Source: Octopus sinensis (Eukaryota). From it: DNA of 64,000 bases. The stretch is from positions 60,760,001 through 60,824,000 of the forward strand of contig NC_043007.1 of assembly GCF_006345805.1 (NCBI RefSeq), given 5' to 3'. Both the position numbers and the translations under genes were made by a program. The notes beneath the pieces were generated by a model. That model was not told where the DNA came from and made no database searches. It saw only the letters and a list, made by a program, of their open reading frames with translations. Shown one piece after another: positions 1 through 64,000 of this stretch; the stretch's first letter is position 1, and the number at the start of each line of letters is the position of its first letter.

Positions 1-26
1 TTAATGATGATGATGATAATGATGAT

Positions 27-81
<55 letters not shown>

Positions 82-468
82 GTTTCAAGTTTTGGCACAA
101 GGCCAGGAATTTTGGGGGTGAGCAGAAGTTGTAGGGGAGCATTATAGCCATGTGTTGAAAGAAATTCTTTGGAGTCGGAATAATTAACTTCTGGAAACAT
201 GAGTATTTCGTTCAACATTCTTAAACAACCCTTATCCAAGGACCTTTTGAGAGGGATGGGCTACTCGACCTGAAGAAAATTCTAGCTGGGCCCCATCTGC
301 AAGATCATATGTTGTTCATTTTGATATGAGATCACCTTGTCATGCACATATGGTTGTGATGCAAGTGCTTGGCGTACCCTTGTCAGATAAGGAGTCATGA
401 TAGGTATACTGGGCCGTCGTATATTTTACCCCAGTGTCACTTTGATGGCATGTACTGCTCTCTCACTC

Positions 469-566
469 AATGATGATGATGATTATGATGATGATGAGAA
501 GAAGAAGAAGAAGAAGAAGAAGAAGAAGAAGAACAACAACAACAACAACAACAACAACAATAATAA
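469..566. repeat. Compound microsatellite (GAT)n(AAG)n(AAC)n
   Basis: Directly visible. Representative of many (TA)n, (CA)n, (GA)n, (GAT)n and (AAT)n tracts, e.g. 1-80, 7855-7915, 13437-13537, 36340-36500, 57279-57321. Confidence 0.95.
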
Positions 567-823
567 ATTGATTAAATAATAATTGATTTAAACATTAACA
601 AAATCAATTTTTTAAAACTTATGATTTCAAAAGTTTTATTGACTATTTTACTTTAGAGAATGAATAGTTTTTAAAATAGTTAGTTTATCACTTACACCAC
701 CACCTTCAACACATTATCACCACCACTAGGGGTGGTGGTGATGGTGGTGGTGAGGATAATGATGATGATGAGGAGGACAATGATGATGATGATAGTCAAG
801 ATCAAAAGGTATTAGGTATTTAA

Positions 824-1008
824 CCCTTTAGCATTCAGATTACCCTTTTAAATGTAATACATATTCACATTGTTTTGAATTAATTAATACCTTTGACAAT
901 GTGATTGTTTGCTTTTAATATGACATTGTAGGGTAGGTGTGATATGGCTAGTTTTAACAAAACAGGTAGCATATTTTGGCATATATGGCTAGTTTAAATG
1001 CTAAAGGG
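824..1008. mobile_element. piggyBac-type MITE (family P1)
   Basis: TTAA|CCCTTTAGCATT...AATGCTAAAGGG|TCAA; internally similar to 33575-33782. Confidence 0.8.
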
Positions 1009-1044
1009 TCAAACAGGAAAATGAGACACTGAGAATACTCTTAC

Positions 1045-1113
1045 TGGTTTTTGTCTAGGTGATTCCAACTCTATAACTTCAACATTTACAATATAGATTA
1101 CTCCAATTTCATA
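1045..1113 (-). CDS. Cystatin-fold gene exon 4 (gene continues beyond window start)
   Basis: ttcctttttacag|TAT...CCA|gtaaga, 69 nt, phase 0-0. Encodes YEIGVIYIVNVEVIELESPRQKP, resembling the cystatin 'xxxGxxYxLxVEV' strand. Confidence 0.65.
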
Positions 1114-2339
1114 CTGTAAAAAGGAAAAAAAGGAAAAAACGTCAGTGTAAAATAAATGTTTTAAAATTTAGAGGACAGTTATAGAATACTCTTGTTCTTC
1201 CATTTTCTGACCCATCTTGGGCCTTCTGATATGATTATTCATCTTCTACAGTTTTTCTCCTTGGTCACCTATGCAAATGTACATTCCTTAATTTACTGAA
1301 TACTCTCTAAATCTGTCATGGGTAAACTGCAGCCCATGGCGCTTTCTGGATTACATGCCAATGAAAAATTACCTGGAATATTTTCAGTAATGCAGCCTGC
1401 CTGATGATGGGTCATGTCTCATGCAGCTTGCCCATGCCTATTCTATACCTTTTTTTACTCCCTTATCCCCACCTCTCTAATAAACATTTATTACCTTCCT
1501 CTCCTCATTGTTCCATTTCCAAATTTACTGTGTAAAAGGTACCACCCACCGCCTGTTCATATTGCAAAATAGTTGACTAAAAAAGTACAGAAAGGGTAGA
1601 TTAATAGGTGCCTCTAGACCTGTCTAACAGGACTATTCAAGCTTTCTAGTGTCGATGCAGAGTACACTCTGTAAATTGGTTGACATTAGGAAAGGGATCC
1701 AACCATAGAAACCAGGCCTAATGGCAAGTATGAGCACCTAGTCTTTGAAAGCTTTGGCTCCAAATGCCAATAGGGAAAGGAGACATAAGATGATAATGAT
1801 GACGATGATGATGACAACAGCAGCAACAAGGATGACAATGATGATGATGATGATCATGATCATCATCATGACATCATGGTATCTAAATGTGTACTACATT
1901 TAGTGTACTAAATGTGTACTACATCATGACATCATGGTATCTAAATGTGTACTACACCACAAATGCAGGCATTATCAACAGCACCTGCTACGTGAAAAAT
2001 ATATATATATATAGATTTTTAACATCTGTTGTCCATGCTGGCAATGCTCAATATATATATTCTTTCAGTTTCCACCTACCAAATCTGCTCATAAGGTTTT
2101 GGTCAGCCAGTGGCTATAGTAGTAGACATTTGCCCAAGGTTTCTGGTAGTAAGACTGAATCTGAAACCATGCAGTTGGGAAGCAAATTTTTTAACAAAAC
2201 AGCTAATACCTGTGTGTATATGAAATATTATGCAACTACAACAGATGACCACTCTATTCCCACTGGTTTAGTTGTGTTGGTGTATATAGCATTAAAATGA
2301 AGAACGATCAATTATTTGTTTTTTAAAATAAATGCAGTA

Positions 2340-5300
2340 GACTTTCAAAGAAAGCGAATGAAGATTTAAAATAATTCTCTGTTCAATAAAATGTCCAATA
2401 CGAATGTATTGAATTTTGGTGTTAATGAGGCTGGAACTAATGGTGAAGGTCTTTCACTCAGCAGGTGTCATGTGGTTGGGCAGCACAGGCATGGTTGTCA
2501 TTCAGAGAGAGCTTATATTTAATGATAGAAGCAGAGAAAAAGATGGGACAAGGAGGTAAATTGAACAGTAATTGAGTGCTGAATCAGAAGTGAACCCAGT
2601 AGAAGGGGGTTTGAAAATGCATGAAATCAAAATGGAATAGTACTCTTTGAGATAAGTGAGCAATAGTTAGTCAATCAGGTAAGAGCAATAAGAACAAATG
2701 GGTGGTTAACAGACATGGAGATTGAAGAAATAAAAAGGCAAATAGAAAACAAAGATAATACTGCACCAGTAAATAGCGTGCCTACTAAGGACAGAGAAAT
2801 GAACAGTGACTGTGAAAATGTAGGGCAAGATGTAAATGGATTGCCAGAAAATTAAGCAGAAGTAATGGAAAGAGCTATACGATGATGATCAACATGATAT
2901 TGTGAGGATAACATGCCAATATATTAGAGAAGGCCAGGATCATACACTTCCCAATCTAAAAACAGAAATGGGAAAAAAACAATACTGTTGTTTGACAATT
3001 TCAGATGGGAAATATAATTGAAACCAACAAGATTATCAGGGTTGCAGCAAAAATGAAAACATAAAAATAAGAACATATAGAATAAAAAATAAAGGATTTT
3101 ACATAATATTGGAAAAATTGAAACAAAGAGCAGTAGTAATCAAGGCAAAATTGGAAAGATATGACAATAGAACAAAACAATTGAGGCAGAACAAATTATA
3201 TGAATCCAATGAGAGAAAACTGTTTGAGGAATTAGATGGACAATTACACCCAACATTGGTATCTAAAGCTTTTTGGTGGTGGTGGTGGGGAATCTGGGAT
3301 CAACCTGTAGAGCATAATGATAATGCAGAGTGACTGCATGCAATCCAAAATAGGTTAAGAAAATAGGTCAAGACAACATAAAAACAAAAACAGAAATGAT
3401 AAAAAGACATAAGTAAAATACCAAATTGGAAGAACCCAAGGCCAGATGGTGTCCAAGGATATTGGATGAAGAAACTAGGAGGACTCCATGAAAGGATAGC
3501 AGAATAGATGGATAAGTGCTTGCAGGAAGGCTCAGTGCCCAGCTAGATAACAAAAAGAAAGACAATGTTATGCATCAAAGATCTTAACATATCCTTTATC
3601 TTTTATTATATATGTTCTTTCCAGCCTTATTTTTATGTTTCCATTCATTACTGCAACCCTAATAATCTTGTTGGTCTCAGCTATATTTCAAGTATCCAAC
3701 TTCCAACCAACTTCTGCTAATGTGGAAGCTACTCTCAGGTGTTTTAGCCAGTGAATTGTATGGATACTTTGAAAAACGTGGGCTGCTACTGATTGAACAG
3801 AATGGGTATCAAAAAAAGAGCCAGAGAATGAAAGATCAGCTATTTATTGACAAGCTAATCATCAGAAATTGCAAGAGAAGGCACACAAATTTGAGCATGG
3901 CATGGACTGAATATCATAAAGGATGTGATATGATATCATACTCTTGGATAACAAGAACTATGGAAATGTATGGAGTAAAAGAAGACATGAGAAACCGTAT
4001 ATGGAACAGTATGAAATTTTGGAGATCTGAATTGACAGCAGAGAATCAGGTGTAAGGAGAAGTGAAAATTAGGAGAGGGATCTTTCAGAGGAACAGTGTA
4101 TCCCCATTGATCTTTGTGCTGGGAATAATTCCCTTGAGTGAAATACTGTGGAAGACAAAGTTGGTGTATGATCTGGAAAGTGGTAAAGGAAAGCTTAATG
4201 ACCTGCTATTTATGGATGTTTTGAGGTTGTTCACAAAAACTTAGATAGAACTGAACAGTCTAGTCCAGTCTGTGAAGACTTGGAATTTGGACTTCCAAAA
4301 TGTGCTGTAACTGTGATGAGATGAGAAAAGTTTGTCAGAACAGAAGGTATATGTATATCAAGTGGTGAAATGATGAAGGCAATTAAACCTGAATCTAAAT
4401 ATAAATATTTGAAAATACTTGAGGCAGATGTAATTAAGCATGATGATATGAAAGAAAAGACAAAGAAAGGGTATCTTTGGTAATTGAGAAAGATATGAAT
4501 TTAAAGTTGAATGCCAGAAATATAACTTCAGCAATAAACTCACGTGAAGTTGTAGTGGTTCAGTATGGATCTGGAATTCTGAAGTGGTCAGAAGATGAGC
4601 AAAAGGAGTTGGACAGGAAGACAAGAAAGCTCCTAACCCTGCTTGGAACCCATCATCCATGTGCAGACATTGATTGTCTATATATTAAGAGAACAAATGT
4701 AAGAAGGGGACTGATAAATGTGGAAGACTGCATGCATATTGAACATGGGAACTTGCTGAGATATCTAACCCAAAGTGGCAGTTAGAGAGTAGGGCATATT
4801 GTAGAATGGGAAAAAAAAGAACAAAACAAGAAGACATGAAGAAGCCCTACTCAATTCCACATAGTCACAACTGAAGCTGCTGGAGAACATAGGTGAGACT
4901 GGTTAAAGCAAGGAACACATAAAAAAGTGGCTGAGAGTACTATACTTGCAATGCAAGACCAAGCTTTGGCCACAAATTGGAGGGTCAATCTAAGGAATAA
5001 GCAAGTGTCTCCATTGTGCCAAATTTGGAATGTATTTGATAAAACCATTACTTATACTGAGAATGAATGGCCTCAATTTGCCCAAGACCAATATAAGTTG
5101 TGGTGACATGATAGGGCATTGAGACTGCTACACTGGAAACTGAAAACTGAGGATTAGAGAGAGGCAAGATGTGATACAAACACAAACAAGAGAGTGGTTG
5201 AATCAGAGACCTGCAAAATCCTGAGAGATTTTCCAATCCAAATGGATTATGTACTTCAGCAAAACAAGCTGGACCTAATGGTGGTGGACAAGGTAAATGA

Positions 5301-5680
5301 TATATGCTCTATAATTGATGTTGCGAACCTCTTTGACTCATGATTAGTTAAGAAGGAAGGCAAAAAAAATAGACATATATACAATCTTCTTAAATACAAA
5401 ATAACTTGACTGTGGAAAATGAAAAAGGTGAAGATAGTGCCTATTATTGTTGGGGCCTTAAGGACAAATTCAGGAGATGTTAAGAAGAATATAAAGGAAA
5501 CAGGAATATAGTGCTCAGCTGCACTGTTGCAAAAAGTTTGCTTTCTTGGCATGGCCAGAATCATCAGGAAAGTATAATATAGTTAGAGAGAACAGATAGC
5601 ATTGTACTGTAGACTGTAGGCAGCCTGCCCAGTACTCATGCAAGACTCTAGGAGTTCCAACAGAACCTAAGTTGAAAAAA
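2340..5680 (+). mobile_element. Degenerate R4/Dong-like (RT + restriction-like endonuclease) non-LTR retrotransposon
   Basis: Fragments WKLLSGVLASELY, KDQLFIDK, NLSMAW, KIRRGIFQ..S.SPL.F, LLFMD, ELDRKTRKLL, AMQDQAL and KLDLMVVDK..IIDVA..FD, with many stops. Ends at (TGA/TAA)n. Confidence 0.85.
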
Positions 5681-5959
5681 TGATGATGATAATAATAATG
5701 GTTTCTGATTTAGGCATATGACCAGCAATTTGTGAGAAGGTTGGTCAATTATATCAACCACAATATATGACCAGTGCTTTGTCTTATCAACCCCAAAGGG
5801 ATGAAAAGCAAAACTGATTTCAGAAGGATTTTAACTCATATTATAAAGATTTGGAATAATAACGGCAAAGCATTTCCCCAAAATTTTTATGAAAAATATA
5901 TTAGCAACAGAGGAAATATTAATACTGAGAGATAATATTTATTCCCATTTAAACATGGA

Positions 5960-6115
5960 TCTTTGGCGTTAGGAAGGGCATCCAGTTGTAGAAACATTGC
6001 CAGATAAGACCGGAGCCTGGTGCAGCCTTCTGGCTTCCCAGATCCCCGATCAAACCGTCCAACCCATGCTAGCATGGAGAACGGACGTTAAACGATGATG
6101 ATGATGATGATGATC
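5960..6115 (+). mobile_element. SINE family B 3' end with RTE-like (GAT)n tail
   Basis: ttggcgttaggaagggcatccag...aacccatgctagcatggagaacggacgttaaacgatgat. Other approximate copies: 20654-20795(-), 24475-24660(-), 27400-27540(+), 34975-35355(-), 35590-35860(+), 42945-43300(-). Confidence 0.8.
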
Positions 6116-6123
6116 TTCAGTTA

Positions 6124-6445
6124 GAACAAACTTTACTGTGGTAGATACCATGAGAGAAACTCTCATATAAGCTTTTGGTGCAAAATATGCTGCTAGTTTT
6201 TATCGCAAGTAGGGAGATAATTTTTCTATATATCGCTGGTAGGGAGATGAGTCATTGCTATCTCTAGTGATCAAGCATCCATCACAGATGAGACCAAGGG
6301 AGGTTGAAATCACATGATCTGATGGTCTCGGCACTGGAGTTGGTGGGGTTTACCTCCTCACTAGCAATATAAACAAGAATGCATTTTGCACCAAAAGCTA
6401 ATCTTAGAGTCTCTCTCATGGTATCTACCACAGTAATGTTTGTTC
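6124..6445. mobile_element. Foldback/MITE-like element with long imperfect inverted repeats
   Basis: gaacaaactttactgtggtagataccatgagagaaactct...agcttttggtgcaaaat pairs with attttgcaccaaaagct...agagtctctctcatggtatctaccacagtaatgtttgttc. Confidence 0.75.
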
Positions 6446-6611
6446 AAACAGAACATCCATATTTAAGCAGGAATAGAAAATTTTGATGGTGATGATAATG
6501 ATGAAGATGATTTCTTATATAAACATGAACCACCATAAATAAACAGGAAAGGAAACAGGAATTTGTAGTGGTTATATTTTCCCTAAGTGTTCTTAATAAG
6601 TAAAAGATTAC

Positions 6612-6833
6612 CTTTTTATAAGCCTTGAGAATTTTAACCAATCTGCGATCATATTTTTTCAGAGACATATTCAAGAATGGCTTTAGGGATTGTATCTCAT
6701 GCCGTTTGATATTGATGGAAGGTGCTGGAATCTTTTTACTTTTTGATGTTACATATTTAAAGCAGGTGTACTTTTCCAAGGTAAAATTAGTCTCATTGTA
6801 GATGTTCAGGTAGAATGTACATTCATGACCATA
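6612..6833 (-). CDS. Cystatin-fold gene exon 3 (end of domain 1, start of domain 2)
   Basis: tttttttattgcag|TAT...AAG|gtaatc, 222 nt. Encodes YGHECTFYLNIYNETNFTLEKYTC (cystatin C-x-F...L-x4-C pattern) ... RRLVKILKAYKK. Confidence 0.7.
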
Positions 6834-7284
6834 CTGCAATAAAAAAAATATTAATCTAATGGTCATATAATTACATGGTAGATTAATACAGATACTTCCC
6901 AGGGACAGGTTTAGAAGTTATAGTTCTCTAGTTCAAATCCTAACCTGATCAGCTAAGTTTTCCATTTATCAGCACCAGTACTTTTTAAAGTGGGCAGGAC
7001 TCTCCACTAGCTGGGTGGTTAAAATTTTATTTGGGTATAGGGATAAAGTGGGAAGACAGAGGTGTAAGTGATGTACAGTTATTTTTAATTTTAGTCTTTT
7101 GTCTTCTATTTAAATATTCTATAAAATCTTTTAAATGCTATATTATTATAAACTGCCTGTTATTCACAATCACAACAACAATAACAAGACTTTGAAATAT
7201 GAATGAGTAAATAATAAAAAAAACAAATATTTACCACCAATACATGTAAATTGTAAATAGTAAACAAAATTAAAATTTAAAAGG

Positions 7285-7852
7285 CTGGCTTCGTGCTCTT
7301 GTTTGATAGGGCTAGGATCATTCCAAGTTAGTGATCTCAAAGGTGTCATCATGTGTAGAGCCAATCAGGTCCACTAGTGCTCTCCATTGCTGGCGATCCT
7401 GTGCCAGCCGCTTTGCATCCTTCAAAGTAATGTTGAGCCTCTGAAAATCTTCCTCAGTCATGTCCAGCCATCTGGTGTGAGGCCCACCATGAGGCCTCAT
7501 CCTGCAGTTGCTGTATCAAATAAGAGTAAAGCCCTAGTAGAATGATCTAGCGAGAAATGGAGGACATGTCCTTACCAGTGCATGCAACACATAGCTATGA
7601 CGTGGGAGGCTGCAGACTGATACATGCACACATGCAGTTCTTAGTTGGAAATGTGATGATACCATCCAATGTTCTTGATAATTCTCAGGGCTCTGTTGTC
7701 AAAGCTGTCAATCCTCTTTGCTAGCGTCTTCAAGGGGGGGGGCACATTTCTGCTCCATGGAGGAAAATAGAGAGGACTGATGCATTGTAGATGCAGAGCT
7801 TTGTCTTCTGGTGGGATAGAGCAGTGGTGCCAGAGGAGCTTTCATGGAGAAG
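7285..7852 (-). mobile_element. RTE-type LINE 3' fragment
   Basis: RPHGGPHTRWLD..EED...AKRLAQDRQQWRALV matches the RTE C-terminal 'RGRP..RW.D...A.DR..WR' pattern. Confidence 0.7.
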
Positions 7853-7907
<55 letters not shown>

Positions 7908-9090
7908 CAGAGAGAGGTTATGAGAGATAATGGTGTCAGTAAGACCCAAAGGTGTCAGGTAATGCTGAGTAAATGCTATGAATAGACCATAGTTAAGCTC
8001 CAGGTTTGGTGATTATGCAAATAAGGAGTCCAACGTAGGTCATATATCAGTGTGTGTATATATAAAAATGTTTTTTTTTCAGAATGAGATAAAAAATCGA
8101 GGCAGTGAAGATTTTAGAACATTTATAAATAGAATGTCTTACAGCTGATTCCAGGATATTTATTATATCCCTTCATCGAATGGGCAAGCTTATTTATAAA
8201 ACAAATTTCTTTCAGTTTCCATCAACCAAATCCACTCACAAGGTTTTGGTCAACCTGGAGTTATAATAGGAGAGACTTGCACACCTAGCACGCAATAGAA
8301 CTGAACTTGAAACCATATGGTTGGAAAGCAAACTTCTTAACCACACAGACGTGCCTGCTCTTATATCTTAGTTTTAGAACATGTACACCATATCCTATAC
8401 AGTAAACCCAAGAATATTGGTTACTTGCAATGCACTAACTGGTTGTCTCTTTTACATAGATTGCTTGAATAAAGGTCACCAAAGTTTTCTCTGAAAGAAT
8501 TATTTTAAAATCACAAAGCAACAAATGTTTCTAGATTGAAATGACTCCTGTGTATAATTGATGCTTACTATAGGCATAGGTAGGCATGACTGCATGGTAA
8601 AAAGCTTGCTTCCCAACCACATGGCTCTGGATTCAGTTCCAAAGCCCTGTGAGTAGATTTGGTAGACGAAAACTGAAAGAAATCCATCGCACGCACACAC
8701 ACATATAAGTGCATGTATGTGTGTGTGCATGTGTCTTTGTATCTGTACTTGTCCCCCACCACCACTTGACAACCAATGTTGGTGTGTTTACATCCCTGTA
8801 ACTTAGCAGTTTGGCAAAAGAGATCGATAGAATAAGTACCAGACTTAAAAAATGGATTCATTTGACTAAACATTCCTCAAGGCGATGTCCCAGTATGGCC
8901 GTAGTCTAATGATTGAAACAAGTAAAAGATTTTTATTGATCTTTTAAAATGATGAAAGTCAAAGTTATGTTGGTAAAACATAAACCAATGGCATCTTCGA
9001 AAGTATTTGGTCTCATGCACAACCATTTCTACTATACCACTACCTCTGGAATATTCTGAGAGATTAACAACAGAAAGAACCCATACATAC

Positions 9091-9156
9091 CTCCAGCTTC
9101 ATCTCCTTCTTTGAAGCTACTTGACAAACAATCCGTACCATTTCCTCTTCTCCATG
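9091..9156 (-). CDS. Cystatin-fold gene exon 2
   Basis: ttttatatttttag|CAT...GAG|gtatgt, 66 nt, phase 0-0. Encodes HGEEEMVRIVCQVASKKEMKLE. Confidence 0.6.
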
Positions 9157-12100
9157 CTAAAAATATAAAATAAAAGAAAATTAAATAAACAATAATGGCA
9201 GAAAATTTCTTGATATTAATCTTCTTTTGATTTTTAATGATTTGGACCCAGTCCCACTGCATGGGACCTTGGGCAGGTGTCTTCTACTATAGCCCCAGGG
9301 CAACTAAAACATTGGGTGGAGGTTTGTGTGATGGACACCAAAGAAGCCCACTCTGTGTGTGTGTGTGTGTATATATAATATCAATAATAAAGAATATGGA
9401 GACTTGTACATCCACAAAATTTATTTTATAGTTATATACAACATATTATAATGACTTACATGTGTTTTTATTTGACTACTCACTGTTACAAATTGTCCGT
9501 GCAGCTTCATCAGGGTCTGTCCATTTGGTCATCCTCAAAGTAAACTGACTGAAGTAAATTTTTGTTAGTGTTCTGTGGAAGGTGGGAGTGTTGTTATTTA
9601 TAGGTATGTCCTGCTGACCTCAACTTCACTCCAGTTGCTGTTTGAAATTAGGGCTTAATTTAGAATAGGTCAAGATCAAGATTATTGTTTTTGTAAGGTA
9701 AAAGGCTTAAGGGAAGCCAACTTCTTGTTACAGAGGTTGCATCCAGATCAATGGACAAATATGCTTATGATCTAATGAAACAACTCTCAACCTCTGGAAA
9801 AAACAGGATGAAAGCCCTAAAGGCAATATCAGAGACAGTGGAGAGATGTTCCAGCTGGATCTGATCAAGGAGGAACAAAAATGACCTCCATACTGTTTGA
9901 AGGCAATATTTTTGTATGGTAAGTTTGGCTTGTCTCTTGGTGTGTGGTTACTTCAATCTGTTTGAGCTATCAGAAGTAGTGATGTTTCTGATGCAACTTT
10001 TATATGCTGCTTTGTTTAACAGTTGGCAGTATTTGTTTGAACTGGAAATACTTTTATTTTTAACATTAGGAAGTTTCTATCTTAATTGAACAGTATAATC
10101 ATACTTAAGGGGAGACTGAACAAGGTGATTTTTCTTTTTTCTGTTTTTTTGTTCTTCTCTTTCTATTGTTTTTACAGTTTCTCCCTCAATTCATGAATGA
10201 TTTCATGGCTATAAGTTGATTTCACTTGACATCACATGGTGGCTGTAAATAAGCTTCACCATCAAACAAAATGATAATTGTTTCCAATCTTCCATGAGGA
10301 ACATGTCTGATGATGATGATGGTGGTGGTGGTGATGATGTTGATGACAATGATGATGATGACGATAACAACGAGAAGAAGAAGAAGAAGAAGAGGAGGAG
10401 GACGATGACGATAGAGAAGGTATTCATTTGGTATGCTGTTTGGAAAATACTCACTAACTGTTACATCTAACAGAATAAATTTTAGGCTTGACATGACATG
10501 TCTTTGATGATATTCTGAGTATAAAAAAGTCAGGTGATGAGCTATTTTCTTATCAGTATAAGCAATTGCTGATATATAGGCTAAAAGGGTGAATTGCTGA
10601 ACCTGAATATGCCTGGAAATAGATTCAGCACTCTAGACTATACATAGATGACAGGCCTGCAATCTTAAGCTACATAAATGATTACAGCTTAAAAACTAAA
10701 AAAAAAATTGAATAGAATTAAAGAAATCTATATCTATAAAACAGTCCTTGGACAAAAATTGTATGCACATTTTGCTTTGATGATTAATTGGCAGGGATAC
10801 TAAATGCATGGTGAGGATGAGACCCACAATGGTTAAAATTTTCAAGCTATAAAGATATGCTTGCTATGGCAAAAAGAGTGATTTTTTTATCGATTCAAGA
10901 GGGCCCAGATCCCCTCTAGGTTTGTGCGGTTGGCTTTTAATGCCCAGTGGCATGCACTGCAGGCTGTTGTGCTTAATAAACATACATTTTGTCGTGAAAT
11001 TCCAGCTACTAGGAAACGATTTTTCATTGCCCTCATTTTCGATTTAATCTTTTTATAAAAGTGAAAGGATTTCGTCTATTTATTTCTGCTGTCCACTTAC
11101 GACGGTGATTCAGTTGACTAGGAAAACTATACGTGATGAATATCCAATACCAAACTATTTTAATCTACATATTGAAACTGCATTAAACTTTGGCAAGCTT
11201 ACCTTTACCTATTCTGAGTTACTTGAAAAGTGATGTTCCCTTCCCTCTCTTCTGATTGTTGATACCTTTTTTTTTTAACCTTTGATACTGTTGTTTCACT
11301 TTAAGGATACTTCTTTACCCAGCCATTATGATATTTCGACTGCTGTTCATTGTTTCAAATAGGTTTTAACATTGTCATTCTAGCCTTTTTTTAAACACTC
11401 ACATATGATTCATCCCAAAGAATCAACCTTTGCTTCCACTAGCAAAAGCTATCCGTATCTTTCAGGAAGCTCCATACCAATTTAACTTTATGCAGCATTC
11501 ACTGTTAGTTTATGTGTACGCTATGTGGGAAGATAGAATAAAGGGGCTTTTGTTAGCTTTTCTCTCCGAAAAAAATAGCTCCCTTTGCTGTTGAAAAAAA
11601 TAAACTCACAGAGAGGAAGTTTCAACATCTTCCTTCAATTTCCTTACACCATTTATGTGGCTGTTTCTGACAAGAAATTTCACTTTCATGTAAAACAACT
11701 ATATTTTGTAGTCATTATCCGTAATCTACTCCCCAAACACTTCAGTAGTTCTACTTTACATCGCTTGCAAACTTATATGTTCTATGATAATCAAAGTGCA
11801 ATGACCTCCACAATAACCAGCCTTCAATTTGATTTTTCGTTCCTAGGTTAATCGGAAACAGATTGCCATGCTACACATAAACCTTCTCGGTAGTTCAATT
11901 ATTTGGTGAAAAAAATATCACGAAAGCAACTTAAACCGCCCAAAGGATGGGTGTGTTTGCTAGTTTAACCTAAAAGTTATCATAAAAACTAACATAAGCA
12001 CCATTAACTATTTTAGACTTGGTAAGTAGCATCTTTAAAGAAAACCAAATGAAGATCTATGCTACACTAAAAGAACTTCTAATTACCCAACTGTAACAAT

Positions 12101-13017
12101 ACTATTAAAGAAATATAATCAGGAACATTAGTAAAAGAATATCCTTCAGTGAAAATATATATTTAATCATACTGGTTATTAGTACAATCTTCCACTGATT
12201 AATTTCAGGAAATTAGGTAAGTGAATAAAATTTTGTGGAGTTAGTAACCTAACATATTGTAACCTCACATATTGCCTTGAGGAATGTACAAAAACAGAAA
12301 CTTCTTCAGATGAGTGAAGAAGTGAAAACGTAACTTTTAATGTGTGTGTGTGTGTATGCATGTGTATGTGTGTACACACAAGATTCCAAGCCCTGGATTG
12401 ATGGCTATAACAAAAATTATCTTTGTCTTTACCTTTTCTACTACTGACAGGAGAAAGTGTTCTCTGCAACATGAACAATTATTTTGGACAGAACAAATCC
12501 ATCAGATTAGAAAGACTGTTCGTTTAGGAGAGGAGAAGTTCTGATTTGAAACTTCTGCTACCTTGTGGCCAGACTCATCCATGAGAAAGACTGAGAGTCA
12601 ACTCTAAGGATAAATCCAGACCCAGCCAGCTGGTCAGTCAGCCAGCCAGTTAGCCTTGTGAGTCAGCCTGCCAGCCAGACAACTAGGGAGAGAGAGGGGG
12701 AGAGGGAGAGGAAGAGAGAGAGAGAGAGCGATTAATAGTTCGATAGACAGATAGATAGATAGTCGACAGACAAATATACATACATATGGACACACAAACA
12801 CTTAAAAAGAAACATATATACACATACATATCTATGTAACATTGGAATAAAAGTTTTTATAAGTAACCACTCATTACGAAAACATAAGGTGGCATCTTAT
12901 CTCTGAAATATCATTCAAAAGAAACAAATTTGCCATGTAAAAAAAACTTAATTAAACAATCAAAAACAAAAATGGAAAAGTTATCTTCTAAAAGAATAAC
13001 AAGAACAAAATACTGAC

Positions 13018-13233
13018 CCATTTTTGTGCTTCCACAACTGATGTAAGATGGAGAGATGAATATGCATTATTCTTTATTGCACATGGACAAATAATATGAG
13101 AAACAGCATAATTAGCTGCTTTCTGGACAAAAGAAGTGTTCACATCTAAATTTTCAATTTTGAGCAACCCAAAGACACAAACAAAAAGTAATGTGAGCAG
13201 TACTGGCTTTCCACACATTGAGCAAGAATCCAT
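13018..13233 (-). CDS. Secreted multi-domain cystatin-fold protein, exon 1 (signal peptide + helix/strand of domain 1)
   Basis: Encodes MDSCSMCGKPVLLTLLFVCVFG-LLKIENLDVNTSFVQKAANYAV...LHLTSVVEAQKW, donor |gtcagt. Hydrophobic leader; cystatin-like 'LDVN..VQKAA.YAV' and 'VV.AQK' patterns. Start could also be 13218. Confidence 0.7.
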
Positions 13234-13450
13234 TGCAAAATATAAAAATACAGATATATAGATATACATTTGTATAGAGGAAAGTCAACTACTAACATGA
13301 CCTGCTACAGGTCATACACCATTGGTTTGCAAATAATATACATTGGAAATGTCTTGTTTGCAGCTGTTCAGTTGTAACTCATTGATTACTGCTACACACA
13401 CATATACACCATTTTCAGATCAGACAATAATAGTGATAGTGATGATGATG

Positions 13451-13500
<50 letters not shown>

Positions 13501-13502
13501 GG

Positions 13503-13539
<37 letters not shown>

Positions 13540-13542
13540 AAT

Positions 13543-14345
13543 TATCAATGCCTACCTACAAGGAACTACCAGGCCAACATATTAAAGAACGGCAGTAGCC
13601 CAACATGTCGTGTATGCAACAACAAAATGAAACCAATGCTCATGTTGTCTCCAAGTGCAGTCTTCTTGTGCCTACAGAGTATCTCAACAGGCATGATAGA
13701 GCTGCACAATACATTCACTGGGTAATTTGCAGAATCCTGGACTTGCCCCATGATTAAAACTGGTGGGAACACAAACCACCTCCAGTGCTTGAAAATGACC
13801 ACATCTCACTCCTCTGGAACTTCACCATTCAAAGTGACAGAAAGATAGATGCGAATAGGCCAGACATCATAGTAAAAGACAAAGAACATACCTCCTCATT
13901 GATATGACTGTCCCAATCGATATAAACGTATCTGTCAAGACCTACCAAAAACTGAGCAAATATAAAGATCTTGAAATAGAAATCAGCAAAATGTGGAACC
14001 TGAAGACTAAAACAATACCTGTTGTCATAGGTGCCCTGGGAATGATAGCAAAAGGGGCTGATTGCTACCTAACTCAGATACCAGGAAACCCCAAAATGGC
14101 AGAAATTCAAAAGATAGTGCTCATGGGAACTGCTCATATCCTACGCAAAATACTTTCTATGTAATCTCAAGGTTTTAACAAACATTTTTTTTTTTAGACA
14201 TCCACTAGTACAACACAAAAAAAACAACAACCAAATATATGGTACACTAGGCATAACAACAACGTGAACTTCCAACCTGTTGTCTCTTGAGGTCTCTGGG
14301 TGAGACTTGGAGCCAACTTGTACAAATATAAAGCAAAAGTCAAAC
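13543..14345 (+). mobile_element. 3' fragment of a second R4/Dong-like family (CCHC + RLE)
   Basis: CRVC..., RHDR..YIHW, NRPDII..., IDMTVP.D.NV..K..KL.KY.DL, IPVVIGALG. Lies between a (GAT)n and a (TAA)n tract. Confidence 0.85.
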
Positions 14346-14574
14346 ATAATAATAATAATAATAATAATAGTTTCAGATTTTGGCACAAGGCCACTAATTT
14401 CAGGGGAGGGGGATAAATCAATTACATCGACCCCCAGTACTCAACTAGTACTTATTTTATCAATCCCAAGAGGATGAAAGGCAAAGTCAACCTCAGCAGA
14501 ATTTGAACTCAGGACACAAAGACGGATGAAATGCCACTAAGCATTTTGTCCAGCAAGCTGATGATTCTGCGACC

Positions 14575-16397
14575 AGGCCTTTTATTCAAAGGCTCAGCAG
14601 ATACAATGGGTTAATGAACTTTATTGTCATTCGTTTGTGTGCATTTCATATTGTCCTATCTATGCTTGCATGTCTTGGGAAACGGTTCGGAGAACATTAT
14701 GACAGAGTCAAACCTCATAGTACAAGGTTCCATTAACAGTGTTCTCAGTGGACACCACTACAATCACAACATCCGAGTTTATAAGTGTGTCGTGGAAGTC
14801 ATGGAACATCTGCATTGGCAAGCCTACATGAGCTCCCTCTCAGATGTGGACTATGCATTGACATATGAAACTCTTGCTAAGCTTCATGCTGATTTCCCTC
14901 TTCCTCTTTCATAGAGTTTGTAAAGGGAGAAGAATTTCAGGCTGTGGCATCTCCTATCATTTTTTTGTGGAACAACATTCAGCCAAAGATCCAACATTCG
15001 CTCTGTGGTCAAGTTACATTGAGATGATTTAAGTCATCCTCTTATTTCTATGGGCTACAAGGCAAGGAGACTAGGAATTACACCTTTCTTCTCTTCGCAG
15101 TTTTCTACCCTGGTTCTTTGCATATGACCATGCCAATTATGCCAGATATCTTCCAGTTTATTGGCATGAGATGAGTCAACTACCTGACACAAATTCATGA
15201 GACCTTCATGCAAGGGAAGTTTGTTGTCCATCACCAGACAGACCACGGATTCTGCGGAGTTACTTGTGATTAGACAATAGAGCAAACATGCAACAGGGAC
15301 ACAAAAACAAAAGGTGGCATGTTTGAATTCACAAGGAACAAAGGTGCAGTTGCCTGCTGGATTCTTTCCCAACATGAGCAAAGTGCTATCAACAAACATT
15401 GTGAGGAGATGACAGGGAAAGACAACGGAGCCACAGAAAAAAAAAAGATCTTAATGTGACCAGCATGGAAAAATATGAAGATATCTGTACAGTTGTTGAA
15501 ACAGTAGAGGCCATGTCCAGAAAAATACCAAAGAACTCGTGTACATTGCATCAGGAGTGATAGCTTCCACTGATGTCTGTGATGACTATACTTTTGCATA
15601 AACAAGTGGAGGTGATGCTTTCAAGGCATTTTGTGAAGAACATTTGCAAAGGAGATGGAGACTTGTTCAAGGTCCTCAAAAAGCAGAAAAGGAAAACTTT
15701 CACAACAATGAACAAAGCTTCAACAACTAAAGTAAAAGGCAAAGAAGTTACAATAAAAGCTGATTGCAATCTGTTTCAATGTTTGGTTGTTATTGCTGGG
15801 TAGGGAAACTTGATCTCCGAAACATGATGAGTTTCTTTGGTCTTGTTTATTACAAGTATTATCGTCGTCATCGCCGTCTTCCTCCTCCTCCTCCTCCTCA
15901 TTATTTTTTAAGATTACTACATGTATTGATATGCTTCAGAGATCAGACAAAATTTACCTTTCATAACCTCACTCCCCCATTTCCATTTAATTTAAATGGT
16001 TTGCAAATGTGTCTTAGTAAGTGGAAATATTTAAAGTAAAAACCAAGAAAAAGACCCTCTAATAGTATGCAAATTTAAGTTCACAATCTTATTTATTCTG
16101 AAATCAGATTTGTTTCAACATTCTGTACATCATAATCATTCCTTCACAACAAAAAAGCGGTCTAATACACACGCCACTGGTCTAGTTTCTAATTTTGGAC
16201 TCAAAGGGGCGACAGACTAATTATGAAATATTAAAAATAAGATAGCTCATTAATGTGCACTTTCCACACTTGACGAGTTTGTGTGGTTGTTATTCATATT
16301 TTTCTCGACCATTGTGCAAAATTTCATGTAGTTGCCATGTGGGGGTCACAAAAAAAAAAAAAACTAGAGCAATTTTAGATGTCTGCACCACTGCCTA
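14575..16397 (+). mobile_element. Degenerate DNA transposon, probably Academ superfamily
   Basis: ESNLIVQGSINSVLSGHHYN..RVYK..EVM, GD*ELHL...LPWFFAYDHANYARYLPVYW and D*TIEQTCNRDTKTKGG. Candidate terminus ...caccactgcCTA at 16397. Superfamily assigned from memory of the motif. Confidence 0.6.
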
Positions 16398-17162
16398 TAA
16401 TAATATATGATTTTTAAAATTTCCATCTGCTAAACATTTTATATTTCTCTCACTCTCTCTTTTTCTCTTTACCTCTAACTTCAACAAACTTTTTAATTGT
16501 GTCATCCTCTTCATGTTGTTATTACTCTCATTCTCTTTTTCTTCACCTCTCACATCCACTAACCACATGACAGCCAAATGTATCAGCTGACAATAACATC
16601 ATTACACTCTCTTCTCCCACCCTCTCTCTCTTTGCCTTTCTTTAACCTCACCACCAGATCACGACTGCTAAACATTCTATTTCTAACTCTCTTTTCTATA
16701 TCACTCCCTTCAAATAATTTTTTAACTACATAATCATGATTGTTTTCTTTTTCTCACTTGTTAACACTTCTCTCTCCCTCTTTCTCTCTTGCCTTTTGCC
16801 TTTCCCTTCAACTAATTTTATGAGCCTTAGCATATTAATATATAAACAATGATATTACCATCATCATCGTCATCATTCTTTCTAATTTTGGCACAAGACC
16901 ATCAGTTTTAAGGGTGGAGGTAAATTGATTACATCAGCTCCAGTGTTCAATTGGTACTTATTTTATCAACCTCAAAAGGATGAAAGGCAAAGTAGACCTT
17001 GGAGGAATTTGAATCCAAAATGTAAAGAACCTGAAAAAATGCCGCTAAGTATTTTCTCTGAGGCATTAACAATTCTAACAGCTTGCCACATTGATAAGGA
17101 TGATGATGATGATGATGATGATGATATGATTAGTAATTATTATCATCAATATTATTATTAAT

Positions 17163-17510
17163 AAAGGCAGCAAGCTGGCAGAATCATTAACATGCTTATT
17201 GGCATTTTGTCCATCTATATGTTCTGAGTTCACTGTTGAGCTCGACTTCTGTTGAGCTCGACTTTGCCTTTCCTCCATTCATGGTTGATGAAACAACTAT
17301 CAATTAAGCACTGAGGTCAACTTAATCGATAATCCTCCTCCCCACAAAGTCTATATGTTCTGAGTTCAATTCTGTTGAGCTCGACTTTGCCTTTCCTCCA
17401 TTCATGGTTGATGAAACAACTATCAATTAAGCACTGAGGTCAACTTAATCGATAATCCTCCTCCCCACAAAGTTTCAGGTCTTGTGCCTTTAGTAGAAAG
17501 GATTATTATT
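17163..17510 (+). mobile_element. SINE family A copy with ~135-bp internal tandem duplication
   Basis: ctatatgttctgagttca...cccacaaagt occurs at ~17215-17350 and again at ~17351-17473. Confidence 0.85.
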
Positions 17511-17629
17511 GTTGTTAAAGACATTCCTATTTCAAAGATGTCATTCAACTTGGCAACATTGTTCATAAAGGCTGGTAGTAGCAGAACATGGTTGTATACT
17601 GGTAGATAGTAGGTGCCAAGAATGACATT

Positions 17630-18400
17630 TGACCCTATCAAAACACGTTCATCCTGATTAAAGATTAACTTATATGTTTTTCCCTGGCGTAAGAGGTTCA
17701 AGGATGGTAGAGAGGAGGTGAGATATGAGGTGAGGTGTGAGAGGGAGAGAGATGTCAGAACATCAGATCTGATTGAGAAAATTCATAATTTTCTGGATGG
17801 AAACCATAGTGTGTCTATAAAGACAATAAATATATAGTTGGTGTTGAAGTGGCAATTGTACACAGAATTATTCATGAAGATCTGAAAATGTGAAAAATTT
17901 GTGCAAAGTTTGTTCCCAGGGTGCTTAGTAACAAACAAAAAGACATTAGTGACAGCAGGGATATGGTTAAGCTCATTACCTGCAATCCAAGAGTACTTGA
18001 GTCTCTGGTGACCTGTGACGAAAGCTGGAACTACTGTTATGATCCAGAGACCAAGAGACAGAGTACCCAATGGAAGCATCTTGGCTCCCTAAGAACCCAG
18101 AAATTCATGATTATCCCCTTTTTTCAACAGCAAAGACATCACATCATCAACATCCACTGGATTCCCTCTGGCCAGACAGTCAACAAAGAATACTTTGTGG
18201 AGGTTTTGAGGGAGTCTATGAAGAGATTTCACCACAAAAGTCTAGAGGTCTCTCATTCAGGTCAGTGACGTCTGCACCAGAACAATGTACCAATCCATGA
18301 TTCCATCCTGGTATTCAACTACTTGACAGAGATGGGCAACAAAACTGTTTGTCACCTTCCCTACAGTCCAAACCTTGCTCCCTGTGGCTTTTGGTTGTTT
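17630..18400 (+). mobile_element. Degenerate mariner transposase
   Basis: KFVPRVL, VTCDESW..YDPETKRQS.QW, GQTVNKEYF.EVL, HQNN, HLPYSPNLAPC.FWLF. Confidence 0.85.
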
Positions 18401-19097
18401 CTGCTATCGCAGATTTTGAAATTTTATAAAATTAAATGAAAAATTTCAAATTAGGTTTGTTAATGTATTTTTTCATACTGAATCCAAGTTTGTGATTCAT
18501 TTATTTCAGAAAATTTTTTAGAAAAGTGTTACAGAGGCTTAAAATTTGATCATTTTTACCCAATCAGAAAACAGGATTTGAAAGCTAAGCATTTTCTGCA
18601 CAAAATAAAATGATACACATTTAGAAGATGAGGTTTTAAACAAAATGAAAGCAATGCATAAGAGTTAATACACATAGAAAGAGAGTCAATGTCAAACACT
18701 ATGGTAAATATATATATAGAGAGAGGTAGATTGATGGTGATAGAGAGCAGGAGATTTATCAACTTAAAAGTTGAGTTATTTCTTGTAGCAAATTATATTT
18801 TTTTTATTATTATTTAAGAACAACATTATCTTTGGGATGCAGATTTCAAAAATCACATTTGTTTTTCTCAAGGATGCATGACTTCTGAAGCTTTTTGGGC
18901 TAAACACACGTACTTAACCACATAGACTTGCATGATAATGACGATGATAATATATAAATATACTCATAGATGGTTTATAATAATTGTTAGTATCGAAAAT
19001 AGGGTTAAATTTTAATATCCAGCTGTCTTATACTATTAATTATATATTTCTAAACACTGCCTTAATGAATTTATGTCTGAATGTATATATCTATGTA

Positions 19098-19589
19098 CAG
19101 GGGTTGGACAAAATAATGGAAACACCTAACATCATAATTCTGAAATATCTATAAAACCTTCAAAGCTTGTTTATTTTTTTTATTTATTATTAGTTTTGCT
19201 TAATATGTTTTGCTAAAATTGCTGTTTCTTTTCAGATATCATCAGAAAAAGGTAATTAAAATTCATTAAAATGACAGATCTATCAGACTAGTGAAGTTGA
19301 ACATCTTATCTGGCCACCACAATCCCAAGATCTCAATATTACTGAACATTTATAATGCATTTTAAAAAACAAGTAAGGAGTTGATATCCTCCACCATCAT
19401 CACTACAAGAACTGAAGACTGTTTTAGCTGAAGAATGGACAAAAATTTCTTTGGAAACAATTCAAATTTTGTATGAGTCTATACTTCATAGAATTCAAGC
19501 TGTAATTACTGCCAAAGGTGGTCCTACACCATATTAAAATAAATTTGTTTGAAATTTTAAGATGTTTCCATTATTTCATCCAACCCCTG
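19098..19589 (+). mobile_element. Internally deleted Tc1 element with TIRs and TA target duplication
   Basis: TA|CAGGGGTTGGACAAAATAATGGAAACA ... TGTTTCCATTATTTCATCCAACCCCTG|TA. Internal remnant WPPQSQDLNITEHL...EEWTKI...RIQAVITAKGGPTPY*. Confidence 0.9.
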
Positions 19590-19676
19590 TAGATATATAC
19601 AATATATATATGCGTGTGTGTGTGTGTGTGTGTGTCTGTGTATATTATATTTGCATACGTACATGGATATACCTAT

Positions 19677-19710
<34 letters not shown>

Positions 19711-20796
19711 ACCCATGTCAGCATGGAAGACAGACGTTAAACGATGATGATGATGATGATAGATATATACCTATTTTCTATTTCCTGGATTATTTTTAGT
19801 CTACTTAGGTACTTAGGATCTGCTGACCAATTTAATTTTAACCCTATTTTCAATACTAACAGTTAACATAAACTATCCATTTTTTTTTATATAACCAATT
19901 GTATTATGCTATTAATTATATATGTCTTAAGACTAAAATTAGTTATCTCACTATTTTCTGTTCTGATAAATATTCACCACATTTTATTTACTGAGGATAG
20001 CTCAGTATCCTCCAGTCTACCATACTAATTCTATTGTGCTTACTTTGGCTTCCACTCTCTCCCATTCTAGTTTCACTTTATTTCTCTTTCTTTTTGATAT
20101 TACTCTCTATATTTCATAAACACAATATCTGTAAACTTCTCTCATTCCTTTAAACTTTCACTTTCATTTCTCTCTCTATCATTAATACCTCTAGGTTATT
20201 GATAAAAACCTACCTGACTCTTTCTATCTGATATTATATATCATCTTCACATTCATCACTACTACTCAGTTTCCTTTTTACTACCTTAGTAAGTCTCCTC
20301 CCCTCCCCTTAATAGTAAATTTCTTTATTAATTATTGTCTTCCATACATTAACATTTTGAAGATGATTTTTTTGTATGTGTATACTGTAGTTGGAAAAAA
20401 ATTGATGTAACTACGATATTTTGCTGATCTAATGAGCTAGCCTTCTGGACCTGTGTTCATTTGTAAAATGTACAATAGTATTATGTACTTTATACATACT
20501 AGTGTAAGCATGCAAAATAATTTATTAGACACTAAAATTAATTATTTTTGCATGATGCTAGCTGTAAACCGACTGTCACTCTATGGATATCAAGTGGTAA
20601 AATAAATATATTCATCTCATACCACCTGACTATCTATCTTTATCACATATATATCATCATCGTCATTTAATGTCTGTTTTCCATGCTAGCATGGGTTGGA
20701 CAGTTTGACCAAAGCTGGTCAGCTAGGAGAGCTGTCTAGACTCCAATTGTCTGTTGTGACATGGTTTCTACAGCTGGATATCCTTCCTAATGCTAA

Positions 20797-20839
<43 letters not shown>

Positions 20840-20842
<3 letters not shown>

Positions 20843-21134
20843 AAAGTATAGAAGCCATCTTATCATGGCTAACCACATTGGGGAGGGGGTGTTACTGTAG
20901 CTTTATAGCCCCAAGAGATCTTCGTCTCTAGCTGGCTCTAGACACAATATCTGTGTCCTTGGAGTATTTGCAAAGGGAGGCCATCCCTTCCTCGCAAGCC
21001 TGAGTGATATGCTCAGGACACAGATATTGTGTCTAGAGCCAGCTAGAGACGAAGATCTCTTGGGGCTATAAAGCTACAGTAACACCTCCTCCCCAATGTG
21101 GCTAGCCATGATAAGATGGCTTCTATACTTTACA
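20840..21134. repeat. Near-perfect palindrome: 120-bp arms, 55-bp spacer, TG...CA ends
   Basis: 20840-20959 is the reverse complement of 21015-21134 with two mismatches by eye; abuts a (TA)n tract. Confidence 0.95.
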
Positions 21135-24100
21135 TTATCGAGTGATTACTGTTTCAATCTCATTCTGAGATTTAATTATGCTTAAATGAAAATATCATAC
21201 TGCTAATACATAGTAAGACACAATATTGCTTTCAAGTTTTGGTACAAGGCCAGCAATTTTGGGGGAGAGATAGTTCAATTAGATTGACCCTGATGCTTAA
21301 CTGGTACTTATTTTATTGACCTCAAAAGGATGAAACTCAAAGTGAACCTCAGAAGAATTTGAACTCATTAAGAAAGATGAAATGCTGCTAAGCACTTTGC
21401 CCAGCATGCTAAATGATTCTGCTAGATTGCCACCTTATCATAAAACACGATATTGACTTGTAAACCTGTAATATATTTGATAGTATAATATGATTGCAAA
21501 ACGAATCACTGTGGCCTTGCCAGCAATTAAATGAAGACAGTAATGATGCTTGATGAGTCACATTCTGTGCCAGATTTTGAATCTCTGTGAGTGTTTGATC
21601 AGCCTTCCAAGATGGTTAGAAAACCAATCTCACTTGTACATTCTATTTCTGGCATGGTTCTTATGATTAGATGCTCTTTCTCCTAACATCTAATACTTTA
21701 CAGAGTGAATTGAGGGTATTTTATCATGATACAAACACTATAGACATTGTCATGCCCTTGGCCAGACTATTGCTTCTGCATTATCATTGACTGTTTTATG
21801 ATGCATTTTAGTGCATCAAACAACTGAGGTTGCACATGCCCAACAAATCTGCATTGCTTTATCAAAAGCAGATTTTATTTGAAAGTTATACTCTGAACAA
21901 ATAAATGACATTCTTATTGGTTGAGAAATAAGAAATTAATTATTTAACAAATGCTTTTTTAATGTATAGCTAAATAAGTTATAGGAGCTGATGAGTCCAT
22001 AACTGCTTACAGCCAGCTAGTGAGGAAGTATGCAAAAGTGAAATACATAATTTTGAAATATTTTGTCTGGATGTATAACCACAATATTCTAAGAAAATTC
22101 AAAAGCGGACAGAGAAATAGTTTAATTTGAAGAGTTTATTTGGATTTAGAAAAAGCAAATTGTTGAAAATTTAGAAAGAAATTTGAGATATATAATAAAA
22201 AATATCTTAGAAAATATGTAGAATATAAGCAAAACAAAAATAGAGAAGCAATACTTTGTCAGATTTGATTGATTCATCAATGACAGAATTCTCAGGATAG
22301 ACTTTAGGCACAAGCATGACACAGGTCACAACATCAATTACCATCAAAGAGTCTGTGTAAAATTTCTTCTCAAGGGCTTCCCATGAGGCAACTGCTGAAA
22401 TGGGAATTTTAAGTTAACATCAAAAATAAAAATATTTAATCAATGAAAATTACAAGAATTCAAAGAGCCTAGTAATAGTGGTATGTGACAGTAAAGCTAT
22501 TCATCATCATTCCATTTTGCCTGCTTTCCAAGTTGCAATGAGAAGGATGGTTTGACAGGATTCAACACATAGGAGGACTATATCTTCTCCCAATGTCTCA
22601 TTTTTTGGCATGGTTTCTATGATTGAATTCTCTTTCTGACACAATCCACTTTACAGAGAGTATTTTTTTGTGTGTTACCAGCACAATAAAAGTTGCTTTG
22701 CCACCTACAAGAATAATGTGACCTTTCAGCCTGTATTGTTGCTATTGTCAGCCTTATATTATTGCTATTCAGATCAATTATCAACCATTTGATATGTATT
22801 GAATACTTTTTTGGCATGACCACTGTTGGGAGTTGTCTTGTAACTTGTAAAGCAAAACAGGGTACCCCTCAATTGAAAAAGAGTAAAAGGAAAAAAGTTG
22901 GATCTGTTAATATGTGGTGAGGATCTCCAGCAGTATTCTTTGTAATTATTTTCTTTGTGAGAAGCACTGCTGATTTCTGGATTGTGATTTTGAAACATTG
23001 AGAAATTTGAGAATATGTTTTTTTTTCAATGATGTTGCTAAACTAAATAATAGTAATGAGCTTATAGTATATACTGCTGAGGTGCACTAAATCTTGCCAG
23101 AAAAGAGTAAAAGAACACAGAAAGCAGAAATCAAGTAAAGAAACAGAGTTCATATGATAAAAGAATAAGGCAGAAAAATGAACAATGAAAGAGCCATAAA
23201 GAATAAAACATGCTGTATGGGCACATCAGGAGTAGTGTTGGTAAATTTTGGAAAGTATGGAATTTTTGAAGGATATAGTGTACTGACAGCTAAGAAATAA
23301 TGTGGGTAGTTTGTTCCATTCTTCAACAATCCTGAGCTTGTAAAAACAAAAAGTTTCTGAAAGTCACAAGGTCTGTGCTATGTTTTGATTATATAAGTGT
23401 GTCTACATGTGGTAGAGATAATGAATTCAAAATGGTAGCTAAAGTTATTGTTGGAAAGGTAGTGGATAATCTTATGGGCTTTCATCAAGTCAGCTACTAT
23501 ATATTGAAGTTAGAGAAGCAAGGTGTTTAAGATGCAGAAAGTAATTCAAAGAGGGTTTTCATCTAGCTCCATGTCTCTGGACAGCTTTCAGTAGATTGGT
23601 TTCTGGACAGAATGGAGGTTTCAGACTGGAGGTGCAGATGGTAAGTGTGGATGTAATATAGCCATAAAATAGCTTTAGATCTCATTTTTCTGTCTAAAGA
23701 GATTTTAACCAATATTTCTAGCAGTACCTTAATGCTTGTTCACCTATTATTTTTTATCATCAATCCTTATTCATCCCATAGTCTCAGGCTGGGAGGATTA
23801 CATACTTACTTATTAACACCAAATAATTCATTTTAAAATCCTTATTTTAATGTATATTAACTGAATCTTTTCCAAACTGCAACCAATTTCTCTGTTTGAA
23901 ACAGGCTAATTATAGTCTATTACATACATAAAAGATTGAATATAAAGAAGCTGAGAAAGCAGTTTTGCATTGAAGGAATTGGGCAATATGTGCAGAAGTG
24001 ACTTTGTAGGTATTGACATGGTTCTGTGAACTGAGACTATGGTGTGAGCAAGCAGATGAAATCATAAAGTCTATATAGAGACAAAAGTTTCAGTTTAGTT

Positions 24101-24667
24101 CTAAATGAAGTCTATCATTGAAGATATGAAACCATGCCAAAACACTGTGTCTGGTAGTCTGCTCACATCATTTGGATTTCAAATTGATATGTTTTCACTC
24201 ACAAAGTCTACATCTCTATTCAGTTAAATCAGCCTTGATTAGTACTTTATTTTATTACCTTCAGAAGAATTGAAGGCAAAACCAACCTTATGGGAAATTG
24301 AATTTAGAACATAAATAAATACTGAAAGGTATTTTGGTTTAGTCAGCTGTATTATCAATTATACTAGTATTCAGTACCCTAGCATTAGCAGCAAAAAGGT
24401 ATTCCAAGCTGGATTGTAAATAACATTTGAAAATTCTATGAAATATCATACAATCCCAATTCATCATCATTGTCATCATCAACATTTAACATCCATTTTC
24501 CATGATGGCATGGGTTGGATGGCTTGACAGGAACTGACAAGGCCAGGGGCCACACTAAGTCCCTTAGTCTGTTTTGATTTGGTTTCTAAGGCTGGATACC
24601 TTTCCTAATGCCAACCACTCCACAGAGTATACTAGGTTCTTTTTACATAGCACCATCACCCTTTTAA

Positions 24668-24883
24668 CCCTTTTGTTACCAACCTGGCTGAAACTGGCTC
24701 TAGCTCTGAGTAGAAATGTCTTGTTTTCATAAGTTTTGAATTAAAATCTTCCACCAAACCTTAGTCACAATTGATGTTCCTAACACTAGCTGAATGATAA
24801 CTAAGTTATTTCACTAAACTCATTGTTATATTTAAAGTAATTGAAAGAAACACAGAGCATCTCAAAATAAATGCAGTAAAGGG
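24668..24883. mobile_element. piggyBac-type MITE (family P2) nested in a SINE
   Basis: TTAA|CCCTTT...AAAGGG|TTAA; interrupts the antisense SINE that begins at ~24475. Confidence 0.75.
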
Positions 24884-27553
24884 TTAAACATGGCACTAGT
24901 ACCAGTACTTTTTACAAGGTACCAACAACCACATCAATGCTTTTTGTATGTCACCTTGGGTTTAGGATCTCATTTCTGTTGTGGTGAGTGGTCTTGTAGA
25001 TAGAAATAAACTTGCCTGACCTAATCAAATGTTTAGACAACCAACCTTATTGGTGATGTGTTATAATCTTTTACTTTCATCTTGTTCCATGTGTTACTAG
25101 TTCTGCACCTCAGATCATAAGGAACTTTTTTCATTGTGCTCAAGCCTGGACTTTTCAAAGACTCATCTGGAATTTAAAAGACAAATTTACAAAACAATGC
25201 TAAACATGTTATGACTAATTAATTCTAATAACGGTTATACTGCCAACACTTTTACTTCCTACATAGCAACATGAGTTATATAATACCTTACCACCTCCAA
25301 ATGTCCCGGCTTTGTTATATCAGAGGATTTCTATTAATTGAGTAATATTTTATTTCAGAAATGTAATTACACATTCACACTACCTATTTGGTTTGTGTTT
25401 CATTAAAAATATTCAACTTTATAATTTGTAATGAATTTACCATATCTGACTGTCATTGATGGAGAACTAATCAACTGTATACTATCACCAAACAAACACA
25501 GGACTATGAATAGCTGTTATAGTAAAAGTACAGTGTGTTGTATAAATTGACCAGTGTTTTGTCAGCTTTGAGATCAAATCCTCTTTTCTTGGGTAAAATG
25601 AGCTCACTACACAAGGTGTACATACTATATAATGGTAAGAACACTGATGGCAACCTTACCACTGATGGTAACCTTCATGATGGTTGGACTTTCCTCAAAG
25701 GACTTCTAGTGGATTAACCATAAGGTTTCTGATCAAATAAAATACAAATGATTGAAGTGGTATCTATCACTGAGAAGACAAGTACACTGAAACAAATGTA
25801 GTCTGACAGTCCGCAGGTGTCATTTGGAGTTGTTCTTTAAGACTAAATCTCACAATGACTGCTTGTTCCATATTTGTTTGAACACAATGTGTGCGTGTGT
25901 CTATCTTTGGTTATATTGTGTCTGCTTCTATGAAAATCTTGATCTACAAGTGGGAATGTTGCCACTGCTTGCTTCACACCTTTGAAGATGTGCAGAATAA
26001 GAGATCTCTCTCTTAAAAAACAGGTGAGTGACAGGAAAGGCAACCAGCATTTAATTGGCAAATATTTGACTATCCCCAAGTATAACAATATCTGTTTCAA
26101 CACACAATTTTTTTCATCAAGGATTTTGCATAACAAATACATAAATGTAAGTTTTTTTTTAGTGTTGAGTAAGTTGCAGTTTTAACTTAAACACATTCTC
26201 CTTATAACAAATATATGAAAATTATAAATTCAGTATCAAAGCACAACTGAATCACATGCAACCTTGCTGTAGAAATCTTATGAGGTTGGGGGACTATCTT
26301 AAACTCTCAGCAAAACAATATGGACACCACTAGTTTATAAATCATTTTCTGTCACCAGATTCTACTGAAGCCAACAGTTCTCTTGAACTAACAGTTAAAT
26401 ACAAACTGTTACTTACCTTAAAGGGAAGGGGTCATAGCTACAAGCTGTGTTTTTACCACAGAACAAGATTAAGTAGTAACAATGGTCTCAAATTTTAATA
26501 CAAGGCTAGTAATTTTGAGGGAAGGGGTAAGTTGATTACATTGACCCCAGTGACCAACAGGTACTTATTTTATCGACACCAAAAGGATGAAAGGCAAAAT
26601 CAATCTTGGTAGAATTTGAACTCAGAATGTAAAGATAGATGAAATACTGCTAAACATTTTGCCTGGCATGCTGATGATTCTGCCGGCTCACTGCCTTATT
26701 AAGCAGCAACAATAAGCAGTCTCCAACCATGTCAAGTGATCCAGAAGCCTATTGTTACACTGATGAGTTTGCTAGTGATAAGTTTACCAAGAATTTTGGA
26801 TATATTCTCCTGAGATTCATTACACAACAAAACAAAACATTAAACATATACATACACACGTTTATCATTATCATTGTTTTAACATCCAGTTTTCTTTTCC
26901 ATACTCATATACATCAGCAAGAATTTGTTGAGGCAGATTTTCTAAGGCTGGATACCCTTCCTGTCACCAACCCTCACCTGATTCCAAGCAATGTAACTGT
27001 ATGATGGTGATGCTAGTTTACATCATATGATGTCAAGACCAAGTGGTACAAATACATATACAACCATTCACCCATATACATACATAGATGCATAGATACA
27101 TACATATCAGCTTCCATCTACCAAATCTACTTACAAGCCTTTAGTCAGCCCAGGGCTATAGTAGAGAACACTAACCCAGGGAATCATGCAGTAGGACTGA
27201 ACCTGAAACCATGAGGTGAGAAGTGAACTTCCTAACCACACAGTCCTTGTGTATACACACACACGTATGTATCCTCCTCCCTAACCCACTCCTATTTTCT
27301 TTGTCTTCCTCCAAACTGATATTCAATTTTGACCATGACCCCTTCCCATTTGCTGTTCACTGCATTACATACATACCTATATTCCCTACCTCTAACCATT
27401 TGTGGAAGGGCATTCGGCCATAGAAGCCATACTAAAACAGATATTGGAACTCAACAGTCTTCTGACCTGTAAGGTTCTGTGAAACTATCCAACCCATGCC
27501 AGCATGGAATACAGACACTAAACGATGATTGATGATGATATGCAAACGCGCAT

Positions 27554-27587
<34 letters not shown>

Positions 27588-27752
27588 GTATAGGTTTCAA
27601 ACACAGAACTATACTTTGGTATGCGTATTGTTGAGATAGTGAAAAATGAATAGGAATACCAGAGAACTATCAAAGTTGGTGATGTGTATCCTGTCAGCAA
27701 CACTATGTTCAGATCATGGCCAGGATATGTCATTATCAGACAGCCCAGTTGG

Positions 27753-27893
27753 TTAACTGTAAATAGGCACCACGAGGAAGGAACATAACATTACTGTAAA
27801 TAGTACATAAAACACTCTATAGTCTTGGAGTTTACCAATAATAGTTAGCCTCTCTTGTTTGGTTGTCTTTAGTTGTTTTTTGAGATGATCGAT
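27753..27893 (-). CDS. Coiled-coil gene terminal coding exon with C-terminal transmembrane anchor
   Basis: ttttttttatcttcag|ATC. Encodes IDHLKKQLKTTKQERLTIIGKLQDYRVFYVLFTVMLCSFLVVPIYS*; the last ~20 residues are hydrophobic. Confidence 0.75.
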   Translation of the reverse strand: MDHLKKQLKTTKQERLTIIGKLQDYRVFYVLFTVMLCSFLVVPIYS

Positions 27894-29202
27894 CTGAAGA
27901 TAAAAAAAAAAGAAATACAGTTGAAATATTGTGTTCTTGTTTCCTTGCAGTACTGGTATAGAGATGGCTGGGTCAAAAAACATACTGTAATAACCACTAA
28001 GCAGGTAAGGTACAAGGCCAAGATACTTAACTTTCAACAACCCTGTATATCTGGATACAAACAGGCAGTATGAACAGCAGTGTTAAAGCAAGATAAATAC
28101 AGTAAGATACATATATTGATAGCAAAACTAAAATAACAAAACAAGAATAACAGAAAATAGAATTATAAAAGCACCCGGGCCTGTTATTATATATAATTTC
28201 ATTTACTTTGCATTTCATTTAAATATTCCTCAATTAATAAATTTTAATTCACTTATATATGTTAGTTGAGCTGTATGGGAACTATAGTGAGAACTATGCT
28301 CTTATGTAATATAGTTAACATAAAAATAAATTCATTGGAAAATCTCTGTTTGAGACAGAAGGCACTAGTGTGATTTCATTTGCAAATGAGTGTCCACCAC
28401 TAAAGTGATCCAATAAGATCAAAATCATGTGATCTGGTGATCCCTGAGCTAGGGTGGCAGGAGTTCTCTCCTGCTTGAAATGAATATTGGGTTTGAAAGT
28501 GCACTGAATAACCAGCTGGAGGAGATGTTTTCCTGGGTTTAAAATAGCAATATCATCAGTTCTCAGAGAACACCCATGTTAAAGTGATGATAAACACTAT
28601 CTTAAAGATAAATTCATTCTTCATATATTCTACTTCATCAGCAAATTAATCAGATGATAAGAGAAAAAGAGAAAATTACTGACTAAAAAGAGTCATACTA
28701 TACAGGGGCTAGGAAGCCAAAGATACACAGTAGTTAATGCTTATTTTGGCATATACGAAATATGTAGGGAAAATGATAAATAATAAAATTTGTTCCACCC
28801 CAAAAAATAACTTACAAAAGTATAATAGAGGATAACTCTACTACACTACCTTGTATCTGGAATCTTACATTTCTTAAACAACTACAATTAACTTTGACAG
28901 ACTTATTATTGAAAATTTTATAGCACTTTTGAGTAGTAGATCCTGGATTACATGGTTATTTCCTTTTAAAAGGTGAAATGTAGCTTAATGAAGGGACAAA
29001 TTGAAAAATGATAATGATGGTTGCCATTGTTATGAATATATTTATTATCATCAATTTGATGCTTGTATATATGTCTGCAAAATTTATTTGTACCGCAATA
29101 GACCATCCTGTTTTATCTTTCAATCCTATGTCATTTGACATAAAAGCTTTCCTTTAAAAATAAAAATAATAACCATAAACTACAGCTCAAAATGAAAATT
29201 AC

Positions 29203-29454
29203 CTCAGCAGATATATTTTCATGCTTCTTTTTAAATATCTCTAACTCTTTTTGAGAAATCTGTAAGCAACTAGCCAAGGACGTATTCATTTCTTCAACTT
29301 TGGACAAAGTCTTGGTATGATCTGTGGTTATCTGCTGTTCCCTGTTGTGGAAATAGGCTTCAGTGCCACTATTCTTCTTTTTCAGCTGCTGGTACTCTTC
29401 TCTAGCTTCATTTATGATGCTATTTAGTTTCTTAATCTCTTCTTCATGGTTTTC
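29203..29454 (-). CDS. Coiled-coil gene exon
   Basis: gttatcattag|GAA...GAG|gtaatt, 252 nt open. Encodes ENHEEEIKKLNSIINEAREEYQQLKKKN...KKHENISAE. Confidence 0.85.
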
Positions 29455-29679
29455 CTAATGATAACAACATTAGCACTGGTAATAATAAAGATGATAATAC
29501 AAACTCATACACACATACAACTGCTTTTTCAACTTCCACTAAGCGTTTCTAGCATATTAACATGGCACATCCAAACCTCATTCTTTTCAACCACTGAAAA
29601 CCATTTGCTTTCATTGCACACAAAAAGAAAACAAACAAATGGATCTTTCCTTATGAGATAATGAACCAAATAAACTTAC

Positions 29680-29870
29680 CTTGCTTGAAGCAAGACATTT
29701 TTCAAGCTCAGCTCTGGCTTCCTTTTCAGACAACAGTTGCTGCTTAATGTCTGCAGCCTGAAGTTCTTTCTCACTCAGGATTTTCTCATAGTTACTTATG
29801 TTGGCACATTGAGTCTGATGAAGTTTCTCCCATTTGGTTTGTGATAAAGTCAATTCTTGGAAATGGGAAT
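29680..29870 (-). CDS. Coiled-coil gene exon
   Basis: ctttgttacag|AT...AAG|gtaagt, phase 1->0. Encodes SHFQELTLSQTKWEKLHQTQ...ELEKCLASSK. Confidence 0.85.
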
Positions 29871-30638
29871 CTGTAACAAAGAAAGCATAATACACTTTTG
29901 GTGAGTAAATGCTAAAAGCAACTATTCAAATTTAATTCTATATCATATTGTTCACAGTGGGAAAACATTACTTTGATAAAATACTTAGTCCAAAATGTAC
30001 AAATGTCAAAAAAATACAGCTGTCACTTGAAAGTGAGTATGGGCTGGTAGCATGTATCAAACTCATGCTAGTTGCTTTAGGTGTCTATGTAGTCACATGC
30101 AAGCATAGACACACTTATCCATTGACCCAATGTAACATGGAGGATGTAACAGTTGAAGACAGAGAGAGAGGGGGGAGGGAGGGAGGGAGGAAGAGAGAAT
30201 GTGCCAGAACTAGGGTGGTACGTGTTTTCACCTGAGTAGACTGAAACAATGTGAAATGAAGCACTTTGCTTGAAGATACAATGCACCACCTAGTTCAGGA
30301 ATCAAGCCTAACCATTAGGTCAAGTGCGAAGGCCATGTGTCTTCACACAGAAATAGTAAATGCATATAAATAAGGTCTGGGAAGTAAAAAGTACTATTAT
30401 AAGAATCAAGGTTTATGCAAATGACTTTGTATATTTTTGGGCTGACCACATTGTCACACTAATAGCTTTCTATAATTTCTGAGCAATCTCTCTCTCTCCT
30501 AGTCAGCAAATATTTATGTTGTTCATTGTAAATAGCCAACACCATTATCAATGGAAAAATAGCGAGAGTTGTCTTTCCTTAAAAAGCAGAATGGTACAAT
30601 GTAACAAAAAACAGAATTTAGAGATGAATTAGGTTTAC

Positions 30639-32778
30639 CATTTAGTTTTTTGAGGTCAGTATTGTAGATAGCTTCTCTCCTGTAAAACTCTTTTTCAAAA
30701 GTTTCTTTCATATGCTTTATTTCAGACTGGAATGATTCTTTCAAAGAAGTTATCACATTATTATGGTTACCTTTCAACCTGTTTATCTGTTCCATCAATG
30801 ATTTACACTTGGTAATCTCATCTTCATAGGCGCTTTGTATTTTAATCATTTCTTGCCTGGAAGTCTTCATTTCTTCATCTTTATTACTCAGATCTCGGCT
30901 CAGCTCTCCCTTCATTTCATTGTATTCCTGTTCAGCTTTTTCTGTCATCCCTGCAATTTGTTCTTGAAGACATTCAATTTGTCTGTTTTGGCTCTCAACT
31001 TTGTTACACATTTCTGTGATCTCTTTCTTATATGTCTTTACTGATGTCTCATACTGTTCCTTGACACTGTCAGAAGCAGTGACATCTAAATCATATCCAG
31101 CTTGTAGTTTAGAGAACTCTTTTTCCTTCTCACTTAGCCTAGCTTGGACATCGTCAAAATCAGATCTCAGCACATAATTAGTTGCAATATTATTTTCAAA
31201 TTCAATTGTTTTATTATTAATGAAAATTTTGTGCTCTTCATCAAGTAACTCTAACTTCTCTTTATAGAAAGTTTCTTGTTTCAGAAGAGCTGTAACATGC
31301 TTTTCCTGTTCACATTCAAATGTTTGTCGAGGTACAAAGTCAGTAGCTATTTTCTCTTCATAATTCAAAGTAACTTGAGCTAATTTTTCCTCATGTTCTT
31401 TCAACACTCTCTGTAATTTTTCTTCTTCTTCAACATATTTTCGTTTAAGTTGTGTATACTCTTTGGTCTCATCTTTTAGCTTAGCTTCAAACACTTCTTT
31501 TGAGATATAATTTTTGGAGATATTTTCCTGAGATTCTATGTTTACTTTTTGCAAAGCTTCTTTATGTTCTTCATCCTGGGATTTTATTTTCCCTTCATAT
31601 TCTTCAAGTTTTTCTTTCATTTGTATAACTTCTTGGATATGTTTTTTATTTTGTTCATTAATCTTACCAACTGCAACATAATCAGAGGATAATTTTTTCT
31701 CAAAGTCCTCCGAAACAGATCTTAATTTCTTTTCATATTCTTCAATAAGGCAGCAACTCTTCTGATTGTATTCTTGATGTAACATTTCTTTACTAGTCTC
31801 CAATTCATTTGAATGTTCTTTTTCTCGTATTTCCATCAAAGACTTACATACATAGTTGTTGGTTATCTTATTCACATATTCACTTGTAATAGAAGAGATT
31901 TTCTCTTCATATTCCACTTTGAGATTTTCTTGCAATTTTCCAATTTCAGAAACGTGTTTCTGAGAGATTTCTGAGACCTTCTGTTGCATCTCTCCAACAA
32001 GAGAAGTAAGTTCATCAAGTTTAGCATCTTTCTCACTGATGGTGCCTGATTTTTCTTCTAACTCCTTTTTCAGTAAATTAGTCTCAGTTTTTTTCTCAGA
32101 AACTTTCTCTTTCAAGCTGGTAACAATTTGTGTCAGTTCATTATTTGAATTCAGATATTCCTCAACAAGTGAAGATTTCTCTGATAAGGATTTTGTTAAT
32201 TCACAGATTCTATTGTCCTTTTCACCAAATTGTACACTGATTTGTTCCACTTCTTTAAGTGCCTCCAAATATCTTTCTTCCAATAGTAAAGTATGTACTT
32301 TGGTTAGTTCTTCAAAATCACCCTTTAATTTACTTTTTTGTTCAATGGTATTTTGATTTACAGTTTCTAGTTTAGGTTTTAAAACAGCAGTTACAAGCTC
32401 TTTGGAATCTGCAGTTTCTAGCTCTAATTTTTCTAAAACATCCTGTTTTTCTCCTGTAAGTTCCTTAAACTGTTTTTCCAGTTTCTTCTTAATGGCTGCA
32501 TTTTCTTCCAGTTGCCATTTTACTCTTTCAAACTCTGTATTTTCTGTTGAAATTTTAGTCTTAGTAGCATGAACAATTTTCTCAGCAAAGTTCTGTATAG
32601 AAGATTTTACTGGAGATCTTTCAAGGTCTTTTTTCATTATCTCAATAGTCTGCTGTTTATCCAGAATTTGGTGCTGTGCATTATTATATTCAACTTTCAA
32701 TTTTTCCATCTCATTCTTAAGTAAGTCATTGTTGGATTTCAGACTCAGGAAGTCATTATGTAACATCAACCATTTTGA
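30639..32778 (-). CDS. Coiled-coil gene, repeat module 3 large exon
   Basis: atatcctag|TCA; 748-aa ORF 30523..32769. Donor AATG|gtaaac at 30639; an alternative phase-1 donor AAAG|gtaacc lies at 30771. Confidence 0.85.
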
Positions 32779-33574
32779 CTAGGATATAATTGAAAAATTA
32801 TAAAAAAAAACATATACATAAAATTAATTTACACAAATTTATGACTCAATAAACACACAAATGTTTATATTTCCAGGTGAAGTTTAGATTTGAATTTAAA
32901 TAATTGAAGTAACACTAATCAAAATAACAAAACTAGAATATACTGTTAAAGCAGTATCAAGACCATTATATCTTCAGTAATAGCTAACAAAAGATATGAT
33001 TAAATTATTTTCAGTAGAATCATATCAACTGCAAGATTAATTTTAGAAATTTGGATAAACTTTTAAGGGGAATTAACATAATTTTCCATCATATATTTAA
33101 TATAGTTCTTCAAATCACTTCAACTTGGGATAAATTGGTTTTCATTTATTTAAAATTGAGTAAATGTTGAACTGTAACCATAATTTGAATTCAAATTGAC
33201 ACCCCAACCCACCAAACTCTTCCATAATGTAGTTTATTGCTTCTCTTTTCTTTCCAACTGATCAGGATTTATGGTTTCGTAGCTTCACCTAGTTGATATT
33301 ATTGTATAGCTTCAAATCAACCCTGAATGAGCAGACCTATGATTAAAGGCATTCCAGTTATGATCCTTTAAACTTTTAGTTTATCTTGGAGTCCATTATC
33401 CATTGTCTCTCTTTTTGAAGATAGCAGCATATGATTTAAGGGAGATTTGGTTGCTATATCTAGCAGTTCAAGCAACCACATTGAAATTGTCACTGAGGCT
33501 CAGCAGATATGACAGATGCTACTAGTAACCCTTAATTTGATAGGGTTAAGTAAAACTACCTAAACTAAGTTTAA

Positions 33575-33782
33575 CCCTTTAGCATTCAGATTATTCTGTT
33601 AAATGTATTGCTTATTTATTCACATTGTTTTGAATTAATTACACATGATCTTGTAGCTTCAAAATTTCAGTGGTGTGTATGTATATTTTTAGAATGACAT
33701 TGTAGGGTAGTTGTGAGAGCAGTTAGATCTGGTTAGTTTTAACATAAAACAAGTAGATATGACTGGATTAAATGCTAAAGGG
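33575..33782. mobile_element. piggyBac-type MITE (family P1)
   Basis: TTAA|CCCTTTAGCATT ... AATGCTAAAGGG|TTAA. Confidence 0.85.
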
Positions 33783-33847
33783 TTAAATCCTAATTAATAA
33801 AATGTACCCACTTTCAACAACAAGAAGTGTTTCAGAAAGAATCTTAC

Positions 33848-34011
33848 TTCTAAAATGTCTTGTTCACATGTAAGTTTTGAAAAATCAGCTTTTAACTGTT
33901 CATGAATATCTGGAGCAATCCATGTTGTCTTAATGTTGTCCAATTCTCTCTTCAATTCAGTCATTAAATTGTCTGTTACAACACTTATACTATATCCAGT
34001 TGGTTGTTTTT
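33848..34011 (-). CDS. Coiled-coil gene, repeat module 3 small exon (164 nt)
   Basis: aatttcag|AA...GAA|gtaaga. Encodes KQPTGYSISVVTDNLMTELKRELDNIKTTWIAPDIHEQLKADFSKLTCEQDILE. Not in the ORF track. Confidence 0.85.
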
Positions 34012-34951
34012 CTGAAATTTAAAAAAAAATCAAAATAGTTCATTAACTAACATTCACCATTTACATTACTCCTGTCACCAACCACTTTATAACATGAACT
34101 GCGGGTGTGAGTATATTAAAATGCCTATATTCACACATTGGCTTTGCCACTACATGCTATTCCTGATCATGCAATCACCACAGATTACAAGAGTAGCTGC
34201 TCATGGCAGGTGCAGCCATTGCACTTTAGAGACATCTTATAGATGAGGTATTCACCTACAGCATCCACTTATACATTTACTGGTGTGTGGTTTAGTGGCT
34301 AGGGTATTTAGTTCACAATCGTAAAGTCATGTGTTTTATACTCAGCAGTGCATTGTATCCTTGAGCATGACACTTTATTTCACATTACTCCAGTCAATCC
34401 AGTAGGCAAAAATGAGTAGTACCTGTATTTTAAAAAAGGGCAAGCCTTCTCACATTCTGTGTCATGCTGGATCTCCCTGAGAACTATGTTAAGAGTATGT
34501 GTGTCTGTGGTGTGCTCAGCCACTTGCATGTTAATTTCATGAGCAGGCTGATTCCTTGGGTGGATTAACTGGAACCCTCAACATCATAACCAACAGAGTG
34601 CCAGTTATTTGATACTTTGAATAAACTCATGAACTCTGTGACAACCCTACGTCTACAACCCCTTTCAAAGCCACCCCAAATAAAACAATATTTTATAACC
34701 CCATATAATCCCTTGCAGTTGTGTTTATCACATCTCAATTATCTATTTATATTGATTCATTTTATTTTGTCATATTTTACTACACCCACTCTGCCTACAT
34801 TCCTTGGGTACCATACATCTCACACACAGGCTCTTCAAAAGCAAGAGCAAGAATACAAACAAGGTTTCAGTTATAACACAAGCATGAACACTTAAGTGAC
34901 TAATGAAGGAAAAATATATTATTATACATGTTTACATCGTTGTCATTGCTG

Positions 34952-34984
<33 letters not shown>

Positions 34985-37900
34985 TCATTTAACATCTGCT
35001 TACCATGCTGGTTTGATTGGAACTGCCAGAGAGCAGCACCAGGTTCCAGTCTGATTTGGCACAGTTTTTATGGCTGGATACCCTTCCTAATGCTAACCAC
35101 TCCAAGTGTGTAATGGATCCTTTTTATATGCCACTGGCATGGGTACCATTTACATGACATTGGCAACAGTCACAACTATGATTTCAGAAGTACCATTTAC
35201 ATGATACTGGCAATGGCCACAACTATGACTTCATATGGCTTGCTGAGTTTTCTCAAGCACAGCATATCACCAAAGGTCTCAGTCACTTGATGCCTCTATG
35301 AGGCCCAGCATTCAAAGATCGTGCTTCACCACCTCATCCCTTGCCTCCATGAGGCCCTATGGAAATAGTGGAAATATGTATGCTAACCATCTTATGCTGT
35401 GCGAGTGTACAGCCAATAAATATGAGCGTGAATGCAAGTATGTCCCAAGGACAAATGTACTCAAGTGGATGAAGATATAAATGGGAGAATGTGTGAAAAG
35501 GAAAGCAAACAGTATGATCACAAATTCATTCATTATTTTATCCACAACCTATTATTATTCAATTAATTATTATTCATTTGCTAATGTTGGTGCCATGTAA
35601 AAAGCACCCAGGTCACTCTGTAAAGTGGTTGGCATTAGGAAGGGCATCCAGTGTAAAAATCATACCAAAGCAGAGCTTGCCAGAGCTGGAGACATAAAAA
35701 GCACTCGATCCACTGTGTAAGGCGGTTGGCATTAGAAAGGCATCCAGTTGTAAAAGCCATGACAAAACAGTCAGTGAAGCTTGGCTTGCTAGCTCCTGAG
35801 AAACCATCCAATCCATACCAGCATGGAAAATGGATGTTAAATGATGATGATGGTGATGATGGTGAATGATAACAATTATCCACTAATGTTAATACCCATA
35901 AACTGTACATGTAGAGGAGTATGTAATAGCTGCTCACAGTAATACTCTATGCAATGAATGCTGTAGAAGCCACAAGTATGAATGCTAGAATGGACAGATG
36001 TGTGAAAAGAATAGACTGGATGACTTTATTTGTCTCCACAATCTGCTACAAATTCACTAACTTTCATGTGGCTCTTTTGACCAACTACCATTTATTAATT
36101 TCTACATTTATTTTTAATCCAAGATGGCAGTGACTTCTCTTGTGCGATATTAACCTCATGCGAATATAAGATATAGGTAATGAGTTATGTTGTTTCTTGT
36201 AAGTTTTCAACTAAAATGAGCACTCAAAGACTGAAATGTTATAACAATTGATGAAACATACAACTTCATCCCATTTAGTTCAAGTTAACCAAGTTAAATT
36301 ATTTCTATTTCAGTGTACTTTGTATGTAGGTATTGTTCGTGTGTGTGTGTGTGTGTGTGTATGTGTGTGCATGTACATATGCATGTATGTATGCACATAA
36401 GTACATATGCATGTATGTAAGCACATATGCATGCATGTATGTATGTACATACATGCATACATACATAAGTATGCATGTATATGGTTTTGCACATATGCAT
36501 GTTAGCACCGTTTTGTTGTGGTGGCATAGCACAGTCATGCTACACCCAAAACATCTAATCACTGCTGGCCATGGAAGAATACACATGACCCAGTGGTGAA
36601 GCACAAATTTTGAAAGGCAAGAATCAGTTCCTAAGACATCAGAAAACAGCATTCATACAACTATGGGATTTTTACCTCACCTCACAACCACTACAAAACT
36701 CATTGGATATTTTAGATTTACAGCCAAGTACTGAATCCAACTACCTTGATGTTTATTAAGAAATTAACCTATGTCTCACTACACCCTGTTGCCTTGAACA
36801 CAGATGTACATATAGCCATCTATAAAGTGTGCCTACCACTTTATGTGTGACCACGAAATAAATTGTGATGTCCATTTGCATGAAAAAACATTGTCTTCTG
36901 ATATTTATCTTTACATCCATGTAAACACTTATATCTGGAACCTTCTTACATACACACTATCCAAGCCAACATGGTATCATATTTCTAATGTAAATATGTA
37001 TGCATGTATGTACATATGCATATATCCATGTATGTGTGCATCTAGTACATATGCACATATGTATGTATGTATTTATCTATATACATATAGCCATCTATAT
37101 ATCATAGTTAATGTATATATAATGTTGGCATGCAAGATACTGCAGTTTTCATTTGGGATAAAATCTTTTATAAACATGCTGTGACAAAAACAACACAAAA
37201 ATTGCCCATTTAGTGGCTAGTAAAAACATCAGATGCATTTCAACATCCAGGCCTTGTCGATGACATGTACTCACAACCACATGCCTAGACACAATTTGTT
37301 TCCTCTTATATAGGAAACAGTGAATAATATAAGCACCTGTGTAACTGTGTGATAAGAAGCTTGCTTCCTAATCATGTGGTTCAGGATTCAATCCCACTGC
37401 ATGGCATTTTGAGCAAGTATCTTCATCTATAGCCTTGGGTTGACCAAAGCCTTGTGAGTGGATTTAGTAGATGCAAACTGAAAGAAACCTGTTGAATATA
37501 TATATGTATAAAAGGTAAAGGGTAAAGCTCCACTTCAGTCATGACCAAAGGGGGTCTTTACCCATTACCCTTTATATAATGCCCATGGAACTGCACCTCG
37601 AAAGTTCCTCTCCGAGGCACAAGTCCAGGCAAGGTTGTTTATGGAAGACCAACAATCGCCCATGCTTACCAGTCTCCCCTCTCCATGCTGCTGATGTAAT
37701 CCAAGGGAATGGCAAAACCCAATACAGCTTGGTGCCAGTGATGTTGCACTCATTTCTATAGCTGAATGAACTGGAGCAATGTGAAATAAAGTGCCTTGCT
37801 CAAGAATACAACACACAGCTCAGTCCAGGAACCAAACTCACAACCTCTCGATTGTGAGCTCTATGCTCTAACTGCTGAACCATGCACCTTCATGTTCATC

Positions 37901-39687
37901 TATTTGTTTTGTAAGATGCTTGATGTGAAACTGTGTTGAAACAAATATTGTTATATTTCAGGATGGTCATTTTTTTCTTGCCAAATAAATACATGCACTA
38001 TACATTCGTTCCTAACTTGTTTATTATTGTTCTTATTTTATGTCCCTTGTCTGGAAATCTTTCATCACACACCTGTGACCTCTTCAGTGACCCTCCTTCC
38101 TACATCTCCCTCTGTTGTGTTTAGTCCATTCTATATATATATGTATATATCTATGTGTGTGTCTTTGTGTTTTGTTTGTTCCCCATCACTGCTTGACAAC
38201 TGATGTTAATGTGTTTATGTCTCTGTAACTTAATGGTTCAGCAACAGAGACTGATAGAATAAGTACTAGGTTTTGAAAAATAAGTCCTGGGGTCGATTTG
38301 TTCAACTAAAACACCCTTCAAGGAAGTACCCCAGCATAGCTGTAGTCAAAATGACTGAAACAAGTAAAAGATAAAAGATAACACATTTACTGATATTGCG
38401 ATTAGTCACTTGGGCTAAATAAAAATCTGGTATGCACAATCAAAGCAGCATTAAATTTAAATAGTCACCTATGTGTTATACTTAATGTATCTAAAACATC
38501 GACAAGCAAGAGACTGTGATTTTTATGAGATAAAAATGTGTTAAAAGCACAAGATATATTCAGTTTCCTATACTGGAAGTGAGAAATTTCATCTAGGTAC
38601 GTAGTTGCAAATATCTTGCCTGCCAATGGTGTATATATATTAATTATAATACATAGCTCTTTTAATTTGAAGCTGCTTCAATTGCATGTGTGTGTGTGTG
38701 TGTGTGTGTGCATGTGTGTATGATCATCACCTTCACATATACATATTCAATAAGTTTCTTCAGTTTCTGCCTGCCAATTTCAATCACAAGGTGTTTGTTA
38801 ACCTATGGATATAATAAAGGACACCATCTAACTGTCTACACAGTGAGACTGATCCCCTAACTGTATACTTCCAAAGTGAATTTATCAGCCATATAGCCAT
38901 GCTTGTGTCTATATTTATATGTATATGTATAAGGCGGCGAGCACGCCGGGCAAAATGTTTAGTGGTATTTCGTCTGTCTTTTTTGTTCTGAGTTCAAACT
39001 CCACCAAGGTCAACTTTGCTTTTCATCCTTTCGAGGTCGATTAAATAAGTACCAGTTATGCACTGGGGTTGATGTAATCAACTTAATCCCTTCGTTTGTC
39101 CCCTCTATGTTTAGCCCCCTGTGGGCAATAAAGAAATATATATTTATATGTATATGCTTCACTGATATTGAACTCACCAAATCTTGACAAAAGGTAACAA
39201 ACTATACTCTATCCAATTATCTGGTAGTAGTACAAGTAGTTACATACAGTTTTATGGAAAGAAGAAGAGAGATAAGTCTTCTCCTGGACAGGAATCCTGT
39301 CTCTCTTTGATAACTTTCCCAAATAATCTGGTACCAACTTATGACCTGTGAGCTGGTTACTTGTAAGTTCTCTTCCTGTTGCCGCAACTAAGTATAGTTA
39401 AGAGAAAATTGTGTTTAATTTTGTGTCAGTGCCACAATAATTCTAAATAAAAAAGCAGCTAAGTACTGTGAGAGTTATTGTCATCTCTTGAAATATTAAG
39501 AAATAATGTCATATCTATATATGACATCAGTTTCAGGTTGCAATAATACATCTGAAACTAATAAACAAAATGTGTTTAGCTTGAGTCATTTATGAAAGTA
39601 TTTCCTTTACAGCAACTAACCATAAAAATATGACTGAGACATTCAGCGACTGGAGAAAATATATCATGTGATATTTATATAATACTA

Positions 39688-40075
39688 TCTTTTATCTTTT
39701 ACTTGTTTCAGTCATTAAACTGCGGCCATGCTGGAGCACTGCCTTGAAGAATTTTTTAGTCAAATGAATTGACTCTAGTACTTACTTTCTTTAAACCAGA
39801 CATTTATTCTATTGGTCTCATTTGCCAACCAACTAAGTTACAGAATGTAAATACATTAACACCAGTTATCAAGCAATGGTGGGGGACAAAAAAGACACAC
39901 ATACACACATATACAATGGGCTTCTTCCAGTTTCCATCTACCAAATCCATTCACAGGGCTTTGGTCAGCCCGAGGCTATCGTAGAAGACACTTGTCCAAG
40001 GTGCCATGCAGTGGGACTAAACCCAGAACCATGTGTTTGGGAAGCAAGCTTCGTACCACACAGCAACACTTGTGC
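39688..40075 (-). mobile_element. tRNA-derived SINE family C
   Basis: Head 'gctgtgtggta.gaagcttgcttcc.aa.cacatggttc.gggtt.agtccca', tail 'gactgaaacaagtaaaagataaaagat'. Other approximate copies: 2060-2210(-), 8207-8360(-), 8580-8930(+), 27110-27250(-), 37335-38380(+, interrupted), 38757-38900(-), 58426-58540(-). Confidence 0.85.
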
Positions 40076-40089
40076 TTAAAAAGTGTGAG

Positions 40090-40205
40090 AGGCTTACAGC
40101 ACCTAGGTTTTCCAAGTGGTTGCTCATTTCAATACTAACTAGGCTCAATGTTGTTTAACTTTGGTGATCGGACAAGAACCAATGCATTCAATGTGATTGA
40201 GAATC
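40090..40205 (-). pseudogene. 5S rRNA pseudogene
   Basis: Minus strand reads ...GGTTCTTGTCCGATCACCAAAGTTAAACAACATTGAGCCTAGTTAGTATTGAAATGAGCAACCACTTGGAAAACCTAGGTGCTGTAAGCCT, matching the metazoan 5S pattern with CpG-type decay. Confidence 0.85.
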
Positions 40206-40390
40206 ATACCCAAGTAGATAATATAGTAAACTGTGTGAGAATGTAGAGACACTAACTGTATGGAAATAAAGTAAAAATAATTATCTGTACTAGTGTCTTT
40301 TCTTAAAAAGTAGAAAGCTGTAATAAAATAAAAAAATATATTTTCAGATTGGAAAGATTCATTCAAGAATTATTTTAGCATTATGGTTAC

Positions 40391-41909
40391 CTTCCAACAT
40401 TTTTTGATGCTCCTCTAGTGATTTACTCTTCACAATTGTTTCTTCAAAGGCGCTTTGGATTTTAATCAATTCTTGCTCGGAAACTTTCACTTCTTCATTA
40501 TCTTCAGTTAGTTCTCTCTTCATTTTATTGTATTCTTGTTCAGCTTTTAGTTTCATATCTGACATTTGTTCCAGAAGGCATACAATTTGTTTATCTTGGT
40601 TCTCCACTTTATTACAAAGTTTTGAGACTAGGTCTTGATAGGTTTTCACTGATGCCTCATACTGCCCATAGACTTTATTAGAAGCAGCAGCAACCGAATA
40701 ATATTCAGCTTGCTGATTTGCCAATTCTTCTTCCTTTTGACCAAGCTTAGCCTGGATATCTTTAAAATTTTTGAGTTTTTCTTCCATTGTCATAATTTCA
40801 GAAAAATGTTTCTGAGAGATTTCTGAGATCTTCTGTTGCATCTCTCCAACAAGAGAAGTAAGTTCATCAAGTTTAGCATCTTTCTCACTGATGGTGCCTG
40901 ATTTTTCTTCTAACTCCTTTTTCAGTAAATTAGTCTCAGTTTTTTTCTCAGAAACGTTCTCTTTCAAGCTGGTAATGATTTCTGTCAGTTCATTATTTGA
41001 ATTCAGATATTCCTCAACAAGTGAAGATTTCTCTGATAAGGATTTTGTTAATTCACAGATTCTCTTGTCCTTTTCACAAAGTTGTACACTGATTTGTTCC
41101 ACTTCTTTACGTGTCTCCAAATATTTTTTCTCCAATTGTAAAATATATACTTTGGTTGGTTCTTCAAAATCACCCTTTAATTTACTTTTTTGTTCACTGG
41201 CATTTTGATTTATAGTTTCTAGTTTAGGTTTAAAAGTGGTTACATGCTCTTTGGTATCTCCAATTTCTAGCTCTAATTTTCCTAAAATGTTCTGCTTTTC
41301 TCTTACAAGTTCCTCAGGCTGCTTTGTCAGTTCCTTCTTATTTTCCTCCAGTTGAGATACTGTAATGCAATCAAGTTGTTTTTCTAAGGCAGCTTTGGTT
41401 TCTTCCAATGACTGTTTTGCTATTGTGTAACTTTCAAGTGCTTTTTCTTGCTCCACCAATGTATCTTGCAATTTTTTGTATTCCAAGGCCATGTCTTTAA
41501 ACCAATTTTTTAACAAACTACTCAGGTTGTTATTCATTTCTTCAAGATGTACTGACTGAGAACTAACTTGAATCTGTAAACATTCACAATCATTTGAAGT
41601 TTCTTCAACACAATGATATAGTTTCTGAGGCAAGAAATTAGCAACACTATTTTCCTTAGTGGGTAAGTTCATATTTTCTGTCAAAATACTGGCCTCTACT
41701 GCATGAATGATTTTCTCTAGAATGTCCTGAAGAGAATATTTTACCTGAGCAACTCCTCCTTTGTTTTGTTGAAGTTCTGATTTGTATTTTGCTTCAGTTT
41801 GCTGCCAATTAGATTCCATCACACAAATAGATTGAAGATCTTTTTTCAGTATTAAATCATTGTTGGGTTTCAGATTTAGAGATTCCTCCAACAACTTCAA
41901 TGATTTTGA
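40391..41909 (-). CDS. Coiled-coil gene, repeat module 2 large exon
   Basis: atattttag|TCA; ORF 40359..41900. Donor GAAG|gtaacc at 40391 (phase 1), homologous to the module 1 donor. Confidence 0.8.
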
Positions 41910-42289
41910 CTAAAATATAATTAAAAAATAATAAAAATATTTATCTTAGAATTTATATAGAGTAGCATTGAATTATTTTCATAGTGAACTAAATCTGAAT
42001 AAAGAATAAAGTTTAAACATAAATAACTGAAATGAAGTGTTACTGTGAAAATGGTAATACAGGAATTTAACTAAACCATTATTAAATGCATTGCAGATTT
42101 CACTATTTAGTAATAAAAAATTAGAATGCCTCCAGTTGAACTGAAGTCACTTGAAAAACTAATGTTAAGATATTGAGAAAATATGTGTACATATTAGACC
42201 CTACCATATTACAAAATAGAGGAATATAATGCAGTTCTAGATATACTGTATATGACTAGAGACAAGATAATCATGACTGGAAAACTTTT

Positions 42290-42510
42290 AACACTTAGCT
42301 TCAAATTACTCTGTCAAATGTAATACTTATTTATTCATATTGATAATAATTTAATCATGCATTATCTCATCGTCTCAAAATTCTGATGATGTGATTATAT
42401 ATTTTTATAACTGACATTGTGGGGGTAGGTGTGAGGAACAAGATCTGGCAGGTTTAAGCATAAAACAGATAATATTTGGATCAGATACGGTCAGTTAAAT
42501 GCTAAGGGAT
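42290..42510. mobile_element. piggyBac-type MITE (family P1, degenerate ends)
   Basis: Internal similarity to 33575-33782; ends ttaacacttagc / aatgctaagggattaa. Confidence 0.7.
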
Positions 42511-42606
42511 TAATCAATGGACTGCTTGATTAAGGCAGAGCTGAGGCTAATGACCACAAATACTATATATACTTCTAATATTAAACATATTCAGAAAGAA
42601 TCTTAC

Positions 42607-42770
42607 TTCTAAAATTTCTTGTTCAGAAGTAGGTTTTGAAGGGTCAATCTTTAACTGTTCATGAATATCTGGATCAATACTTGTTGGCTTGATGTTTTCC
42701 AATTCGCTCTTCAATTCAGTTATTAAGTGGTCTGTTATAACACTCACAGTTTCTTCAGTTAGTGGGTTTT
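42607..42770 (-). CDS. Coiled-coil gene, repeat module 2 small exon (164 nt)
   Basis: ttttcag|AA...GAA|gtaaga. Encodes NPLTEETVSVITDHLITELKSELENIKPTSIDPDIHEQLKIDPSKPTSEQEILE. Confidence 0.85.
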
Positions 42771-43324
42771 CTGAAAATCAAAATTATTTATTAACTAACA
42801 TTCATCATATACAAGACACTTCTGTCCATTATCCATCAAGTCCCACTGCAAGAACTTTTACAATTAAACATTGTTTACAATGAAGTTAGAACATTTTAAA
42901 TCACAGTCATATGATGAAGGAAAATCTACTTTTGGAGACCCAGTCATCATCATCATCATCATTTAACATCCACTTTCCATACTGGCATGGGTTGGATGGT
43001 TTGACTGGGGACTGGCAAGCCAGGAAGCTGCACCAGGCTCCAATCTGATCTGGCAATGTTTCTACAGCTGGATGCCCTTCCTAATGCCATCCATTCCGAG
43101 AATGTAGTGGGTGCTTTTTATATGGCACTGGCACACGAGCCAGTTGGGACAGGCATCAACCACGTTCGGATGGTGCTTTTTACAGGGAGCCAGACAGGAG
43201 GCACTGGCAACAACCCATGTATGAATGGTGCTTATTGTGTACCACCAGCAAGGGAGCCAATCAGGTGGCACTGGCATCAGCCACAACTACAATTTCCAGT
43301 ACTAAATTCAATTTTACATAGGGC

Positions 43325-43378
<54 letters not shown>

Positions 43379-43775
43379 TTGTTTTTTCTTATGAAAAATA
43401 TAGAACTGCTTAAGAAGTGCTCGAGTCAAACCTGAGACAAAAAATAAGAATTAAGATACAAACTCAAATTAGGTAATCATACTCATACCATTATAAATTC
43501 AACTTAAAATGCATATACACATATTAATACATATCGACACATATGAAAATTTAAAAATATTTATAAAACATAAATATACATAAAAATACATGTAAACAAA
43601 ACTTGTGTGGGATACATATGGAAGGAAGTGTGAGAAAAGAAGAACTGATAAAAATTTTTTTGTACTAAAATTAAGAGTAGTTAAGAGTTTCAATTCAAAG
43701 ATCCATAGTGTTCAATGTGTTTTTTAAAAATATATAAATGGTATACAAGGTATATAATACAGTTTGAGAAAGTCC

Positions 43776-43871
43776 ACTTTCTACAGCCGTTTCCAGAGTT
43801 CATGTCCTTGTAGAAAAATTAATTAAAAATCTTACAAATCATGCGGACAATGTCCCCCTCATCAGAAAAGG
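43776..43871 (-). ncRNA. Type I hammerhead ribozyme motif with extended stem II
   Basis: CTTTT CTGATGA GGGG..TGTCC..TTGTA..(loop)..TACAA GGACA..CTCT G GAAAC GGCT GTA GAAAG. Core intact; helix III self-complementary. Confidence 0.65.
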
Positions 43872-43892
43872 TATTCTTATAAAATCACATTC

Positions 43893-45395
43893 TTATTTTT
43901 TTATTACCCTCTAGGGGTCAACAAAGATGGGACAATACAATCTGATGGGATCAGATGGTATACAAAGAGATGAAAGTGTTTAAAAATTAATGACATATAA
44001 AATCGGATGTATGTACAAACACAAGACATAAAACAATGAAATGGGGGGACAGGTTCTGCTTTGACTCCACAAGACCCATGCCACCACTGATACCTTAGGT
44101 AAATCCTTTATGGGATATTCATGTGGGTTCATTCATTCGTAACATCCATACCACACTCTTCCATGCTTTCCAAAATGCAACAGCTGACAGGCATCTCCTC
44201 TCCAGCCCCATTTTCCTTTTCAGATGAAAAATGAAAAAAATCACCAATGCAGGGCCAGAGATGAAGGTGCCAGTTGCAAATCCTTTCATTCTGGTCTTCC
44301 ATATAACCTCTTTCACAGCTGCCCCTACTATAAGAAAACAAATCTTACCTTCTTTATTCAAGGAGGCAGGTGGGTCAATTTTTACAACTAACTCAGCAGA
44401 CAGCTGTACTTTTCCAACACTTGACAACAGTTGTTCAACATAAGTCAACAGATCCAACACACCCAAACATTGCACAATTGCATGCAGGACGGTTTCCCTA
44501 TCCTGGGCAAGTCGGTGAGATGGAGTAGCCATGCCTTGCGAGCTTATCCTGGACAGGTAAGGTGCCTTGATAACACTGCCAGGCCAGGGATTTCTGGAAA
44601 TTATCCAGGGACCCCGGCCTGAATGTTCTTCGGAACAGGCTGGTGAGATGATCATTGTTGAAGCCTAGGGTCTCCTCTAAGGTATCTTCACACTTCGACT
44701 CTACTAACCTTCTACAGAATGACACAGTTGAACTGCCACTGCTGGCATTGCCCAAGTGATAGAAAAGTACAAGAACCTTTCAGCACTCCATGTACCAAGT
44801 GTCCAACTTAGATCTACAATAGACCAAGGATTCCAGTCCACAAAAATGTGTGAACTTGGGAAATGTTGATTTAGCAAGCAGAGACCACATCCGTTCACCA
44901 GCCAGGTAGAGCCACAGATGCTTCAGCCTCGGTGCATCATTAGCCATGGCATCAGCCCACCCTTTAACGGTTGTTGGCAGCAGATAGAACACCTCACAAG
45001 TGGTCTTTTGCTCTTCCAGAAAAAGTGAAAGAGCAGTCATTCTAACTTGGTCAGCCACAGATTGGGGCAGGGCACAACAGTTAGGTGGTAAATAATCACT
45101 GATGCCATAAACACATTGGCAACCTCTGCCCTCCCTTTCAAGGATAACTACTGCCCAGACCAGGTCTGGGTTAGGTTGGTCACTCAGCTTGGTACCTTGC
45201 ACCAATTCTTCTCTATGTGGAGATTTGGTCCAAACTAGACCGCTAGCAGTTTAATTGGACTCTCTGTCCAACGTCACATGACGCTTTAAGAGGTATCAAC
45301 TTGCCCCTCCAGGTGCCGAGTTGCAAGCCGATTGACTTTTCACGATTAACCTTGGCTCCTGCCACCATCTCGTATTCCTTAATGGCATTGCCTAC
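43893..45395 (-). mobile_element. Older degenerate L1/Tx1 3' fragment
   Basis: ORF pieces LDNFQKSLAWQCYQGTLPVQDKL, ETVLHAIVQC and LSAELVVKIDPPASLNKEG are homologous to the ORF2 C-terminus at 51791-52660. Confidence 0.8.
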
Positions 45396-45456
45396 CCTCT
45401 GTATTATTTACATTATTTATATTTAACGTATATTTGTCCTCATCTTGTTTGTTGTT

Positions 45457-45502
45457 AACACAATGTTTTGGTTGATATATCCTCCAGCCTTCATCAGGTG
45501 TC
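45457..45502 (-). ncRNA. Minimal type I hammerhead ribozyme motif (Penelope-type), decayed
   Basis: GACAC CTGATGA AGGCTG gaggatatat CAACC AAAA CATT GTGTT. Stems I and II recognisable; GAAA and GUH carry G->A changes. Confidence 0.65.
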
Positions 45503-45552
45503 TAGGGGGAAATTTTGAAGCTGGGTTCTCATTTCTAAGGTATTTTTTAATG

Positions 45553-45585
<33 letters not shown>

Positions 45586-45586
<1 letters not shown>

Positions 45587-45659
45587 GGTCACTGCCAAGA
45601 ATCGAACTCAGAATCTTGGGGTTAGTAGTCTGCGCTCTTAACCACTACGCCATATGCCC
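45586..45659 (-). pseudogene. tRNA-like head (A/B boxes) of a composite repeat
   Basis: GGGCATATGGCGTAGTGGTTAAGAGCGCAGACTACTAACCCCAAGATTCTGAGTTCGATTCTTGGCAGTGACCT. A-box TGGCGTAGTGG and B-box GTTCGATTC present; anticodon and acceptor stems mispaired. Confidence 0.75.
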
Positions 45660-46095
45660 GTGGTTAAGTGTTTAGTATAATGTCCATTGATGTGATATAG
45701 TGATGTGATATAGTGAAGGTTGTAAGAGGAAAAGAAGGGAACACATCGAATATGATTAAGTAGCAAATAATGTAGAGTTGCTTTCATTTTTTATACATAT
45801 ATTCTTCTTCTTCTCCTCCTCCTCCTCCACGCTCTTAACCACTATGCCATATGCCCATGGGCATATGTTGTGTTAACAACAAACAAGATGAGGACAAATA
45901 TCCGTCAAATATAAATAATGTAAATAATGTACATAATTCTTCATCTCTTAAATATAGAACAATATATATTTATATTTTATAAATATTTTTAAAAACATTC
46001 ATATGTGTCGATATGTATTAATATACGTATGCACATTTTAAGTCAAATTTATAACTATATGAGTATGATTGCCTAATTTGAGTTTATATCTTAAT

Positions 46096-46127
<32 letters not shown>

Positions 46128-46890
46128 CATACATAGTTAGACTTGATACATATATTTACATGGAGTCAAAATACAGATTACATAATAAAGAAAAAAAGAA
46201 ACAAAATAGAAAAGAAGAATTATGTCAAGTCTTATCTTGACAGCTATTACAAACAGAAGTGAGGAGGAGGAGGAGGTAAGAAGAAGAAGAAGAAGAATAT
46301 ATGTATAAAAAATGAAAGCAACTCTACATTATTTGCTACTTAATCATATTCAATGTATTCCCTTCTTTTCCTCTTACAACCTTCGCTATATCACATCAAT
46401 GGACATTATACTAAACACTTAACCCAATCCGTCTTCTAGACCCATACCCTACTCAACTTGTTTCCTATCAATGTTTTACTTCAAAATACTAATGTCTAAG
46501 ATGACAAGATAACAAACTAGACATCAACCACATTACTTATATATTGCTGTCATTTCATAAGGAATGAAAACAAGCCCCGGACATACACCTGTTATATTCA
46601 GACTAATTAATAAAATACTTACATTTGTTAGCCCACCCAGAAAATCCTTACATGAAAATATCAACATAAATCAATAACCAGTATTGTTCTAACCTCCCTT
46701 AAAGTGTAGACTGGTACAATGTTATAAAAATCTGACTTTACTGAAGTTGGAGTAGCTTTACCATTCAGTTTTTCTATATTGGCCCTGTTAATTTCTCTTC
46801 TGTTAAACTCTTTTAGAAAAGTTTACTTCATATGCTATATTTCAGAGCAGAAAGATTCTTTCAAAGACATTATCACATTATTATGATTAC

Positions 46891-48208
46891 CTTTCAACCT
46901 GTTTATCTGTTCCTTCAGTGATTTACACTTAGTAATCTTATCTTCATAGGCATTTTGTATTTTAGCCATTTCTTGCTTGGAAGCCTTCATTTCTTCATCT
47001 TTTTCACTCAGATGCTGGCTCAGCTCTCTCTTCATTTCATTGTATTCCTGTTTAGTTTTAACTTTCAAATCTGATATTTCTTCATGGAGATACTTGATTT
47101 GTCTGTTTTGGCTTTCCACTTTATTACAAAGATTTGAGACTGGTTTTTGATAGGTTTTAATTGATGTTTCATACTGCCCATAGACTTTATCAGAAGCAGC
47201 AGGAACAGAATCATATTCAGCCTGTTTTGCCAATTCTTCCTTTTGACTGAGCTTATCCTGGGTATCTTTAAAATTTTTGTATTTTCCTTCCATTGTCGAA
47301 ATTTCTGAAAAATGTTCCTGAGAGATTTCTGAGACCTTCTGTTGCATCTCTCCAACAAGAGAAGTAAGTTTGTCAAGTTTAGTATCTTTTTTATTAATGT
47401 TGCCTGATTTTTCTTCTAACTCCTTTTTCAGTAAATTAGTCTCAGTTTCTTTCTCAGAAACGTTCTCTTTCAAGCTGGTAATAATTTGTGTCAGTTCATT
47501 ATTTGAATTCAGATATTCCTCAACAAGTGAAGATTTCTCTGATAAGGATTTTGTTAGTTCACAAATTCTATTGTCCTTTTCAGAAAGTTGTACACCGATT
47601 TGTTCCACTTCTTTAAGTGTCTCCAAATACCTTTCCTCCAATGATAAATTATGTACTTCGGTTAGTTCTTGAAAACCACCCTTTAATTTACATTTTTGTT
47701 CAATGGTATTTTGATTTACAGTTTCTAGTTTAGGTTTTAAAACAGTTACAAGCTCTTTGGAATCTGCAGTTTCTAGCTCTAATTTTTCAAAGACATCCTG
47801 TTTTTCTCCTGTAAGTTCCTTAAACTGTTTTGCCAGTTCCTTTTTAATGGCTGCATTTTCTTCCAGTAACAATTTTACTTTTTCAAATTCTGTATCTTCT
47901 GTTGAAATATTAGTCTTAGTAGCATGAATAATTTTCTGAGCAAAGTTTTGTATAGAAGATTTTACTGGAGTAACCTTCGTTTGGTGGTGTTGTTCTGATT
48001 TGCATATTTCCTCAATCTGCTGCCAATTAGAATCCCTTACACAAATAGATTCAAGATCTTCTTTCAGTATCTCAATAGTGAGCTGTTTATCCAAAAGTTG
48101 GTGCTGTACATTATCATGTTCACTATTCTCTTTTTCCACCTCATTTTGAAATAAGTCCTTGTTCAATTTCAGACTAATAAATTCTTCTTGCAAATTCAAC
48201 CACTGTGA
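46891..48208 (-). CDS. Coiled-coil gene, repeat module 1 large exon
   Basis: ttttattgcag|TCA; E/K/Q/L-rich heptad ORF 46835..48376. Probable donor AAAG|gtaatc at 46891 (phase 1), upstream of in-frame stops. Confidence 0.8.
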
Positions 48209-49306
48209 CTGCAATAAAAAAAAAAAACACTTTAAATATGATATATATATATAATTTAAATAATAGAATAAAATTAAATATATATTTATAAATGAATAAA
48301 GAATCGCTGTCATCATCATTGTTGTTGTCATTGTCATCATGTTGTCTTCGTCATTATCATCATCATCATTGAACATCCATCTTCCAAATTACATGGATTG
48401 AATGGATCAAAAGGATCTGACTGAGCAAAATTAAGGGCTTAAAGTGACTCCTATAATTGAGGGAGAATAGAAAAGACAGTGCAATTATTCTAGGTGGGGT
48501 GAGGAGAATCGGTAAAGTAAGATGAGAAAAACAGATTTATAGTTGTGACAGGGTAGCAAAAACTGTTGAGTGAAGAAGGGAGGAAATAGAGGAAAAGAAA
48601 GGGTGACGAAGTGGAAAAGTGATTGAGTGGATTGTTTGATGGTTCCAGGGGTATCCCACATTATAAGGTCAAATATGGATAGAAGAAGTGAGGAGAAAGG
48701 AATAGAAAGAGAGAAACAGACAAGTGTGGTGAGGATCCTGGAAAGGTCACTGAAGGAAAGAGAAGTGTGGGGGTCATTGGGGTAGGTCAGAGGGGGAAAG
48801 AGAATGCTTCAAGGGGTGTTGAAGAGGTAAAAAATCTGAGAGGACAATGAGAGAAAAATGAGGCAGAGGATGGTGGAGTAGTGGGTGAGTACAGTGAAAG
48901 CAATGAGGGAAGGAGAGCAAGAGGGTACCATGGATGTAGAGAAGAGGAAGAGCAAAGTGTGAAAGCAGAGACAGCATCCCAGATGGGAACTGTGGGGAGA
49001 GGATGGTGAAAGAGGAAGGGAGAGCAGTGGATAAATACAGCAAGAACAGAGTGAGAAAGAAGAGTTAGAGGGTATCCAAGATGTGTAGTAAGATGAAGGC
49101 AAGAGCAAGTGTTGGGCAACAATAAATGCAACCAGGGAGAGAGTGTGCTGGTTGGTAGTACTGCAGTATGAGTATAGCAGATGAAATGATGGAGGGTGGC
49201 TATCAATGATGGAAAAACAGGAATCATAAAAAGGGTTGAGTGTTAGGATAAAAAGTGAGAAAGAGAATGCAAGGGGGTAGGGGTGGTAAGGTGGAAAATA
49301 TGTGTG

Positions 49307-49370
<64 letters not shown>

Positions 49371-49733
49371 TAAAAGGGCAAGCCTGTATGTGTGGAAGAC
49401 AGCTATTTTACTTAGCTTGATGTGTCTTATCAAGTACAGCAAATCACTACATCTCCCAGTCCCTTGTCATTTCCTCAGTGAGGCCTAGAGTCTGAAGATT
49501 CTTTCTCACCACTTCGTCTCACATCTTCTTGGGTCTACCTTTTTCATAGGTACCCTCCACAATTAGAGCTTGGCACTTCTTTACATAACTGTCCTCATCC
49601 ATATGCATCACATGACCAAACCAGTGCAGTCTTCTCTCTTGCACAAAACACATGATGCCTATTATACCCAGTTTTCCTCTTAAATCATTTACACACTGTC
49701 ACGCATGCACACTGACATTACCTATCCAGCATA

Positions 49734-49781
<48 letters not shown>

Positions 49782-49808
49782 TTTACTAAAAAGTAGCAAA
49801 AATATCAC

Positions 49809-49855
49809 AAAAACTATTACTCAGAGTTTCATATTCCTGTTCGTCAGACAGTTTT
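49809..49855 (-). ncRNA. Minimal type I hammerhead ribozyme motif
   Basis: AAAACTGT CTGACGA acaggaatat GAAACTCTGAGTA ATAGTTTT. 8-bp stem I and intact core; stem II weak. Confidence 0.6.
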
Positions 49856-50402
49856 GTTTAGAGCGGAACAAAAATATTGTTTGCAATGTTCTCCCATCAC
49901 ACACACACACATACACTCCAGGTTTGACTGCGGAAAACCGCCCAGAGGGCGGTCTTTCTGCTAGTATAAATACACACATACACACACACAGATATATAGC
50001 ATGACTGTGTGGTTAAGAAGTCCATTTTCAAGCCATGTGGTTTCACATTCAGCCCTATTGCATAGCATCTTAAGCAAATGTCTTCTGTTGTGTTTCCTTG
50101 TCTTGATGATACCAATTATAAACAAGCATCACTTTCATACAAACAGTCTCTCATTTCCAGTCTTTAGTGAAAATATGTCTATATTGTCTTGCTTGGAAAC
50201 AGGTGAGGGTGGCAACAGGAAGGGAATTTGCTTATAGTAATTCTGCCTTAATAAATTTTATCTGACCCATCAAAAAACGAACATTAAAATTACAACAAAA
50301 ATTATCTCATTTCTTAACAGTGCATTTTATCTTGGGTGGACAGCGTAAACTTAAATAATTGAAGCAATACTATTATCAAAATGACCAATATTAGAGCATT
50401 CA

Positions 50403-50617
50403 AAGGTGGCAAGCTGGCAGAAATGTTAGCGTGCCAGGAGAAATGCTTAGCAGTATTTCATCTGTCTTTGTGTTTTGAGCTCAAATTCCGCCAAGGACAA
50501 CTTTGCCTTTCATCCTTTCAGGGTTAAATTAAGTACCTGTTGCGTACTGGAGTCGATTTAATCAACTGGCCCCCTCCCTCAAAATTTCGGGCCTTGTGTC
50601 TAGAGTAGAAAAGAATA
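50403..50617 (+). mobile_element. SINE family A (aaggcggcgagctggcagaa... head, (ATT)n tail)
   Basis: Shared core 'gagttcaaattc..ccaagg.caactttgcctttcatcctt...aagtacc'. Other approximate copies: 5700-5880(-), 14369-14572(-), 16878-17092(-), 17163-17510(+), 21228-21436(-), 26483-26698(-), 38930-39135(+), 51284-51489(-), 62116-62330(-). Confidence 0.85.
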
Positions 50618-50850
50618 TTAGCGCATTCAGTTATAATATCAAGTCCATAACATCTTTCATTAGAAACTATGAAAAGATATGATTATATCTTTTCAAGAGA
50701 AGCACAAGAAGCTATATTAAGATGGTCATAGCTGGAAAGTCTTAGGACATAAGTCTGTCTGATAAGGGGTGAATGATGGTGATAGTAGTAACAATGAAAA
50801 CAGCTACTGTACCCACTCTCAACAACAAAAAGATTCAGAAAGAATTTTAC

Positions 50851-51014
50851 TTTGAAAACGTCTCGTTCAGATGTTACTTTTGAAAGATCCATCTTTAATT
50901 GTTTATAAATGTCTGGAGCAATCCATGTTGCCTTGATATTTTCCAGTTCAGCCTTTAATTCAGTCAGTATAAGGTCTGTTATAACATTCATACTTTCTCC
51001 AGTTGGTTGTTTTT
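50851..51014 (-). CDS. Coiled-coil gene, repeat module 1 small exon (164 nt)
   Basis: cacttttcag|AA...AAA|gtaaaa, phase 1->0. Encodes KQPTGESMNVITDLILTELKAELENIKATWIAPDIYKQLKMDLSKVTSERDVFK. Paralogous to exons at 42607 and 33848. Confidence 0.85.
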
Positions 51015-51790
51015 CTGAAAAGTGAAAATGAAAGAAAAAATTTGGGTGTTAACTAACATTCATCATATACATTCCTCTACAAATCTCTTCCTGTTTTCTC
51101 CTTCCCAAACACTTTCATTTCGTGAATCACACTGCATTTTTTAAAAATGCATTGTACTACAATTTCTGATCTCTACTTGCCCAGAAGCTTCTATTTCTTT
51201 ACTAAAGTCTTATCACCACCAGTACTACTTCTACGTAATACTTTTAAATAATTGCAAATAATAATAATTATAATAATAATAATACTTTCTATTACAGGCA
51301 CAAAGCCTGAAATTTGTAGAGAGGGGGTAAGTCGATTACATCAACCCCAGCACTTCACTAGTACTTAATATATATTGACCCCAAAAGGTTGAAAGGCAAA
51401 GTTGACCTCAGTGAAATTTGAACTCAGAACATAAAGACGGACGAAATGCTGCTAAGCAGTGCTAATGATTCTGCTAATTTGCTGCCTTAATAATAATAAT
51501 AATAATAATCAATTCTTTTCTTTTTTATTGGCCACAAGGGCTAACACGCATGATTACATAAAGGGACAAGACAGGACGAAATGTTACAAAGGGTTTTGTC
51601 GTTTTTGAAAAACATCGAGTAAAAATCTTTATAACAACTTATAAAATTCAACAATGAAAAACTCCCAAAAGGGGGAGACGTTTCGAAAGGTTCCTGGTGG
51701 AAAAACCCTACAAAAGCCAACGGGAGCCTGGTCAAAAAAGGGGTGTAGAGAGTCCCCTTTTTTTTCTCCTTTTGTATTACCTTTTTGAAA

Positions 51791-54700
51791 TCACAGGCGA
51801 AACCTGAGAATTGGTCCATTTATACAGGCCAGTCTCGCACAATTCACCCACCTTTCATAAAACTTGCTATCGGACAGCACTTTCCTCTCTAACCTCATTT
51901 TCCTTTTCAAGTGAAACTTGAAAAAGTTGATGAGGCCTTGACCAAAGAGGAAAGTGTCTGTCTTTAGCCCTTTCAAACGAGTCCACCACACGACCTCTTT
52001 CGCCACAGCCTCTAGGCACAAGAAAACGGCCTCGCCCTCCTTGTTAAAGGAGGTCGGCGGGGCAATCTTCACTATGGATTCGGCCGATAGTCGGATCCGT
52101 CCTACACGTGACAGTAGCTGTTCGACATAAACCCATATTTCAGCAATACTCGGGCACTGAACGAGTGCGTGCAGAACGGTTTTGTCGTCCTGGCAACACC
52201 TCGGGCAGGCTCGTCTGACGGCACTTCCGTGCCGGTAGAGTTTATCTCGAACAGGCAGAGCCCCTCGGTAGCACTGCCAGGCGAGAGACCTCTGGAAATT
52301 ATCCATCGGCCCCGGCCCGAAAGTCCTCCCGAACAGACCGCACAGTTCGTCATCTTCAACGCCTAGAGTTTCCCTGAGAACGTCGTCGCAGTTTTCCTCC
52401 ACTAACCCTCTATAGAACGCTAGAGTGGAGCTGTAACCGATCGCATTGCCCGCCTGACGGAGGGTGGAGAGGGCTTGACGGCACTCGAGGTGCCAAGCGT
52501 CCTTTCTCGGTCTACGTTTGATCCAGGTCTGCAGCTCCATCAAAGAGACGAGCTGCGGAAAATCGCGTCTGACAAAAGATGACCACACCTGTTCACCGTC
52601 TAGGAAGCGCTTGAGATGCCGCAGCCTGAGCGCATGTCTGCGCAACAGCAACCACGGCATTCCAAGGCCTCCATTCAGCGGTCGTTGACAGCAGATGGAT
52701 CACCTGACCAGTGGCACCTGACCCTTCCACAAAAAGTCGAAGAGCAGGCGTACCAGCTTGGCCAACCAGCGGTCGGGACAAGGGACGACGGTCAAGCGGT
52801 AATAGATGACGGATGCGATGTACACATTCGCCACCTCCGCTCGACCTTTCAGGGACAGCTTCCTCTCGGCCCATTTCTGGGTGAGACGTGCCACCCTGCT
52901 CGTCACCTCTTCCCAGTTCTTATCCACCTGGAGGTCCGGACCGAACCAGACCCCGAGCAGTTTAACGGGTCCGTCTGTCCAGCGCCCTACGACGCTGTTG
53001 GACGGCATGGGCTTGCCTCTCCAGGTGCCCAGCTGCAAGCCCACAGACTTTTCCGCGTTAATCTTTGCCCGTCACCGCTTCGTACTGGTTTAGCATCTCG
53101 CCAATCAGGCCAATGTGCCTGTGGCCCGACACCACCACGGTGACGTCGTCGGCATAAGCAGACACGCTGTTTCCGCCTCCTAGATCGCGCGGGATACCCC
53201 TCAAAGCCTCCAACTTGCGCAGTAATGGCTCGAGAGTCAAAATGTACAAGAGGGAGGAGAGAGGGCATCCTTGGCGGACCGAACGCGAGATGTTGAACGG
53301 TTCCGAAAGGTGACTGTTCATCCATATCACCGAGCAGATGTTGCTGTATAAAGCAGCGATCCACCCGCGGAAGACTGGACCAAAGCCGGCTGCCCTGAGG
53401 ACAGCTGCCAGGTACCGATGGTCGACCCTATCGAAGGCTTTACTCTGATCCAAGTTATGAAAGCCCCGCCCGCGCCAGCGTCGTTACCCACCCTCTCTAT
53501 GATGTAGCGCATGAGATGGAGGTTGTCGTGTATCGACCTGGTCGGCACGGCACATGTCTGCGTCTTGCCAACCAGCTTGTCCACGACAAGCGCCAATCTC
53601 TTGGCTAGCACCTTGGCCAAAATCTTCAACTCTGCATTGAGCAGAGTGATGGGCCGGAAATTCCCTATAACGTCCCCCTTGTTTGGGTCCTTCTTTAGCA
53701 AAGCCACCACTCCTCGACAGACAAAAGCAGGAATTCTCCCGTTTTGCTGCCAGTTGCAGTAGACGTTTGCCAACAGGTCCGCAAACAAGTCTGGCATTGA
53801 AAAGTAAAGCTCGTAGGGCAGACCATCCAAACCCAGCGATCTACCTCTCGTGCAACTCTTCATCGCTTCCTGTACTTCCCAGGCAGATATCGGTCCTTCG
53901 CAGCACTCTGCCTCGCTGTCCGAGAGTTGCGGTAGGCCGTCCAGGTACACACCGAAGTCTGCACTGTTGTCCGTTCCACCGCTCGTCCCAAACAGTTGAG
54001 CAAAGTGCCGCTGAAGCACCGTACACATCTGCTTCGGTTCGGTAACCTCGCGCCCGTTCTGGTCCACCAAAGACCGAATGGTTGCTCTGTTGCCTCGCTT
54101 CGCCTCCGCCACGCGGGCCCATCGAGCGGCTCTAGTCCCCTCCCCGCTTAGCGAACGTGCCTTAGCTCTGACAATGCAGCCTTCGTGTTTGGCGTCGAAG
54201 TGTTGGTCGAGGGCCAACCTTGCCGCCAACACGTCGGTCGCGATGCCAGTGTCAAGAGCCTCGTCTAGTTTCTTAACTAAATCCCGCTCTCTCTTCCTAC
54301 GTTCAATAGCTAGAGTCTTACTATACCTAATCGACTCTACTCTAATTGCTCTCTTGAGGGCAAACCACCAGTTGTTGTTGATGATTGCCCCCGTGAGCGC
54401 CCGCTTAACTAGTAAACTAATCCGGTCTCTGTGAGCTTTGCACGCCGTTAACGACGCGTTCAGCTTCCAGTAGCCGGGTCCCTGTCTATGTAGCCTATCT
54501 AAGTCGACCATACAGATCACTAATTTGTGGTCCATATATTCGACTAGGTGGAATTGTGGACACCCTACGCTGTCCTTATCCGCTGGCCTACAAAACACTC
54601 TATCTAAGTACGATCTAGACGACCCGATGCGGTTTGTCCAAGTCCACATTGGCACATTCGGGTTGTCTAGTCGAAACCTGTCGGACAGCTGAAAGCGGCC

Positions 54701-55219
54701 GAGTAGGTTGGCGAGGCTCTTGCACCCTCCCCCTCTCCTATCAGACGCTCCCCTGCCCACCCGATCGAAACGTTCGTCTAAGACAGCGTTCCAATCCCCA
54801 ACTAGCACTAGAGTGCGTGACGTTCCCAGGAAAACTTCCAGACGTTTGAAATAATCCAACTGCCCTGCTCCTGTCGGAGCGTAGGCAGCCAGCAGTCTGA
54901 AAGCACCGCCGTCACTACCGTCGACGTCGAGGACCACCAACTTACCTTCCGGATCCAAGAAGACTGTCCTTATTTTCAGGTCCAAGCCCTTCCGAAACAA
55001 CACCGCAGTACCACCACCGCCCGCTCCCAGCCGACACGGAGATAGAAATATCTTGTATCCGCCGAAAAGGGCTGCGAGTTCCTGCGGGTCGGAGAGCCTG
55101 GTTTCACTGATGGCTGCTACATCCACATCATGAAACCTCAGGTCGTTTAACAGGTGACCCTGTTTCCAAGGTGACCCGAGGCCTCTCACATTCAAGCAAC
55201 CGATTCTAAGATTTGCCAT
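51791..55219 (-). pseudogene. Tx1 ORF2 (APE endonuclease + reverse transcriptase + C-terminal CCHC), disrupted
   Basis: APE motifs LNVRGL, GDWNA, SYLDRV, DHKLV; RT motifs FRPITLLN, DQSKAFDRV, RQGCPLS, YADD; C-terminal CPRC..D.T..HAL..C. One-nt frameshifts near 53456 and 53068 and an in-frame TGA at 52700-52702. Confidence 0.92.
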
Positions 55220-55258
55220 GTCTCAAAAGTAGGGGAAAAAAAAAGGAGAAAAAAGGCT

Positions 55259-57053
55259 CTACTTACTGTTGTTGGTGGTGGGGGTGGCTCCCTTGTGCTT
55301 TTGCACGGGTGCTTCCACAATGTTTTTATAAAGTTTCTTCGAGAAACTTTTCCCTAGCGATCCCACATCATTAGGGAATATTTGTTTGATTTCATCATAT
55401 GTTTTTGCATTTATTTTTATTGTGAGAATGTGTGCTGGTGGTGTGTTTTGTGTTGGTATGATGAAATCGGTTATATTTGTACTAGTTTTGTTTTTTAAGT
55501 ACTCCACTAATTTTTGGTTCTTTGTGTTTATTGATGTAATTGTGTCTGTGTGTGTTTGTGTGTGTGGCAGTGGCAGTAGTGGTGTCGAAAGTGTTGTTGT
55601 TGTTTGTTGTTGTTGTGAATGTGTGTTGTCGTTAATGTTGTTGTTGATGTTTGGAGGCACTATTTGTTCGTGCTTCCCCTGTAAATCTTTTTGTTTTTTC
55701 CTCCTTTTCTTCTTTGGAGGCACTATGCTCCATTCTCCTTTGTTGGAATCAGAGCTCGCACAATCCGACTCTTCATCCGGCAAAGGAATGGTTGATGGGT
55801 CTGCTTCAGTAGCAGGACGAAAGGTTTTTGGTTCCGCCGGTATCGGTGGTGCCGCTGCTCCTATTGCTGTTGATGTTGCTGCTGTCGATCTTCAAGGTAC
55901 TGGTGTCGGTGTTGGTTTGGTGGTGGTTGTTGTTGTTGGAGGTGGTGTTGTTTGTCTTGGTGCTGGTGATGGTGTTGGTGGTGTGGCAGCTTTTGGTGTT
56001 TCGTGCTGTTTCTGTTGTTGTTGTTGTTACTTCCTCTTGTTGTACTCCTCCATCCTCTTTTTTTGAATGGGGCAGTCCCTCTTTAAGTGGCCTTCGCTGC
56101 TGCAGAGGAAACATTTTGGCTTTCGCCCCTCCACAGCAACGTTTAGCCTGGTGCCGTCCGGCAAACTTACGAAATCAGGGACTTTACTGATATTTTCTTG
56201 CTGAATTTGCGCAAGAAGCAGCACTCCCATCCCCAACCAGTTTTTCGCCCTCACTCTCCTGACATCTAGAATGGTGGTAGTGTCCTCTATATCATAGAGG
56301 ACAGCTGCCACCAGCCATGACATATCTAGCTCAGGGGGGGCAAGGTCGATCTTTATTTTTGTTACTCTTCGCCCGAGGTGGGTCGGGACTTGTAACAAAT
56401 TCTCAGTTTGCAAGGGCGAAATGGCGTTCGCCCTTGCAAGCTCCTCTGTTGGGAAGCGAACCTCCACGGTTCCGAAACGCTTCCCCTTGGTTACGTAGCT
56501 CTTTTTGGCCCAAATGGGCTTTAGAGCTATCTCTAACTGTTGGGGTGTGGCATTTGTCATTTTTTTGAGTTTCCTATCGAAAACTTTGTATGTGATTGTT
56601 TTTTTGTTTGTGTCTTCAATCACCTCTTGTGGAGTACTGAGGAAGATGCTGTTGCCATCCTTTCTCAATAATTCTTTAGCTTTTTTTATTTCTTCTAAAG
56701 TTATCTTAACTTCCTCCGAAATTTGCTTCGCAGCAGAAGCAAAATTGTTGGAAATTTTTCCATTTTTTTTCTTTGTTCTTGTCTGTGTTTGTGTCCGTTA
56801 TAACCTTCCTCTCCTCCCCCTTCGGTACAACATCACTTGTTGAAGGCAGAGGGGGGAAATCAGGAGTGACGTCGAACGCGACGTCCTGGCTAGCATTCTC
56901 CTTTTGAACGGTGCGCGTGCTTTCCGTTTCGGAAGGAGGAGCTCTGTTGCCTTTTACGGCGCGAAGTGGGTGTTTTTTTGGTGATAATGTGTGTGTTTGC
57001 GGAGGGAATGTAAATGGAAGGAAGGAACAGCTAACTGCTCGCTTCATAGCCAT
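55259..57053 (-). pseudogene. Tx1 ORF1 (gag-like zinc-knuckle protein), disrupted
   Basis: CX2CX4HX4C knuckle CFLCSSEGHLKRDC and a Pro/Thr-rich linker. One frameshift in the A-run near 56765 and in-frame stops near 56027 and 55892. Confidence 0.85.
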
Positions 57054-57277
57054 TTTTTTTTTGTTTAAAAGTTTGTTATTTTGACAAAGTTCAAAATTTC
57101 AAAAACGTAATTTCACCCCGAATGGGGCAAAATTTCGCCCAACCGACGAGCTCCGCAAGAAGCTGGTCGGTTTGGCTACAAAAATATTAAAAAATATTAA
57201 AACTTATCGATAAATTTCCAATGAAATTGGTGTCAAATTCACGGAGCCTTTTCAGACACGTCCATCGGCGTCGGAAG

Positions 57278-57320
<43 letters not shown>

Positions 57321-57321
57321 T

Positions 57322-57885
57322 AATTCTGGTTTTATTGGTCAGAAGGGCTAATATAAATCAAAAACATGTAAGGACAAACACAGGACAAAAAGTACAAAGG
57401 GTTTTGCGAAAAAGAAAGGTCCATGTAAACATTAGAAAAACAGCGAAAAATATAACAAGTAAAACTCCCAATAGGGGGAGGCACTTTGAAAGATTTCTCA
57501 TGGAAAAATCCATAAAAGCCACGAGAGCCTTATCAAATGGGGAGAGAGCCCCTTCTCCTTTTATATTCCATTTTTTTTTAACAGGTTTAACCTCAGAATT
57601 GGTCCGTTCATACTGGCCATTTTACCTTTCAATAAATTTGCTACGAGACAGCACTATCCTCTCTATTCTCACCTTCCTTTTCAAGTGGAATTTGAAAAAG
57701 TTGATGAGGTCTTGGCCAAAGAGGGAAGTGTCTGACTTTAGCTCTTTCAAATGGGTCCACCATATAGACCTCTTTCGCTACAGCCACCAGACAAATTAAA
57801 ATTGCCTTGCCCTCCCGGTTAAAAGAGGTCGGTGGGACAATCCTCAGTATGGATTCAGCTGATAGCCGGATCCATCCTACATGCA
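57322..57885 (-). mobile_element. 5'-truncated related Tx1 copy (3' end of ORF2 + 3' UTR)
   Basis: Aligns by eye with 51511-52105 (RLSAESI..I.PPTSFN.EG). Same AATAAA..AGAATT+(ATT)n 3' end. Confidence 0.85.
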
Positions 57886-58109
57886 ACGGAAGTGAAGCAC
57901 ACACCTACAAGCACTCTGCCCTCAGCGAATACGTAAAGGGGTCTGTAGATCTCCATTGACACCAACCCCAAGACTGGGAAAGCAAAAAACTGCACCAGTT
58001 GTAAAAAGATCCTCACCAACAACAGGGAAAGCAGCAAAAATAGCAACAGTGGCAGCCATGGTGGCAGGTGTAACAACAGCACCAGCAGGAAAACCATCAT
58101 AGAGGCTAA

Positions 58110-58232
58110 TATCAAGATGGGCTGGTTTCAATCTATCGATGGAGACTGTGTCTTGTCATCCATCAATTAGGAGTTGGAATGTTTTATCTCCCGGATGTAT
58201 GACTTGATATGGACCATTGTAAGGTAAGTGGA
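58110..58232 (-). mobile_element. Gypsy LTR-retrotransposon integrase C-terminal (GPY/F module) fragment
   Basis: Hand translation gives LPYNGPYQVIHPGDKTFQLLIDG*QDTVSIDRLKPAHLD. Confidence 0.75.
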
Positions 58233-58888
58233 ACAATGAAAATATGTAAGGTTTTCTTAAATCTTGATGTGTAACAATTATTGTTGCTGTTATCCAAACT
58301 CCAATAATGGAGATTTTGCTTATCTGTCATAAACTAGCTCTCACATTCAAAAAAGTATGTTAATAAATTGACAGTCAGACAAATATGCATACATGTACAT
58401 ATAAACGCGTGCGTGCACACACACATCTTTCAGTTTCCACCAACCAAATTCACTGGTTGGCCCAAGGTTCCACATGGTGGGACTGAATCTAAAACCATGT
58501 GGTTGGGAAGCAAATTTCTTAGCCACAAAGCCATGTCTATGTCTGTAAATACATTGAAATAAAGGTGGGGTGTGGGGTGAGGGACATAAACCAACAATGG
58601 TTGTCAAGCAGTGCTGGGGAACAAACACAGATACAAAAGCACACACACACACAGCCCAAAATTACAAACAGGTATTTTTTATAAATAAACAATCTTTACA
58701 ATAAAATTACATTTTTAACCACCAGAATGTAAACTGCTTTTGGGGACTCAATATTGAGTGTATTTTGTATGAAACATCCTTTTATTTGTATATGAGGGTG
58801 ATATAAGCTTAATGGTTGCAGTCTTTCATCCCACTTCCTTCTCGCTCACAAAAGATCTTAAACATTGAGAAATATAATCGATAATCAC

Positions 58889-59117
58889 CTGACCAGAATG
58901 CAAATGTCTCTTCCTCATAATTGATTTTTAGTGTTTCATACTTTTCTGTCATTTTCACTAAATTTTCTTCTAAAATTTTTTTGCTGTGAGTTGTTTCATC
59001 CAAGATTTTCTGTTTATAATCCAAATTTAGTTGGAGGCCGAAACATTTCCTTTCTTCTGATTGTAGCTCCTCTAGATACTTATCTCGATTTAACTGAGCT
59101 GCCTCCAATTGCATTTT
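58889..59117 (-). CDS. Coiled-coil gene exon
   Basis: cgtctttcag|AAA...TCAG|gtgatt, 229 nt, phase 0->1. Encodes KMQLEAAQLNRDKYLEELQSEERK...EEETFAFWS (within ORF 58809..59174). Confidence 0.8.
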
Positions 59118-59483
59118 CTGAAAGACGTGAGGTAACACAGTAACATCACAACCCTTTCCTAAACTCTGGGTCATTTATATAAATAATTATAGAAATATAC
59201 ATGTAGATATGTTGACTAACTAAACAGGTATCACAATGTTTAATGCCTTGATCACTTGGATCAAGGGTGTAGCTTTAATTGATACAACATCATTAGACAT
59301 TCAACTTAGCCCTACTTGTTTCACATCAATTAGATAAGAATTAGCAAGGTTAGTTGCCAATTATCTTCTAATTAATAAATCTCGTTTTATAAATATAGTA
59401 TCATGTACTGAGTAAAAAGAAGCCATTATAGAACATAGTTGATAATCAAAATATTAACTTAACTATTAGATAATTTTACATAC

Positions 59484-59589
59484 CATTTTCTTCATTTCAT
59501 TCAGTTCTTCATACACTTTAGCATTCTCAATTATTAACGAAGAATTTTCCAGCTTCAATGATTTTAGTTCATCACTTTGACTTTTCATT
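59484..59589 (-). CDS. Coiled-coil gene exon
   Basis: tttttacctccag|A...ATG|gtatgt, 106 nt, phase 2->0. Encodes MKSQSDELKSLKLENSSLIIENAKVYEELNEMKKM. Confidence 0.85.
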
Positions 59590-59984
59590 CTGGAGGTAAA
59601 AACAGAGTAAATATAGAGAAGACTACAACATAACATCTTGCATGATTTTTTTGTTTGTATCTTCTCATTTGTTAGACCCCATGTTTACAAATCTATTCCA
59701 ACCAGTATTTACCAAATCTGTTTAAACCTTAAAACTTTTCATCCAGCAGTTATCATTTTTACACATTATACCTCCATCAATACTAACTAATACCACTGAT
59801 GCCCAATCACATTTCCAACTCACTTGTGGATTTCATAACTTATCAATGCAACTTAAACAGACTATACTCAACTAATCCATGAATTTCAGGTCAAATTCAA
59901 AGCTTGACACAAGCACAATGTTATTTTAGTTAGGTATATACATACATATTCCTACACATATATACATTCATGAGTAAGGAAGAA

Positions 59985-62065
59985 GCATTTAGCTGCTGGG
60001 TGGATAGGTTTTTCAGTAAGGTTTATGACAATATCCCACACAGCTGGTTCTTGGAGTGTCTGAGGATGCTTGAAGTCAATGAAAAGATAAACAACTTTCT
60101 AGAGAAAGCAATGAGAGTGTGGAAAGTAGAACTGACATGTGCAAATGAGTTGCTAGTCAACATGAAAATGTGCAGGAGCATTTTCCAAAGAGACTCAATC
60201 CCTCCATTACTCTTCGTCGTTGCACTAATCCCTCTGACAAGTATATGAAGAAAATCCAGGCAGGCCTACCTATGAGTTTACTAAACCAAAGATGAGAATA
60301 ATCACCTCTTTTACAGGGATGACCTCAGCTGAATGCAAAATAAAATTAGATAGACCAAGACTCTGATCCAAACAGTGAGAGAATTCAGTAAAGATACTGA
60401 AATGCAGTTTGGAATAAATAAATGCACAATACTAATTATAAAGAAAGGTCAGAAAGTAAACTCTGATGGCATAAAATTACCACAAGACAACATCATTAGA
60501 TTGCTGTGGAATAATGAGGGGTACAAATATCTAGGAGTATTGTAAGACAATAGTGAAGTCACATGGCTCAGTGGTTAGAGTGTTAGGCTCACAACCATGA
60601 GGTTGTGAGTTCAATTCCTGGACCGGGCTGTATGTTGTGCTCTTGAGCAAAGCACTTCATTGCTCCAGTCCACTCAGCTATAGAAATGAGTTGCAACATC
60701 ACTGGTGCCAAGCTGTATCAGCCTTTGCTTTCCCCTGGATACCATTGGTGGCATAGAGAGGGGAGGGAGGTACGCATGGGTGACTGCTGGTCTGCCATAA
60801 ATAACCTTGCCCAAACTTGTGCCTCAAAGGGTAACTTTCTAGGTGCAATCCCATGGTCATTCATGACTGATAGGATAATGAAAGGAAAAATGAGAGAGAA
60901 AATCACTAAAGAGTACACAAGGAGAGTTAGGAAGGTACTTCAGTAGAACTAGAAAGCTGCTCACACGGCACAATGCATTTCACCCTAAAAGCAATACAAA
61001 CTGATTACCTAGCAAGAAAGGAAGGTGAAAAGGATTACTAAACACAGAAGACACTGTTGATATTGTGATAATAGATCCGAAAAAATTACGAGTAAAAAAC
61101 AAATACAACTGGCAACCAAAGATAACAAAAAAATTGATTGAAACAGTAGAAAAATTCAAAGAGAAAAGGAGGTACAACAGATGGAAAGAAATGGAACTAC
61201 ATGGTTAATTCATACAACTAACTGGGAATGTCATGAATAAAGATTTCTGGCTCTGGTTGATGGACAGAAACTTAAAATGAGAGACAGAAATGCTAACTAT
61301 AGCTGCTCAGGGACAAGCTCTTAGAACAAACCTGATAAAGGCAAAGACTGACAAAACCAGTCAGACAATAAATGTAGAATATGCAGGAAAGGAGATGAAA
61401 GTATCAATCATCTTTTGAGTGAGTGTAGTGTATTAATTCAAAAGGAGTATAAACACAGACATGACTGTGTAGGCAAAAGAATGCATTGGGATGTTAGCTA
61501 AGTGTGTGGTTTCAAAACAGAAAAGTGGTATGAACATGAACCAGAGCCTGTGATAGAAAATGAGAATTACAGGAGTTTGTGAGATTTCCCTATAAAGATA
61601 GACATACTATTAAGACTAGAAAAATTCTTTGGGATTTCCCAAACCAAACAGATAAGGCGCTAGAGCATAACAAACTGGACCTAGTGGTGGTGGATAAGGT
61701 GCACCACATACGCTATATAGATGACATTGCTTGCCCCTTTGACCTCCAAATAGTCAAAAAGGAAGGTGAAAAGATAGATAGATACAACCCTATTAAGTAC
61801 GAAAAAGCCCAGCTATGAGAAATGAAGAAGGTGAAGGTAGTGCCAATTATTGATGGGTCCTTGAGAACAGTATCAGAAGGTATCAAGAGGAATATAAGGA
61901 AATTGGAATAGAGTGCCTAGAAGAACTGCTACAAAAGGTTTGCCTACTTGGCACGGCCAGAATAATCAGGAAAGTATTAGATAGTTGAAAAGAACAAATA
62001 GCATGGTACCGTAGGCTGCAGATAGTAAGCCTGCTACACATGCAAGACTCCAGAAGTTCCAACAA
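59985..62065 (+). mobile_element. 5'-truncated R4/Dong-like element, same family as 2340-5680, interrupted by a SINE
   Basis: KVYDNIPHSWF, IFQRDSIPPLLFV, AAQGQAL, C..C....E..HL..C and KLDLVVVDK..DDIACPFD. Shares 3' UTR 'catgcaagactc.ag.agttccaaca', then (TAA)n. Confidence 0.85.
60556..60868 (+). mobile_element. tRNA-derived SINE family D inserted in the R4/Dong element
   Basis: Head tggctcagtggttagagtg...gagttcaattcc. Antisense relative at ~37520-37890 (itself nested in a family C SINE); related head at ~34283. Confidence 0.8.
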
Positions 62066-62109
<44 letters not shown>

Positions 62110-62393
62110 TAATAATCCCTTCTACTAAAGGACAAGGCCTGAAATTTGGGAGGAGGGGTCTAGTTGATTACATCAACCCCAGTATACCACTGGCACTTAA
62201 TTTATCAACCTCAAAAGGATGAAAGACAAAGTTGACTTTGACAGAATTTGAACTCAGAATGTAGCAACAGGCAAAACACCAGTAAGCATTTCATCCAGTG
62301 TGCTAACAATGCTGTCAGCTTGCTGCCTTAACAACAACAACACCAACAGCAGCAGCAGCAACAGCAACAACAACAACAACAGCAGCAGCAGCA

Positions 62394-62921
62394 GGTCTCA
62401 TGGTATCTGATCTTCATTGATTGGAAGTGTTATCATGTACATGTTTTGTCTTTAAAGATGGACTACAGCAAATATTCTGCTCAATACCATAGATTTGCTT
62501 TTCAGTTGCTTCACCTTAGCCAGTTAAGTATGTCCCTTAGTGGCTGACAATATGTGCATCTCTAATCATGAGCAGGAGTAGAGGAGGAGCATCATAGTCA
62601 TGTGTTGAGAGGAATTCTTTGGGGCTTAAATAATTCACTCCTGGAAACATGGGTGTTGCATTTTGTTCTTCATCCTTAAATAACCCTTATTCAGGGATAT
62701 TTTGAGCAGAATGGTCTACTCAAGTTGAAACAAATTCTGGCTGGACCCCACCTGCAAGGTCATGCACTGTTTATCTTGACATGAGGTCATCATGTCATGC
62801 ACATATGGCTGTGATGCATATGCTTGTGTATCCTTATCAGATGGATAGTCATGAAGGGTATATTGGGCTTTGTATATTTGTAACCCAGTGTTACTTTGAT
62901 GGCATGTGCTGCTATCTCACT

Positions 62922-62924
<3 letters not shown>
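62394..62924. repeat. Unclassified ~530-bp interspersed repeat flanked by trinucleotide microsatellites
   Basis: Second, partial copy at ~119-470; both end 'ctctcactcaa/atctcactcaa' directly before a trinucleotide run. Confidence 0.8.
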
Positions 62925-62953
<29 letters not shown>

Positions 62954-62974
62954 ACAACAACAACAACAACAACA

Positions 62975-63758
62975 TGCACACTGACATTGCACATCCAGCA
63001 ATGTCAGTGTGCATGTTATTAGTGTGAGAGAGAAGTTGGGCATAAAAGACATCAGATGTGGTGCACAAGAGTGACGACTGTGTTGGTATGGTCATGTAAT
63101 GCATATGGATGAGGATAGCTATGTGAAGAAGTACTGATCTCTAAAATGTGGAGGGAACCTGTGGAAGAAGTAGACCCAGGAAGACATGGGATGAGGTGAT
63201 GAAAAATGATCTTCAAATGTTGGGCCTCATGGAGGCAATGACAAATGACTGAGACCTTTGGTGATATGCTGTGCTTTAGATGACCTGTCAAGCCAAGTGA
63301 AATTGCAGTCATGGCCAATGCCAGTGTCACTTAACTGACACTTAAAAACACCCTTTGAACATTGGGAGATATGCTGTGCTTGAGAAGACTTTTCAAGCCA
63401 AGTGAAATCGTAGTCGAGGCTGATGCTAGCGTTGCATACTTCACATATAAAAACACCCTTCAAACTTTGGGCCACACGGAGGCAGTGACAAGTGATTGAG
63501 ACCTGTGACAATATACCATGCTGAAGAAGACCTGTCAAGCCAAGTGAGATCATAGTCGTAGCTGATGCCAGTATTTCATAACTGGCACATAAAAAGCACC
63601 CACTACACTCTTGGAATGGTTGGCATTAGGAAGAGCATCCAGATATAGAAACCAAATCAGATTGGCAGCTCCCCAGCTTACCTGTTTTCAGTCAAACCAT
63701 CCAACCCATACGAGCATGGAAAATGGATGTTAAATGATGATGATGATGATGATGATGA
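62975..63758 (+). mobile_element. RTE-derived element: RTE 3' coding remnant, internal repeats, SINE-like tail ending (GAT)n
   Basis: RLCWYGHVMHM...RPRKTW.EV remnant, repeated 'tcaagccaagtga' units, tail 'aaccca....gcatggaaaatggatgttaaatgatgat'. An antisense copy lies at ~49440-49735. Confidence 0.7.
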
Positions 63759-63798
63759 ATAACAACAACAATTTATCAAATGAGTTGACTTCACATAC

Positions 63799-63916
63799 TT
63801 ATCAGCAACAGCAATTAATTTGTCATATTGATCCTTAAGGTTGTTATAGTCATCTGATTGGTTTTGCAATTTCTTCAATTCTTTAATTTGGCTACTCAGT
63901 TCTTGGATCTTGTCAT
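63799..63916 (-). CDS. Giant coiled-coil tail-anchored protein, first exon visible in window (gene starts beyond window end)
   Basis: Acceptor ctggattatttag|AT, donor AA|gtatgt. Encodes DKIQELSSQIKELKKLQNQSDDYNNLKDQYDKLIAVAD. Phase 1->2 matches the next exon. Confidence 0.8.
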
Positions 63917-64000
63917 CTAAATAATCCAGAAAGTAGAATAAAACAAAGAAATAGAAATAGGTAAAGTAAAGAAGTCAGTATACAAATAAGGAGAGAATAA

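Follow-up and report, generated by a model that had tools for sequence, protein, structure and literature searches.

Penelope-like elements (PLEs) offer the closest described parallels to the sequence reported here. PAc of Anolis carolinensis has two internal priming sites in the start of its open reading frame (ORF), which in vitro give two classes of tail; no reads were seen to end at the hammerhead cut, and cleavage was not needed in vitro (PMC11167929). A one-sided tail of 30-40 nt is described for PLEs (PMC8557442), and Penelope of D. virilis has a LINE-like, TATA-less internal promoter (PMC2377424), which we count against the RNA polymerase III (Pol III) promoter discussed below. In this study, we have explored a composite repeat of Octopus sinensis in a window of 64,000 nucleotides (contig NC_043007.1, positions 60,760,001 to 60,824,000, forward strand; coordinates below are those of the window). 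We regard it as probable that at this locus the end repeat of a coding PLE was inserted as two arms and has since decayed; it is an element whose tRNA-like head is likely an internal Pol III promoter and which the element's own enzyme likely copied.

Results

A first-pass annotation had described a head, (TAA)n, a hammerhead motif and a tail on the minus strand, and these coordinates hold on re-reading the sequence. The tRNA-derived head of the end repeat (pLTR) covers 74 nt (45586..45659, -), with an A box at 45652-45642 and a B box at 45607-45599, and is likely, from these boxes, to be a Pol III promoter. A (TAA)n spacer whose length differs from copy to copy (about 45553..45585, -) joins it to the 5' part of the body (45503..45552, -), where the ORF start codon lies at 45532 in a frame that is broken in this copy. 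The minimal type I hammerhead motif follows (45457..45502, -; CTGATGA at 45497-45491), with a predicted cut between 45462 and 45461, and then a short tail that contains the first ORF codons and ends in 9-nt repeats (45403..45456, -). In this main arm A replaces core G12, one stem II base and the triplet G (ATT vs GTT); these changes also cost stem II one of its pairs, and the hammerhead is predicted to be dead.

Between the two arms lies captured flank DNA (45662..45828, -), an inverted copy of a donor in the flank outside the element (46269..46424, +); this sequence is found in these 2 places only in the whole genome. Beyond it are a head fragment comprising nucleotides 1-27 (45830..45856, -) and a 20-nt palindrome (45848..45867), perfect over its whole length, in which two head starts face away from each other on either side of a hairpin that already belongs to the coding element. 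The inverted arm (45867..45960, +) joins nucleotides 1-9 of the head (45859-45867) to the body at GTT and has a long tail. The head-to-head inverted tail copy noticed earlier after the palindrome is thus real, being 97% complementary over 61 nt (45868-45928) and extending to 45960. It was also correct that this arm begins within about 3 nt of the predicted cut and keeps the triplet that is mutated to ATT in the main arm: its GTT (45867-45869) lies 3 nt ahead of the cut, and the G is equally readable as nucleotide 9 of the head fragment. The locus itself is an ordinary dead two-armed stub, with one short and one long tail.

No target-site duplication is evident around the insertion. On one side lies an old 5'-truncated LINE piece (about 43400-45399, -), 70% like a LINE at 52-57 kb, and on the other an oppositely oriented piece (45963-46098, +) that matches the 3' region of the same LINE at 87%; two frames from these LINE flanks gave no match in Pfam. 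The near-complete LINE (51791-56797, -) has a zinc-knuckle ORF1-like frame and an endonuclease-reverse transcriptase frame in pieces, and is probably of L1/Tx1 type, to judge from its motifs. About 0.9 kb from the element, on the same strand, is a coiled-coil-like open frame of 517 aa (46835-48388, -) with weak Pfam matches only, which is probably a host exon.

Copies of the unit are numerous and scattered over the 2.72 Gb of genome searched, where a first look gave 3526 candidates. A 29-nt motif from the tail had 6109 exact matches and an 18-mer from the head 2044; exact head-to-body joins with a spacer of <=33 nt numbered 676, and every control gave 0. The expected co-occurrence of head and ribozyme is therefore borne out by the 676 joins, and by a same-strand downstream body in 22/30 head-anchored loci, the other 8/30 having none. 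The family majority has intact A and B boxes and restores the catalytic core, as had been anticipated (CUGANGA, GAAA and a GUU triplet), with the free position 7 as the only frequent non-CpG core variant. The whole core is intact in 29/118 arms, the window copy not among them, and copies diverge by about 6% at non-CpG positions among the best candidates scored.

ARAGORN and Rfam, run on the window and five better copies, called neither a tRNA nor a hammerhead. Aligned with tRNAs of the host genome, found in 46 fetched places, the head is in register with 47/74 identities at best and a score of 59 vs a maximum of 40 in 300 shuffles; no single isoacceptor is favoured as the source. In having a tRNA-related head with A and B boxes, the unit resembles a SINE. 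Five head-started copies (L199, L304, L311, L312 and L315) have head-body gaps of 300-1400 nt, apparently from expanded triplet repeats.

Taken together, the head, its (TAA)n spacer, the hammerhead motif and the tail form the pLTR of a coding PLE with reverse transcriptase (RT) and a GIY-YIG endonuclease (EN). The open frame of the body runs from the ATG through the hammerhead and tail, and in three loci (L159, L151 and L170) the tail continues into the RT ORF, which confirms the suggested match to a PLE of the autonomous RT + GIY-YIG type. One of them, L159, is a 2.7-kb head-ORF-head unit that starts at the head, and is the only full-length copy with a 5' head that we saw. A 5'-ward walk along the element reached an RT (RVT_1, 40.4 bits, cut-off 29.6) that is 30-34% identical to the RT of a Neptune-type PLE in the same genome (E to 5e-25); telomerase RT (E 0.009) is among its weak matches in PDB. 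In two loci a GIY-YIG-like C-terminus ends about 30 nt before the head. A search with this C-terminus gave 4017 candidates, and the head stood directly behind the EN stop in 28 of the 30 loci fetched (one being the query's own), always at a spacing of 28-32 nt; contigs from 4/4 sequencing runs with other organism labels also bridge the EN-to-head junction. The placement of GIY-YIG in the same ORF is by tblastn from a PF01541-positive locus (E 1e-5) and a Y..ET motif behind the RT, rather than by a direct Pfam score; a search with PF01541 itself recovered other (Neptune-type) PLE families, and the element studied in 0/30 fetched loci.

First-look candidates drop 5'-ward, from 36,750 for the body to 4017 for the EN and 402 for the 5' part of the RT. 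No intact ORF was found: every copy examined has stops or frameshifts, and the longest frames are <400 aa among 150 matches listed; a body-peptide search likewise gave no long ORF among the 150 matches listed. By every tested feature except present activity, the element belongs to the EN+ PLEs, with a PLE-type RT, a C-terminal GIY-YIG, pLTR direct repeats, inverted 5'-truncated arms, a one-sided tail and a minimal hammerhead motif. It has no extra Zn-finger linker such as that seen in the Neptune-type copies of the same genome, which makes the Poseidon clade its tentative placement. The Neptune-type PLE family (L037, L038, L047 and others) is abundant and apparently younger; its open frames are long, at 780-883 aa among those listed. 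Two other GIY-YIG matches (L040 and L041) resemble an SLX1-type nuclease of the host and a duplicate of that gene.

These data bear on the reading in which the head is an independent SINE of the Sm-alpha kind, or one nested by chance in a Penelope end, and the inverted arm derives from ribozyme-cleaved RNA. SINEs that combine Pol III with a hammerhead do exist in Schistosoma (PMC6765202), the heads without a same-strand downstream body are of the kind expected, and the inverted arm of the window starts within 3 nt of the predicted cut. The fixed spacing behind the EN stop contradicts this reading, as do the arm starts described below; independent origin or chance nesting is largely refuted, and we consider this reading very improbable.

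To describe the architecture of the copies, we used 90 loci taken in genome order, with 144 arms (two pairs of loci look like duplicates). The arms fall into two 3' end classes, short tail and long tail. Divergent pairs occur in 49/90 loci, and 45 of 50 pairs are long plus short, as in the window, 5 being short plus short and 0 long plus long. This pattern is that of the one-sided PLE tail (PMC8557442), which PMC11167929 traced to two internal priming sites in the ORF start; each arm, we infer, was made in its own pass from one or the other of these sites. Copies are mostly solo or head-to-head; a retrozyme or Sm-alpha-like unit of non-coding head-to-tail repeats was rejected on this ground and because the body is an ORF start.

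The 5' ends pile up at the head: 31 of the 144 arms end within -7..+8 of it, 1 between -8 and -59 and 21 further upstream, while 35/144 end inside (TAA)n and cannot be placed. Similarly, 25/30 head-anchored loci start at the head and 5 continue into the EN. In the coding element a native hairpin lies at -7..+5 of the head, and the palindrome of the window grew from it. This hairpin is central to a different reading, in which the head is a mere relic, left by a tRNA or SINE fragment that once entered the pLTR of an ordinary Penelope transcribed by Pol II, the short copies are 5'-truncated stubs and the hairpin stops or folds the cDNA. Palindromic junctions in 15/84 head-started copies agree with it, as do the failure of the short copies to form a sequence lineage and the fact that PLEs in general have such tails and inverted arms truncated at the 5' end (PMC8557442). 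Against it, 69/84 head-started copies have no palindromic extension, the family has kept its A and B boxes, and a passenger head does not predict the depletion of T runs along the ORF (see below). We judge it unlikely.

Short copies exceed EN-bearing ones about 5-9 to 1, and (TAA)n is longer in head-started than in ORF-linked copies (median 41 vs 19 nt, p 0.0002, for sets that were chosen differently). Both observations would suit a scheme in which Pol III makes only the short RNAs, the short copies being SINE masters copied in trans and the coding RNA coming from Pol II read-through, all within one family; apart from this last point the scheme is close to the one first proposed. We consider this improbable, as the ORF itself has no runs of four or more T (T4+), internal priming in the first pLTR gives short copies without separate masters, and none of 261 tests returned a diagnostic base. 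There is no sign of a separate non-autonomous SINE lineage: the head lies inside the coding element, and at the same 261 positions (smallest p 0.0013) copies that start at the head cannot be told from those linked to the ORF. The SINE/retrozyme hybrid mobilised by a PLE, as first proposed, thus survives in its choice of enzyme, PLE enzymes fitting the rule of one long and one short tail, and fails in its separate non-autonomous partner, the head being in the coding element's own pLTR. At its tip the element works like a tRNA SINE, yet it has no non-autonomous lineage distinct from the coding copies.

We also investigated whether the start of the inverted arm at the predicted cut is meaningful, as had been claimed; the family argues that it is not. 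Arm starts spread over the body, and 6/144 fall at family positions 186-200, a rate like that of the rest of the body. A search for an exact break at the cut gave 764 matches, which can be compared only roughly, as pattern counts, with 105 for a control pattern 3 nt downstream; of 30 loci fetched, selected for such a break, 1 had a true junction, 25 had a 3-nt deletion in a continuous motif and 4 had substitutions. Jumps from the same head palindrome elsewhere land at family positions 154, 156, 156, 164, 192, 210 and 215, mostly at short microhomologies. The start of the window's inverted arm at the predicted cut is therefore best read as chance, and these counts also weigh against an arm made from cleaved RNA.

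The deletions themselves mark a hot spot. At the predicted cleavage triplet, 18/131 arms have a deletion of 2-5 nt, 13 of the 18 being 3 nt; this triplet deletion (family positions 188-191, window 45465-45462) is in frame for the ORF, affects about 10% of arms and recurs in the loci fetched for the break (L261-L290) and in 4/45 arms of ORF-selected loci. At 61 ORF control sites with the same kind of microhomology we counted 6 deletions in 2488 site-copies (vs 13/131 arms); one control site had 3/29, and 1239 windows put the 99th percentile at 5.4%. The deletion is not a subfamily marker, because 28/32 pairs with the deletion have it in one arm only (the set includes 30 loci from a selection enriched for the deletion, and a few of its rows are duplicates). 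Arms of one pair share other variants 3.5-fold above shuffles. Between two sets that were anchored differently, non-CpG divergence is equal in arms with and without the deletion (6.0 vs 5.9%), and CpG decay is greater in deleted arms (25 vs 14%, p 0.002). The hot spot is possibly a footprint of ribozyme cleavage: an RT that crossed cut RNA by a 2-nt match would leave exactly such a triplet deletion, and templates with an inactive ribozyme would then not yield it. The rival explanation is slippage, since the site is rich in GT and flanked by two palindromes.

Runs of at least four T terminate transcription by Pol III (PMC3141230). On the sense strand, 84 kb of copies have 0.21 T4+ runs per kb, vs 1.04 per kb in dinucleotide shuffles, and no T4+ site is common to more than 3 of 37 well-covered copies. 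In five codon-aware tilings of 2.5 kb we observed 0, 0, 1, 0 and 0 runs, where 2.6-3.2 per tiling are expected from the element's own codon use and 3.7-4.9 from that of the Neptune-type family; the corresponding P values, which describe one ancestral sequence, are 0.03-0.23 and 0.003-0.09. Single full copies compared with dinucleotide shuffles gave P of 0.08-0.21. As controls, EN regions of other PLEs have 16 runs in 4.7 kb (about 3.4/kb) vs 2 in 10.8 kb of the studied family, and the Neptune-type ORF has 6 in 1.8 kb. The depletion is suggestive and not proof, because it concerns a single ancestral sequence and because the hairpin alone could account for the 5' edge. In three RNA-seq runs (one study, one organism label, about 6% of reads), both strands were about equally represented, with no pile of starts or ends, a picture that speaks neither for nor against a promoter or cleavage. 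None of the listed sequence records that contain the stretch is registered as RNA. Based on the A and B boxes, the pile of 5' ends and the T4+ depletion, the head is likely an internal Pol III promoter.

Discussion

Our preferred reading, that of a decayed end repeat of a coding PLE with a probable Pol III promoter, builds on features that were directly observed, namely the anatomy, the head behind the EN stop, the ORF running from body through hammerhead and tail to the RT, the two 3' classes and the 5' pile. In our model the element is a unit of about 2.7 kb comprising the head, (TAA)n, the hammerhead, an RT + GIY-YIG ORF and the head again. Pol III would start a few bases before the head and, meeting no T4+ run, would be able to continue through the entire unit into the pLTR that follows. 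As PAc does in vitro, the element's protein would prime reverse transcription internally, at two positions near the start of the ORF, giving the short and the long tail. A cDNA primed in the first pLTR would reach the end of its template at the head, some 290 nt on, and become a SINE-like copy; one primed in the second would become a 5'-truncated coding copy. Two passes, one per site, would be joined head to head by fold-back of the native hairpin or at short microhomologies; at the window locus this joining may have taken up 167 bp of flanking DNA and included a jump between nucleotide 9 of the head and the GTT.

A stronger version can be put forward only tentatively, and we lean against it in its entirety. 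This would be a coding retrotransposon that has captured a tRNA promoter, is transcribed from it by Pol III over its full length, has lost the T4+ terminators from its 2.4-kb ORF and makes its own SINE by internal priming; the recurrent loss of GUU in single arms would reflect RT jumps over hammerhead-cut RNA, the first genomic trace of PLE cleavage in vivo. If true, it would blur the boundary between SINEs and autonomous elements, one element being promoter, enzyme and short passenger at once, and would offer a direct model of how the end of an autonomous partner can give rise to a SINE. A coding RNA made by Pol III would be cap-less, and its translation would therefore need an unexplained, cap-independent route.

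Octopus tRNA-derived SINEs were reportedly described by Ohshima and Okada in 1994, and the tRNA-derived head is the feature that they share with the element studied; this head may already be catalogued among those SINEs or in Repbase. Our literature search, which covered papers mostly at the level of result lists, found no PLE with a tRNA head and, at the same level, no recurrent triplet deletion in published PLE hammerheads. In the parts of the main text of the 2026 octopus repeat paper (PMC13282606) that the search covered, no mention of hammerheads was found. The locus is ordinary; what sets the family apart is the tRNA head inside the pLTR of a coding PLE.

Several known systems share parts of this design. 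Like Penelope/Poseidon-type EN+ PLEs such as PAc (PMC11167929, PMC8557442), the element has an RT followed by a C-terminal GIY-YIG and a pLTR that includes the ORF start; its hammerhead overlaps that start, with the cut downstream of the ATG, its two 3' classes lie 30-40 nt apart, and its 5'-truncated arms are inverted. Unlike them, it has a tRNA-derived head with A and B boxes and (TAA)n between the EN stop and the ORF start, its 5' ends pile at the head and its sense strand has no T4+ runs. Its ribozyme resembles the minimal hammerheads of metazoan PLEs (PMC4209133) in a helix I of 5 bp, an unpaired base between 9 and 10.1, G10.1-C11.1, a palindromic 15.2-16.2 and no loop III, such that it would need a dimer, but differs in a helix II of 5-6 bp rather than 7-8, the GUU triplet and the recurrent triplet deletion. 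As in Sm-alpha and Sj-alpha of Schistosoma (PMC6765202, PMC8490949), a Pol III-type promoter precedes a type I hammerhead in a short repeat; those repeats are non-coding, often tandem and have active canonical hammerheads, whereas the unit studied is the end of a coding PLE, with inverted pairs and a minimal hammerhead. Finally, Cassandra, Helenus and Ajax (PMC10886601) also have a Pol III-type small RNA sequence inside a terminal repeat, but they are non-autonomous LTR elements, whereas the element described here is a coding PLE.
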